Below are positions 1-64,000 of a stretch of DNA of 64,000 nucleotides, in pieces. Each line of letters starts with the position of its first letter. Positions within the stretch are counted from its first letter, which is position 1. Made by a program: the position numbers and the translations under genes. Under the pieces are notes generated by a model, which made no database searches, was not told where the DNA came from, and saw only the letters and a program-made list of their open reading frames with translations. The stretch covers positions 549,643 to 613,642 of the forward strand of contig NW_002060964.1 in NCBI RefSeq assembly GCF_000150275.1. The letters run 5' to 3'. The DNA comes from Trichoplax adhaerens (lineage: Eukaryota > Animalia > Placozoa).

Positions 1-1924
1 TCCGAAGGATATGTGCAAACTATTTGATTTATGTTCAAAAAGTCTAACGGAAAATGAGTTGAAAAATCGATTAGCTCCTAGTATCATCAAGCATGCACTT
101 AGTGGTCATGACAAGATTCGAGATAACATAGCTCCTGTTAAGGCCAAAGACTTAGAATTTAAGAATAGAATTAATAATATTTTGTCTCCAGGCGCGGTTA
201 GAAATATCAACTTACATAGCAATTTAGGAAAAGCAAAAACTGAAGACGCTGTAAGATACTGTTTAATTAAACAACAATTTTCTATATTCCATATTGTTAC
301 ATTTTCGACAGGGAGATTCAGTTCTATTAATAATCGTCATGATTCCACTCTGTTTTTAATCTTAGACTTCTTTAAGATGTGTAGTTTGTTCTTTTATTGC
401 TGGCACAATCGATTCTGTGCTGGGAAATAAAGACATAGAGGTAAATTGCAATAGATATACTAACTTCTTCCGATTGCCTTTGGTTAATATTGATAATCAA
501 ATAAGGATAGTAAACTTAATTCATTATAATTAGTAGCCATAAACTGGAGGTATTAAACAATGCTATGATCAATTACCTGTAAGCCAATTTTACTATCTTA
601 AAGTATAAGTTTACTTTGATCATTATAGTACAGCGTTATGCATGAAATCGATCACTTTTGCACCTATATGCCTTTCGATATGAGTAAAGAGGTAAGATAT
701 TACCTAATTAACTACTGCATAAAAAATTGCTTATAAAGATTAAAAATTCTCTGCCCAGCTGATCGATTATACTTGCGTTTATCGCTATACTTATTACATT
801 TTTTCAGTGCTACAGCCTTGTCAACAAATTTGAACCTCCAATTTTGCAAGCATTATTACAGTATTTATCAGCTAAGGATGTTTGTTCTTATTACGTTCAT
901 GCTTGTTCCCAATCCAAGCTCGATCGTGATACCACCGGTAAGTACCTATCATCTCAAAGATACGTTTTTTAGTATTTTTGAAAATTGAAACGATCTACGT
1001 TTTGCAATATAAAAGTTATAAAGCACAAAAACTTAACATTGACAGGATTTAATTTCATACTGACACGATATACTAGGAATGCGAATTATCGCTCCAACTC
1101 AGCTTGCATCTGGCTATTGCGTGTTCTGTGAAATAGCTGTTCGAATTATAGAAAAACTTCTTACAATAAATAAAAGTGAGGTTAGAATTTGATCTGATTG
1201 AAAAGATTAATGGTCGAAATAGCAGTAAACATAACACATTGAATGCAATGGCTAGAGATATTCACGATCATTATACCAATATAAAACGACAATCTATATT
1301 TCTTTGTAAACCAGAGGTATATTATCGGATTTTGGAATAAAATGTGCTATATAGTAGTTCCTACTGGAATTTTACGATATGAAGTAAGTTAGATCCAAGT
1401 CATCGTAGATTTCATAGTAGTCGAATGTTTCATGATTGACTTCAATTATTAACCAACAATCATAAATTTTAGTGCCAGTCACTTCTAGGAAAACTTGAGA
1501 TGATTATTCACCAACTTAACAATAATATTGCTCCATCTAAAGTCTGCCAGGTATAAGCTATCCCTACTTAATCAATATCTCTCCAATTGCTCTACGCATC
1601 AAACAGCAATCTCTGCAGCTCTCTGTTTGATTTTAATTTATGCTTAGTTAATGCGTGCATGTGAAAAGTCTGCAATGGCTCCAAAGAAGTTGGATTTATG
1701 TCGTTTTGGGCCTAAGTTTTGGTGCAGCAGCGATGTAACAGCTTCCATGTGCAAGGTAAAAAAAATTATGATACTTTAGCGACTAAACTTGATCTTTCTG
1801 AAATACTAGATAAACAGCTAAAAGTAATTAACTATTATGATCATACGTAACCAAAAAGTAAAAATATGAAAATTAACAATTGCAGAAACAACATTACTGC
1901 CGAATGGAATATAACGTTAACTAA
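1..1924 (+). CDS. Prosaposin/SP-B-like gene, copy 1 (5'-truncated by window edge; end of SapB1-linker-SapB2-SapB3-SapA)
   Basis: Hand-spliced GT-AG exons at approx. 1-250, 366-440, 630-691, 808-937, 1077-1180, 1315-1383, 1473-1550, 1648-1755, 1886-1924. They give saposin-B Cys patterns (CVVCSF..C..C..C..C; CVFCEI..NKSE..) and a C-terminal SapA (LCRFGPKFWCSSDVTASMCKKQHYC). Confidence 0.9.
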
Positions 1925-4900
1925 AATATCATTTCTACCTGTGATGAATAAGGTCTCCATTTTGGGGCCTATTATTTCAGTATATGTAATATCTAACTTA
2001 AAACGCTAGCTTGCATGGGTTAAAGTATTTCAATATTATTGGTATAATATCAAGAATGTAACCCAATGTTGTAGCTGCAGTAAAATTTCAAGATTACGCT
2101 TTAAAATTAGAGTCTTCCTTGATTTCAACACCATTATAACATCGCTGTTTATCTTTGCTTAGAATAATCAAAATTTTAACCTACTCGTCAACTGATTTAT
2201 TCATATCCAAATATTATTTTTTGGCCATAATGGAATAAAATACGTTTTAGTTTAGCAACACATTATTTTGCCTTCATTATTCATAATATATAATATGATA
2301 TTTAATCAAGAAATAGTACTAATAAGCTAGACTAATTATGCAGCATATAAAATAAAGTACCATACGTGTCTATAACTATCTACTGTAAACTAGCTATGTA
2401 CTGTACGGATATTTCTGCTCGACTGTAAATAAAGTAAGCTGTTACAACTGCAATTCGCCAACTGCTAATAAATTTAGCTAAATCTACGTCCTCAACAATT
2501 GTAGTCATAGTTCATCCATATTTCCATATTCGCTACCTAATTACTCAAACTTACACTTAACGCCATTGCGGGTATCAATTTTAGCCAAGATGGCTATGTA
2601 AGTAAAGCCAATAATTAAAAATAAAGTCAAAAAATCAATTGGATCCTAATCGTCAAGCTATTGAAGATTTAAGTAGATTTTGACGATAAAATTCTAATAA
2701 GAAGAATAAATGAATTTATTTAAACATTGCCAATGTAGTAGCAATGGAGATGCTCTTGTTTAAAATGTCCTATAAGAAATATTTCAATCTAGCAAAATAA
2801 GCCAAATAGTAGTATCTAAAAGCTGATTTTTACTGCTGGAATGCTCTACTATAATAAAGCACAAGATTATTTCGTGCTACTAGGCTAGCATTGAAAGAAT
2901 AAATGCGCATTGATTAATGATAAAACGACATTTATCATATGACAGTCAAACTGATATATTAATCCGATAGCTTAAATATATAATATCGTTTTCCATCCAC
3001 TTGACTACTTAAATGTACTCGTATTTTAACAAATGGAATTACCTGCAATCCAATGTTGTTTCACCTCTGATCTTAATTTAGTATTTATGCCTGTGGCATT
3101 AAACATGCGGTTACATCGATTAATTATAACAAACAAGTAATATTACATTAATAATAGAATAGTTGATACTGAATTTATGGTTTTCATCAAACAACACTAA
3201 CGATATAGAGGTTACAGCCAATGTTCGTATGGAAAGCGCAGGTTAGCAAAAGCATGTTTACGAATACGACACTGAACGATTACTTTATGAATGATAAAAA
3301 ATCTATAGCTCTAAATCTGCCATAGAAATCCTGACTATTGACCACTTAAGTGTGCTCGTATTTTACTAAATGGAATGGTCTGTAATCCAACGATTGTTAC
3401 TTGATTTCACTTTAAATAAGAGAGGCGAGATCTGCTTAAGCTTATACCGTGAAAGTGTCACTGCATTATTCACGAAATCGATCGATCCTTGTGTCTAAAC
3501 TTTGTAGGAAAGAAGTAAATTATTTTACTTTCAATCAATTGCAAATATTTAAAGAAGTTTAAGGTATAGTTGATTACTTATTAAGGAACTTTTAATATCC
3601 ATGACGACGACGTCAATTTATCAAATAATATCTGGATGTCTAGTCTATTTAAAAATATAAATCAGTATTTTAGATACTGATATCTAACTTTTCCTAGGAA
3701 TATTCTGACACAGACGGCTCAAGTAAACCATTCTCTAGGATATCATAATCCTCAATACCTAATCTATAGAGTATAGGTAGGGCTTATTCTTATTATCGTA
3801 GCAGTAGGCTAACATGGACGTATGGATAGCTTAATAATCTAGCCTTTGCTGGCGTAAGAATTCTCAATGCAAAGCAAATTGTGAACAAATGGGATTCTAG
3901 GCATAATTTTCTGTATCTTGGTAATGAGATCTAGAGACAATTCAATAATCTAATCTTGAAAGCTATGACAATCCTCTATGTGGGCAAATTGTGAATCAAC
4001 AGCATTCTGGACATAATTTTAATATCATCGTAATGATATCTAAGGATTGTTTAATAATCTAATCTGAAAAGATATGATAACCCTCAATGTAGACACATTG
4101 AGGATAAATAAGATTCTAAGCGTAATCTACAACATCCTAATAATTGATTGCTATTTTCACATATACGTTTTTGTACGATAAAAGCAATTTCTACTGATAT
4201 ACGAGTTAAAGTAGCAAATTGGTCGTTTGAAAGTTTGGATATATCCGGATGATTCTAATAAAATTAATTCATACTGTACGGGAATTAAAACAAACTTGAA
4301 ATACTGTTTGAGTTTGCTCAAAAAGTTCATCATTATCCTCATCAATTGTCCACTTTTAGATCTGTCGAATTTTTACAGCCTTATGTTGAGCTTAAGCATC
4401 ACTGTGCAAATGATAGACGTGCAATTCACAATCTTTACATTAAAACTGCTTAAATCGAAAGATCGTTGCACGGTAATAAAATACTGTATGGGATGCTTGT
4501 AGGCTTAATCATTGGCCACGGTTCTTATACTCATTACTGTCCTTGAATTGATAAATTATTAAATGATGGACACTGAATGCTACAGGCTTATTCATGAAAA
4601 TGAAATTTAACTCATACTGGTTATCACTACAATACGTTAAAGCATCTTCAGAATAGGATAACAAAGACTATATTTTCATATAGAACTAAGCTTTGCTACA
4701 TAAAATTGGTTCATCTGTCTTATGTCAGTCTTGCCTTGTCTTCAAAATCACAAGATCAGAGCTAAATTTACTATCATTCGGCCTATTTATGATTAGCGCT
4801 TCAAATTAGAACATCTTAGTCTATTCTATTTGTACTAAATTATTTTAATTCTTTCTTTATGATACTGCATTTTTTTTACTTAGCATAATCCAGTAATCTA

Positions 4901-5917
4901 TCAAGCCCTAATACGCGTAGTTGCTACATAACGAAATTAATAACGTGAAAAGCTAAAACTTCAGCAACAAATTTAGATATTACTGAATCAGGAAGAACAG
5001 CCGCTAGATTCACTTAGACAACAAACCCAATTCCAAGCCTTTAATTGAAAGCAATAACCAACTTAGAGAACGATTACGATAATATCTGCTATCAGTGCTT
5101 TGATAATATTGTAAAGCGATACAGTAATATATTAAAAGTATGCAAAACGTCGGCAATAAATTATTATTGATACATTCCCTGCAAAGTGATCTTTTCAAAA
5201 CAAAATTTCTATTCACATGCAAATCGCATTGGGAATGAAAAAATAGAAATGCTAAAGTCCGATCAATAATGTAACACCATTCCATCAGTATCGTGAAACT
5301 TTGTAAACATGAACTGGCTTTCTCCTTCTTCACCTACGGTAACGCCTATTAATTAAAAGTTCGATATGCAGCCTTTGTTACAATAGTTGCCAAGGACTAA
5401 CATGCGGTACTTTCTGATTTCGTTACTTTCAATCTGCAATGGATGATAACCAGTGATGCGCAATCACTACAGACCGATAGGAAACCTTTAAGTAAACACA
5501 TTAAAACACATAGATAGGTGGAAATTAGTCGTAGAATGCAAACTAATCTATACAATAAATATACTGGTAACCAATCCAGTAAACAAACAGCAAGAATAAA
5601 CAATCAACATTGTGCTTATACCTTCATTGATTCGTTGATAGCTCAGCAGGATATGGCTAAAGTATTCACCTGAATTGTCACTCGTAATAATGATAAATTG
5701 TCAGCATTCACAATAATTCCTGGTGAAAATACTTTGAGCCCATTGGCTGACTACGACAGAAAAATAAATTGATGTTGAAAGTCAGCATTCACATGATGTC
5801 AAGAGACGAACTTTATAAGATATCACAATAAGCAAATAATTACCAGTAATTCCATCCCTTTCATAACAGAACGTTTGGACCAGAATTGCATCTCGAAAGT
5901 TACACGAAAAATAGATC

Positions 5918-8900
5918 ATGGCGTCCAAATTGCTTACGGTCTTCTTCATCGTAGGTAAAGAAACATATTTCTGGTCCGATTCGACGGAAAAACATGCAGA
6001 TATCTTTATCTTATACAATGTCTTTAATATTGATGATTCTACTTAGACCTTGTCTCTATTTTTCTCAGTTTAACATTAGCAAATAGATGGATAAAATCTT
6101 CTTTCAAAACCATCTTTTAAAATCATTTTGCTTTTTCTAATTCTTCCAGCTTGCGTTTCCCACTTAATCTATGGAGAGAATGTTCCATTTGGTAGCGAAT
6201 CTTGCACTCAGGGTCCATCGTACTGGTGCCAATCGTTTGAAACAGCTGCTAAATGCGGTACAAGTTACCTGTGTATGGTACATGCATGGAGCAAAAATCA
6301 GGTAAGAAATGAAATTCAATCAATAGGAGGAATAAAAGTTCTATTTCTTAAATTGATCTATAGTAGATACAAACAAGATGGTACGTAGATCTGCAGTCTT
6401 TGGTGATATTATTTAAAATAAATAGTATAATCATTTAGTTAATTAAGCTGTATGAATAAGATGATTGCCTAGTTATACTCTCTGTATCACAAATTATAAA
6501 AACCAGCAAACAAACTAAGATAGGAAGTTCATTAGCGATCTAGGGTAATATATATCGATGGTCTTTAGTGATATTAGTTAAAATCATTATTCAATTAACT
6601 AAACTGTATGAGCGAAGCGAATACTTAATTATACTCTCTAAATGTCACTAATGACTGTACAAACCAGTAAATAACTGATAAGAATATTAATTAACGATCT
6701 AGAGATTATAAACTCGTATAATTAAGCATTCAAGAGATCCTTTGATACCCAATTTTTATATTGATCGTATCTATGAGCAAGTTTTCTAATTTTTGTACCA
6801 CAAGCTAGTTAAATTAGATCCAAGAAACATTGCCGAAAAATGTCTAAAATTTATTCTACTTGAATCACATGAGATCTATACAAGATTCGAGATTGATAAT
6901 GTATGTAGTCGCTAAAATTAAATAGAGTTTATTAAAAATAGACATATTTTACTAACGAGGGAGCTAATTTACCCATTTGTAATGGCCAGTATACTTTATT
7001 ATCTCAAATTCTGATTTTGATTCTAAAAATTATAGCATCGACTTTCTTTTTGTCAAATATGGGATTAATTAACGTACCCCTAGTATTCAACTAAATTCAA
7101 AGTGATTGCTACAAATGGAAAATTATATCCAAGGCCTAAATAGTATGATTTGTATACGTTCTAAGGCTTCCCTTAAATGTACTATATTAAAATTTAAAGA
7201 TTTCCATATTTTACTAAAAAAGAAAGCTAATTGATTTATTTATTTAAAAAATTCTAGAATGTTGTATCACCTGCGATATTCTTGCTTAATTACTATCAAT
7301 TATAACATCAATTTCCTTTCTTCTAAGCATCTGATTCATTATTAGTGCATACCTCTTAATCTAGCTTGATTGCCACAAATCGAAATTACTTTCATGGCCT
7401 ATATACTGTGTTGTCTGTTTATTACATAATCCATCTGCTATATTATATTATTATGGCTTTGATAGGCCATTAACGAAGGCATAGCTAGAATCGAAGAAAA
7501 GTTTAGCATACAGTTATTGCAGTATCCTATACGAGTATAATTAATTGCTTGATGTTCTCATAGTTTTTCTTTCTCGTACTGAAGTATTGGATTATCGACT
7601 TCATTAATAGTATAGTATAGCCTGCTTTAAGAGTGTAATCTTGAATCGTAACAATTATATTTGACAATCTCAAGTAGTATTTGCAGCACTTATTTAACTT
7701 AAAGTACTTTAACCAGTTCATGCTCTAGTGATTTACTTTACGACAATTATTCGTCTTTATCGCTAGAATGGAGTTTCCGATGATGTTTTCTGCAGTGTAT
7801 GTGAAAAAATGGTCGGTGACTACCTCCATTCAGCCAAATTTAAGGTTTCTCTACTTGTTTTTTACAATGCCTAATATATTTACATACTTAAAATAAGAAG
7901 AAAAAGAAAAGGCTTCGCAAATTATTGATTCTAACTGATTTGATCTCTTAATTTTATACCTTTTGCAGAAAAATTTGAATGAATTCATGGTTAAGTTTTG
8001 CAATAAGCAACCTAAACTTCTACATTCAGTGGTATGGCACAAAAATAATGAATGAATTAAAATTACATCCTGACAGTAGATGCATGTTGTCATTAATAAT
8101 AAAGATGATTAATATTGAAGATTTTTCAATATTTTTCTTGGTAGTGCAAGCATCTTGCTATTCATAACCTGGTCCCATTTATAATCCATGAAATCAATAA
8201 AATGGTAAGTTCTTAGTACACATTGATCGAAATTAGTAACTAATTAACTTGATAGACCCATTTTAGGTATTAATATTTTTATTCAGGTAAATTAAACTTT
8301 ACAAATCAACATAATAGTATTACCACTAATGTATTACAAGTTCCTAAATTGATGCGAGGTATAGACGGCAGGCTATTTGTTGTTGACGAATAAATTAGAA
8401 CTTATAAAATTGAATTTTTATATTAATAATAGACTCCGAAGGACTTTTGCAAACTATTTAATTTATGTTCGAAAAGTTTGACGGAAGATGAATTGAAAAG
8501 CAAACTAACTGCTAATATCATGAAGCATACCTTAATTGGTAGCAAGATCTGGGATGACTTAGCTTCTGGAGATGGTAAAGACTTGGAATTTTGGGATAAA
8601 ATCATGAAGACATTATTTCCTGGAGCTGTTAAAAATACCGACTCGCATAGCAGTTTGGGAAATGTAAAAGCTGGAAGCACTGTAAGATGTCGTTTAAATT
8701 GAGAACAATTTCACATATCCCATATTGCTATTTATTCTCCAGAGATATTCAGTAGTATTAATAACGTCATAATTCCAGCATATTATTTATACTTTCAGAA
8801 TTCTACAGCCTGTATAGTTTGTTCTTTTGCTGTTGGAGTAATCGATTCTATGCTTAGACAAAAAAGTGCAGAGGTAAATTGCAATAGACTTACTTATTTC

Positions 8901-10335
8901 TTGCCATTGCCTTCGAACAATGTTGATAATCAATTAAGTAGAGTAATCCTAATTCATCAGCAGCTGTAAACAGAATATATCCACTGATGATATAACCCAT
9001 TACCCTTACGCTTAAATTACTGTCTTAAAGTTTTAGCTTATTTCAATCATTTATAGAATACCGTTACTCATGAAATTGATCACTTCTGCACCTACATGCC
9101 TTCCGATACGAGTAAAGAGGTAAGATACCATCCATAATAATAAATTATTTATACGTATAAAAATTAGAAATTCCTTGCCCTGTTGATTGATTGTAATTAT
9201 ATTTATCTTATATTAATTCCATTTTGCAGTGCCAAAGTTTTGCTAATCAGTATGGACCCCCAATTTTACAAGCATTATTACAGCATGTATCACCAAAGAA
9301 AGTTTGTGCCTACTACCTTCGTGCTTGTCCGCAGTCCAAGCTTGATCATGGTACCTCGGGTAAGTACCCTCATTGCTATCTTCGTCAACTTATTTTTCTG
9401 TACTTTTGAAAACTGGAACTTTCCATATTTTGCAATATGAACGTCCGTAATTCTAACCTTACCAGTATCTAATTTCATGCTTATGTGATGTACTAGGAAT
9501 GCAAACTGTCGCTCCAACCCAGCTTACATCTGGCTATTGCGTGTTCTGTGAAGTAGCAGTTCGAGTTGTAGAAGAACTTCATAAAATAAATAAAACCAAG
9601 GTTAGAATGTGCTCTAATTGAACAGATTAGTAGTCAAAATAATAGTAAAATAACACATTAAATATAACGGATAGAATTATTCACGTTCATAATAATAATA
9701 CAAAATGATAATCCGCATTTCTTCACAAACTAGAAATACATTTTTGGATTTTGGAATAAAGTATGCGATACCGTAGGTTCTAAAGGAACTTTCGGATATG
9801 AAGTAAGTTATAACCAATTAAAGCCTAGGTTTCATAGTAGTCGAAAGGCTCATAATTAGGTTCTATTATTGGCCAATATTAATAAATTTTAGTGCCGACT
9901 CATTTTACAAAAACTTGAGAAGATTACTCACCTGATCAAAAATAAAATTACTGCTCCTTCTCATATTTGTCAGGTATAAGTTTTCCCTACTTAATCAGTA
10001 TTTCTCAATCTGCACTACTGCATCAAATAGCAATCTCTGTAGCTCTCTATTTAATTTCCAATTGTATTTAGATAATGCATGCATGTAGAAAGTCTGCAAT
10101 GGCTCCAATGAAGATGGATGTGTGTCGCTTCGGACCTAGATTTTGGTGCAGCAGTGATGTAGCTGCTTCTATGTGCAAGGTAAAAAAATAATATATTTAA
10201 ATGACTAAATTTGGTCTTTCTGAAACGTTGGACAATACTACTAAAAGCAATAAACTTTTTATCATCTTACTAAAAATATTAAACTAACAATGGTAGAAAC
10301 AGCATTACTGCCGAACGGAATATAACGCCAACTAA
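5918..10335 (+). CDS. Prosaposin/SP-B-like gene, copy 2 (SP-SapA-3xSapB-SapA)
   Basis: Exon 1 5918-5954 encodes the signal peptide MASKLLTVFFIV. Exon 2 6150-6301 encodes SapA (CTQGPSYWCQSFETAAKCGTSYLCMVHAW). SapB1 exons at about 7767-7844, 7969-8031, 8145-8204, 8433-8681. Later exons are colinear with copy 1, ending KQHYCRTEYNAN* at 10335. Confidence 0.92.
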
Positions 10336-13300
10336 AAATGCCTTATCTACCTGTGGTGAATTAAATCTCCATTTTTACGCTTTTTATTTTAGCATACGCA
10401 ATATTGAACTCATAATACTAGCTTGTACTAGGTCAAGTAGTTCAACATAATTAGTTTGATATCAAGGATGTAACCCAATATCATAAATAAAGTCATATTT
10501 CAAAATTAGACTTTAAAGTTAGAATTATCCTAGAGTTAAAAGCCAATATGTAGCCATTTGTTTGTCTTTGTTTAGATCAACAAAAATGTTTTCCTACTCG
10601 TCTGGCGATTTATTCTTTACAATTTTTAATTTTTGGCCATGATGGAATAAAGTAGATTATAGTTTAGCAACGCATTATTTTGCATATATTATTCTTAGTG
10701 GATGCTATGGTATTACATCTAAGAAATATCGCTAATAATTTAGACTGATTATGCAAAATATAAAAGTAAAGCACCATGCGTGTCTTTAACTAGGCCGTCT
10801 ACATCTAATGTGAACATCGAAGAAATATAAGCCGCATTAAAATGGAATTGAACACTACTCCGTTCATTTAAGTAGTAATTTTGTTTATCATTTATTCATT
10901 GATGAAATTAGATATGCAACAGACATACGAGCGTATAACGCAATTTAAGCACAGATGAGCCTAGATAAATCTTCAGGAAAGCTAGCCTGATATAAAATAG
11001 TATTTGAGCATATATCAAATATTTTTCAATACATAAATGTAAATCAAGACTATTGCAATTGACAGACTCTAAAAAAAAATGATTGCAATCATGGCACAAA
11101 TAATAGTTTATCAAAATTAACTTCCTCTGCCAATAGATTTCAAAAATTTTCTAAGGTTATAGAAAAGTAACTCAAAAATGTATATTTCGATAAAACTATC
11201 ATTAAACTATATACCGGTATGTTTTTATATTATATACCAGCTCAGTACATCAATTCTAGTATTGCCAATAACTGCGCATATACGAGTACAATAATTTGTT
11301 ATTCGGCCTTCTAATTTTTTGGGGGCTTGTCTTGGCAATTATTATAGCAAAACGTCTCATTCAGGATGGCTATTGCTGTTTTTCTGTAATATATAGCTAA
11401 TATCTTCTACTGTCTAATGAAGGCTTTAGATTAATTTAGCCTTACTAATTGATAATGTTGTTCGAGTAAATAGCATCAGCAAATTAATATAGTCCAGGGC
11501 AGTGTAATGGCTTACTATATGGAATTGTAGTTTACTCAGTATTAATCAATAGAGTAATGATTGCTTTGCGGCTCATTATGCTTGACGTTGTATCGCAAAA
11601 CTGTGAACTCTGCAGTCTTTCTTGGAAATCAGGACTAATTTCTGTTATAAAAGTGGTTTACAATATGCCTATTGTAGTTGATATCTGGTCTATTACAGTA
11701 TAGTCTAGTAGATAGAGTGCCTTAGCGTATTAAATCCAAACTTTTAGGTTATTGACCTTGCCAATTGCTGATTGCGACATTTCCATATATTTTAGAATAT
11801 ATACGGGCTACATTAAAATAGGCAGTGTAGATAAAGCAGGAGCATAATTAATTGTACTGATAAAGCAAGGATCATTAATAGTTAGCTATAGTAAAGCTAA
11901 TTTTAGAGGGTCCACAATAAATCAGACTAACTGGATTTTCTCGTAAGTCCTGAATTAAGCTTTATTAGAATAAAACCAATCGTAACTGTATTCACATCAA
12001 ATTATTAACAAGTTAACTCCCGATTTACTTAATGCATACGCTAATATATCCTAGCGTATGAACTATTTAGTAATGATAGTAGTATTGCTTCAACACGCTA
12101 AGCACAAGCATTAAATTACCATATTATGCTGGGCACGAGCGACCAATCGAAAAAAATACGAATATATAATAGCCTACTGTAGCGTATATTAGTAATTCCA
12201 TACTTAATTAGGAATTTAACTCAAGCGGTAAACTCACGGCTTTGCATAACGTAAGGCATTTACGATGATTGAAATAACATCTGTCTTATAATGTAATTAA
12301 ATATCCTCACCAAGGACAATCCTGTACCTTTCCATGTATAAATAAATATATATATTACGCTGCGCAGTGAATATTTTAATCCAAACTTTATTGAAAAGCC
12401 TACCAGTTTTTAGTAAACTTTCGTGAATATTAATTAATTATCAGCTGATAGATTATAATATTAAACTGTGTAAGGATCTGTTGAAAACAAACAAGAAGTC
12501 GTAGATGAATTAATATCAATATTTTCGCAGACAGTTGACTTTTGGAAATTATGTTATAGCTGCTAAGCAAAAGTTACTCCATATTCATATATTTAAATAT
12601 TGTGATGTATATTATTCTGAAATTTCTTCAACGCATAATTCCTTTAATATGAGGATCGGTTTGAGGTCCTATCGCTCTATTATGTTTGTGTCTTATGCTA
12701 ATATAGCCTTTATCGTAATCCCTAGTAACGTGGCCAACTGTAGGGAGGGGGCTGGCAAACAATAGTAATGATATTTAATATAATGCAGTACGGTGTGATT
12801 AGTACAGTAGTTAAATCCCTGATTGAATGAAAGGAGAGGAAAAAATATCCTATAATTTTTAGTTATTTACTGCCGTGATGCTGTTGCACAATGTATACGT
12901 ATTAACTTTAAAATACCATATCGGAAAATGAAAAAATCATCAACTTACCATTAGACTGAAAGTATTTCCATTATTAGCAAAACAAAAGTAATTCTAATTT
13001 ATGAGAAATTGCGACGCAGCATAGTGTTTCTTAAGAAACTCTAGTGAGTCAAATTCTAATATTATTAGCTCAACAATTTTTAAGTAAATATGGCCTACGC
13101 ATTGGCTCAATTTTAAGCAAATGAAATGGTACATTTAAAAAGAAAAACCAAGCATCGCATTAACTGTAGATAAAGCAGCAGAAATTAGGCGTGTGTTAGC
13201 CAGCTAAAATCTAATCATAAATGACTGCATTACGTTAACCTTTATGAACTTCATTGGGAAAAAAAACTGTCTCATCAAATTACAATTAAATTAAAATTCA

Positions 13301-14402
13301 TTTAATTGTAAGTATTTTACATTCAATAACAATACAAAGATTTGAACTTATTCATGACTCCAATGGTTGCATAAAGGACACAAATCTATATTGTATTGCA
13401 AGTTATTGTGATATTGATTGATTTATGAGAAATTTCAGAATAAGCGGATAGGGGTTAACCAACCAGTTGCATAAAAGCGATGAATCACTTTACTACCTTG
13501 TCTTCAGATCTCAAGAGCCGTACTAGTCTTCAAAAACAGTGCCATCCATACTCATAAGTTATAACTGATTTATAAGTGAGATGGACTTCAAAAAGTAATC
13601 AACCCTGCATTCGTATTTAGATACGAATATTCTGCTGTTGATTTTATTCATCAAAAATTCAGTATCTGACCGATAAAAGTATAAAATGTAGTAGTACGTC
13701 ATGTGCTAAATGCCTACCAAACGCAAGAAAGGCTATGTTTGTATTCAGATTGAATCTGTAACTGATTTATTCATCAAAGCTTTATTATCTTTTCCAGTAA
13801 ACTGAAAGTATTGACATTGAATAACAATATAAAGTTTAATACTTAATTATACGTTTGATGATGGCCGAAAATTAACAGATTGTATTAATATTTAGAGGTA
13901 TTCTGATGACAATTTATTCATTGGAAATTTAATATCAGTCGATTAATCAGTAACAAGTACAAAAGTTAGTGCTGATTCGAAAATCAGAACCCTGAAAGGC
14001 AAGCAATGGTGCATTTGTATTAAGATTTATTGTGCAATTGATTGGTTCACAGAATGGATCATATCCTAACTGAAAGTATTCGAATTAAAATAACAATGCA
14101 ACATTTACTCTAATTTATGCGTCGAAGAATTTAGAAAAATAAGCAAGCTTGCATTTGTATTTAGATGTTTTCTGATGCAGATTTATTCATCGGAAATTTA
14201 GTGTCAGCTGATCAATAATATCATAAAAATTAAAAATTAATTAGTTCTAATAGGTATATATACATACCTATCCAGTATAAGCAATACTATATTTGTTTTT
14301 AGACAACATATATAAGTTTTTCCTATATATTTAGGGAACAAAGTAACTCAAGCTCAAATCTATCTAAACGGCGAACTACTCAATATTTAAAGTAATTTGA
14401 CA

Positions 14403-17400
14403 ATGGCGACTAAACTGGGACTCATTTTTTTGATCATTTGTGGTGAGAAAATATACTATCATGTAATTCAATCCAATCAGTGCAGTTATACGCTAGCTTT
14501 AAATCAATCCTCTTCTATTGTTTGATAAGTTGCATAAAACCGACAAGGATGGAATACTCTTAGTAATATAGTAGACAAAAGTGATTCCCTTCTAGCGTTC
14601 GATAATTGATATATATGTAATAAAGTAGAGAAAAAGTGATACTCTTCTAGTTTTTGACTGTTTATATCCTCTCGTTGTTGATAATTCATATTACTGAAAT
14701 AGTAACATAGTCGAGAAAAAGTGAATTTTTTCTAGTTGTCGATGATTACATGTAATGTAGTAGAAGAAAGATTTTCTTCTTCTTTTCGATAGCCGAAATG
14801 GATATATATAATACGGTAGATAACAGTGATTCTCTTGTAGTTTTCGATAAATGATATGGATACTATATACGTACACGGTAGACAGAAGTGATTGTCTTTC
14901 CAGTTTTTGATTATTAATTGATATGGATGTAGTATGGTAGGGAAAAGTGATTCTCTTCGAATTTTCGATAATTGATATGGACTTAATAAGGTAGAGAAAA
15001 ATGATTCTCTACTAGTTTACGATCATTAATTAATTAGTATACTGTAGATACAATAAGTAGATAAAGGGGATTCTCTGCTAGTTTTCACTAATTGATATGG
15101 ACGTAATATAGTAGATAAAAGGGATTCTCAAGTAGATGAAAAAGATTCTCTTCTAGTTTTCGATGATTGATATAGATATAATAAGGTAGATAATTAATGA
15201 GTCATATAGTAGCAGGAAAAAGCGAATCTTTTCTAGTTTTGGATAATTGTTAAGAATGTAGTTAATATAGTCCGGAAAAAGTGATACTCTTGTAGATTTT
15301 GATAATTACTGCATATGAATAGAATGGTAATATAGTAGAGAAGAGCAATTCTCTTCTAGTTTTTGAAATTAAATTGGATGAAATAGTAATAGAGTAGAGA
15401 AAAAGTGGGTGAAACTTTGTTTCTTTGGAGATGATATGGGATAGACGAACGTTGCAAAGAGGTAATTTGTAACATTGACATGGAAATTTTCTTCTACAGC
15501 TTGTAGCCTCCTTGAAGCCAAGCAAATTCTTTCTAACCAAAATTCGGTAATTAAAATTCGATCTTACCATTACTGACAATAGATTTAACGAAAGATTTTC
15601 AGGAGGCTTTCATCGATTCCTTCTGAGAAATAAATTAGCAGCGGTATAGAAAGTTAAAAGTATTTTGAATCCCATTTAAACGGCCACTATGAACTGTTTT
15701 CTACCGTATTCTTCCTAACGATGCGTGTCGAAAATGTAAAAGTAGTCATGGCTATTGCTGTATTATATCATTCTTTTCTCAATTTGATATACTGTAGTTG
15801 AACTCGCAGTAAAATAGCTCCATTAGAGGCCCATGTACTAATTGTTTAATCCTTTCAATCTTTAAAAATAATGATTGATTGCGCTTGATCTTGTCACCAA
15901 TAGTCTCTTTCAAGGCTGCAATAGCCCTCTAGTTCTATCAGTGTGAAAATTGGATGGAAAGGTAATTAGCATCCTAAATTGACAGTGGAAATAGAAAAAG
16001 TTGACTATAGTACGACCATCACTGAAGCCATAGCGTGATAGGCTTACATTTCCTACCACTAGGAGGAGTTGTATCGATTTAGGCCATGGATTACAGCTAG
16101 AACTATTGATTCTATCAATGCCTTGTTTCTTTTACAAAGAGTACCACTAGTAAAACAACTTGTTTAATTCATGACTACATTAACTCAATATTTAGCCATT
16201 TTTAAAATACCAATCCATGATGGATGAGCTCAAAACAAATTATTATTATATCCATCCCCTACAACTACGTTAGATAATGTAGATAGAAAGAATAGCACAA
16301 TAATTCATTGACATCCATTTGGTTAAATTTTAATGACGAAGGTTTGTTCTCTTTGACTCCTAGGAAAGTAATAACTTTAAGTGCGATATATGCAAAAGTG
16401 CCGTGGGGAAATTGATTCAATATATGAACAAGGATAATACTGAGGTAGCTTCATTTTTGCTCTTATCACGATTTAGCTAACGTTGCTTAGCGCTAACTGC
16501 CCAATCCATTCCCGTTGTAATTGGTATACAGAAACAAATTGTTCAATTTTTCAATGGTCTTTGCGCAGCCATCGGTGGCGATACTCAACAAGAGGTAAAT
16601 CACTCAATTAATATGCATTAGCTATATCATCTCGCCGAAAAATCATTGCGGTCTACTCACCATTTTACAGTGCAAGAAGCTTACAAAGCTTGTGCCACTA
16701 TTAATCAAGTATGCTTCAAAAAAATTTGTAAGTAATTACATCTAGACTTTCAGATCAGAGAACTTAATTGGTTGATCTACTTTTTAAATTTACAGTATAT
16801 TCTATTCGTAATGAATTTATCATACCAATTAATCTCTGTTTAGAAATCGGACTAAGTACTGTCTGTACGTTTAGTCCTTTTTGCTCTGCTATAACTTAAA
16901 AGAGTAGTTAGTAGATCATGATGATAGATATAATATTATACTAATCCAAGGCTGTATCGAAATCAGAGCAACTGAGTATGCTAAACTTACTTCCTGCTCA
17001 GCTAAGGCTATAGACCGTAGTATATTGATTATACCAATCCATTTCTGTTTACAAAGCACAGCAAGGATGTGCCTTTAGCGATTTCTATTCTGCTAGAACT
17101 TCAGTTAAGATAGTCATTACGAAATTGAACATACCCAATCGATCTCTGTCTAGTGTAGTCAGGAAAGTGAAGCAAGAATGTGTCTAAAGCAATTTCTGCT
17201 TTGCTAGAGCTTATGTTTAGATAGACATTACGAAATTGATCATACCTAATGGATCTCTGTCTGGTCCAATCTGTAAAGCGCAGCAAGGATGTGTCTTCTG
17301 TAGTTTCTGCTCTGCTAGAACTTAGCTTAAGTTTAGATATTTATTACGGAATTTTATCCTGCTATTAATCGATCTCAGTCGAATTTAGCCTGTTAAGCAG

Positions 17401-20052
17401 AGTAAAGATGCGCCTTCAGTCATTTCTGCTTCGATAGAACTTGCGTTATGATAGTCATTACTAAATTGATCTTATCCATTTGACTGTAGTTTCGAAACCT
17501 GAGCAAATACGCTCTTTTAGCAATTGATAATCTGCCAGAACTTTAGTTAAGATAGCTCAGTATGATAGTTTATTAATCATACCAATCGATTCCTATTTAA
17601 AATAGGTTCCTTTAGCGATTTATAATCATTTAGAGCTTAACTTAAGATAGCATATTACTGTAATTAATCGATCATACCAAACTATCTCTACGTCATATAC
17701 AGAACCCGGAACAATTATGTAAACTGGGCCAGTTATGTTCCACTGGGGATATCGAGGATCAAATCGATCTGCAACAATTATTAGGATCCGATGCCATTCG
17801 ATCTATCTTAGCTTCTGATCAAATTGGGAACATCTTAGCACCAGGTCTTGTGAGTGATGTCAAGCAGCCAGCAAAAACGCTGGCTGGTAGTGCTGTACGT
17901 ATCCCAATATAATTATTCATAGCCCATTAAACTTATTCTTCAATTTTACAGTGGATGGTACCAATATTCCATCATGAGCTATGTTGGATTAATGTTTGTC
18001 ACCTTATCTTATTTAGAATTCCTTAGAATGCATCGTTTGCTCCGTAGTTGTTGATGAAGTCGAACGTTATTTAAGAAATAAAAACACTGAGGTAGTTCGC
18101 ATAGAGCCATCACCTATGTACTAAGAATCTTCAAGGAATAAAATTTGTGTCATCGTTGCTGGTGTTGTTCTATTTCCTTTCTATGTAAATGTAGCAAAAC
18201 ATTATCTCATTTGTGGACCAATTATGCAAATATCTTCCTGGAGATTCTAGTAAAAAGGTAAGTAGTCAATTTGTGTTTCATCCATTAGCCACATTTGAGA
18301 TATTAACCTATGTAATTTGGCCTTGTGCAATATCGAATAAATTTGAATTTACCCTATTCATTGAATTTGGTAGTGCGAAAAGTATGTCAAGCTCTTTGGG
18401 CCTGTAGTCTTGCAAGCTTTATTACAAACTTTGCCAGCCAATAAAGTCTGTGGCTCTTACCTAAACTTCTGCCCGAAATCCTCACTCGATTCTCATGGTA
18501 AGCAACTTGTCAATCAGGATATTGATCGTCAATGCAATCTGTAGTACTTTGCCTTCCTGCCGACTAAATTGATTTCTTTTTAATGTGGCTTTAATCTGTA
18601 GAGATGAGTGTTCCTGCACAACATGTATCTGGGCCGTGCGTTTTCTGTGAAGCTGGAGTGATGTATATTGACGGTCTACTCCGAATAAATCAAACGAAGG
18701 TACTGGCCAAGTCCTTTTTGATATAGCCTGAATGATGCATTGCCTTTCTCTCTATGCTTATTTTACTTTAATAAACACTTTGCTCTATTCTTTTAACTTT
18801 AGACTGATATATACAATGCCTTAGTCAAGCTCTGCAGCGCTGTGCCTTATGGAATGTTACAAGCTGATGTATGTTGTAGAATTCAGATTGCTATTTGAGT
18901 AAGCTATTTCACCTATCTCTACTATCAGTTCGATTCAATGGCTGCATTTTTCGTCAATGGATATTCATTTTAGTGCGATAATTTCGTTGAAAAACATGGA
19001 ACAGCTGCAATCAGGATGATCACTTCCGGTATTGCCCCTCTGGGAGTTTGCAAGGTAATTTTATCCGGAAATCCTAACTCCTCTAAAACATACCAAGGTG
19101 TAACGAAAGTATCTCTCAACGATTCTGTCTAATCTAGTCTAACTAAATCTCATAGAATAATTGTCTCAGATAGATAGAATTTCTAAAAAGGCTTTTGTTG
19201 CAGTATTGAGAATAGTAGTAGAGTAATAATTAACAAGAACAAGAATCGAATCTAAAGTATTCTGCGCTAAAAGAAGCGAAATACACTGAAGTCTACTCTA
19301 AGCTTATCTCTGCAGTTCTTTAATGCGTTTCGTTAAATTTATTAACAGCAGCAAAGTTGCCTACTATCAGACTTGAATCATTAAACAGCAAATTTTTTCT
19401 TAAATAGCTTATATATAAAATAGATTTAATACAAATTGCTTAAATATATCATCAATATGTTTTACAGTACAAATTTAATCCGCTTCAAATATCATTACCC
19501 TTCTATGATTGTCCAATTCCTTAAAGTTGCCAAGCATCTTCACAATTATAGTCCATCGATTCACATCGATCTATTTTACTCTACTTTTAGAAGCGGCTAA
19601 TATTTGTCATCAACAATTTCTAGTATAATAATTAGACATTATGTAATATTTGCATCACGATCATATCTATTTTTAGAAGCTTAACTCTATCAAATAGAGC
19701 TATTAATACAATCAAATAGGAAATGTATCTCTACACATGAATTAACCTTATCTTATTTCAAATAACGACGGATGTAGGAGTTTGACCTCTGTCAAAAGTC
19801 TGAAATGGCACTCCATAAATTGGATGTTTGTCGATTTGGTTATAAATTTTGGTGCGGGAGCAAAACTGCGGCCCTTTACTGCAAGGTATTATTTTATACA
19901 TTAGTTTGATGATGATTGAATTAGTTCATGGTCCATGAATGTTATAAGTATGATCAAATTATCGATGAGCTCTATTTTAGAAATGGCTAATTGCACTTTC
20001 ATTTCTTGTTCAATTTGAATCGCAGAAACAACGTCAGTGTGGTCAATTTTAA
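14403..20052 (+). CDS. Prosaposin/SP-B-like gene, copy 3 (SP-3xSapB-SapA; N-terminal SapA missing)
   Basis: Exon 1 14403-14442 MATKLGLIFLIIC; short exon 2 15500-15546 ACSLLEAKQILSNQNS. SapB exons from about 16364 (CDICKSAVG..), about 18017 (CIVCSVVV..) and about 18602 (CVFCEAGV..NQTK). SapA exon at about 19778-19885 (CRFGYKFWCG); last exon 20026-20052. All junctions are in frame. Confidence 0.88.
14545..15410. repeat. Degenerate minisatellite, about 55-60 bp unit, in intron 1 of saposin copy 3
   Basis: Recurrent gtaatatagtagagaaaaagtgattctcttctagttttcgataattgatatgga, more than 10 copies. Confidence 0.85.
16780..17700. repeat. Degenerate tandem repeat, about 120 bp unit, intronic (saposin copy 3)
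   Basis: Recurrent tctgctagaactt..ttaagatagtcattacgaaattgatcataccaatcgatctctgt. Confidence 0.75.
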
Positions 20053-21994
20053 ATTACTTCTTCTAGTCCTCCTGTACCTAGATTATTCGGTTCGTCCGTC
20101 TTAATGAGAATCTTATGAAGCTCTTTTTTTAAGCCATTTCCGGCTGTTCTTATAACTGATGATAAACTTATTTGTAGCATCTCCCAGTCAAGATAATCCT
20201 ATTTCTACTTAACTACCGAAATCTTTCATGTGCTCAACTGAAGTCTAAATTTGAAATAAATTACTGTCTTAGCATTGACCATTCGAATACGTCCATGTCA
20301 ATTATATAGCAATATTATAACATGTTACCGTATTAGTTAGTTTTCCACAATCGAAAGAACAATTTACATGATACTTCATTTCCTTCACTTTAGCAATGAA
20401 ATTACCATGGAATTATGATATTGAGCCTTCATGAAGTAAAACTAATTGCAATTATTTACAATACCAAATTCTTGGAAAAGTGCTCCAAATACACTTTGAT
20501 AGCATTATTCTTAGAAGGAGATGATACAGCAGTCAATGAGCATTTTTGGCAAACCTCTTGTATGATTAATTTACTTATTCTATTACTCAATCTGTTTACC
20601 ATCACAACTATGAGCTGTCAGTACACCATAGAAAAGCAGTCGTGGCCACTAAGGTAAAATAATTGCTCAATTTTCATATTCAATTCATCACTTTTAGCAT
20701 AAAGCCTCGCATCAAATTGTTACTTGATTTTAATTTGTAGTTGGTAATGAAATAGATAGCAAATAGATCCCTTTTTATTCGAGTTTTCTGTCCCAGAGGA
20801 CGAGTACTGATGCACGGATGGCATCGTTGATTAACAGCGTAAACTTCATGCTTCCAATTATTTTTGGATTTTAATTTATGATTGATAATGGCATATACTG
20901 TACAAGTACTGTAGATCACTTTCTGTTCCATCTGGATAGATGAGAACTGGTGCACAAAATGGAAGTTCGTTTTCTGAAATGCTTCAGATAGGCATTCCTC
21001 CATGGTTTCGGTTAGCTTAGAATACAGTGAAAATACAAAAATTTAGAAAATAAAGGTAAGGTTAACCCATTTTCAAAAGATTTCAAATGTTATCTGTTTA
21101 ATGCTACACGCCAACCGAAAACTGTGGAGAAAAAGTCTGTCTGTAAAATATTTAAAAGAGTAAACTACTCTTATGATGCACGCATGCTGTAGTATGTACA
21201 ACAAACGGATTCCTAACAGTTGCATCTTCCTTTCAGGAAGTATGAGAATTGTCGCATGCAAAGGTAGTTGGTATTTGTGCATGAAATGCTTCAGATAGGC
21301 TATTCTTAATAGTTTCGGTGATATAGAATACAAATAGTAAAGATACAACAATTTGGAGAATAGGGGAGGTTTACCCATTTGCTATGGTTTAAATTTCGTA
21401 TTTGTTTTTTATGCTCTACAAATAGCGAAAATCGCGGAGAGCCTGCCTGAAAATCAGGCTACTCTAAATTGTATGCATGCAATAATTGTTTAATTAACTG
21501 CATGAACTTCATGTTCACCCCGATTATGCGATTGTAATTTATAATTGGTCATAATTATGTACCACAACTGAGTCTCCTTCTATTCTACTTTCTATCTGGT
21601 AGCATGAAGACTGGTGCCTGAATGCCATCGTGGACGAAGTACAGTATAGTTTATATAAATAGTCCATTTTGTTATTTATCCAATACTAGAGGTTTTTCAT
21701 GGATTATCAACAGAAAATCCTAGTATCCAGTTAGTTGATTAATACACCAAAAGCTGTTCGAGCAACATTTCAGGCTGTCTTGTAATGGATAAACCTTTCT
21801 GTTAATCCTTGTGGTGCTTGTAAGGGTCCGTCGAGGGGTCCATAGCAAGGCATCTATCTACAGTAGGTCCTCCTTTCATCTAGCTCTACCACCTTACAGC
21901 CTTAATTAGAATTATCTAATTAATGAAATCTTGATTATCATAGAATAAGACTCATTAATTACAATTATCTAATAATTTAATGAATTCTTAATTA

Positions 21995-22550
21995 TATTAC
22001 AGTACAGTACAGTACTGTACTGTACAGTGTACACTATGTACAGTACTGTACTGTACTGTACTAATCCATCATTCCTGATGGACAGTTGCTACAGCGAATG
22101 ATCCTGTGGGTTTAAACCGTTTAGTACGTACAGCGTCATCCTCTTCTTAGAAATCAACACTAATGTTTTGCGACATTTTGAGAACGAAATTCATCAAAAT
22201 TGTTATGTGTGGAAAGAAGAAGCTCTCATAAACATGCCGTTATAAGAATTGATAGAGCAGAGCTAAGAAAAACTCTACAGTATAGTTTAGTATTGTACTG
22301 TAGCGTACCGTACTGTAATGCAAGGTGATGATCGTCAGGTGACCTTTTGTTCGCTTCATTCTCATGCGAACTCAGTACTGTAGACCTATCAGCGGGGTCC
22401 GGCAGGCAGTGTACTGTACACTGTACTGTACAGTACAGTACAGTACTATACACTGTACAGTAATACCGGACCGAATGACGTCACTATGAGTAGACTACAG
22501 TCCAGGCCCAGGAAAACCGACTGTTCGTACTGTGCACTGTACACTGTACG
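21995..22550. repeat. Palindromic (AGTAC/TGTAC)n blocks upstream of saposin copy 4
   Basis: Self-complementary pentamer tracts at about 21995-22065, 22407-22462 and 22527-22550. Confidence 0.8.
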
Positions 22551-22638
22551 CTAGAATAGCAGTATTATACCAGTAGCGTACTGGTATTGTTCCGGATCGG
22601 ATCGGTACCAATCTCACGTTCAGTGAAGACTGACGTCA
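22476..22638. promoter_or_regulatory. Two perfect CRE palindromes (TGACGTCA) close to the copy-4 start codon
   Basis: TGACGTCA at 22476-22483 and 22631-22638, 46-208 bp upstream of the ATG at 22684. Confidence 0.5.
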
Positions 22639-22683
22639 AATCAACGGCGAGTCCATAACTCGGTAAATCAAAACAATTTGGCC

Positions 22684-25600
22684 ATGGCGTCCAAATTGGC
22701 AACTGTTTTCTTCCTTCTTTCCGGTAAGAAATAGTAAATGATCTAGCGATTAAATCGATTCAATGAAGCTCCACTCCTCTTCAGGGTGTTGTCTTGAAGT
22801 AGTCTGATCATTGATATGGGTGAAATAGTGAGGAGTGGAGCGGAGAAAAGGGGTCGAAAATGCTAACTGAGAATGGTAGAGTAGGCTTGTGTAGGCTGGA
22901 CGACCTTTGTCATGGAGAAGTTGGAACAAATTTTGTAAAATCAATTGACTTGAGGATTGATCTTTTACCATAGTTTGTAGCGTAATCCACGCCAAGCACA
23001 TCCTTGGTGGTCAATCATGTACTTGGGGCCCATCTTATTGGTGCCAATCGGCCAAGACAGCGGTCGAATGTGATGCCTTAGATCACTGTATGAAGAATGT
23101 TTGGAGTAAGAAATTGGTAAGCCAAAATTTAATCTTGTTTTGACTTGTTGTCCATTGCATGCAAGCATCGATCGCTTCTGATAAATCGAGGATAAACTAC
23201 TTTTCATGCTATCCAATCATCTATATTGATACGCCAAAGAGTGTAGACTCTTCCACCAATCATCACTACAATAGAGTACAATTTCTTTTCATCATCTGTG
23301 TCTTTTGATGGAATGACTCTCTACTCCATTCCTGACCATCGTTGTCAGTTCAGTTGGCTAATAAAATAGTTGACAGCGAGAAGAAATTAACCCCTGCCAT
23401 CTTGGGTGTGAAATATCAATGTTGTGTATTCCTACTTGAATAGAAGATTGTATTAACTTCATTTTTCACGCCAGTAAAAGTACGAATTTGACTGTAGACA
23501 AGTTGAAACAGGACGCTCGTTATTCAATGTAGTTTGGACAACTTGCTATTGGACATGAGATTCGATGCTCGACATGTTTTGCCTTAGATCATGTTATTTC
23601 CTATTACCGTCAAGTTCCAAGTTTCAAGGATTATTTTCTCTACCACCCTACATCAAACTATGTGTCGCAAATTTCCTCTCAAATACAGCAACGACCAGTC
23701 TATTTTTCATTTGCTAGTGACTACTGTAGTCTTATTCTACCATATCGCACTCGTATTTTCATGCTAGTCAAATTAGGTCAATGCTTGCTTGAACATTTTC
23801 TGCTAAGTGTATACCAAAATAACATGAATAGAATGATGTATTACTTCATGCCTTAGCAATCAATGGGATGAATGGTGTTTGATTGCAACTATGAAACTCG
23901 TTTTCTTCTATTACTCGTAGAAAAGTAATGGTATAGAATGTGATCTATGCGAAAGTGCCGTGTCAAATTTTATTAAGCATGCCAACTCCAGTGGAGCTCA
24001 GGTACACTTCATTTCGCACTTGCCTACCATTGGCCCACTTTTACTTAGCGCTAACCAAACGGATCCAACTCCGTTCTAATTATTTACAGAAAGAAATTGC
24101 TCAGCTTCTCAATGGTCTTTGTACCGCCATCGGTGGCGAGGCTGAAAAAGGGGTATAAAATGTTGAATTATACTTTTAGCAGTATTATCCTTGCCGGAAA
24201 AGTCTAACTTGATCTTATCATTTTACAGTGCAAGACTTTTGCTACAAAGTATGTACCCCCTTTTATCCAATACGCACTGAAAATGCTTGTAAGTAGTAAT
24301 CAGATATTGTTATCCATCCATAGTTTGAAATGGATGTTACGATGATGATAGTAACGAGTTGATCATACCAATGAATCTTTATAGAAACCAAAGCAACTGT
24401 GTACGTTAGTCAATTTATGCTCCGCTAGCAGTAGTGAGGGTCTAATCAATCTGCAGAACTTATTAGCTCCTGGTGCCATCAGAAACATCTTAACCTCTGG
24501 TAAAATTGAGAGTATTTTAGCTCCGGGTGCTGTGAGAAACGTAAAAACTTCACCTGGCATTGAAAGCATTTTAGCTCCTGGTGCAGCGAGAAACGTAAAA
24601 AAACAACCTAGCATAGAAAGCATTTTAGCCCCTGGTGCTCAGAGAAACGTAAAAGTTCCAGCTAGCATTGAAAACATTTTAGCGCCTGGTGCTGTGAGAA
24701 ATGTCAAACTTCCAGCAAAGACACAAGCTGCCAGTTCCGTAAGTATTAATAATTTACTGTTAATTGGACTTGCGCTTCAATCCAGCACTTTATTGTATAG
24801 AACATTAAAATCGAATAGGAGCTATGTTGAATTGATCTTTTCACACATCTTATTCAGGATTCATTAGAATGCATTGCTTGCTCCGTTATCGTTAGTGAAC
24901 TCGACTCTGCTTTGGGCAATAAAAACACCGAGGTACCCTACATGGAATCACTGTCTCTGTGTTCGAAATAACATTAAAATAATACTTGCTAACACTATTT
25001 TATTCCTTTATACGTATCATGCAGAATAAGATTATCTCATATGCGGATAGCTTATGTAAATATCTTCCTGGTGATCTTAGTACAGAGGTATAGTACATTC
25101 CTATAATTCAACCATGTACGAAATAGCCATGGCAATTTTACCGTAGTCTAACAAGTTTCAATATGATAGTGTCAAAGCTATATCAATCAGTTTGGACCAC
25201 CAATCTTGCAAGCTTTGTTGCAATATTTGCCAGCGGATCAAGTCTGCGCTTACTACTTAAAGCTTTGCCCAAAATCTGTACTTACTAATGATGGTAAGGA
25301 ATTTTCAATTGAACCCTTATTGTAGTAGTAATCTACCTGCTTATGCACTAAATACTTTTCATTTGAACACTACTTATGGCTTCTGTAGACGTTCGTGTCC
25401 CAGCCCCTACACAACTTGTATCCGGCCTATGTGTTTTCTGTGAAACTGGAGTTACATATATTGAAGGCCTGCTCAAGATTAACAAAACTGAGGTACTACT
25501 ACCAAGTCCTTTATGCTGCGTCAATGATTAATTTGCTCTTCTAAGCACATTATTTCGCCTTATTGACTAAATTCCATTTTCGTTCCTTTAGACTGAAATC

Positions 25601-26161
25601 TACGACGCTTTAGTTAACTTGTGCACCGTTGTACCTACTGGAGTATTACGAACTGATGTATGTTGTAGAATTTGACTCGTTGATTAAAATAATATGTACG
25701 ACTGTACGTCTCACTTGTAAATCAGACTAAACCATTGCATTTTCTGCTATTTCAGTGCGACAATTTCGTCGAAAAATACGCAAAAGCTGCTATCAAATTG
25801 GTCAACTCAGACATTGCCCCATCTAGCGTTTGCAAGGTAATTCCGAAGGAAATCTGTACTGCGAGTAATATTCTGCATGCTATACCATTGATTAACCTTA
25901 TTTTGCAATGATAACTATGGATATAGTTGCTTGGTATTTGTAACAGCTCTGAAATGGCAACCAAAAAATTAAATGTATGTCGCATGGGTCCTAAATTTTG
26001 GTGCGGAACCAAAACTGCGGCAGTTTATTGCAAGGTAATTTATTTTACAAACTTGTTTGATGATCAATAACTGCACGATGAAATTCGCTAAGAGATGACT
26101 AACATTGGATTTCTTTTTTCAATTTAAATCACAGAAACAACGTCAATGCGGTAAATCTTGA
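22684..26161 (+). CDS. Prosaposin/SP-B-like gene, copy 4 (SP-SapA-SapB-repeat linker-SapB-SapB-SapA)
   Basis: Exon 1 22684-22723 MASKLATVFFLLS; exon 2 about 22974-23116 SapA (CTWGPSYWCQSAKTAVECDALDHCMKNVW). Three SapB domains (CDLCES.., CIACSV.., CVFCET..NKTE), C-terminal SapA (CRMGPKFWCG), stop TGA ending at 26161. Confidence 0.92.
24451..24720 (+). repeat. Coding tandem repeat, 5 x 54 bp (18 aa; IESILAPGAVRNVKxxxx) in the SapB1-SapB2 linker of copy 4
   Basis: Direct translation: LQNLLAPGAIRNILTSGK IESILAPGAVRNVKTSPG IESILAPGAARNVKKQPS IESILAPGAQRNVKVPAS IENILAPGAVRNVKLPAK. Confidence 0.95.
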
Positions 26162-26675
26162 TTTAGCTTTTAAAGCCTGTTGTACCTAGATTATACTGTA
26201 CTTCATTAATATCTTGTTAATCTATTTTTAAGTAATTTTGATTGTTTCTTGCCGGATATTGTAAGAAATTGTAGCGTGTTATTGTGATAATTCTATTTGC
26301 AAGAAATAAGTTTCACGTACTGTATTTACACCTAAACGTTAAACAACTTATGTATGGTATTCTTACTTTTAGTTTTATATGCGTATGTTAACCACACAAG
26401 TATTTCGTATTATTCACAATAGCTCGCGTTCGATAACTGAAGTAATGCTTAGGTCATGATTCTAATTCCTTCGTTCAATTCTCATACTGTACCTTCATGT
26501 AAAGTGTTTAGAAATGATTACAATAAAAAATTCCTGAAGAAAATCGCACGGACATGCGCTTTAATAGCATAATCTTTCTTAGAACAATATCACTAAATTG
26601 GCATTTTGGCTAACTTTTTACTCGATAATGCATCTGTCTGCTGATAAAATTCCTTTTACCACTTTTTCTATCTAG

Positions 26676-27481
26676 CATCAACAACATTAACTGCCAGTAC
26701 GTCCGTGCATACCGCTTTCGAGGCCACCGAAGTGTGTAGTTTCTGTGAAACTATTGTAGACTATGTCGAGGGCCTTATCAAAATTAATCAAACAGAGGTA
26801 AAAGATCTCAGCTTTTAACATTAAAATGCAACATTTACAGAATAGACTTGATGCTAAAATTGTTTAATCTTTGAATTTAAATTAGAATACGATCTACAAC
26901 GATTTGGCCACTTTGTGCTATATCTTTCCATCTGGAAGCATGAGAACTGATGTACGTATATCTTATTGTAAAGATACGGCTCAAGCAATAGATTTCGTTA
27001 TTTTATCTAATCATGCAGGTTTTTTAACTTTTATGAACTGGGTTCCGAATAGTGTGTCAGTTTTGTGGATAAATACACAAAGTCTGTTTTCCAATTGGTT
27101 AACTCTTCCGTTAAGCCTTCCAGCGTATGCAAGGTATGTATTATTACGTTTCTAAGTGTTTTTTCATCTGATTGTGATTTTGATAATGCATGACTATGTG
27201 CTATTATTGTATAAGCTGCTTGGAGCTTGTAGTAGTAGCCAGGTTGCTGTACGAAAAATGAATTTGTGTCTTCTCGGCTCCGAATTCTGGTGTCGTAATA
27301 AAGTGGCTGCGAGTCAATGCAAGGTGATTGTTGTTGCATGGTTTAGTCATAAAGTTGAATAAGGAGTGTGTTATTGATTTTGAGTCTTAAGGTGATTAAT
27401 TAAATATTTATTCATTAGCCTCAAATAAACCGTATAATATCTCTTTTCGTTTCACAGAGACGAAGTTATTGCCGCCTATAA
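26676..27481 (+). CDS. Additional SapB-SapA cassette (alternative 3' end of copy 4, or a separate single-saposin gene)
   Basis: Five exons (26676-26797, about 26886-26951, 27053-27133, 27216-27323, 27458-27481) with intact splice sites and all Cys: CSFCETIVDYVEGLIKINQTE / LCYIFP / CVSFVDKY..VCK / LLGAC..CLLGSEFWC..QCK / RRSYCRL*. Exon phases match the last five exons of copy 4. Confidence 0.82.
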
Positions 27482-28799
27482 TGCTTTGGATCAGGTTGTA
27501 ATTAGCAATGAATAATTCGCTAATTTAGGACTTACTCAGTAACTTAGAAAACTAATGATAAGCTAATATCTAAGTTAATAACTGATATACTCATTTGAAG
27601 AATTTTGAATTATAGTTTACTACAGTTGCATAGCTGATAAATAGGTCAATGTTAGGATTTATTGATTTGAATCTGTTATTCTGTTATTGACATAAATATG
27701 ATGATAGTCGACTTTTGCACTAATCTAGATAATGCATAGACATGAAGATGGCGTAGTTATGACTTGTTTTGACTACTATTTCGAAATATCGGTTAGCGTG
27801 TCATGGACTAGCGTTAGGTTTTTGAAAGTATATTGTAGACACGCAAAGCAATAAATTTTGTTCATTTATATGTATATATATTGCTGTGTTTGTGTTGGAC
27901 AAGCTTTAGTACCTTCTATCTATCTTTTATACGAATGTCCAATTTTAAGATGAGGTAGTCATGTAAGTAGGTAAAGCTGCAGCAATGATGAATTGCCGAG
28001 GGATACAATACCGAATTTCTTCAATACTTATAATTCATTGGTTGAGATTATGACGCGCGTCGGATTCTATGTGTGAGGGTTATATAATCAATAAGTACAC
28101 CATTCTAAACGATGTTACTCAACTGATTAACAGCGTGTCTTACCTAAATCATGGCACAAACCATCCCTATATCCTGTATTTTAGTGCCCTAGTTAGGCGC
28201 AGACAGACAAAAGCTATTTCAAATATAATCTGAACAGACTAGGTGTACTGCTTTGTGAAACGTCAAGTTGTGTAATCATATAAGAACTGACGCAAAAGTC
28301 AATCAATATTCAGCATCCTCAATTATAAGTATAGCTGCATAATTTTAAACAGTGAAGGCAAAATGATGATCATTTCAGGCTTGAAAAGTTATGTGGTCCA
28401 AATTAGTGTAATGACTACTAGTTAATCCTATGCTAAAGTATTTCTGTAACATTAATTGATAAGAATAGTTACCAACGTCAGTACAGAAGAGAAGGATTTC
28501 TATTAGTAAAGAGACCTCATCTTAATTGTGTTAACGTCAGCAACCTTATCTAATAAGATAATCACTAATGTATAATATGCAATGTGTACTACGAATCACT
28601 AATGCATAAGATCGTTGTATATAAGCCAAGTTTTTACTTATTATAGTCTAGTTCCTCTATCTCTGGTCTTGACACTGATCTCCCAACAAACGTAATAAAA
28701 TAGCCTATTATTATCTAACAACGTTTAAATTACTGTGAATTTTATTACAATTCCATAATGGAAGTTCCCTACACTCACAGAATATTGCAACAGTGCTTC

Positions 28800-30045
28800 A
28801 AATCTCCAGCCTAATTTTGATTGGTATTGGGTGCTATTTACGATAACTTTTAATAACTTATTTGCAATTAGAAAATAAAATGTGCACTATTAGTATTCGT
28901 CGATTAGATCTATCATTCTGAATAGGTTGGGGGAAGTTAATGCATTGTGAGATATTCTCCTATATCAGATTGTAATCTCGCACAAATTGGAGAATGAAAT
29001 GGGTTTTTCTAAGGCTATGACCTGATTTTGATTGCTTATAGCTTGATATTAAATTGAAATTTATAATGGCTTATTTACAACTGAGAAATGTATATATATA
29101 TGTATACTTTAACTTGTATCGACCACATCTGCAATTTGTATAGGTCAGAGTAGTCAATAATAAGTCGGGGAACTGTAACAGCTTCAGCTAATTACAGTAG
29201 GCTTAAGAACCCATTCACCAAAGGAATGAAATGAGTTGCTCTAATCCTACAATCTAATTTGGATTGGTCTTACTTAAAAATACATAATGCTTTTTCAATA
29301 ACTCGTTTGTAATTAGAAAACGTGAACCTTACCGTGCATCAACTAGATCTGTAATCCTGTATAGGTCAAATTAGTTATACACTAGAGGTGCAGTCCAATA
29401 TCAGACTACAATCTTACATGAGTTGGGACTGAAATGAGTTGCTCTAGCACTATAATCTAATTTGGATTGATCCCATTTAATACTGAATAATACACTTTAA
29501 TAACTTATTTACAATTAGAAAATATGTACCTTAGCGTGTGTCGACCAGATCTGTCATTCGGTATGAATCAGAGAAGTTAATAAATTGTGAGACATAGTCC
29601 AATATCTATATTATGAGCTTGTATAAAAGGGAATGAAATGAATTTTTTTAAACCTATACCCTAATTTTAGGGTTAGGGTTAGGGCTTTGAGTTGTAATTC
29701 CTTGATAATTTAATATAAATTTCGAATAATTTGCATTTTAGCGTTCATCACGATGCTAGATTTCTAATTCTGTACAGGCCAGATTAGTTGATAAATTTTG
29801 AGATACAAACCGGTATCAGACTACAATCTCCCATGAGTTGGAAAAGAAATAAGTTGCTCTAATACTATAACCTAATCTTGAATATAAGGTTTCAATAAAT
29901 TGTTTACAATTAGAAAAAATGGGTCGATTTTAGCTTAAATCGTCTAGTGTTGTTATTCTGTATAGGCCAAGAAAGTTGATAAGCTGTGAGATGTGGTCCA
30001 ATATCCGATGATTATGTTGTATAAATCGGAAAAATAAAATGATTG
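28800..30045. repeat. Degenerate tandem repeat, about 210 bp unit, containing an internal (TTAGGG)3
   Basis: Recurrent taacttatttacaattagaaaa..tcgac.agatct..tctgtataggtca..gttaataa..gagat..tccaatatcagactacaatct..gaaatgagttgctcta. TTAGGG x3 at 29667-29684. Confidence 0.75.
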
Positions 30046-31049
30046 GCATCTTATCTGTCGTGAATTACTATATGATTATATGCCTGATCAAATGATTTGA
30101 TCACCCAAAGATATATCCGTAACATTAAAAAAAGTGACCATCTCATGAAATTTGGTTTAACTGTAAAGCAAAGTATAGCAAAACCCTTTAGATGCGAAAG
30201 GGTATTTCTGATTATACAAGCACAGTACATTATAATTATTCAACTCTAAATTATGTTTTCTATTAAAAATTAATAGTCATCTACCTTGTCAAGTGAATTT
30301 TAATGACCTGGATGTACTCAAACAAGAAGTAAAAATTACTGTCTTTTAGAATTTTGTCTAATTGCAAATTTAAGTTTGACTCATCACTTTAAATACAAGT
30401 ACAAGGAGACATTCCATAGTGCTACATAAATTTCACAGTGAATAATGATCAATCAACTTTAGATTTTGTCTCATGAGAGATCAACAGCTGATGCTTTCAT
30501 CACCAAAATATTTTATGGTATACATATATAGATCAATATCATATTTCAATTTAGCAAGAGAGTCTGCACCTACAGCGATATTTTTCTTATTCTGCATAAT
30601 TGGTAAACTAAGAGGAAGAAACAAAGTCCTACTGGAGTTGTTTTGCATATATACTAAAACAAAAAATTCATTGTTTTAATCCTGCTATAATCATAATAAA
30701 ACAAGATTTTGTTTTACTTATTTGACCTTGTGTTAACAGCATGAGATTTAAAAGCTAAATCTCTTATTTCATGTTCATCTTGCTAAGCTCAAATTGGCAG
30801 CTGAGAAAAATAAAGGGTATCTTTCTTTTCCATATATTGTATCTTGTAAGATAGAATTCATATAATAAAACAGCTAGTCTATCAAATTCCTAGGAGAACT
30901 GTTTAACTGTGTAGCTACGTGATATCAACTTGTTGATAGCTATAAATAACATGTTTATGCATAGAGTGCACAAAATAGGAACCATTTGTCAACAGCTTAC
31001 CAAGAATTGATAAGTAAATCAATCCATTGAATCAATAAAGCTATTCTCT

Positions 31050-32200
31050 ATCTAATTTATATCTAGCGGCAGTTCTCTCTTTAAAATATCCATTTTTATT
31101 CGATACAGAAACGGCTATAGTCTAATTGCTAGAGTAAATTACTCTTTCTTCTTTAGCCCTTAATAAAATATTGTTGACATGACCAGTAATTTAATCTATA
31201 CAATATAATGCCATCCTTTATCCAATTTATTTCTACCCAGTGCTCCCTCTTCAAACTATCTACAGTACTGATATTCCAAATATAAATAGCCCAGCATGAT
31301 CGTTAAAATAAGTCAGTATTTCTTCTTCAGCTCTTGATAAAATATTAATGACATGACTAGTAATTTAATCCGTAAAGCCATCTATCGCCTATCCAGCCTA
31401 TTTCTACCTGTAGTTCTCTCTCCAAAATATCCGCTGATGGTTAAACATATGCCTCTTTTTTCCGCCCTTGATGAGATATTGCTGATGTGACCGGTAATTT
31501 GATTCCTTTCCTATCAAATCTATTCTACCCAATGTCCTCTCTTCAAAATATTTATTCGATATTCAAAGCATTCATATTTACAATATCATCGCTAGAATAG
31601 ATTACTCTTTCTTCTTCGGCCCTTGATGAAATATTATTGATATAACCAATAACGTAATCTATAGGCCAGTAATAATTTCAACTAATTACAGTAGTTATGT
31701 ATTAGGAAAATACAAAGATAGTACAGTATATAGGGTTAAAAACCTATATACTACAAGATCCATTCACCCATCTAATTTATTTTTATCAAGCTTCATCTCT
31801 TCAAATATTCATTTGATATTCATAACATACAGTAAACAGCCTCAGGATGATCGTGAGTGTAAATCGCTCTTTCTTCTACGGCCCTTGGTGAACTATTGCT
31901 GATTTGACCAGTAATTCAATCCGTCCCCCTGAGTAATTTATTTCTACTAGGAGCCCTCTCATTAAAATATCCATTGATATTCAAAATATAAACAGCCACA
32001 GCATGATCATTAAAGTAATTCGCTCTTCCTCCTACGACCTCGATGAAATATTGCTGATATAGTTAGTAATTTAATCCATACACCTAATTAATTTAATTTT
32101 ACCCGGAGTCCTGGTTTTTAAAATATCCATTGATATTCAAACTCAAGCAGCTATAGCATAGTTGTTCCAGTTCATTGCTCTCCCTTCTACCTCCTTGATG
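31050..32200. repeat. Degenerate tandem repeat, about 140-160 bp unit
   Basis: Recurrent ctctttcttct.cggcccttgatgaaatattgctgatatgaccagtaatttaatc..tatttctacc..ctctcttcaaaatatcc. Confidence 0.75.
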
Positions 32201-34809
32201 AAGTACTACTGCTCTAAAACAGATTTCCTTGATGATATTGTATGATTTATGAATAATGCTAAAAGTTTAGTCTATCCGTTCTACTTTTAAACACAAATAT
32301 TTCTACCTAGAAATGAATTTTGGCGTACTCCAGTATACTACTGCAGCGATCGCTGATTAATAGAGCATGGACATACTATCATGTGGCATATATTAGCTTG
32401 ATTAATCTACCTGTCTATCACTCCTTCTTCCGCCCTCCTTGATGAACTATTACTACCTCTAAATAAACTTCTTTATGATACTGTATAATCCATGAATAGA
32501 GCTAAAGGCTTAGATCTATCCACTCGACTTAGAACATGAGTTTTTCTTTCTAGAAACAAATTTTAGCGTACTACAGTATGTTACTGTAGTGATAGTTGAT
32601 GGATATAGTATGAATATACTGTCAAGTGGTCTACATTAGCCTGCCCAATCTGTCAATCTATATGTTAATTTTTCATAGCCGCAGTTGGGAATATTCTTGT
32701 GGCAATAATCCATCTTTTATTTCTATATCCCATACCCACTTGCTACTAGCATGGCCTATCAAAGTTCATGTTGGTAAAAACTTTTTCCTGATGATGTCAT
32801 CGTAGCAAATAAAACTTTAGGCCCCAGCTACGCGTAAAATTCATTATTAATATCAAGAAGTAAGGCGTAATGATTAAAAGCCTTGATCATTTGGATCATT
32901 TTTGATCAGTTTAAATTTTAGGCCCCAGCTACGCGTATAATTCACCATTGATAACAGCAAGTAAAGTAGAACAATTAAAAACCTTCCTAAAACCAATTAA
33001 TTAATGCTGAACATAAGCTAGTTCATGAAATCATTTTAGGTAATTTGAGGGGGTTTCTAAAGTCCTGTTAGTCAATCTCGTTAATCATGTCTAAGTTGAT
33101 TCTAATGAAGCATTTTTGATACGAAATAACAGAATATTATTTTTGCTCTTAATTTGGGACTTTAGCCGGCTATTATTGCATATACAGTATTACGCATAAT
33201 AGCTGGGATCCAATTTTGGACCATCGATATCGAGTCTACAGTATTCTACCCCACTTTACTTTAAAAGGCTTTGATTGAATCGTAAGGAGAAGGCATCAGC
33301 AATACCTCTGATCATTTTTTAGTATTACGTTCTTTTAGAACTAATTTGAAACTCTACAACACTAGTAGCGTATTATTTAAATCTCATAGTTACATTATTA
33401 GCCGGCCTTTGAAACTCTATAATAAGCACTGTAATGTGATAATTAAATTGTATCATCTGCCGTGCCAATTTAGAAATCTACGACTAAAATGCCGTCAAAT
33501 CACATGCTTTATATTGCTAACTTGAGCCTCTACCACCACCAAAGTAATAACCATTACCTAAAAGAACTGTAAATCAAAGTTGGAGCAGCCAATTTCGGAA
33601 TTTTTATTGGTACAAATCTTCCAACTAGACACATATCTTTAACTGTCTTCTTGACTATACGTATATCCTTTATAGGAGTTTATGCAGTCGAATTGACGTA
33701 AACCTGCTATACTATCCTTCGTCCATGGTTGAAAATGCATTTTATAGGTCTGTTATAACTAGAGTAATCCTTTCCTTGGGCATTCTGGAGCCAATAACCT
33801 ACAAAGTCTGTTAATATCGACGCTATCTATACTAAAATTGACTTCAGCATTCCGTATCGTATCACTTGAGAAAAATTGATCAGAATCTCAATGATACTAT
33901 TCCAGAATGTTATGAATTGGATCATTTCTAGAGGGAATAGGAAGCATCCAGACTGCATCCATGGATTGATTTCGATCTCCGAAATCATCAAATTCTAGAA
34001 CAATCTGCCGGCATCTTAACTATCTAGCCTACATTATATTTATCCCTTATTAGACATTCTACCACCTATCTAAAAACTGTAAAAACATTGGAGGGTATCT
34101 AAACTGTCTACAGTATGCTATAGCCATCTTACGACTGAGGTATCTATCCTCCGCTGCCTTCTCCATGTTATCCATAGTTATCCATCATTCGTATCACCAC
34201 GTTTTTATCATCACGATTTCATCAAAATATTAGCTGAAATTGGATACTCTAACTAGCAAAGATCATTGATAGCATAACTTCACATGTCTTCTAACCCCAA
34301 TAAATAACCTGATCAACTGGATTTCCCTATAACATAAACAAATTTGAAAAAATAAAATTATTATTGTAAACGAATGCTTTGACGCATGAGTGAATTTAAT
34401 GACGTGAAGAAGTGGCCATTGAGTGATCTACCGGCTTACACCAGGAATCAAACGGACAAGCCGTTTTGTATCTTTAAAGCTTTATTTTGCCTTTTCTAAT
34501 GTAGACAGACTGCTATATCAAGCCAAAAAGAAAGCTTTTCTACTGTACCATAGATTAATGGAAAATTTAAATTAAATTTGTCACCATAGCAATATAGGCA
34601 GACAGACAGATCAGCCATTGAATCAAGAATGACAAAGAAGACAAATTCAACCTGTTTAGCTCCTAAAGCGATAATATTGCTTCTAATAAAAGCCTTTAGC
34701 TTCTAATGAAAGCCATATGCCTATAGGGGGAAAGACGGACAAAGCGTTGTCTACAGGAAAATAGATCAATTAGAGATGGGAACGTGTTATTTTAGTTACA
34801 GTTTCTGAC

Positions 34810-35455
34810 ACGATTTTTTCGCAATTTTCGGATGTGTAAAGTATCTCGTTGAATGAATTCTAGCAAGTTTGGGGCCATTTCTAAGTCACCACTATCACCA
34901 GCCCTATCAAAGTCTTGATTTTCGTGTAAAGTATTCACCTGAACGAATCTCATCACATTTGTAGTCCTTTCTAACTCACAATTATCATCACCACATCAAA
35001 ATCGTGATTTTCCAATGTGTAAAGGATCCAATTAAACGAATCTCAGCAAGTTTATCGTCCGTTCTAGCTCGCAACTAATATCACCACATCAAAATCTTGA
35101 TTTGTCAAAGCGTAAAGTATCCAATTAAACGAATCTCATCAAGTCCGTTCTAACTCACAACTATCATCACCACATCAAATCTTGATTTTCCGATAAATAA
35201 AATATCAAGTTGATCGTCCTTTCCAACTCACAAGTATTATACTATCATATCAAAATCTTCATTTTTTTGCGAGAGATATAGTATCAAATTCAATCAATCT
35301 TATCAAGTCTATGATCATTCTAACTCCACAAGTAATTTCACGACATTAAAACTTTAATCAACAGATGTGGAAAGTATCAATTTGAACGATTGTCATCAAG
35401 TTTATCGTCATTTCTAACCCCACAAGTATGATCATGACATCAAAATCTTGATTCA
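34810..35455. repeat. Minisatellite, about 75-90 bp unit, upstream of the ENT gene
   Basis: Recurrent aaagtatccaattaaacgaatctcatcaagt..gtccgttctaactcacaactatcatcaccacatcaaaatcttgattt, about 7-8 copies. Confidence 0.85.
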
Positions 35456-36361
35456 ATAGACCAAGTTGGGAAATCATTCTACGTAGAATAATAAAGGATT
35501 GCTACATGAACGATTACTTTATGATGAAGGAAGAATATTGATTGATTGTAAACTACACGTATACCGCAGTCTTGGTTATTATTTTAATCGTTGTAAAGGG
35601 TAAATAAATATTCGGTTAAACGTGTGAGCTGCAATCTGGTTGTACACCATGATCTGGTAAATATTATTTTATATATTCGATTCTAGATAGACGAGACAAG
35701 AAGTAGACAACGAAAGGAAGACAAGCGACTGTCAAAACTTTGATTCTTCGTTCACAGAGATTGAAATTATTCCGTTTTAAATCGCTCAAAGTCATTTTTG
35801 TCAACCTACTGGAAGAAACGAAAAACTTCGCCAAATTCGTACGTCAATTCAAACTTAATAAAGGCGTTGAAATAGATCAACATTGATGGTTTATTTTAAT
35901 AAGGTAATTTTTATTAATCAATGAGTTTATTCTGAGTCATCATCTCCATGGCATAACCAAGTATATACAGGTGCCCGACAAGAACGCTAACAGAACAAGT
36001 ATAAATAACTCACTTATAAGCTGGAGAATACTCATTTGAGAGGACGTTATTACGAATTAACCAATCTTCATCGTTGCTTATCCAAGACTGTTGACCAACT
36101 TAATTTTATGTCGCCTGGACGGTACTAATTGGAGACAGACAATATCTTTCTACTTCCTTATTTCTATGTTGCTTTGCATTTTCTTACCTCAATAAGACTG
36201 AATATAAATAGTCAGTCAAAAAAGAAGATTGGATTAACGATCCTTGTTGATACTATATTTAAAGAGAAATCATCATCCGAGTAAGTTTTAGAGTGGATTC
36301 TTATCCAACCAAGAAATTGAATTATCCTTGTAGTAAAGAAAGCCATCATCTAAAAGTCTCT

Positions 36362-39300
36362 ATGGGTAAAGAGGACATTGATCTCAATACCATGAATATT
36401 ACCGTTGCAGCTCACAAAAGCTATCCTTCATCAGAAAGTTTAAAGGAACCTCCAATCGACCAAAATGAATTAATGGCTGCAGCATCCATTGCTGGATCAT
36501 TGGATCTACATTATGAGGATGAATTTACTTTATCAACAAATTTCCATGTAAGAGAAAACTTGAAAGTTGTTTAACCACATGTTACACGATATTTATATTT
36601 GTACTGATTTGAAATTGCGCTTGATGATGGGTTAGAATGGAGTTTCCTACCCATCGGCAGCCTTCTCGGTGGATGATATCGAAGCAGCGAAGAAAAGAAC
36701 ATTGCGAGCATCAAATCCAACCATTTTAATTGGCGAAAATGGCCTAGATTCCTTGCCATCTCTCAAGACGACCCAAAATAAGAAGAAAATAGACAGGCCA
36801 AAGTCGATCGCAGTCAATGATGAAGAGGATAAGGACAGGTTAGAATGAAAATGCATCCTAGGCTAATCTAATTTCCATTGACTTTATGTTCCAACATGAA
36901 CTTGATATCCAACCGGCGTCCTGACGGCCCATCTCGGTATCCTTCTTTTATCCTCTATTTAAATTTAAATACTTTATCATTGAGATATCATGGATAGGAT
37001 TCATTTCCTTGGTATCCCTAGGTATTGCATGGTTAACTATTGTAGTCTTGCCATTTGTCTTGAACAGGTCTATCCTACCTTGACCGATCCTATAGGCTTA
37101 AGTCTTGTTCCATCTTTTTCTTTTTATTCGTTTACATTAATTATGCTGTGACCCCGAAATTAATCAGAGTTCATGGTTGACATCATGATTCTCAGTAGGA
37201 ATTCGTAAAGGGGATCAAAGTGACAGCTATGTTAATTAAAGTAAACATAAATGGACCAGATTCTTCCCAATTTTTCTATCACATGCCCGGCTTAGACCAT
37301 ATCTTGCTCCTTTTCTATCTTCTTTCTTGTACTCGGCTCCATGGAGCCTTAATCCGCAAAAATAAATCCATAGGGCTGATATCAATCTCGGCAAGAAATT
37401 TGCTTCAATGGAATGCGCGATAGCTATACATAGTAAAGTTTGCTTTAATTTACATCACCAGATTTTGAATGTCTTCAAGCAGAATCATGACATCCATGCT
37501 CATTAACCTTAAGCGAAATGATTCCTTATCCTCCTCCACTTAAACTTAGCCTTAACTTATGTCACGAGTTTTAAATATTTTTAAACGGTATCAATGACAG
37601 CTATGCTAATTCAACTTTAAGCGAAATGATTCGCTATCCTCCCCAGCTTAAAGTTAGTCTAAACTTATGTCACGAGTTTTAAATGCTTTTAAACACTATT
37701 AATGACAGCTATGCTAATTCAATTTAAATAAATTGACGAAATAATTCCTTATCACCCTCAGTTTAAAGGTAGCTCTAATTTATGCCACGAGTTTTAAATG
37801 CTTTAAGCAGTATAAATGGCAGCTATGCTAATTCAACTTAAATAAATTGACGAAATAATTCTTTATCACTCTCAGTTTGAAGTTAGCCTTAACTTATGTT
37901 ACGAGTTTTAAATGCTTTTAAACGGTGTCAATCACAGTCATGCTAATTAAACTTACACGAAATGATTCTCTATCCTCCTCAGCTTAAAGTTAGCCTTAAT
38001 TTATGTCACGAGTTTTAAATACTTTTAGATGGTATCAATGACAGCTATGCAAATTCAACTTAAATAAATTGACGAAATAATTCCTTATCCTCCTCAGCTT
38101 GACATTAAGGCAATCTGTAGTACATTGCATAAGCTCGACGCATACTGTAGAATAGTATTATTTCTACTAGTAATTTTTCATTTTGGTAGTTAGCAACTTG
38201 ACCACTTTTTTTACTGCTTGTAGAGCAATTCTATATTTCATGCAACGCCGCATCAAATAGTATTTCAGTATTGTGATCTACACTTATTGAGTAAAATAAA
38301 TATTGAACTAGGGTCATTAGCTTAGCATAAAAGTAAATCCTAATTACCAATTCATCTTATGCTATGATTAAAGTTAACCTACTTGCTCCATCTCCATAAC
38401 CAAGAGGGTAAACTATAGCTTCATAGATAGACTTACGTTAGCATTGTTTAAATAGCTCTAAATCAGACATTAATAGAACTAATGAAAACTTGAGTAAATT
38501 CACATATGTATGCTTACTAATTGAACATATCAAAAGAATACATTGAATGCGAAATTAATTTAGCCCCATTAGCTGGCATTAATTTCGCTAAAAATTTTAA
38601 AAAAGGTTATTCCATTTTTACTGCACAGTCCCAACTATTCTTTTAAACTTCATGGTTATGAATTCAACATATCATCCTGGTCAAATTTGAACACTAAGTG
38701 GAGTTAATTTCATAGGCCGATATCAAACTTTTAATCTATGCGTAAAAACGTGACGCTAAATTTATTTAAATTATTCCGTTTATTTTCATTACAAAAATTT
38801 GCATATCATCCAGCTGGTACTGATTAACGTAGCTTAAAATTTAACTGATGTATTTTGGTGAATAATTTCCCTTAATCAAGGTAAATTAATCTTAGCCTTA
38901 CGTATATCATCCCTGTTGCTAGAATAGATAAATCTAGATTTGCGTGAAATACGTGCATACTACAGCTGTTCATATCCTGAGCTGAGCTGGTTTAAAATTG
39001 ACGATATCGAATCTAATCCATCGTTCAATTTTCGTGATCTACAGTACTTGATTGAGTTAAGGCCAGTCTGAAATCGACCGCAATGTTAAGCCCATAATAA
39101 TTTGTATCAAATTATTGCCATTAATAACCCATATAAATAACTTATAATCGTATTAAATATTCGATAGACAGATATCCTGAACCTAAAGGTTTTATCATTA
39201 CTAACATCAATATTTTCATTCTCTTTTAATGATAATTAGGTATAATTTAGGCTATTTTATCCTCTTCCTCTTTGGCATGACCACCTTATTGCCATGGTAT

Positions 39301-42300
39301 ACCTATATCACTGCGACAGCGGTAAGATACCTACCACTGTATTCGATACATATTGTAGAGAAGATTGCACATATAAATATACAGAAAACTTAAAATGATC
39401 ATTTATTTCCGAGATATTTATTCAATGACGTTGATCTTGCTAGTATATTGAATATCAATTTTAATGTTAGATTAACATCATATCAATCATAAATAGTTCT
39501 CGTCACTATTGATGTTATACTTTACTACTTCCTTCAGTAACATAAAGACTGAAATTGATTTATCTAGGTATTATAGCGACTTGTATTTGACATACAAATT
39601 GAATATAAAAATTCAGAGTACGAATAAATTAAAGCAATCATGAATGTCTCTAGTTATATTCAGTGCTATTTTTGACTTCTTTGAGTAATATAACTTATAT
39701 CTTATCCACAAATTGAATGCAAAAATTGAGAGCAAGAGTAAATCAAAACCATCATAAACAGCTCTCTTTATCGTCAATATCATTTCTTTCTCCTTTCAGT
39801 ATTATGAAGATTACAAATTTAAACAAGTGGATGACCGTCGTAATTTTAAGCAAGATTTTCAAAGTTTTATTGCCTTGGCTGCTTCTATCCCTAATCTTGT
39901 CGTTATGGTTATAAATATTTTCTTACAGCATCGGTGAGCATATAAACTTCTACAAATTAGTCCGTCATCATAACTATGAGTAAGATAGTTTTGAGGTCTG
40001 AGATGGCGCCGATAGATTCATCTATCACACCATTAAAAAGTATCAGTAGTGATTGCAGTTTCGGTGATCTTAGGCACAGAATATTTACTCTTTATTAAGC
40101 GAGTTTGTAGATTGCTAGCTCTCAACAACTTCTATTTCAATATTTTCAGGATATCCCTCATAGCCCGTTTTGTAGGATCTTTAATAGCAATTATTTCTAT
40201 CTTTGCCGTAACTTTAATCTTTATTTACATTGATACGTCAGCATGTGAGTACATTAACTACTACTGATGATTGAAATTTAAATGAAAGAATTATTCTAAT
40301 ATGTTATTATTACTATTCTACCACTACGCTACTTAGGGACAGAAGGCTTCTTTAATATAACATTAATTAGCATCGTTATATCTAATGGTAATGATCTCCG
40401 CATCTAAATACAGTTATATTCTCTACTCATAAAAAGTTTTCTCAATGAATATAGATTGATATTTTATTTGCTATGTTGAGATGCGTATATTCAATTAATT
40501 AAATTAAATAAGTAAACCAAACCTTACAGGTACATCTAATGACTAGCCAGTAAATGCATTATCTTATATATATTTATGTTATGTTATAGCTGCATCATCA
40601 TTATTCCAGAGTTCGACTTTTGGGTTAGCCGGCCATTTCCCACAAAAATACACTCAAGCCGTAGCAAATGGCCAGGTAAATTTCTACCTCTACCGTATGC
40701 AATATAAGATTTTCAGGAATTGAGTTTCAATTTTTATGAAACCTCTAATCTGAAACCATAATGTTACATTCAAATTTTAATTTAATAGGGACTGATTGGT
40801 ACTGCTATTCCAGTTATTGCAGTACTCAGCGTTGTTGTTAATCCAAATCCAACAGACAGTGCTTTAGCTTATTTCCTTTCCTGCCTATTTGTTTTAATCT
40901 TAACGTTGGTCAGTCTTATTTATCTAACTAAAATGGTAAGTTATAGTTTTTGCATTATGAAAGTAAGAAAAGCTAATGAATACCGCGGCTTGCAGTAAAT
41001 TCCAGAACTAATTTTTATATTTCCAATTGACTCTCGAAATAGAAATTTATTAAGAATCATGTCAGTCTTAGAAACAGAAGGAAAAGTAAGATTGATTGCT
41101 AATACACAACACTACGCAATATCCTGCAATAATATTTGCGGCCTTCTTTTATACTTTATATCCACCAAAATGCTGTTTAGGCATATCTCATTTCCAGATT
41201 TATGTTTACGCACAGGTGTAATACGAAATGGAAAGGAAGTTGAAATTGGTAAGGTAAAGCCAGAATATCGTAAAGTTTTTAAACAGGTAATTTTAAAATT
41301 AAATTAAAATGCGATCCAAAATGTTTAAACTTATAATCTATACAGTCTTAACAGAAGCTAACTTGCTTTTAATCAAGTATTCAACATGACTGATCTTTCA
41401 CATGCAATCTAGATTTGGCTATTGCTATTCTCAAATTGGCTCAATTTTTTTATCACATTGGCATGTTTCCCTGCCGTCTGTGCTAATATAAGATCGATGG
41501 ATAGCGATCCTGATCATCTTTGGAGTGGTAGGCTCTATCATCATTTTATCACATAATATTTGGTACCTTTTACTTACTTTGATTATTTTTCAACCATTAT
41601 AAGGAAAGTTATTCACGCCTGTAGCAACATTTTTAATGTTCGGATTAACGGACTGGATAGGCAAAGCAGCAGCAGCATGGATACCTGTGGTAAATATCAT
41701 TATAGCATATTTATTTCATCTGTATATAAATCAATCATCAGTGTTGGTAGATTTACTTTTGCTAATAAGTGACTACTTATACTGATGTTTAATGCTATAT
41801 TTTGCTAGCCAAAGAGACATCAAGTTTGGTTGGTAATATGTCGAATCGCTTTCGTACCAGTATTTATTTTCTGCAATTATAAACCTCATCTTCGGACTAT
41901 ACCCGTCATTTTTAACCACGATGGATATTACTTTGTATTTATGATTCTATTTGGATTAAGTAACGGCTTAATTGGGACGCGAATTATGATGTCTGCTCCT
42001 GAGTAAGTCAAACTTGATACAATGTTCGAAAAATAGTTACTAGATTGTGTTGTTGTGCGTAGATTAGCGGATTACATTACCTCATAACTTTCTACTGCCA
42101 CCATACACAATCAGCTGGACTGTATAATACAAAAAATTGCGGCAAATGTAACGTTGAAAATACTATAATACCCACAATTCTGCCTTTAATCAGATCCAAT
42201 TTCTAATTTGAATATGAAAATGTTAACAAAACTAGTATTTCGTATTATAATCATCGCAATCCATAAATCTTACTGAAAGATGTAATAACAGCTTCTCGAA

Positions 42301-42568
42301 CCTAATTCTCACCTAAATTATTATTTTTACGCTTGGAAATGGAATATAATTAAATGAAGGAATTACAGTATGTTACTATAGCATGTGCAAAAAATTTAAC
42401 CCGTACTTATTCAGTTCTGAATGTGTTATTCTCAAACCAAAAATCTACAGATCAGTAGCACCAAACCAACGCGGATTAGCAGGGACGATGATGTCTGCTT
42501 TTGTCGTCATTGGAATATTTACTGGGTCTTTACTCTCTCTCCTCATCTCTCACTTAGTTCAAATGTAA
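36362..42568 (+). CDS. Equilibrative nucleoside transporter (SLC29/ENT family), about 13 coding exons
   Basis: Spliced product contains ENT hallmarks: KDRYNLGYFILFLFGMTTLLPW (exon 39240-39321), FQSSTFGLAGHFPQKYTQAVANGQG, FFITLACFPAV, FLMFGLTDWIGK, RIAFVPVFIFCN, FGLSNG, and ends AGTMMSAFVVIGIFTGSLLS..QM* at 42568. Two upstream exons (36362-36547, about 36636-36837) give a long hydrophilic N-tail. Confidence 0.92.
37505..38100. repeat. Minisatellite, about 105-115 bp unit, ENT intron 2
   Basis: About 5 copies of gaaatgattccttatcctcctcagcttaaagttagccttaacttatgtcacgagttttaaatgcttttaaacggtatcaatgacagctatgctaattcaactt. Confidence 0.9.
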
Positions 42569-44687
42569 AATTGGCTCTAACAACTTAACTGATGGCTTCT
42601 TGCATCGTAATAAGAATTTAAAATGCAAAATGTTCGTAAAGTAGAAAATTAAAAAAGATTTATTATATCAATTATTTTACTTATTGTAACTTACAAAGAT
42701 GACAGCTATAATTGATAAATTAACGTTCTATTAGAAACTATTCTGCTATTCTTCATAGTATATTGAATATGATTTTTCGTTAAATTATATCTGTTTTTAT
42801 TGCTGTATTTTTAACATTAAATAGAACCTTTAATAGTAACTGACTAATTGTATACCACATACGATTCAATTTCTTATTTAGCAGCAATTCTTTAATTGTT
42901 ATACTGGCTAATAAATAATTATTTAATAGGGCACACATTAATTATCTTTAAAGTGGTTAATGCAGTCTATTACCTCAGTAGTACTAAATTAAGATTACAT
43001 AGCTTAATTGATATTACTAGTGTTATTCCTTGGCTCATTTCCCGAACATTTTAAGATTGAATTCGTATTATGAGATTTTTAAATGTTTACGGTATGATAT
43101 AGTAAGGACTTTAGCATTTATTTCCTTCAACTTTCTATCTTAAAGAATGATCGAATTTAATAATTCCTTCGATGATGATTCATTTTAATCACAGCAATTA
43201 CCAGATTAATGTTATGATACCGTACTATTATTAAGGAAGCAGTAGTGTTTTAACTCGTCAAAGTTACATACGTTAAATTTCTCCTTCAATCATTATTCAT
43301 GTTATTATTTTAAATTATGCGTTGCAATGGATGTGAATGCATGCGCAATTGAAGCTCCCAATACGAGAATAACAGGGATTTATTTTATCCTATCTTATTA
43401 CCCGGAATGAAATAGTTTAGATTTTGCGATAATAAAAGTATACCGTATCTATCTTATTTATTAACTATCCTTATAACTACTGCAATCGATTAACAAATAC
43501 CTTGTTCAATTTTGTAAAATTTCTATAATTACTGTTACTATTACTATAACTATTATTATTACTAGTTATCATGATATTCTAATACCTGCAACTTTTCCTT
43601 GGCTGACGAGTTGCTATAATTTTTACATGATCACATGTGATAAGTTGTTTATTCTTACGTTGAATCATAATTTACTTACGTTATTCGAAGCATAAGAGAT
43701 AGTGCTATTTGGAATACTTAAATTTTTCGAAATAACTTTAAGCAAAATCCACGAGTCCTACATGAAAAATTCATAGATCATCTCTATTGTCATTAAACCA
43801 TTAATAGCTGTACTTTAACTCATTTCTTCGCAAATATCTTTTTTTATCAAAGAATCTCTGGAAAGTATTAATAATCTTTATTTAGGAAATATCGTTGTAC
43901 CTTAACGGAAATTGTACTAATTGTTAGCTTCAAGAGCATTAGAATCGACAACTGCAGGATATCTAATTCTACAGTGCAGCTATTTCAGTGTTCAGTATGG
44001 GACACTTCTTATTTATCATTCCTTAGGTACTATACTCCTCCATATTGAATATAGTACCTTGCTCATCATATTAAACTTATTAATTCTCACTTATAGAGCA
44101 ATTTACGCTTTTATTTTTATTCTGCATAAAGCTACGTCTTCATTAACTTGTTAGCAAACCCGAATAATTAAGTCCTTGTTGTATACGCTACTAGATGGGA
44201 TTAACTACGGCTATAATACATGGTGCATAACATCCAATTTTATTTACAGCTAAATAAAATGCTTTTTCAGATTTGCATTCATCGGCTGTTTTGTGACATG
44301 ATCACAAAATTGTAAAACAATTTTCAATCCATTAATCAGTTCAACCGCAGGTAGTAGGCCTACTAGTCTATAATTTTCTGTTGTGGCTGTATTAAAATAA
44401 AACGAGTCCGCTATATGCATAAAAAAAGTTATTTTTCTATATAAAGTGAATATTCCAGTCATATTACATTGGATTAAATATCGATATAAAATTAGATTGT
44501 AGAAACATATTAAACTCCTAATTTTGAAGCACGTTTACGGATTTGTTCAACAATAGAGAATTTAATAGTCTGCGCAGCCAATACAACATTTACACAGTAG
44601 ATCATTTAGTGAAATACATGTTGTGAATAATCAAATATTCATTTATACGCGTAAAATAACAGCCAATACTTTTTATTATGATTATTA

Positions 44688-45057
44688 GTACTCCTCAAGA
44701 ATTTTAGTGTGCCGTGATGTATAAGTAACTTGTAGATTGCACGATAATTACGGTACATTTAAGAATAAGAAATATTGTACACTTGAAGTTAGTTTATTAT
44801 CAAAGTTGCATTTACCTTTCACTTTAAATGTCACGATAGGATTAAGATTTTAAGTTACTTATTTCTAAATACTTTCCCCTACAATTACTAGTACTCTTCA
44901 AGAATCTAAGTGTGCCATAATGTATAAGGAACATGTAGATTGTACCATAATTACATTTAAGAATAAGAAGTATTGTACGTTTGAAGGTAGTTTATTATCA
45001 AAGTCTTACTTATCCTTGCATTCTAAATTTTACGAAAGGATTCAGGCTTTAAGTTAT
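44688..45057. repeat. About 200-bp tandem duplication in the 3' UTR region of TPR gene A
   Basis: agtactc.tcaagaat..agtgtgcc..acatttaagaataagaa.tattgtac..tagtttattatcaaagt at about 44688-44858 and about 44890-45057. Confidence 0.8.
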
Positions 45058-45397
45058 TAATTTCCAATGCCATCACTGGAAGCTCCGCTTGCAGTTGCCA
45101 ATAGTTTCTCTCCAAAGCGTTGCACCGTCGTTACAGTATTCTCTTGAAGTAATCGACAGAATATTATGAAATCGGACCCACAACGACAGTAACATAAAAT
45201 CTCAAGTAGCATTTCTACTCGATCTTCTCTATGTTTCTCATTTCTGATGTCAGCAACTTGTCTACAGCTTAAAATGTGTTTCAACTTCAATGAATTTAAT
45301 ATTTCATCGATCGGTACTACTCTAATAAATTCTTCACCGTGCTCATTTAAAGCATGTTGTAACTGTTTGGTCGATGGCGTTTGCTCCTCATTTATGG
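45057..45397 (-). CDS. CARD-domain terminal exon of TPR gene A
   Basis: Open from the AG acceptor to TAA. Matches the CARD pattern L..h...li.....eiL..L....iLs......I.....r.d....LL..L...G...F..F...L by eye. Confidence 0.78.
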
Positions 45398-48300
45398 CTG
45401 TTGTATAAAAATTTGATAGAAATTTTATTTAAGAAATAGAATAATATTTCATTAACTATATCGCGAAAATATTGTTAATAAACCTAAATGAAGGCGGTAC
45501 ATCCCATTTAATAAGACCCGGTCTTGTATAACTTATGCATAGATCATGCACTTATAAAAACGTTTGCTTTTACTAAGCTAAAATTATGTTAATTTGAGTA
45601 AAGGACCGTACTTGAGACTGCTGTTGCGACCGTGTATCTACATAATGCAAATATAATCTACCATTCAGAATAAAATGAAATTCTGCGAATGGTTTTGTAT
45701 TCATCTATTATAGACTAAATTACGAACTATAAGTAGCCTGATCTAGTTGTAATCGGCGACATAAGAATTCTTTAAGACACTAGTAAAATATCCATTTTGT
45801 AATATACAGTAATCACAGGTCGATGCAATATAGTCAATAAAAGACAATACTATATTGAAATTAACAGAAATAGAAGTTACCTGATGCTATTGTTGAACGA
45901 TCTGTTTGTAGTTGATTGCTTGCGTCTGTTCGATGTGTAAATTCTTCCTCAGTTGCTAATTTTTGTTGCTTTGCAGCAGTATCAGATACCTGACAAAACT
46001 GGTCGTTACATTTTGCAATATGATCTTTTAACGTTTTCATTTTGGGATGATCTTCTTCGAATAAATTACGTAAAATAGTGACGGCTTTTTCATAATGTAA
46101 TTTGGCTCGATTATAATCGCATTGACGAAAGTAGACGTGCGCTTTATTTCGGTAAGAATTAGCGGCATAAGGATGGTCTTCGCTTAAGTTCTTCCGAGTG
46201 ATATTAAGCGACCTATCACACATAGCATGAGCTTCATCGAAATCACCTTGTTTCATGTTTACAGTTGCTATGCTGTTATATACCATAGCAAGAAAGGGAT
46301 GATCAGGTTTTATAAAACTTGCCCTGTAAACATCTTGAGATTGTTGGTGTTTAGCGAGAGCCTCTCCATATTTATCTTGCTTATTGTAGATATAGCCAAT
46401 GCATCCGTATGACATAGCAACATCTGGATGATTATCACCGAGTAATTCACGCTGAATTTTCAGTGATTGCTCATGCATAGAAAGAGCTCTATCGTATTCA
46501 CCTTGCTTACTGAGGACAAGACCAATGTTATTACGCAGACAAGCAACAATAATGCGACTGTTATAGGGTTTTTTTAGGTAAATATTTAGCGATTTGTTAT
46601 ACATAGAAAGAGCACCATCTAAATTTCCTTGAGAATAATATACATATCCGATACCTTTATATGACTTAGCAATATCAGGATGGTCGAGACCTAGAGCTGA
46701 TAATTGAATTTTGATTGCTTTTTCATGCATGAAAAGGGCCATTTTATACTTGCCTTGTTGGCTATAGACAATCCCTATGTTATTGTATGTTTCTGCAATA
46801 TCTGGATTGGTGTAACCAAGAACTTTGGTTTGGATTTGTACTGATTCCTCAAACTTACAAAGAGCATCTTCGTGCCTACCTAGAGCATAATAGACATTTC
46901 CCATATTATTATAGGACTTAGCTATATCATGATGGTTTTCGCCAAGAACTTTCGATTGTATATTGATTGCTTTCTCATACATAGAAAAAGCCTCTTCATA
47001 CTTGCCTTGATAGTAATAGATCTTTCCTATATTATTATTTGACTTTGCAACATCAGGATGATTTCGACCAAAGGCTGACATTTGAATTTTAAGAGCTTTC
47101 TCGTACGATGAAAGTGCTTCTTTATGCTTGCCTTCATATTCAAGAACAGCTCCGATGTTACTATGTGATTGTGCAACATCGGAATGTTCGTAGCCAAGGA
47201 CTGACAATCGAATTTGCAGCGATTCTTCATACATAGAATGGGCCCTTTTAGGCTCGTCTTGACGATAGCAGACATTTCCCATGTTGCTGTACGACTTTGC
47301 AACATCTGGATGATTCTTTCCGAGGCGCTCCGATCGAATTTTGAGTGACTTTTCATACTTAATACGAGCATCGTCATACTTGCTTTGACAGAAATAGACA
47401 TCTCCTATGTAACTATACGTCTGTGCAATATCAAGAGTATTATGATCGAGTTCTGACTTCTCCTGAATTTTAAGGGATAGATCAAACTTTAGAAGAGCTT
47501 CTTCATATTTGCCTTGACTAGAGTAAATAGCTCCTATACCATTGTATAACTTGGCAACATCGGGATGATTATGATCTAAAGATGATAACAGAATATTTTC
47601 CGACTTTTTATACATAGAAAGGGCCTCTTCATGTTTACCTTGGTCAAAATAGGCTGCTGCAATGTAGTTATACGATTTCGCGATAGCATGGTGATCATGT
47701 GCAAGACCTGATAATCTAATTTTAAGTGATTTTTCATACATAGAAATAGCCTCACCATGCTTGCCTTGACTAGAAAACACAGCTCCAATGTTATCGTATA
47801 AATGCGTAACATTAAGAGTTTCAGGCCCATAGATTGCTACAAGAATTTTGCGTGACTTTTCATACATAGAATAAGCATTATCGTATTCGGCCTGTCTAGA
47901 ATAAACCTTTCCCATGTTATTATAGGATTCTGCAACATCCAGATGATTGTTGCCTAAGACTGATGATCGGATTTTTAGCGATTTTTCGAACTCAGAAAGG
48001 GCCTCTTTGTATTTATCTTGTTTAAAATAGATATTACCAATGTTATTATACGTCTGCGCTAGATCGGGATGTGTTTGATCAAGGACTGATTTCTGAATTT
48101 TGAGCGATTTCTCATACTTGGCAATAGCATCTTCATCCTTGCCTTGATTAGAATAGACATTTGCCATTCTACTATATGATCTAGCAACGTCAGGATGGTT
48201 TTCGTTATAGACTGATAATTGAATTTCGAGAGCCTTGTTATACATAGCTAGGGCGTCTTCATACTTGCCTTGGCGAAAATACGTATCTCCCTCGCCGCTA

Positions 48301-49994
48301 TAAGATTTGGCAATATCAGGATGAATGTGACTAAAGACTTTTATTTGAATAACGATAGACTTCTTATAGCTAGAATGGGCCTCCTCGTACTTGCCTTGGC
48401 GAGAATAGATATTACCAATATAAATATATGTCTGCGCTATATCAGGATGATTGGAATCCGTAAAAGCCTTCTTTTGAACATTGAGCGCTTTATTGCACTT
48501 AGAAAGAGCTTCACCAAACTTGCCTTGATTTAAATAGACGTTCGCTATGCAGTTGTTTAGCCTGGCAACATCAGGATGATAGTAGCCGAGGACTGAGTGT
48601 CGAATTTTGATAGATTTCTCGAACATAGAAAGAGCCTCTTCATGCTTTCCTTGGTATTCCTTGATATTACCTATATTATAATAGGATTGAGCTATATCTG
48701 GATGATTATGATTACTACTAAAAGCTGATTTTTGAATTTCAAGAGATTTCTCGCACAAAGTAAGAGCTTGTTCATACTTGCCCTGAATTACGTAGATATT
48801 TCCTTGACTACTGTATACCTTCGCTATATCAGGATGATTATGACCATGTACTGATAATCGGATTTCCAGAGACTCCTTGTACATAGAAAGAGCCTCATCA
48901 TATTTGCCTAGGTCAGAAAAGACATTACCCTTGCTATGATAGGATTGTGCTATATCCGGATGATTACGATTAAGGACTGCCTTTTGAATTTGAAGCGATT
49001 TATCGTACTTAGAGAGAGCTTCCTCGTGCTTGCCTAGGCTAGAATAGGCATTTCCCATGCAGCTATGCGAGTTAGCAACATCGGCATGATTCTCGCCAAA
49101 GACTAATAATCGAATTTCCAGCGACTTCTTATACTCAGTAAGGGCCTCGTCATGTTTGCCTTGATGACTATAGACCTTTCCAATGCTATTGCGCGATTTT
49201 GCGATAATGGGATTATTGTAAACCAGGACTGCAAATTGAATTTTAAGTGCTTTCTCATACTTAGAAAGCGCCTCTTCATTCTTGCCTTGATGTAAATACA
49301 CATCCCCTATATGACTATATGTCTCTGCGAGGTCAGGGTGATCGGGATGGAAGACCGAAAGTTGAACTTTAAGTGACTTTCCAAACTTAGAATGGGCCTC
49401 TTCATATTCTCCTTGATTACAGTGCACAACTCCGATGTGATTGTATAACTTTGCGACATCAGCATGATTGTCGCCGTGGACTGCCGTTTGAATATCCATT
49501 GATTTGTTAAACATGGATAAAGCCTCGTTGTACTTGCCTTGATCGTTACAAGCTATGCCAATATAACGGTATGAATTGCTAATTTCTACTTTCTCGGTAG
49601 AACATTTTAATTCCTTGATATCTCGTGATTTTTCAAAATCAGCTAATGCTTCTTTCCAATCTCCTCGTAGACGTTTAATTTGGCCTTGAACGTCTAAACA
49701 TTGAGCATAGTTGATTTTTTCTGAAAGATTTTCAGCTATTTCAAGAGCTTTTCCACTAAAATGTTGGGCTTTTATGCCATCACCACGCTGTATATATATA
49801 TCGCAAAGTTGAAGATAAATCTGGCACTGATACTGATTCAACTGAGGAGTGTCTCGGCTGATGGCGTTCATTCCCTCGTTTATTCGAATATAGCAAGATA
49901 GAGCTTGATCAAGCTTACCGGCTTGAAGGTTTTTTTTACCTTCTTCGTCTAGAGATTGAAACTGTTGAGTAGATTTAGTCGTTTGATTGCCCAT
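45057..49994 (-). CDS. N-myristoylated TPR-array protein with C-terminal CARD (TPR gene A); exons 49994-45881 and 45397-45057
   Basis: The 1377-aa ORF starts MGNQTTK with an in-frame TGA two codons upstream and holds 28 KLC/NPHP3-type 42-aa TPRs. Donor TCAG|GTAAC at 45881/45880 joins in phase 1 to acceptor ACAACAG|CC at 45397, giving ..LQHALNEHGEEFIRVVPIDEILNSLKLKHILSCRQVADIRNEKHREDRVEMLLEILCYCRCGSDFIIFCRLLQE.., a CARD-like pattern. Small intervening exons cannot be excluded. Confidence 0.85.
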
Positions 49995-50744
49995 ATTTCA
50001 GATTTGAAAAAGGAAAATGAATATGAAATAATGGAACTCGAATTGAACTATGTGTTCTAGTCAAGATTTACGTTTATTTTCGAGTTGTGACTGGTATAAA
50101 GTATAAATAAAAGTCGTTAAATAACGCAAATTGCCGATATTAACCAAGATAGCTAGTCCGTGTTTTGTATAGATACTTTGGATTTAAATTTTCTTCAATC
50201 GAGTTAGAAAAATGAAATTTTCTGCCTGTTGTATGTTCAATCTAGAAAGAAATATCAATAGACTTAGGAAGTTCTAACAAACAAATGAAAACGTAAACGT
50301 GGCAATGTCCAATGGCCTCAATTAACATTGATTACCATTAGTACCATGTAATTCTAGTAGGCAATGCCACCTTGTAGGGCCATTGCTATGCCATCCTTTA
50401 TACTAAATCATTAATCTTAAGCTTATGCGGTTTACTATGGGTGTCTATGGCAATAGCCGAACAAGAGGTAATCCTGTTAGGCCAACGATATATCCTATGG
50501 AAGCACTCGCTAAAACTTTCAGCATACTGATTCGATATGTACAATTTGAAACGCTTAAATGTCCAGGAAAGGGAAAATTTTCTATAAGCAATCGTCAAAA
50601 ATGTAGTGCTGTATCAAGTATGATACTCGATACTTTTGATATTGACCGGTTTAAGCTAAAAAATGCTCTAGCATGTTCAGTATGGCTTCCCAAGTGTCTG
50701 CAATAAACTCTATAAATTTGGGCCAGAAGCAAAGGCCATTAATC

Positions 50745-51572
50745 AGATAGTTCTTAATCGTTTTCGATTTCGATCAAGGAGTAAGCTATGGAGATTGAGA
50801 AAATCTAGATGCGTGATCTTTCTTTAAATGTCATGAGCTGGTAATAGAATATGTTGTTTGAAGAAAATCAGATTGCTTTTTATACTTAATCGTTTCGAAT
50901 TTCGATTAAGGAACGAAAAAGTTATAGAGATGAAGAAAATCTAGATGCCTGATCTTTCTCTAAATATCATGAGCGGGTAATAGAGCGTGGGGTTTGGAAA
51001 AGATCGGACTGCTTATAAGTATTGAACCTTTAATCGTTTTGGACTTCGATTAAGGAGTAAGTTATAGAGATGGAGAAAAATCTAAATGCCTGATCTTTCT
51101 CTGAATGTCATGAACTTGTAATAGAACATGGCGTTTGAAGTAGATCAGACTGTTTAAACTCCTATCGTTTCGGATTTCAATTGAGGAAGGAGTAAGTTAT
51201 AGAGCAGGAGAAAAAAATCTAGCGGTATGATCTTTCTCTAAATATCATGAGCTTTTAGTAGAACATCGCGCTTGAAGAAGATCGGACTGTTTATTAACAT
51301 TAATCGTTTCGGATTTTGATCAAGGAAGGAATAAGTTATAGAGATGGAGGAAAATCTAGATGCCTGATCTTTCTCTAAATGTCATGAGCATGTAATAGAA
51401 TATGGCGTTTGGAGAAGATCGAACAGTTTATTAAACTCTAATCGTTGCGGATTTACATCAGGGAAGGAGTAAGCTATAAAGATGAAGAAAAATCGAAATG
51501 TCTAATCTTTCTCTAACTCCCACAAGCTTGTAATAGAATATGGCGTTTGGAGAATAACTGACTGTTTATTAA
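50745..51572. repeat. Tandem repeat, about 135-140 bp unit x6, upstream of TPR gene A
   Basis: Units start taatcgtttcg at about 50755, 50888, 51031, 51163, 51301 and 51440, each containing tgatctttctctaaat.tcatgagc. Confidence 0.9.
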
Positions 51573-53269
51573 GCTAGTCATTCAAGTCCATCTTGAAATG
51601 ATGGATAAAGATAGTGCGGTATTAGTTGCGGGCAGATGCGAATAGAGTAGGATACTATAGGTATCACTAAATCATACGTGGCCTCTAGATGTTATTTCTG
51701 TTGTTTAATATCGCTTTGATTATGTTATATGAAGATTGTAAAAATACATACAGTACTATGCCATATAGTAAGCAAAATTAATTTTAGAGAAATTAAATTG
51801 AAACGTAACAACTTCATTTCAATTTCAGCAGCCGAAATCCATGCAATGACAACTATCTAGTCTAGTGAAGTCGTAATCGATTCCTTGAAAAGATAATTTT
51901 TATCTTAATTCATACTGCAGCCCTAATCGTACATCGTTAAATCAATCGATTCTCAAACTCCGATGACAATAAGGGTGCTTGAGAAATGCTTTACTTAGAA
52001 ATAAAATTGAAACGCATAGAACATCACGAGAATAAGTTTACGGTTCTTCTGATAGCTGCCTCTAACTCGTGGTATTTAAAACTGACATTTCTCTCGAAGA
52101 CTTGTTCTAAACGATAAAACTTTATAGATGAAATAAACTATCTAGAAAGGGGTATGATTATACGTCTACCGGCACAAATGATAGCTAACAATTCAATAAA
52201 TTGCCTCAAAATAGATGGTACTATAGCAAGTCTACTCGTGGCTCTAACGGTTACTGCAATCTCATGGGTCATTAAGATTGACTATCGTCTTTATTTAAAC
52301 GGTATTTGAACCGGTTAAAATCGTAGTACAGTAATAAAGTAGCCTGTAAAGAAATTTGTGACAATCGGCACACTGGTATTTCACAAATTAAACGTGATTT
52401 TAACCGATAGGGCGTTAATAATTATTTCTAACCTGATGATAAATTCCTTTTTTTAATTATCTTCGATCCTGATCGAAGTATGCCGCGGTAGAAATTTCTG
52501 TGAACCGGCATACCACGAGTAATCTTTATATAAGGTACAAAGAGTAAAATTTAAAATAACAAATGCATCCATGCATGAATTGATTATGAAAAAATTTGTC
52601 TTAAATAAATAAAAAATGATTGAAAGCAAGGTAATTTTGCACACATTAACGAGGAAATTACGGTATAGCAATAGGAAAAAATTAATTGATGCGTCAAACT
52701 GTTTTACATTGAGGCTTAAACATCGGTCTAAAATTCTCCGCTAGCTGATTATTATAATGAGTTGCCAATACTAATTTGCATATATCCCCATATTTTAATA
52801 TGCCATTAACTTAAATTATTTAGGTACTGTAAGAGTAATGGAGTAGTGTACTATAAGAGATAGTAGCTTGAAACTAGATACCACATTGTTTAACATTGGC
52901 TATAATTGCGCTAAATTCGAAAATTGGATAGCAGAAGTGGCATAGTTGTAGTACTCTTTAGATATTTGAATTACTCGACAATTGATACTGTCAATAGGTT
53001 ACTTACACTAATATTTAATATAGTCAGTAACATGCTCTAACAACTTGCAAAGGTCCTTTAATAACTATGCAATGAAAATAAGCATTCCTGAACAGTCACA
53101 GCGTATAATTTAATAAGCAAAATTACCAGAAAATGGATCAGATCGTTAATCTGATACTGGACTTGCGATCATATGATTAGAAAAATGTATTACTTGCTAG
53201 AATTGTCAGCATGATAGACTGTAATCATTAAATGTGGACTGAGTAGATGATTCGATCTTGAATGTATGA

Positions 53270-55892
53270 ATTTACTGTAATGTATATTTATGTCCATCAT
53301 AATCACGTAATGTAATACCGCTGAAAATATCGTCATAATAAATGATTTTTGAAAGTATGTGCACTGTTTTTATCCTAACTAGAACTTCTACCGTCACATA
53401 CATATCGTATACAATAGTAACTTATGCCATAATGATGCAGGTATTTCAAAAAAGTCTAAAATTTGTTTAATCGATCGCTACTTTATTATTTGCAAAATTA
53501 GTAAGGAATAACTCAATGATCAGATACGATCAACTAATAACGGTACACTACACCTTAGTAAGAAATGATTTCCGGTACTATATTTAAGTTTATTGTGCAG
53601 TCAGTGAGTCTCTAATTTTAGTTCATAAAAGTTTCTAATCTATAATATCTATCACTTTTACGCTACATTTTTTGTTAGGTTAGTAATGCTGCAAGCAATC
53701 AGTACACCGAGTAATCATCATCTATGACCGTAATTCAGTGCTGTCGTCATGAACTATTACACTATTCCGATGAAAGGGATTTGATCACTTAAAAATGCAG
53801 TAATCATAATTACTTTGGTTATCTACGCCAAAGGTTTAATAACGTACTCAAATATCTTTGTAGTTGCTTGTAAACTACCACCACAGCTCAATTCCGCAAA
53901 TAGCCTCAATAGATTGTAGTACAAGTAGTAAAGAATGTTGCTGGCGCTCTTTAGTGGACAATTCTTAGTAATAGCAATAATCTAATAATGACGTAAAGTA
54001 ATTGTATTTTTTAGTCTACACCAATAAACAGCCAATAAGTAGTAGGCTAAAGCTCTTAAGATACTAGAGATACCTTCCAGTCTAGTTAGAACTAAAAATA
54101 TGAACAAAGTTTGATATTTTATTCTACACTATTGAAATTTGATTAACACCGGCTGTAACCGGTTGCTGTGGTATTATAGCCGTAGATCAAGATGATAAAC
54201 TCAGATAACTAATCCTATCCATTAATGATCGAGCATGTGAAGAGTTTATTCGAAACGGCATTACTTAGGTGTTTATGCCACCACTAAAAACATAGCTGAT
54301 TTTATCGCTGTGGTAACTGGTATATTACTTGAACGGAACAACTAGTTTTCGTACTAGAAACTTTATGTACTGTAGCAGCTACATTATTTATCGTTACAAG
54401 CAATTGAGTTAAGGCTAACACTTGGATGATCATAGCATAAGGTCAGTGTTGCTGTTAGGTTGTGACACAATCATAAGTAAGATGGCGGCGCTAGACTTGA
54501 GTGGACTAGGGGTATCAGGAATTATATTCAGTCGTTGGGATAGTTGCATATTATTAGAGGATAATTTTTTAATCGATATTCTAAGAGCTGGCTGTGTACA
54601 TATAGCTTACCTGGTCAAAGTTCTACTATTGTAATATTCAACAATATAATTTAGGTAATAACCCATCTTTAACCACTACACTGAAAGGCTAATTATTGGG
54701 TGATTAGTTTATAGAGTAGAGCTAGAAGTAGTACGTTATTACATGGGCTTACGATCGTATGATAACAAAAATATTCTGCATGCTAGAATTTTCAGCGCGT
54801 TCGATTGTAATATAATCATCGCTTGCCGACCGATTAAATGATTCGATCGCATGATAACGAAAATATGGTGTATGCTACAATTTTCAGCGCGATCGATTGC
54901 AATCTTATCATTGCTTCAGGACTAATTAAATCTTGATCGTATAAAATCGCTTTAATGTATATTTATGTCCATCATTATGACGTAATAATAAGCGATCTAA
55001 AGTATACAAGCTATTTTTATTCTTAAATTTCTACCATTACGTATATACCATATGCAATAGTGGCTTACGTCATGATGATGCAAGATATTACAGAAATAGT
55101 CTAAAACTTATTTAATAATCGCTACTTTATTATTTGCAAAATTGACAAGGAATAACTAAATGATCAGATACGATCAACTCATTACCCTACGCCTTAGCGA
55201 GAAATAATTTCTAGTGCTATATTTAACTTTATTGTGCAGTCAGTGAGTCTCTAACTTTAGCTGATAAAGGTTTCTAATCTATAATACCCATCACTATTAC
55301 GATTCGTTTTTGTTACGGTAGCAATGCTGCAAGTAATCAGTACATCTGGTAATGATCGTCTATGACCTTAATTCAGAGCTATCATCATGAACTATTACAC
55401 TATCCTGATGACATGGAATGGATCATTTAATATGCAACAATCATAATTATACTGGTTATCCACGCCAAAGGTTTAATAACGTACTCAAATATCTCTGTAG
55501 CTACTTGTAAACTACCAACATAGCTCAATTTCGTAAATAGCTTCAATAGATTGTAATCCAAGTAATAAAAAATATTACTAGTGCTTTTTAGTGAAAAGTC
55601 ATCGTAGGAACAATAATTCACAATGACGTAAAGTAGTTATACTTTTCTATCTACACTATTGATCGAGTATATAAACAATTTATTTAAAACAGCGCTATTT
55701 ACGCATTTATGTAGTCATTAAAATTATGTAGACGCTTTTATTACTGTGGTAACAGCAATATTACTTAAATAGAACATCTAGTTTTTATACTAACGACATT
55801 GTGCTTGCTAACCGCCACATGATTGATCATAAAAGGCAATTAAATAAAGACTAATACTTGGATAATCATACCATAAGGTTGGTGTTGCTATT
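53270..55892. repeat. Local about 1-kb duplication: 53270-54456 is similar to 54945-55892
   Basis: Long shared blocks such as tttattgtgcagtcagtgagtctctaa, acgccaaaggtttaataacgtactcaaatatct and atcagatacgatcaact. Confidence 0.85.
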
Positions 55893-56873
55893 ATGCCACT
55901 TTTCAAACTAACACAGGCAATGGCTACAAATATCAGTAAACAGTAATTTAAATTATTTATTTTAAAAATTAAATGGAACATAAAATTTACATATTGATAG
56001 CACTAAAGCGCCTCATAGCAGTATTTACGATACTTAGCAGATAACTGTATTGAAATTAGAATGAAAAGTCCGAATATTGTAATTAAAACAAAAGGATACT
56101 AGTTTTTCATTGTTAAACAATTTTATGATACTTACTTAAATCAAATAGTCACTAATCTAATTTTACTAACCCTTACTATCTCTTTTGCAAGGAAGAAATT
56201 TAATATACATGATTTGATATAGCGATAAAACAAAATAAAAATTTGAAAGTTTATCCACGTCGCCTGTCCATAGTTCAACTGATGATTTTTTTGCTCATGT
56301 TGATCTAATGATAAAATAAGCGTATGAGAACCATGTTAAATTTAATATTATTAAATAATTAGATTAAGATGAAAGATTTTCTCCTAAGTTTTCCTAACGT
56401 TATAATATTTCTAATCATAAACTAGCTTACTCCTATTTCATAGTAGTTGTAGAATAAATAAAATTCGTAACAAAATATAAAGCACTCATAACATTTAGCG
56501 TTAATCTGAATAGCCATTATTAAATCGGCTAAAACTACACCGTAGTAAAATTTAGTCTGAATAAAATTCCTATATTATATCTAATTTATTACGGTACACA
56601 ATAATGCTTGATTACTAAAAGTACATTAACTAATAACTAGCTAAAAACATTGACAATCACAACAGCACTTAAAATATCGGCATCATAATTAGCACTTGAG
56701 AATATAGTCACAAAAATCATATCGGATTTACTTCACCGAGTTGAAGCGTAGTATACAGAAACAGCCAACAATACTTTATATCGATCAATCTATAGTATAC
56801 TATAACAGATATAGCTATATTACACGCAAAAACAAGAATTCTTGATCTTAAAACATAATTTTACTGAAGATAC

Positions 56874-57130
56874 TTACTTATTGATGCCGATCCTTTCTGC
56901 TAGGGGACCAAGGTCGCTTTTAACTAAAGCATCGATCAATTTTGGCTTTGTCAGTTTACAAGTTGGGTTTTTGTAGCATCGGTATAACATTTCATAGCAT
57001 TGTTCTTCAATACCATTTATTTCTTTAGCAATTTTTCTAACTTCGTTGTAGTCCATGTCTAACTCTATAGCCAACCTTCGCCAGTCTACGCCTAAATCTC
57101 TATAAATTTCTTTTATGCATAATAAAATAT
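56874..57130 (-). CDS. Death-domain terminal exon of TPR gene B
   Basis: DILLCIKEIYRDLGVDWRRLAIELDMDYNEVRKIAKEINGIEEQCYEMLYRCYKNPTCKLTKPKLIDALVKSDLGPLAERI matches the DD consensus (LG.DW..LA..L......I......EQ.Y.ML..W......t...Li.AL......lae.i). Confidence 0.85.
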
Positions 57131-60100
57131 CTGTAATAAAGTAAAGTAGTTGATATAAATTAGGTCCCTTTAACAATTGTTTATTAACTAATAAGAATAG
57201 TTATGCGAGACATCACGGTTTCATTTGCAAAAATATATACGCATAACATTAAATAGATTTAATATTATATCTTGCAGTTACTTTAAAATAGCCCATTAAT
57301 ATAAGCGCTTGTAAGGTATACTGTACTCTAGCTGCAAGGTTAATTTAGTCATTTTAAATTATTACGGTACTAAAATAATCTGCATCGCCGTCGATATTTG
57401 CTCCAACGTTTTAATATTAAAATAGTCAATTTTTTGCAACCTTCAGTGGATTGCTCACTACTAAATATTAGTTCATTCTGCAATCAATATTTCGCACCAA
57501 CATTACCCAAATGATGAAACATATTTTATAATAAACTAAAATAAGGCCTTAACATGTTTACTTAGTAGTAAGGATAAAATTGATATACAATATATAAAAG
57601 TTACCTGATGAATGAGCAGGAATATTGATGAAATGTCGATCTTTTATGTCGTCTTGTCCATGATCCCGAAAAGCTACGGATACTTGTCGCATAGTAGCAG
57701 CTTCATCAAGTTGTTGTAGTGCATCATGAGAATCCGCTATATTATCGTATAAGCTTGCTATTTTGGGATTACTATCGCCAAATAAAAAATTTAAAATATC
57801 CATCGCTTTTCGATAAAACGATAAAGCATCTTCAAATTTACTTTGACAAAAGTAAATTTTAGCCTTATTTCGATAAGAGTTGGCAGTATAAAGATGATTT
57901 TCACATAATTGATCCCTACTAATTCTCAATGAACGCTCACACATAGCCAAAGCCTCATCATATTTACCTTGCTCCGTATCGATAATAGCAATGCTATTAT
58001 AAGACATAGCAATGATGGGATGCTCATTACCAGCAAACTTTCTGACGTAGCTTCTACATGACTTTTCATGCATCGCGAAAGACTCTGCATACTTTCCTTG
58101 CTTATAACGAGCATATCCCATACAGCCATATGACATAGCTATATCAGGATGATCTTCACTTAATGACTTCTTTTGAATGTTAAGCGATTTCTCATGTAAA
58201 CTAAGAGCCTGATCGACTTTTCCTTGCTTACTGTAGACAAGGCCAATTTCATTATATAACCGAGCCACGATGGGACAGCTATCACCAAGTTTTGCAATAT
58301 AAATCTCTAGCGACTTGTTATACATAGCAAGAGCGGTGTCTAATTTATGTTGAATGTAATATACATATCCAATACTGTTAAAGGATTTCGCGATATCAAG
58401 GTGTTTATTATCGTGAACTGTTAATCGAATTTTGAACGACTTTTCAAGCGAAGAAAGAGCATGATCATACTTGCATTGATATGTATAGGCAACTCCAATA
58501 TTATGATGAGACTCTGCAATATCCGGATGATTGCTACCTAGGACCGATAATCGAATTTTAAGTGACTTTTCATGGTTAGAAATAGCCTCTTGATACTTTC
58601 CCTGACTCTGGCATACAAGGCCAGTGTTGTTATATGACTGTGCAATATCAAGATGGTCATGGCTAAAAAAAGACGTTTGAATTCTAAGTGACTTTTCAAA
58701 GTTAGATAAAGCCTCATCGTAGTTGGCTTGATCATTATAGATAAATCCTTTATTGTTATATAACTGTGCAATTTTTGGATGATTGTGGCCTAATGCTGAA
58801 GATATTATTTCGTATGATTTGTCGTACATGGAAAGAGCATCTGTGTACTTGCCTTGATTGGAATAGACATCGCCTTTATTATTGTATGATTGTGCAACAT
58901 CAGGATGACTGTGACCTAGGGCTGCTAATTGAATTTCAAGTGATTTCTCATACATAGATAGAGCCTCGTTATCCTTGCCTTGGTTCTTGTAGACAATTCC
59001 GATGTTGTTGTAGGATTTGGCAACATCGGGATGATGGTGACCAAGAACGGATAATTGAATTGCAAGAGATTTCTCATACTCTGTAAGAGCTTCCCTATAT
59101 TTGCCTTGATTCATGTAGACAAGACCCTTACTATTATAAGACTGTGCAACATCAAGATGATCATAACCAAGAACTAATATTTGAATTTCGAGTGATTTAT
59201 TGATCATTAAAAGAGCTTCTTCATGCTTGCCTTGACTAGTAAGTACAGCTCCTTTGTTATTATATGTTTTTGCGACATCAGGATGGTGATGACCAAGGAC
59301 TGATAACTGGATATCAAGTGATTTCTTAAACTCAGAAAAGGCCTCATCATATTTGCCTTGATACTTATACACAATTCCAAACTTATTGTATAACTTGGCA
59401 ATATCAGGATGATTGTGATCAAGAACTTTTTTCTGAATTTTGAGCGATTTCTTGTACTCTGAAATAGCCTCTTCATATTTACCTTGATTACACAAGACAG
59501 ATCCCTTATTACCATGTGATAAAGCAACCTGAGCATGTTCATAGCCTAAGGTTGATTGTTGAACTTTGAGCGATTTGTCATACTTTGTCAGAGCATTGTC
59601 ATATTCACCTTGATTCATATAGACGAGACCAATGTTATTATGGCACTTGGCAACATCAGGATGATTGCGACCCAGGATAGACGATCGAATTTTTAAAGAC
59701 TTCTCATATACGGAAAGAGCCAATTTATGCTTGCCTTGAGCATTGTATACATTTCCTATGTTGTTGTATGTCTTGGCGATATCAAGATGATTTTCACCAA
59801 GAACGCATGATTGAATCTCGGTAGCTTTCTCATATTCAGAAAGAGCCATAGTATACTTGCTTTGATTAAAATAAACTGCTCCTTTGCAATTATATGTTTT
59901 TGCGACATCTGGATGATTACTACCAAGAGCTTCTATTTGAAGTTTTAGTGAATTTTCATGTTGAGTAAGAGCTTTGTCGTATTTTCCTTGATCGTTATAG
60001 ACAGCTCCAAAGTTGTTGTAGGAAATTGCAACATCTGGATGATGATGACCAAGAACTGATAATTGAATATCGAGAGACTTTTGGTAGATAGATAGAGCAT

Positions 60101-61591
60101 CTTCATGCTTGCCTTGATTAGAATAGACATCTCCAATATTATTATAGGACTGTGCAAGATCAGGGTGATTACCTTCGAGAACTGATGATTGAATCTTTAG
60201 CGCCTTTTGATACTTAGAAAGAGCCTCAACATCCTTACCTTGGCTTTTATAAATACTTCCAATGCTAATATACGTTTTTGCAACATCTGGATGATCGTAT
60301 CCAAGGCTCATATGTTGAATTTTAAGTGCCTTGTTGTGCACAGAAAGTGCTTCTTCGTGATTACCTTGATTGTTATTTGTATTTCCCATATTATTGTAAG
60401 ATTTTGCAACTTCAGGATGTTCGTAACCGAGAACAGCTCCTTGAATTTTAAGAGACTTGTTATACATAGAAAGAGCCTCATCGTACTTTCCTTGGCAATC
60501 ATACACCTTTCCCTTGCTGTTATATAACTTAGCAATATCAGGATGCTGATGACCAAAGACTGACGATTTAATCTTGAACGATTTTTCATACTCGGAAAGT
60601 GCTTCTTCATACTTGCCTTGATGAAAATAGACGTTGCCTATGTTTTGTAAAGACTGTGCAACATCGGGATGTTTGTCGCCAAGGATAGATAATTGAATTT
60701 TGAGTGCATTATTGTGCAAAGTAAGAGCTTCTTCGTGCTTGCCTTGATCATCCTTAACATTTCCCATATTACCATACGACTTGGCAATATCTGGATGATT
60801 GTCATCAAAGACTGCCTTTCGAATATTTAACGCCTTCTCATACATATCTAGAGCTTGAACATGTTTTCCTTGCTTAGAATAGACATCTCCCATGCTGGTA
60901 CGAGTCTGTGCAATATCAGGGTGACTATGATCCAAGACTAAAATTGAATTTGTAATGATTTTTGATGCTTTGAAAAAGCTTCGCTGTATTTGCCTTGATT
61001 TTGATAGACAATTCCCATATTATTGTGGCATTTTGCAATGCCTTGATTATTGACATCGACGGCTGACGTAAGAAATTTCAATGAATTTTCATACGAGCTA
61101 ATAGCTTGGTCATATTTACCTTGATGATTATAAATTGTTCCAATTAGACTATGAGAATTTCCGACGTTTAATTTGTCGTCACTAGAATATTTTAATTTCA
61201 TATCCAGTGATTTAGTATAATCACTTAAGGCTGCATCCAATTCCCCTTGTAACTGTTTAATTTCGCCTTGTCTATCTTGACATTTAGCGATTTTCATTTT
61301 ATCTTCTAATTTTGCAGCTATTTTTTTCGCTTGCAGGCACCATTCTTCGCCTTTCATCCAATCACATCGTTGTATATATATGTCACTAAAACTAAGATAA
61401 AGTTCACATTGAAAGCGATCAAGTTCATCAAGGTTATTAGGGCTTCCGGATATAGTTTTAATCATTTCATGGATTTTATTATAACAAGACTCTGCTTCGT
61501 CAAGCTTGCCAGATTGGTAAAATTGAAGACCGTCTTCGCGTAGAGCTTTTAACTTTTTGGAAATCTCAAATTTACTCGATTGATTGCCCAT
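56874..61591 (-). CDS. N-myristoylated TPR-array protein with C-terminal Death domain (TPR gene B); 1-bp frameshift at about 60940
   Basis: ORFs 60938-61591 (MGNQSSK, in-frame TAA two codons upstream) and 57558-60935 are one gene broken by a single missing base; together they hold 27 TPRs. Donor TCAG|GTAAC at 57605/57604 joins in phase 1 to acceptor TTACAG|AT at 57130. Confidence 0.8.
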
Positions 61592-64000
61592 TTTTTATTG
61601 CCTAAAGGAGAAAAGATCGATTCGATGCTAATTATTGTTAGAATACACTTCAATTTGTAACTGTGAAGATGAATAAGTGGAAAATTATAATCATCAATTC
61701 AGTATTCCAAGATGGTCACCGTTAACTGGTTAGATTGCTTCGATTTTAGATGAGTTAAAATTGCTTCTTGCTATATGTTACCGTACTCTACCTGTCTACT
61801 GACTGTATAATATGCATTCGTATAAGGCCATCAACCCGGAAGCAAGCGCCCGAAGTTGAATATCATTTGTAACATATAAATACTATATATAATAAGGATG
61901 CATATAATTAACATCAAATTAGCATAATATCCTTTAAATATTACCATATGATGACTATAAATTTCATACCGCTGAAGGTAACTGGAAAATTACGTAATGA
62001 TCTCTTGAGCATTGAGCATTCTACTCTCCACTTCAATTTAATAATAGCGATAGTTGATTTTTGTTAGCACGTTTCTAGCTGGATTTAAGATCAGAGTCTA
62101 GCATAAAACGAGAATCGTGTCAAGCTTAGAATGGGATCCAAATAGTAATGTAGGCGACCATTTTCCTCTTCTAATTCTCTATCTTGGATGGGGAATGGAG
62201 CGGCTATAGTAGCAATAAAAACCAGTAATGGCTACCATGGCGACTATGACCAGGGCGTTGGCCAGTAATTACCTATCTGAGTATAAATCTGCGGTACTTT
62301 GCTTTCAGTACGTAGTAGATTTAAATATTGGTTGCATTATTATTCAGTTTATTTAAAGTTTGTATGCAAGCAATGGTGATTGATATAAATAGAAGTGATA
62401 GCTGTAGTTTCAAATGCAGCTATCGAATCTTCAACAGATTCTATGGATTGCATCTATTGCTATACCTTGACTCACATATCATAAAGACACGACATAGTAC
62501 GCTTGGCTAAATCATTTCTTCCTGGAAAATCAATACTAGATCTCGATCAGGATTGGACGCGCATCTGCAAGTTTATTCATTATCATTGGCATTATATCTT
62601 GATTGATAATATGTGATAATTTTTATTAATTTGTGCCTTTCTTTGCTAGGGGCGGAGGCGGAGGGGAGACTACTTTGCATTCTAGAATGGCCGCACCTTA
62701 CCTACAAAAAATAAGGGATGCTTCTAACTGGAGCATTTTAATTTTCTGAGATATTTTCACAGTCACTACAACCTGTAGCTTTTCTATAACTGACAAAGAA
62801 AGCTGTAGTTTATAGCTAGTATCGACAAAATCGTAAGCAACTAGCGTCTACATCATAGAGAATACGAACAAATTATATATTTAATTGCACGACAACTGGA
62901 TCCAGGAAACCGCTAGAATATTTAATTGATATAAATTGAGGAAATATAGCGCTATTAAAATATTATTTTCAATTTTTCCATCTTAATAGCATCAAGATCG
63001 ATTATTTCAGTCAATTTATTGATATTACTAATTTAGTTACATATAGGCCACTCTAATTGGGCTAACAATAAATTTAAAAAGGAAACACATTTAAAATTCT
63101 TTAAAATAAGTAGCCTTTTCTATCCAATTCTTTTACATTACGTGAAATAGGGGTGTCCAAGGTTTGTAACGTGCAATAATGCCATTACGTATAAGTAATT
63201 CTTTAAGGTATTAAACTGCTAAGATCCCTAAATGCAATAATTTATCTTAAAGTATTTATTTACAAGCGAATTAGAATAATTATTATTCTTGACAAAATTT
63301 GTTAAATAATCGTTCTATTTAATGCTAGTGTCGTCATCAGTTTACTTACCAGCTTATCATTTATTTCTACTAACATTATTCATCAGAACTGTTTCATTGA
63401 TTAATGGCAACCTGATATTCATTTGCACCGTGCAAGTTCAAAGAGTTCTTTATTAAAACAAGGGGTCGATTAATCCATCTAATCTGTAAATATTCCTATA
63501 ATGTTACTTCAATATGCTGGAACTATTATTGATATTGGATTTCTTTAATCATACACGTAAGATGCCATATGGTTTAATTTCATGAATTTGTACCAGTAAT
63601 TAACCTTTAACATTAGTCTTACGATACCAGAAATAGAACTGCTGTGCTTGATATCTTCTGAAGCCAGATATGTCTAATCATAGCCAATAAATAAATAAAA
63701 ATAGAAAGCCTTCATTGCTATAGCTTTCAGTTAAACTGCTTGATCTTGCTATCATACATTTAGAAAGTCCTCATGTTTTTATACACAACTTAAGCATTAC
63801 CTACTGTAACGTGGTATATAAATTATTTATTATTAAGACACTAATCTATACGCTTTTGCAATCAACTCGTAATTTATAACCTGTAAGCTAAGTGCTACGT
63901 TATAACAGGGTTCAATATTTATGTAAATCTCAACGATACTCGAATGACTATAACCAGTGCAGTAATTTGCAGAATTTGCAATTTAAAAATTGGAAATACA

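What the first reader, a model, noticed from the sequence alone, without database searches (positions are those of the whole stretch)
45057..61591. Tandem myristoylated TPR arrays with interchangeable death-fold effector exons (TPR-CARD next to TPR-Death domain)
Seen: two paralogous - strand genes share an MGNQ(T/S)(T/S)K start, a single about 4-kb exon of 27-28 42-aa TPRs, and an identical end-of-exon donor (..TCA G|GTAACTT.TAT). Each donor splices in phase 1, in frame, to a small terminal exon: a CARD (45397-45057) in gene A and a Death domain (57130-56874) in gene B. The ORF track hides this because both ORFs run on into the intron (GNFY..*). Established: CARD and DD are homotypic adaptors that recruit caspases, FADD, RIPK or MyD88-type partners, and TPR arrays are the sensor domains of many fungal and invertebrate NLR-like proteins, normally with an N-terminal effector and a central NACHT/NB-ARC domain. 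Inference: this is a reversed, NTPase-free architecture (membrane anchor, variable TPR sensor, C-terminal swappable death fold), i.e. a candidate family of membrane-tethered cytosolic immune or cell-death receptors diversified by exon shuffling. Automated annotation would probably label these just nephrocystin-3/KLC-like. I cannot confirm novelty without a search.
Basis: partly seen in the sequence, partly recalled or inferred. Interest (0 to 1): 0.9.

Follow-up and report, generated by a model that had tools for sequence, protein, structure and literature searches.

The report
Switch-less TPR-CARD and TPR-Death gene pair
Two neighbouring Trichoplax genes join a long TPR repeat array directly to a cell-death adaptor domain (a CARD in one, a Death domain in the other). 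They are GTPase-less offshoots of a published placozoan gene family, one copy carries a frameshift, and splicing and function are still untested.

Summary
Gene A (49994-45057, minus strand) is intact: an MGNQTTK start, about 28 TPRs in one exon, a phase-1 donor after 45881, a 483-nt intron and a terminal exon that is a CARD. The CARD call rests on Pfam at 21 bits (just under the cut-off), an AlphaFold model at pLDDT 89.5, and a best fold match to the Apaf-1 CARD.

Gene B (61591-56874) has the same layout and ends in a Death domain (Pfam 37 bits). Its TPR exon is not one open frame: one base is missing in a T-run near 60940. That is either a young pseudogene or a sequence error.

The genome is Trichoplax adhaerens. 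The genes belong to the large TPR-(Roc-COR)-Death/CARD family, whose Roco members were published in 2014. A and B lack the roughly 750-codon Roc-COR exon.

A and B are sister genes by their head domains, yet they carry different death-fold tails. First-exon donors are phase 1 wherever I could see them, and the confirmed CARD-exon acceptors are phase 1. Tail swapping without frame loss is therefore plausible.

Gly2, the myristoylation site, is present in only 5 of 30 related heads.

This scan had already noted switch-less TPR-Death genes elsewhere in this genome. A direct TPR-CARD fusion appears to be new.

The parts
45881..49994 (-). Gene A exon 1: MGNQTTK start, about 115-aa head, about 28 TPRs, cap and an approximately 60-aa linker. 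The donor lies after 45881 (CAG|GTAACT, phase 1).
   Evidence: Open frame of 1371 codons. Pfam TPR_12 at E 3e-293. Repeat count. In-frame TGA one codon before the ATG.
45398..45880 (-). Gene A intron, 483 nt (inferred). The read-through frame stops after 6 codons.
   Evidence: No Roc/COR remnant by tblastn.
45057..45397 (-). Gene A terminal exon: a CARD with a phase-1 acceptor (cag|CC) and stop TAA at 45059-45057. It has no start codon of its own that could give the whole domain.
   Evidence: Pfam CARD 21 bits, E 3.5e-4. 41 paralogous exons in the genome, several over the CARD cut-off. AF2 pLDDT 89.5. Foldseek best match Apaf-1 CARD. Not listed as a stand-alone ORF of 80 aa or more.
60941..61591 (-). 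Gene B exon 1, first piece: MGNQSSK start, head and 3 TPRs. It ends at in-frame TAG 60940-60938.
   Evidence: In-frame TAA two codons before the ATG.
60936..60947 (-). Frame break in gene B. One base is missing in a T-run, judged from the TPR register (KSLQIQ..VLDHSHPD).
57605..60947 (-). Gene B exon 1, second piece (other frame): about 25 TPRs, cap and linker. The donor lies after 57605 (CAG|GTAACT, phase 1).
   Evidence: Open frame. Pfam TPR_12 at E about 0. 50% aa identity to gene A.
57131..57604 (-). Gene B intron, 474 nt (inferred).
   Evidence: Not alignable to the intron of A except for 17 nt at the donor.
56874..57130 (-). Gene B terminal exon: a Death domain with a phase-1 acceptor (cag|AT) and stop TAA at 56876-56874.
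   Evidence: Pfam Death 37.1 bits and 35.8 bits in the genome scan. The nearest solved sequence is the PIDD death domain, E 5e-4.
49995..56873 (.). Spacer of 6.9 kb between the two genes. No convincing coding ORF. It holds a 138-nt tandem repeat and a 0.7-kb duplication.
   Evidence: No Rfam match.

Best explanation
What it is. These are two tandem sister genes of the placozoan TPR-(Roc-COR)-death-fold family. They lack the single, roughly 750-codon Roc-COR exon. The head+TPR exon is therefore joined, through one short phase-1 intron, straight to a terminal death-fold exon.

The two genes. Gene A is an intact TPR-CARD gene. Gene B is a TPR-Death gene carrying a one-base frame break, from either a very recent inactivation or a sequence error.

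What is shown. Exon anatomy, domain identities, family membership, the sister relationship, and phase compatibility.

What is inferred.
- The two exons are spliced as proposed.
- The protein works as a switch-less scaffold. The TPR solenoid binds a ligand or partner.
- Clustering of several molecules then brings the CARD or Death domains close enough to nucleate a homotypic death-fold assembly. Clustering could happen on a multivalent ligand, on a Roco paralogue, or at a membrane through a myristoylated Gly2.
- Possible partners are CARD/Death adaptors or caspases. This would resemble the way the PIDD death domain seeds the PIDDosome.

How the different tails arose. The tails of the two sisters differ because terminal exons flanked by phase-1 introns can be exchanged or captured without breaking the frame.
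For: Anatomy and domains.

CARD fold. The CARD family profile matches the CED-3, BCL10, RAIDD and Apaf-1 CARDs.

Family links:
- A's CARD is 43-49% identical to the tails of a Trichoplax sp. H2 TPR-Roc-COR-CARD protein (P0081). It is similarly close to a head-COR remnant-CARD protein (P0122), a CARD-Death adaptor (P0129) and a Death-Death-CARD protein (P0146).
- The genome holds at least 95 related heads, 41 related CARD exons, 118 Pfam Death and about 50 COR-A hits.
- Roc-COR sits in one exon of about 700-800 codons.

Phases:
- Phase-1 G|GTAA donors were seen at the end of the first exon in 7 of 7 relatives whose exon end I hold.
- Phase-1 acceptors are confirmed against annotated proteins for three CARD exons. 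A rougher scan suggests the same for most close CARD and Death paralogues.

Relationships:
- A and B are sisters by head tree (95/89).
- They are each other's best match by cap (47%). The next best cap belongs to a TPR-Roc-COR-Death gene on C1389.

Need for an upstream exon: neither terminal exon has its own start codon for the domain.

Other switch-less loci: by coordinates, at least four other loci show TPR-to-Death geometry. These are C1396 near 924 kb, C1413 near 141 and 155 kb, and C1384 near 243 kb.
Against:
- No public predicted protein of 62-196 aa holds A's CARD exon. None of 754-2400 aa holds the tail of A's first exon. Gene A therefore seems unannotated at full length.
- Gene B is out of frame as assembled.
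- The ten genes closest to A+B by head have no Death, CARD or COR hit downstream by coordinates. TPR-only products are therefore common in this clade.
- The CARD tree does not resolve a donor.
- Gly2 is not conserved.
- Function is inferred from domain precedent only.
Confidence: 0.6

Rival explanations
1. Regulators or decoys rather than sensors. The GTPase-less proteins would bind, through their TPRs or their death fold, into the signalling complexes of full TPR-Roc-COR-death-fold paralogues and damp or redirect them. CARD-only and pyrin-only proteins do this in vertebrates.
For: They derive from, or sit beside, a large family with a GTPase switch. Their death folds are closely related to those of the Roco members. 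The lack of an oligomerisation engine fits a passive role.
Against: A decoy would not need about 28 diverged TPRs kept open over 4.1 kb. There are no interaction data. The one complex prediction gave no answer.
Confidence: 0.2
2. The terminal exons are not used. The genes would make TPR-only proteins ending in the read-through codons. The downstream CARD and Death exons would be stranded remnants, and gene B a pseudogene.
For: The ten closest head relatives have no detectable death-fold exon downstream. No public protein model joins these exons. Gene B has a frame break.
Against: - Both tail exons are fully open and keep the conserved core residues of their families.
- They fold confidently.
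- They have good acceptors in the phase that matches the donor, the phase used across the family.
- They lie 474-483 nt downstream on the same strand.
- In a 32% G+C genome a stranded exon would soon pick up stop codons.
Confidence: 0.15
3. Non-immune scaffolds. These would be KLC/NPHP3-like TPR proteins of the cytoskeleton, cilia or trafficking that use a death fold simply as a protein-binding module, with no role in defence or cell death.
For: The TPRs are of the kinesin light chain / nephrocystin-3 type. Relatives are annotated 'Nephrocystin-3'. Death folds also occur in non-death contexts such as ankyrins and THOC1; THOC1 is among the weak sequence matches of B's domain.
Against: The family is greatly expanded, clustered and variable in its tails. 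That pattern is typical of defence or conflict genes rather than housekeeping scaffolds. The nearest solved relatives are PIDD, CED-3, RAIDD and Apaf-1.
Confidence: 0.1

Closest known systems
Placozoan TPR-Roc-COR-Death/CARD Roco proteins (Civiero et al. 2014, PMC4104024; e.g. TRIADDRAFT_61714 = P0008, and Trichoplax sp. H2 'Nephrocystin-3' = P0081)
   Same: Same head domain, same KLC/NPHP3-type TPR array, same cap, and the same subfamilies of C-terminal CARD and Death exons. The first exon ends in a phase-1 donor and the confirmed CARD tail exons begin with a phase-1 acceptor.
   Different: A and B have no Roc GTPase and no COR domain. The exon of about 750 codons that carries them is absent, and no remnant is left.
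PIDD1 and the PIDDosome (LRR - ZU5-UPA - Death domain; partner RAIDD = CARD-Death; caspase-2)
   Same: A repeat array is followed by a C-terminal death domain, with no NTPase. B's Death domain is nearest in sequence to the PIDD death domain (E 5e-4). The genome encodes a RAIDD-like CARD-Death protein (P0129) whose CARD is 45% identical to A's.
   Different: TPRs instead of LRRs. No ZU5-UPA autoprocessing module. Gene A ends in a CARD, not a Death domain. No binding is shown (one search gave no answer).
NLR / Apaf-1-like STAND proteins with TPR or WD40 repeats in placozoans and Hydra (Kamm et al. 2019, PMC6321704)
   Same: The same domain vocabulary (CARD or Death plus TPR repeats) and the same presumed logic: a repeat sensor coupled to a death-fold effector.
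   Different: Opposite order (death fold at the C-terminus) and no NACHT or NB-ARC domain.
Switch-less TPR-Death genes elsewhere in this genome
   Same: Head+TPR exon followed within about 0.5-1.8 kb by a Death exon, with no COR hit between. Loci: C1396 near 924 kb, C1413 near 141 and 155 kb, C1384 near 243 kb.
   Different: Gene A ends in a CARD. Among the 30 best loci of this CARD subfamily, only A has a TPR array within 1.5 kb upstream. A and B are a tandem sister pair with unlike tails, and both keep Gly2.
Vertebrate repeat-plus-C-terminal-death-domain proteins without NTPase (ANKDD1A/B, NF-kB p100/p105, ankyrins); from my own knowledge, not tested here
   Same: A repeat array is followed by a C-terminal death domain, with no nucleotide switch.
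   Different: Ankyrin repeats rather than TPRs. Unrelated genes. None ends in a CARD.

Membership tests
CARD (PF00619), gene A terminal exon | Score at or above the Pfam gathering cut-off (23.9 bits) | tested here: not met
   21.0 bits, E 3.5e-4. The whole placozoan subfamily scores near the line: P0129 gets 20 bits and the P0081 tail is not listed. Paralogues L008, L009, L010, L014, L016, L018 and L021 pass in the genome scan.
CARD (PF00619), gene A terminal exon | Six-helix death fold with a broken first helix (H1a/H1b), closest in structure to known CARDs | tested here: met
   AF2 pLDDT 89.5, with helices 9-18 and 20-26 split. All top Foldseek PDB matches are CARDs. The Apaf-1 CARD gives TM 0.85-0.87 and rmsd 1.4 A over 92 columns, although the E-values are only about 0.02. 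The family profile hits the CED-3 CARD at E 2e-6. The nearest ESM Atlas clusters are CARDs.
Death domain (PF00531), gene B terminal exon | Score above the Pfam gathering cut-off (22.6 bits) | tested here: met
   37.1 bits, E 3.4e-9, covering 9-82 of 86 profile positions.
KLC/NPHP3-type TPR arrays (TPR_12, TPR_10, TPR_NPHP3) | Tandem 42-aa (extended 34+8) TPR units over the Pfam cut-offs | tested here: met
   TPR_12 scores 947 bits (A) and 1057 bits (B second piece). TPR_NPHP3 scores 479 and 434 bits. The period is 42 aa / 126 nt.
Roco proteins (Roc-COR GTPases) | Roc GTPase domain followed by a COR domain | tested here: not met
   Neither ORF matches Roc or COR. tblastn with the Roc-COR regions of P0008 and P0081 finds nothing in the 64-kb window. 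No COR-A hit on this contig.
Placozoan TPR-head gene family (the body shared by Roco and switch-less members) | Conserved head of about 115 aa before the TPRs, conserved cap after them, and a first exon ending in a phase-1 donor | tested here: met
   At least 95 head matches. Cap matches. Phase-1 donors in A, B and 7 of 7 relatives examined.
NLR / STAND receptors | Central NACHT or NB-ARC NTPase | tested here: not met
   Pfam lists only repeat families among the best 25 for both ORFs. TPR units fill residues from about 100 to 1300, leaving no room for an NTPase.
N-myristoylated proteins | Met-Gly start with a small, uncharged residue at position 3 and Ser/Thr at position 6 (PROSITE PS00008-type pattern; the pattern is from my own knowledge) | tested here: met
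   MGNQTTK and MGNQSSK fit. In-frame stops just upstream rule out a longer N-terminus. Only 5 of 30 related heads keep Gly2.
N-myristoylated proteins | Myristate actually attached; membrane association | not testable with these tools
   This needs NMT assays or metabolic labelling. There is no second membrane signal (Cys or a basic cluster) in the first 30 residues.
PIDD1-like proteins | ZU5-UPA autoprocessing module before the death domain | tested here: not met
   Neither gene matches ZU5 or UPA. The resemblance is functional only.

The most novel reading that the evidence does not exclude
A and B would represent a working receptor type of their own. It would be a lipid-anchored TPR sensor with no nucleotide switch, which nucleates CARD or Death assemblies directly when ligand clusters it. 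Its effector output would be re-assigned during evolution by swapping phase-1 terminal exons. Placozoans would then run NTPase-independent death-fold signalling alongside their Roco and NLR systems.
Probability: 0.15. Interest if true: 0.75.

Novelty: new variant of a known kind. Interest (0 to 1): 0.45.

Why it matters
Placozoans have a very large, barely studied set of TPR, Roco and death-fold genes that may form their intracellular defence or cell-death machinery.

This pair shows the modular logic of that family. The same TPR body can be wired to a CARD or to a Death domain, with or without a GTPase switch, because the confirmed module boundaries are phase 1.

If the switch-less forms are expressed and active, they would show how death-fold signalling can be triggered without an NTPase. 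They would also be simple test cases for what the TPR arrays recognise.

The locus also shows that public annotation misses these tails. No full-length model of gene A was found.

Tried and rejected
RNA evidence:
Tails of the closest relatives could then only be judged from hit coordinates.

Protein searches:
- The whole TPR ORF as a query was swamped by unrelated TPR proteins.
- The CARD exon found no public protein of 62-196 aa.
- The end of A's first exon found no protein of 754-2400 aa.
- These blanks say nothing about other length ranges.

Exons were searched apart, by reference.

CARD tree: too short a domain to resolve where A's CARD came from.

Introns: those of A and B do not align beyond 17 nt at the donor, so no recombination breakpoint can be placed.

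Flanks of the closest Death paralogues (L032-L034) show no informative ORFs.

Complex prediction of A's CARD with the CARD of the CARD-Death protein P0129 gave no answer, score 0.00. This is evidence neither for nor against binding.

Considered and rejected:
- A small intron that would bypass B's frame break. The TPR register shows exactly one missing base.
- A hidden Roc-COR remnant in the introns or the spacer.
- Structured RNA in the window.


Full report
**Where we are.** The window is contig C1393:549643-613642 of a 105.6-Mb, 1414-contig assembly.
- Proteins named for Trichoplax adhaerens match loci of this genome. The N-terminus of TRIADDRAFT_61714 (P0008) equals the start read from locus L085. 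P0122 and P0146 map at 100% identity.
- A Trichoplax sp. H2 protein (P0081) maps at 99%.
- Earlier notes of this scan also call the genome Trichoplax.

**Observation, gene A.**
- The minus-strand frame from ATG 49994 is open for 1371 codons up to the proposed donor. It runs on for six more codons (GNFYFC, then stop).
- It starts MGNQTTK, with a TGA one codon upstream of the ATG. No upstream coding exon can therefore extend it.
- Pfam sees only TPR families: TPR_12 at 947 bits and TPR_NPHP3 at 479 bits.
- A simple motif count gives about 28 units at a 42-aa period. Units are 60-73% identical at the DNA level, so the array is old rather than recently homogenised.
- The donor is CATCAG|GTAACT after 45881. 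The acceptor is ttatacaacag|CC at 45397. The split codon G|CC keeps the frame (phase 1), and the exon ends at TAA 45059-45057.

**Is the terminal exon of A a CARD?**
- Pfam gives CARD at 21.0 bits, below the 23.9 cut-off. On that test alone the answer is no.
- The same exon has 41 paralogues in the genome. Several of them pass the CARD cut-off in a genome-wide scan.
- An all-against-library HMMER search finds 37 relatives, best 49% identical. One is the C-terminus of P0081, a TPR-Roc-COR protein.
- With 26 of these relatives as an alignment, AlphaFold2 gives pLDDT 89.5 and six helices, the first one broken (9-18 and 20-26).
- All leading Foldseek matches in the PDB are CARDs. The Apaf-1 CARD comes first (TM 0.85-0.87 by target length, rmsd 1.4 A over 92 columns), though the E-values are only about 0.02.
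- The family profile hits the CED-3, BCL10, RAIDD and Apaf-1 CARDs by sequence. The nearest ESM Atlas clusters are CARD clusters, the first mostly placozoan.
- I conclude it is a CARD of a divergent placozoan subfamily that sits just under Pfam's line. P0129 scores 20 bits, and the tail of P0081 is not listed at all.

**Observation, gene B.**
- The start is MGNQSSK at 61591, with a TAA two codons upstream.
The frame stops at TAG 60940-60938 after 217 codons. The TPRs continue in another frame, open for more than 1100 codons down to the donor.
- At the break the repeat register (KSLQIQ, two residues, VLDHSHPD) shows five bases (tttta) where six are needed. That is a one-base loss in a T-run.
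- Everything else in B is intact. This includes the donor CATCAG|GTAACT after 57605, the acceptor ttattacag|AT at 57130 (phase 1), and a terminal exon ending at TAA 56876-56874.
- That exon is a Death domain: 37.1 bits against a cut-off of 22.6. Its nearest solved relative by sequence is the PIDD death domain (E 5e-4).
- In a genome of 32% G+C, two long frames staying open on either side of a single lesion mean one of two things. Either the inactivation is very recent, or it is an assembly or allelic error. I could not tell which, because I had no access to reads.

**No NTPase.**
- Neither ORF matches Roc, COR, NACHT or NB-ARC.
- tblastn with the Roc-COR parts of P0008 and P0081 finds nothing in the 64-kb window. 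The only non-TPR match is P0081's CARD on A's terminal exon.
- The introns are 483 and 474 nt. In this genome Roc-COR lies in one exon of about 700-800 codons.

**The family.**
- The 115-aa head of gene A matches at least 95 places in the genome, most at the start of long TPR frames.
- The genome also holds 118 Pfam Death hits, 39 Pfam CARD hits and about 50 COR-A hits.
- By coordinates, the full layout (head+TPR exon, Roc-COR exon, death-fold exon) is seen several times. Examples:
  - C1389: cap 89915, COR 86081, Death 84249.
  - C1414: cap 12077658, COR 12075541, CARD 12073185. This is the orthologue of P0081.
  - C1411, C1392, and the P0008 locus.
- Civiero et al. 2014 (PMC4104024) already listed at least 17 T. 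adhaerens Roco genes whose Roc-COR is flanked by TPR, LRR, CARD and death domains. Kamm et al. 2019 (PMC6321704) described placozoan NLRs with TPR or WD40 repeats and CARD, death-like or Death effectors.
- I found no paper that names a TPR-Death or TPR-CARD layout without an NTPase. The library does not hold every journal.
- By coordinates, at least four further loci have a Death exon 0.5-1.8 kb after the cap with no COR hit between. These are C1396 near 924 kb, C1413 near 141 and 155 kb, and C1384 near 243 kb. Two on C1402 have gaps of about 2.5 kb and are borderline.
- Earlier notes of this scan report such switch-less TPR-Death genes on other DNA of this genome. None reports a direct TPR-CARD gene.
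- Among the 30 best loci of A's CARD subfamily, only A has a TPR array within 1.5 kb upstream.

**Are the junctions credible without RNA?**
1. Neither terminal exon has a start codon that could give the domain, so each needs an upstream exon. The only coding exon upstream on that strand is the TPR exon.
2. The acceptor phase is the family's phase. Mapping annotated proteins onto the loci shows phase-1 acceptors at the equivalent place for three CARD exons: P0081 (ctctag|AT), P0122 (cctag|GT) and P0146 (tgtag|CC). A rougher scan suggests the same for most close CARD and Death paralogues.
3. The donor phase is also the family's phase. In all seven relatives whose first-exon end I hold, a G|GTAA donor in phase 1 lies a few codons before the read-through stop, as in A and B.
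4. Both tails keep the conserved core residues of their families and fold well.

I put the chance that A is spliced as proposed at about 0.8.

**Exon exchange.**
- A tree of the first 215 residues puts A and B together (ultrafast bootstrap 95, SH-aLRT 89). Their clade is sister (95/94) to ten long-TPR genes.
- The cap search gives B as A's best match (47%). The next is the TPR-Roc-COR-Death gene on C1389.
- Overall A and B are 50% identical in the TPR array and 40% in the head. Their introns are unalignable apart from 17 nt at the donor.
- The two sisters therefore carry death folds of different families. At least one tail was replaced or captured after, or around, the duplication.
- The ten sister-clade genes have no Death, CARD or COR hit within about 10 kb downstream by coordinates. 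I cannot say whether A+B gained tails or the others lost them.
- The CARD tree is unresolved and names no donor.

**The lipid anchor.**
- MGNQTTK and MGNQSSK fit the usual N-myristoylation pattern: Gly2, an uncharged residue 3, Ser/Thr at 6 and Lys at 7. The pattern is from my own knowledge.
- Among 30 related heads only five start Met-Gly: A, B, L061, L076 and L088. The rest have Asp, Glu, Ala or Asn at position 2 but often keep the N-Q-S-x-K stretch.
- The motif may be ancestral and often lost, or gained several times. It does not define the family.
- No cysteine or basic cluster follows that could hold the protein on a membrane. 'Membrane-tethered' is a hypothesis only.

**Mechanism.**
- Best reading: these are switch-less scaffold proteins. 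The TPR solenoid binds something, and clustering brings the CARD or Death tails together. The tails then nucleate homotypic assemblies with other death-fold proteins.
- The genome offers such partners. P0129 is a RAIDD-like CARD-Death protein whose CARD is 45% identical to A's. P0146 is a Death-Death-CARD protein.
- The closest working analogy is PIDD1 and the PIDDosome.
- All of this is inferred from domain precedent.
- Rivals: regulators or decoys of the Roco paralogues; unused tail exons with TPR-only products; non-immune scaffolds.

**Verdict.**
- This is a real and mostly well-described locus.
- The claim of a separate receptor class is too strong. This is a new variant (GTPase-less, with the first direct TPR-CARD seen here) of a published placozoan family, and this scan has met its TPR-Death relatives before on other DNA.
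- Expression and function are open.

Noticed in passing
window 50800-51571: Tandem repeat of about 138 nt, some 5-6 copies at 62-81% identity, in the spacer just upstream of gene A's start.
   Followed up: no
window 53250-53956 and 54925-55593: Direct duplication of about 0.7 kb, 82-89% identical, copies 1.64 kb apart, in the spacer between the two genes. No ORF of note.
   Followed up: no
window 41830-42568 (+): Short plus-strand ORFs whose translations look, by eye only, like the C-terminal membrane helices of an equilibrative nucleoside transporter. Probably exons of a neighbouring gene.
   Followed up: no
L002 = G000:C1339:36012-39329 (protein P0122): A 385-aa annotated protein consists of a family head (MNNQSTK start, no Gly2), a low-complexity stretch, a short remnant of the COR C-terminus and a CARD. 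It looks like a Roco gene caught part-way through losing its TPRs and GTPase.
   Followed up: partly
G000:C1404:1.69-1.81 Mb (L006, L008, L009, L010): Dense cluster of CARD and Death exons, including the RAIDD-like CARD-Death gene P0129. Seen only through hit coordinates.
   Followed up: partly
L060-L089 (heads of 30 family members): Residues 3-7 of the N-terminus (N-Q-S-x-K) recur in many paralogues even where Gly2 is replaced by Asp, Glu, Ala or Asn. This suggests a constraint on the N-terminal peptide that is not explained by myristoylation alone.
   Followed up: partly
window 44754-44819 and 44952-45017: Two copies of a 66-nt repeat, 85% identical and 198 nt apart, just downstream of gene A's stop codon.
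   Followed up: no
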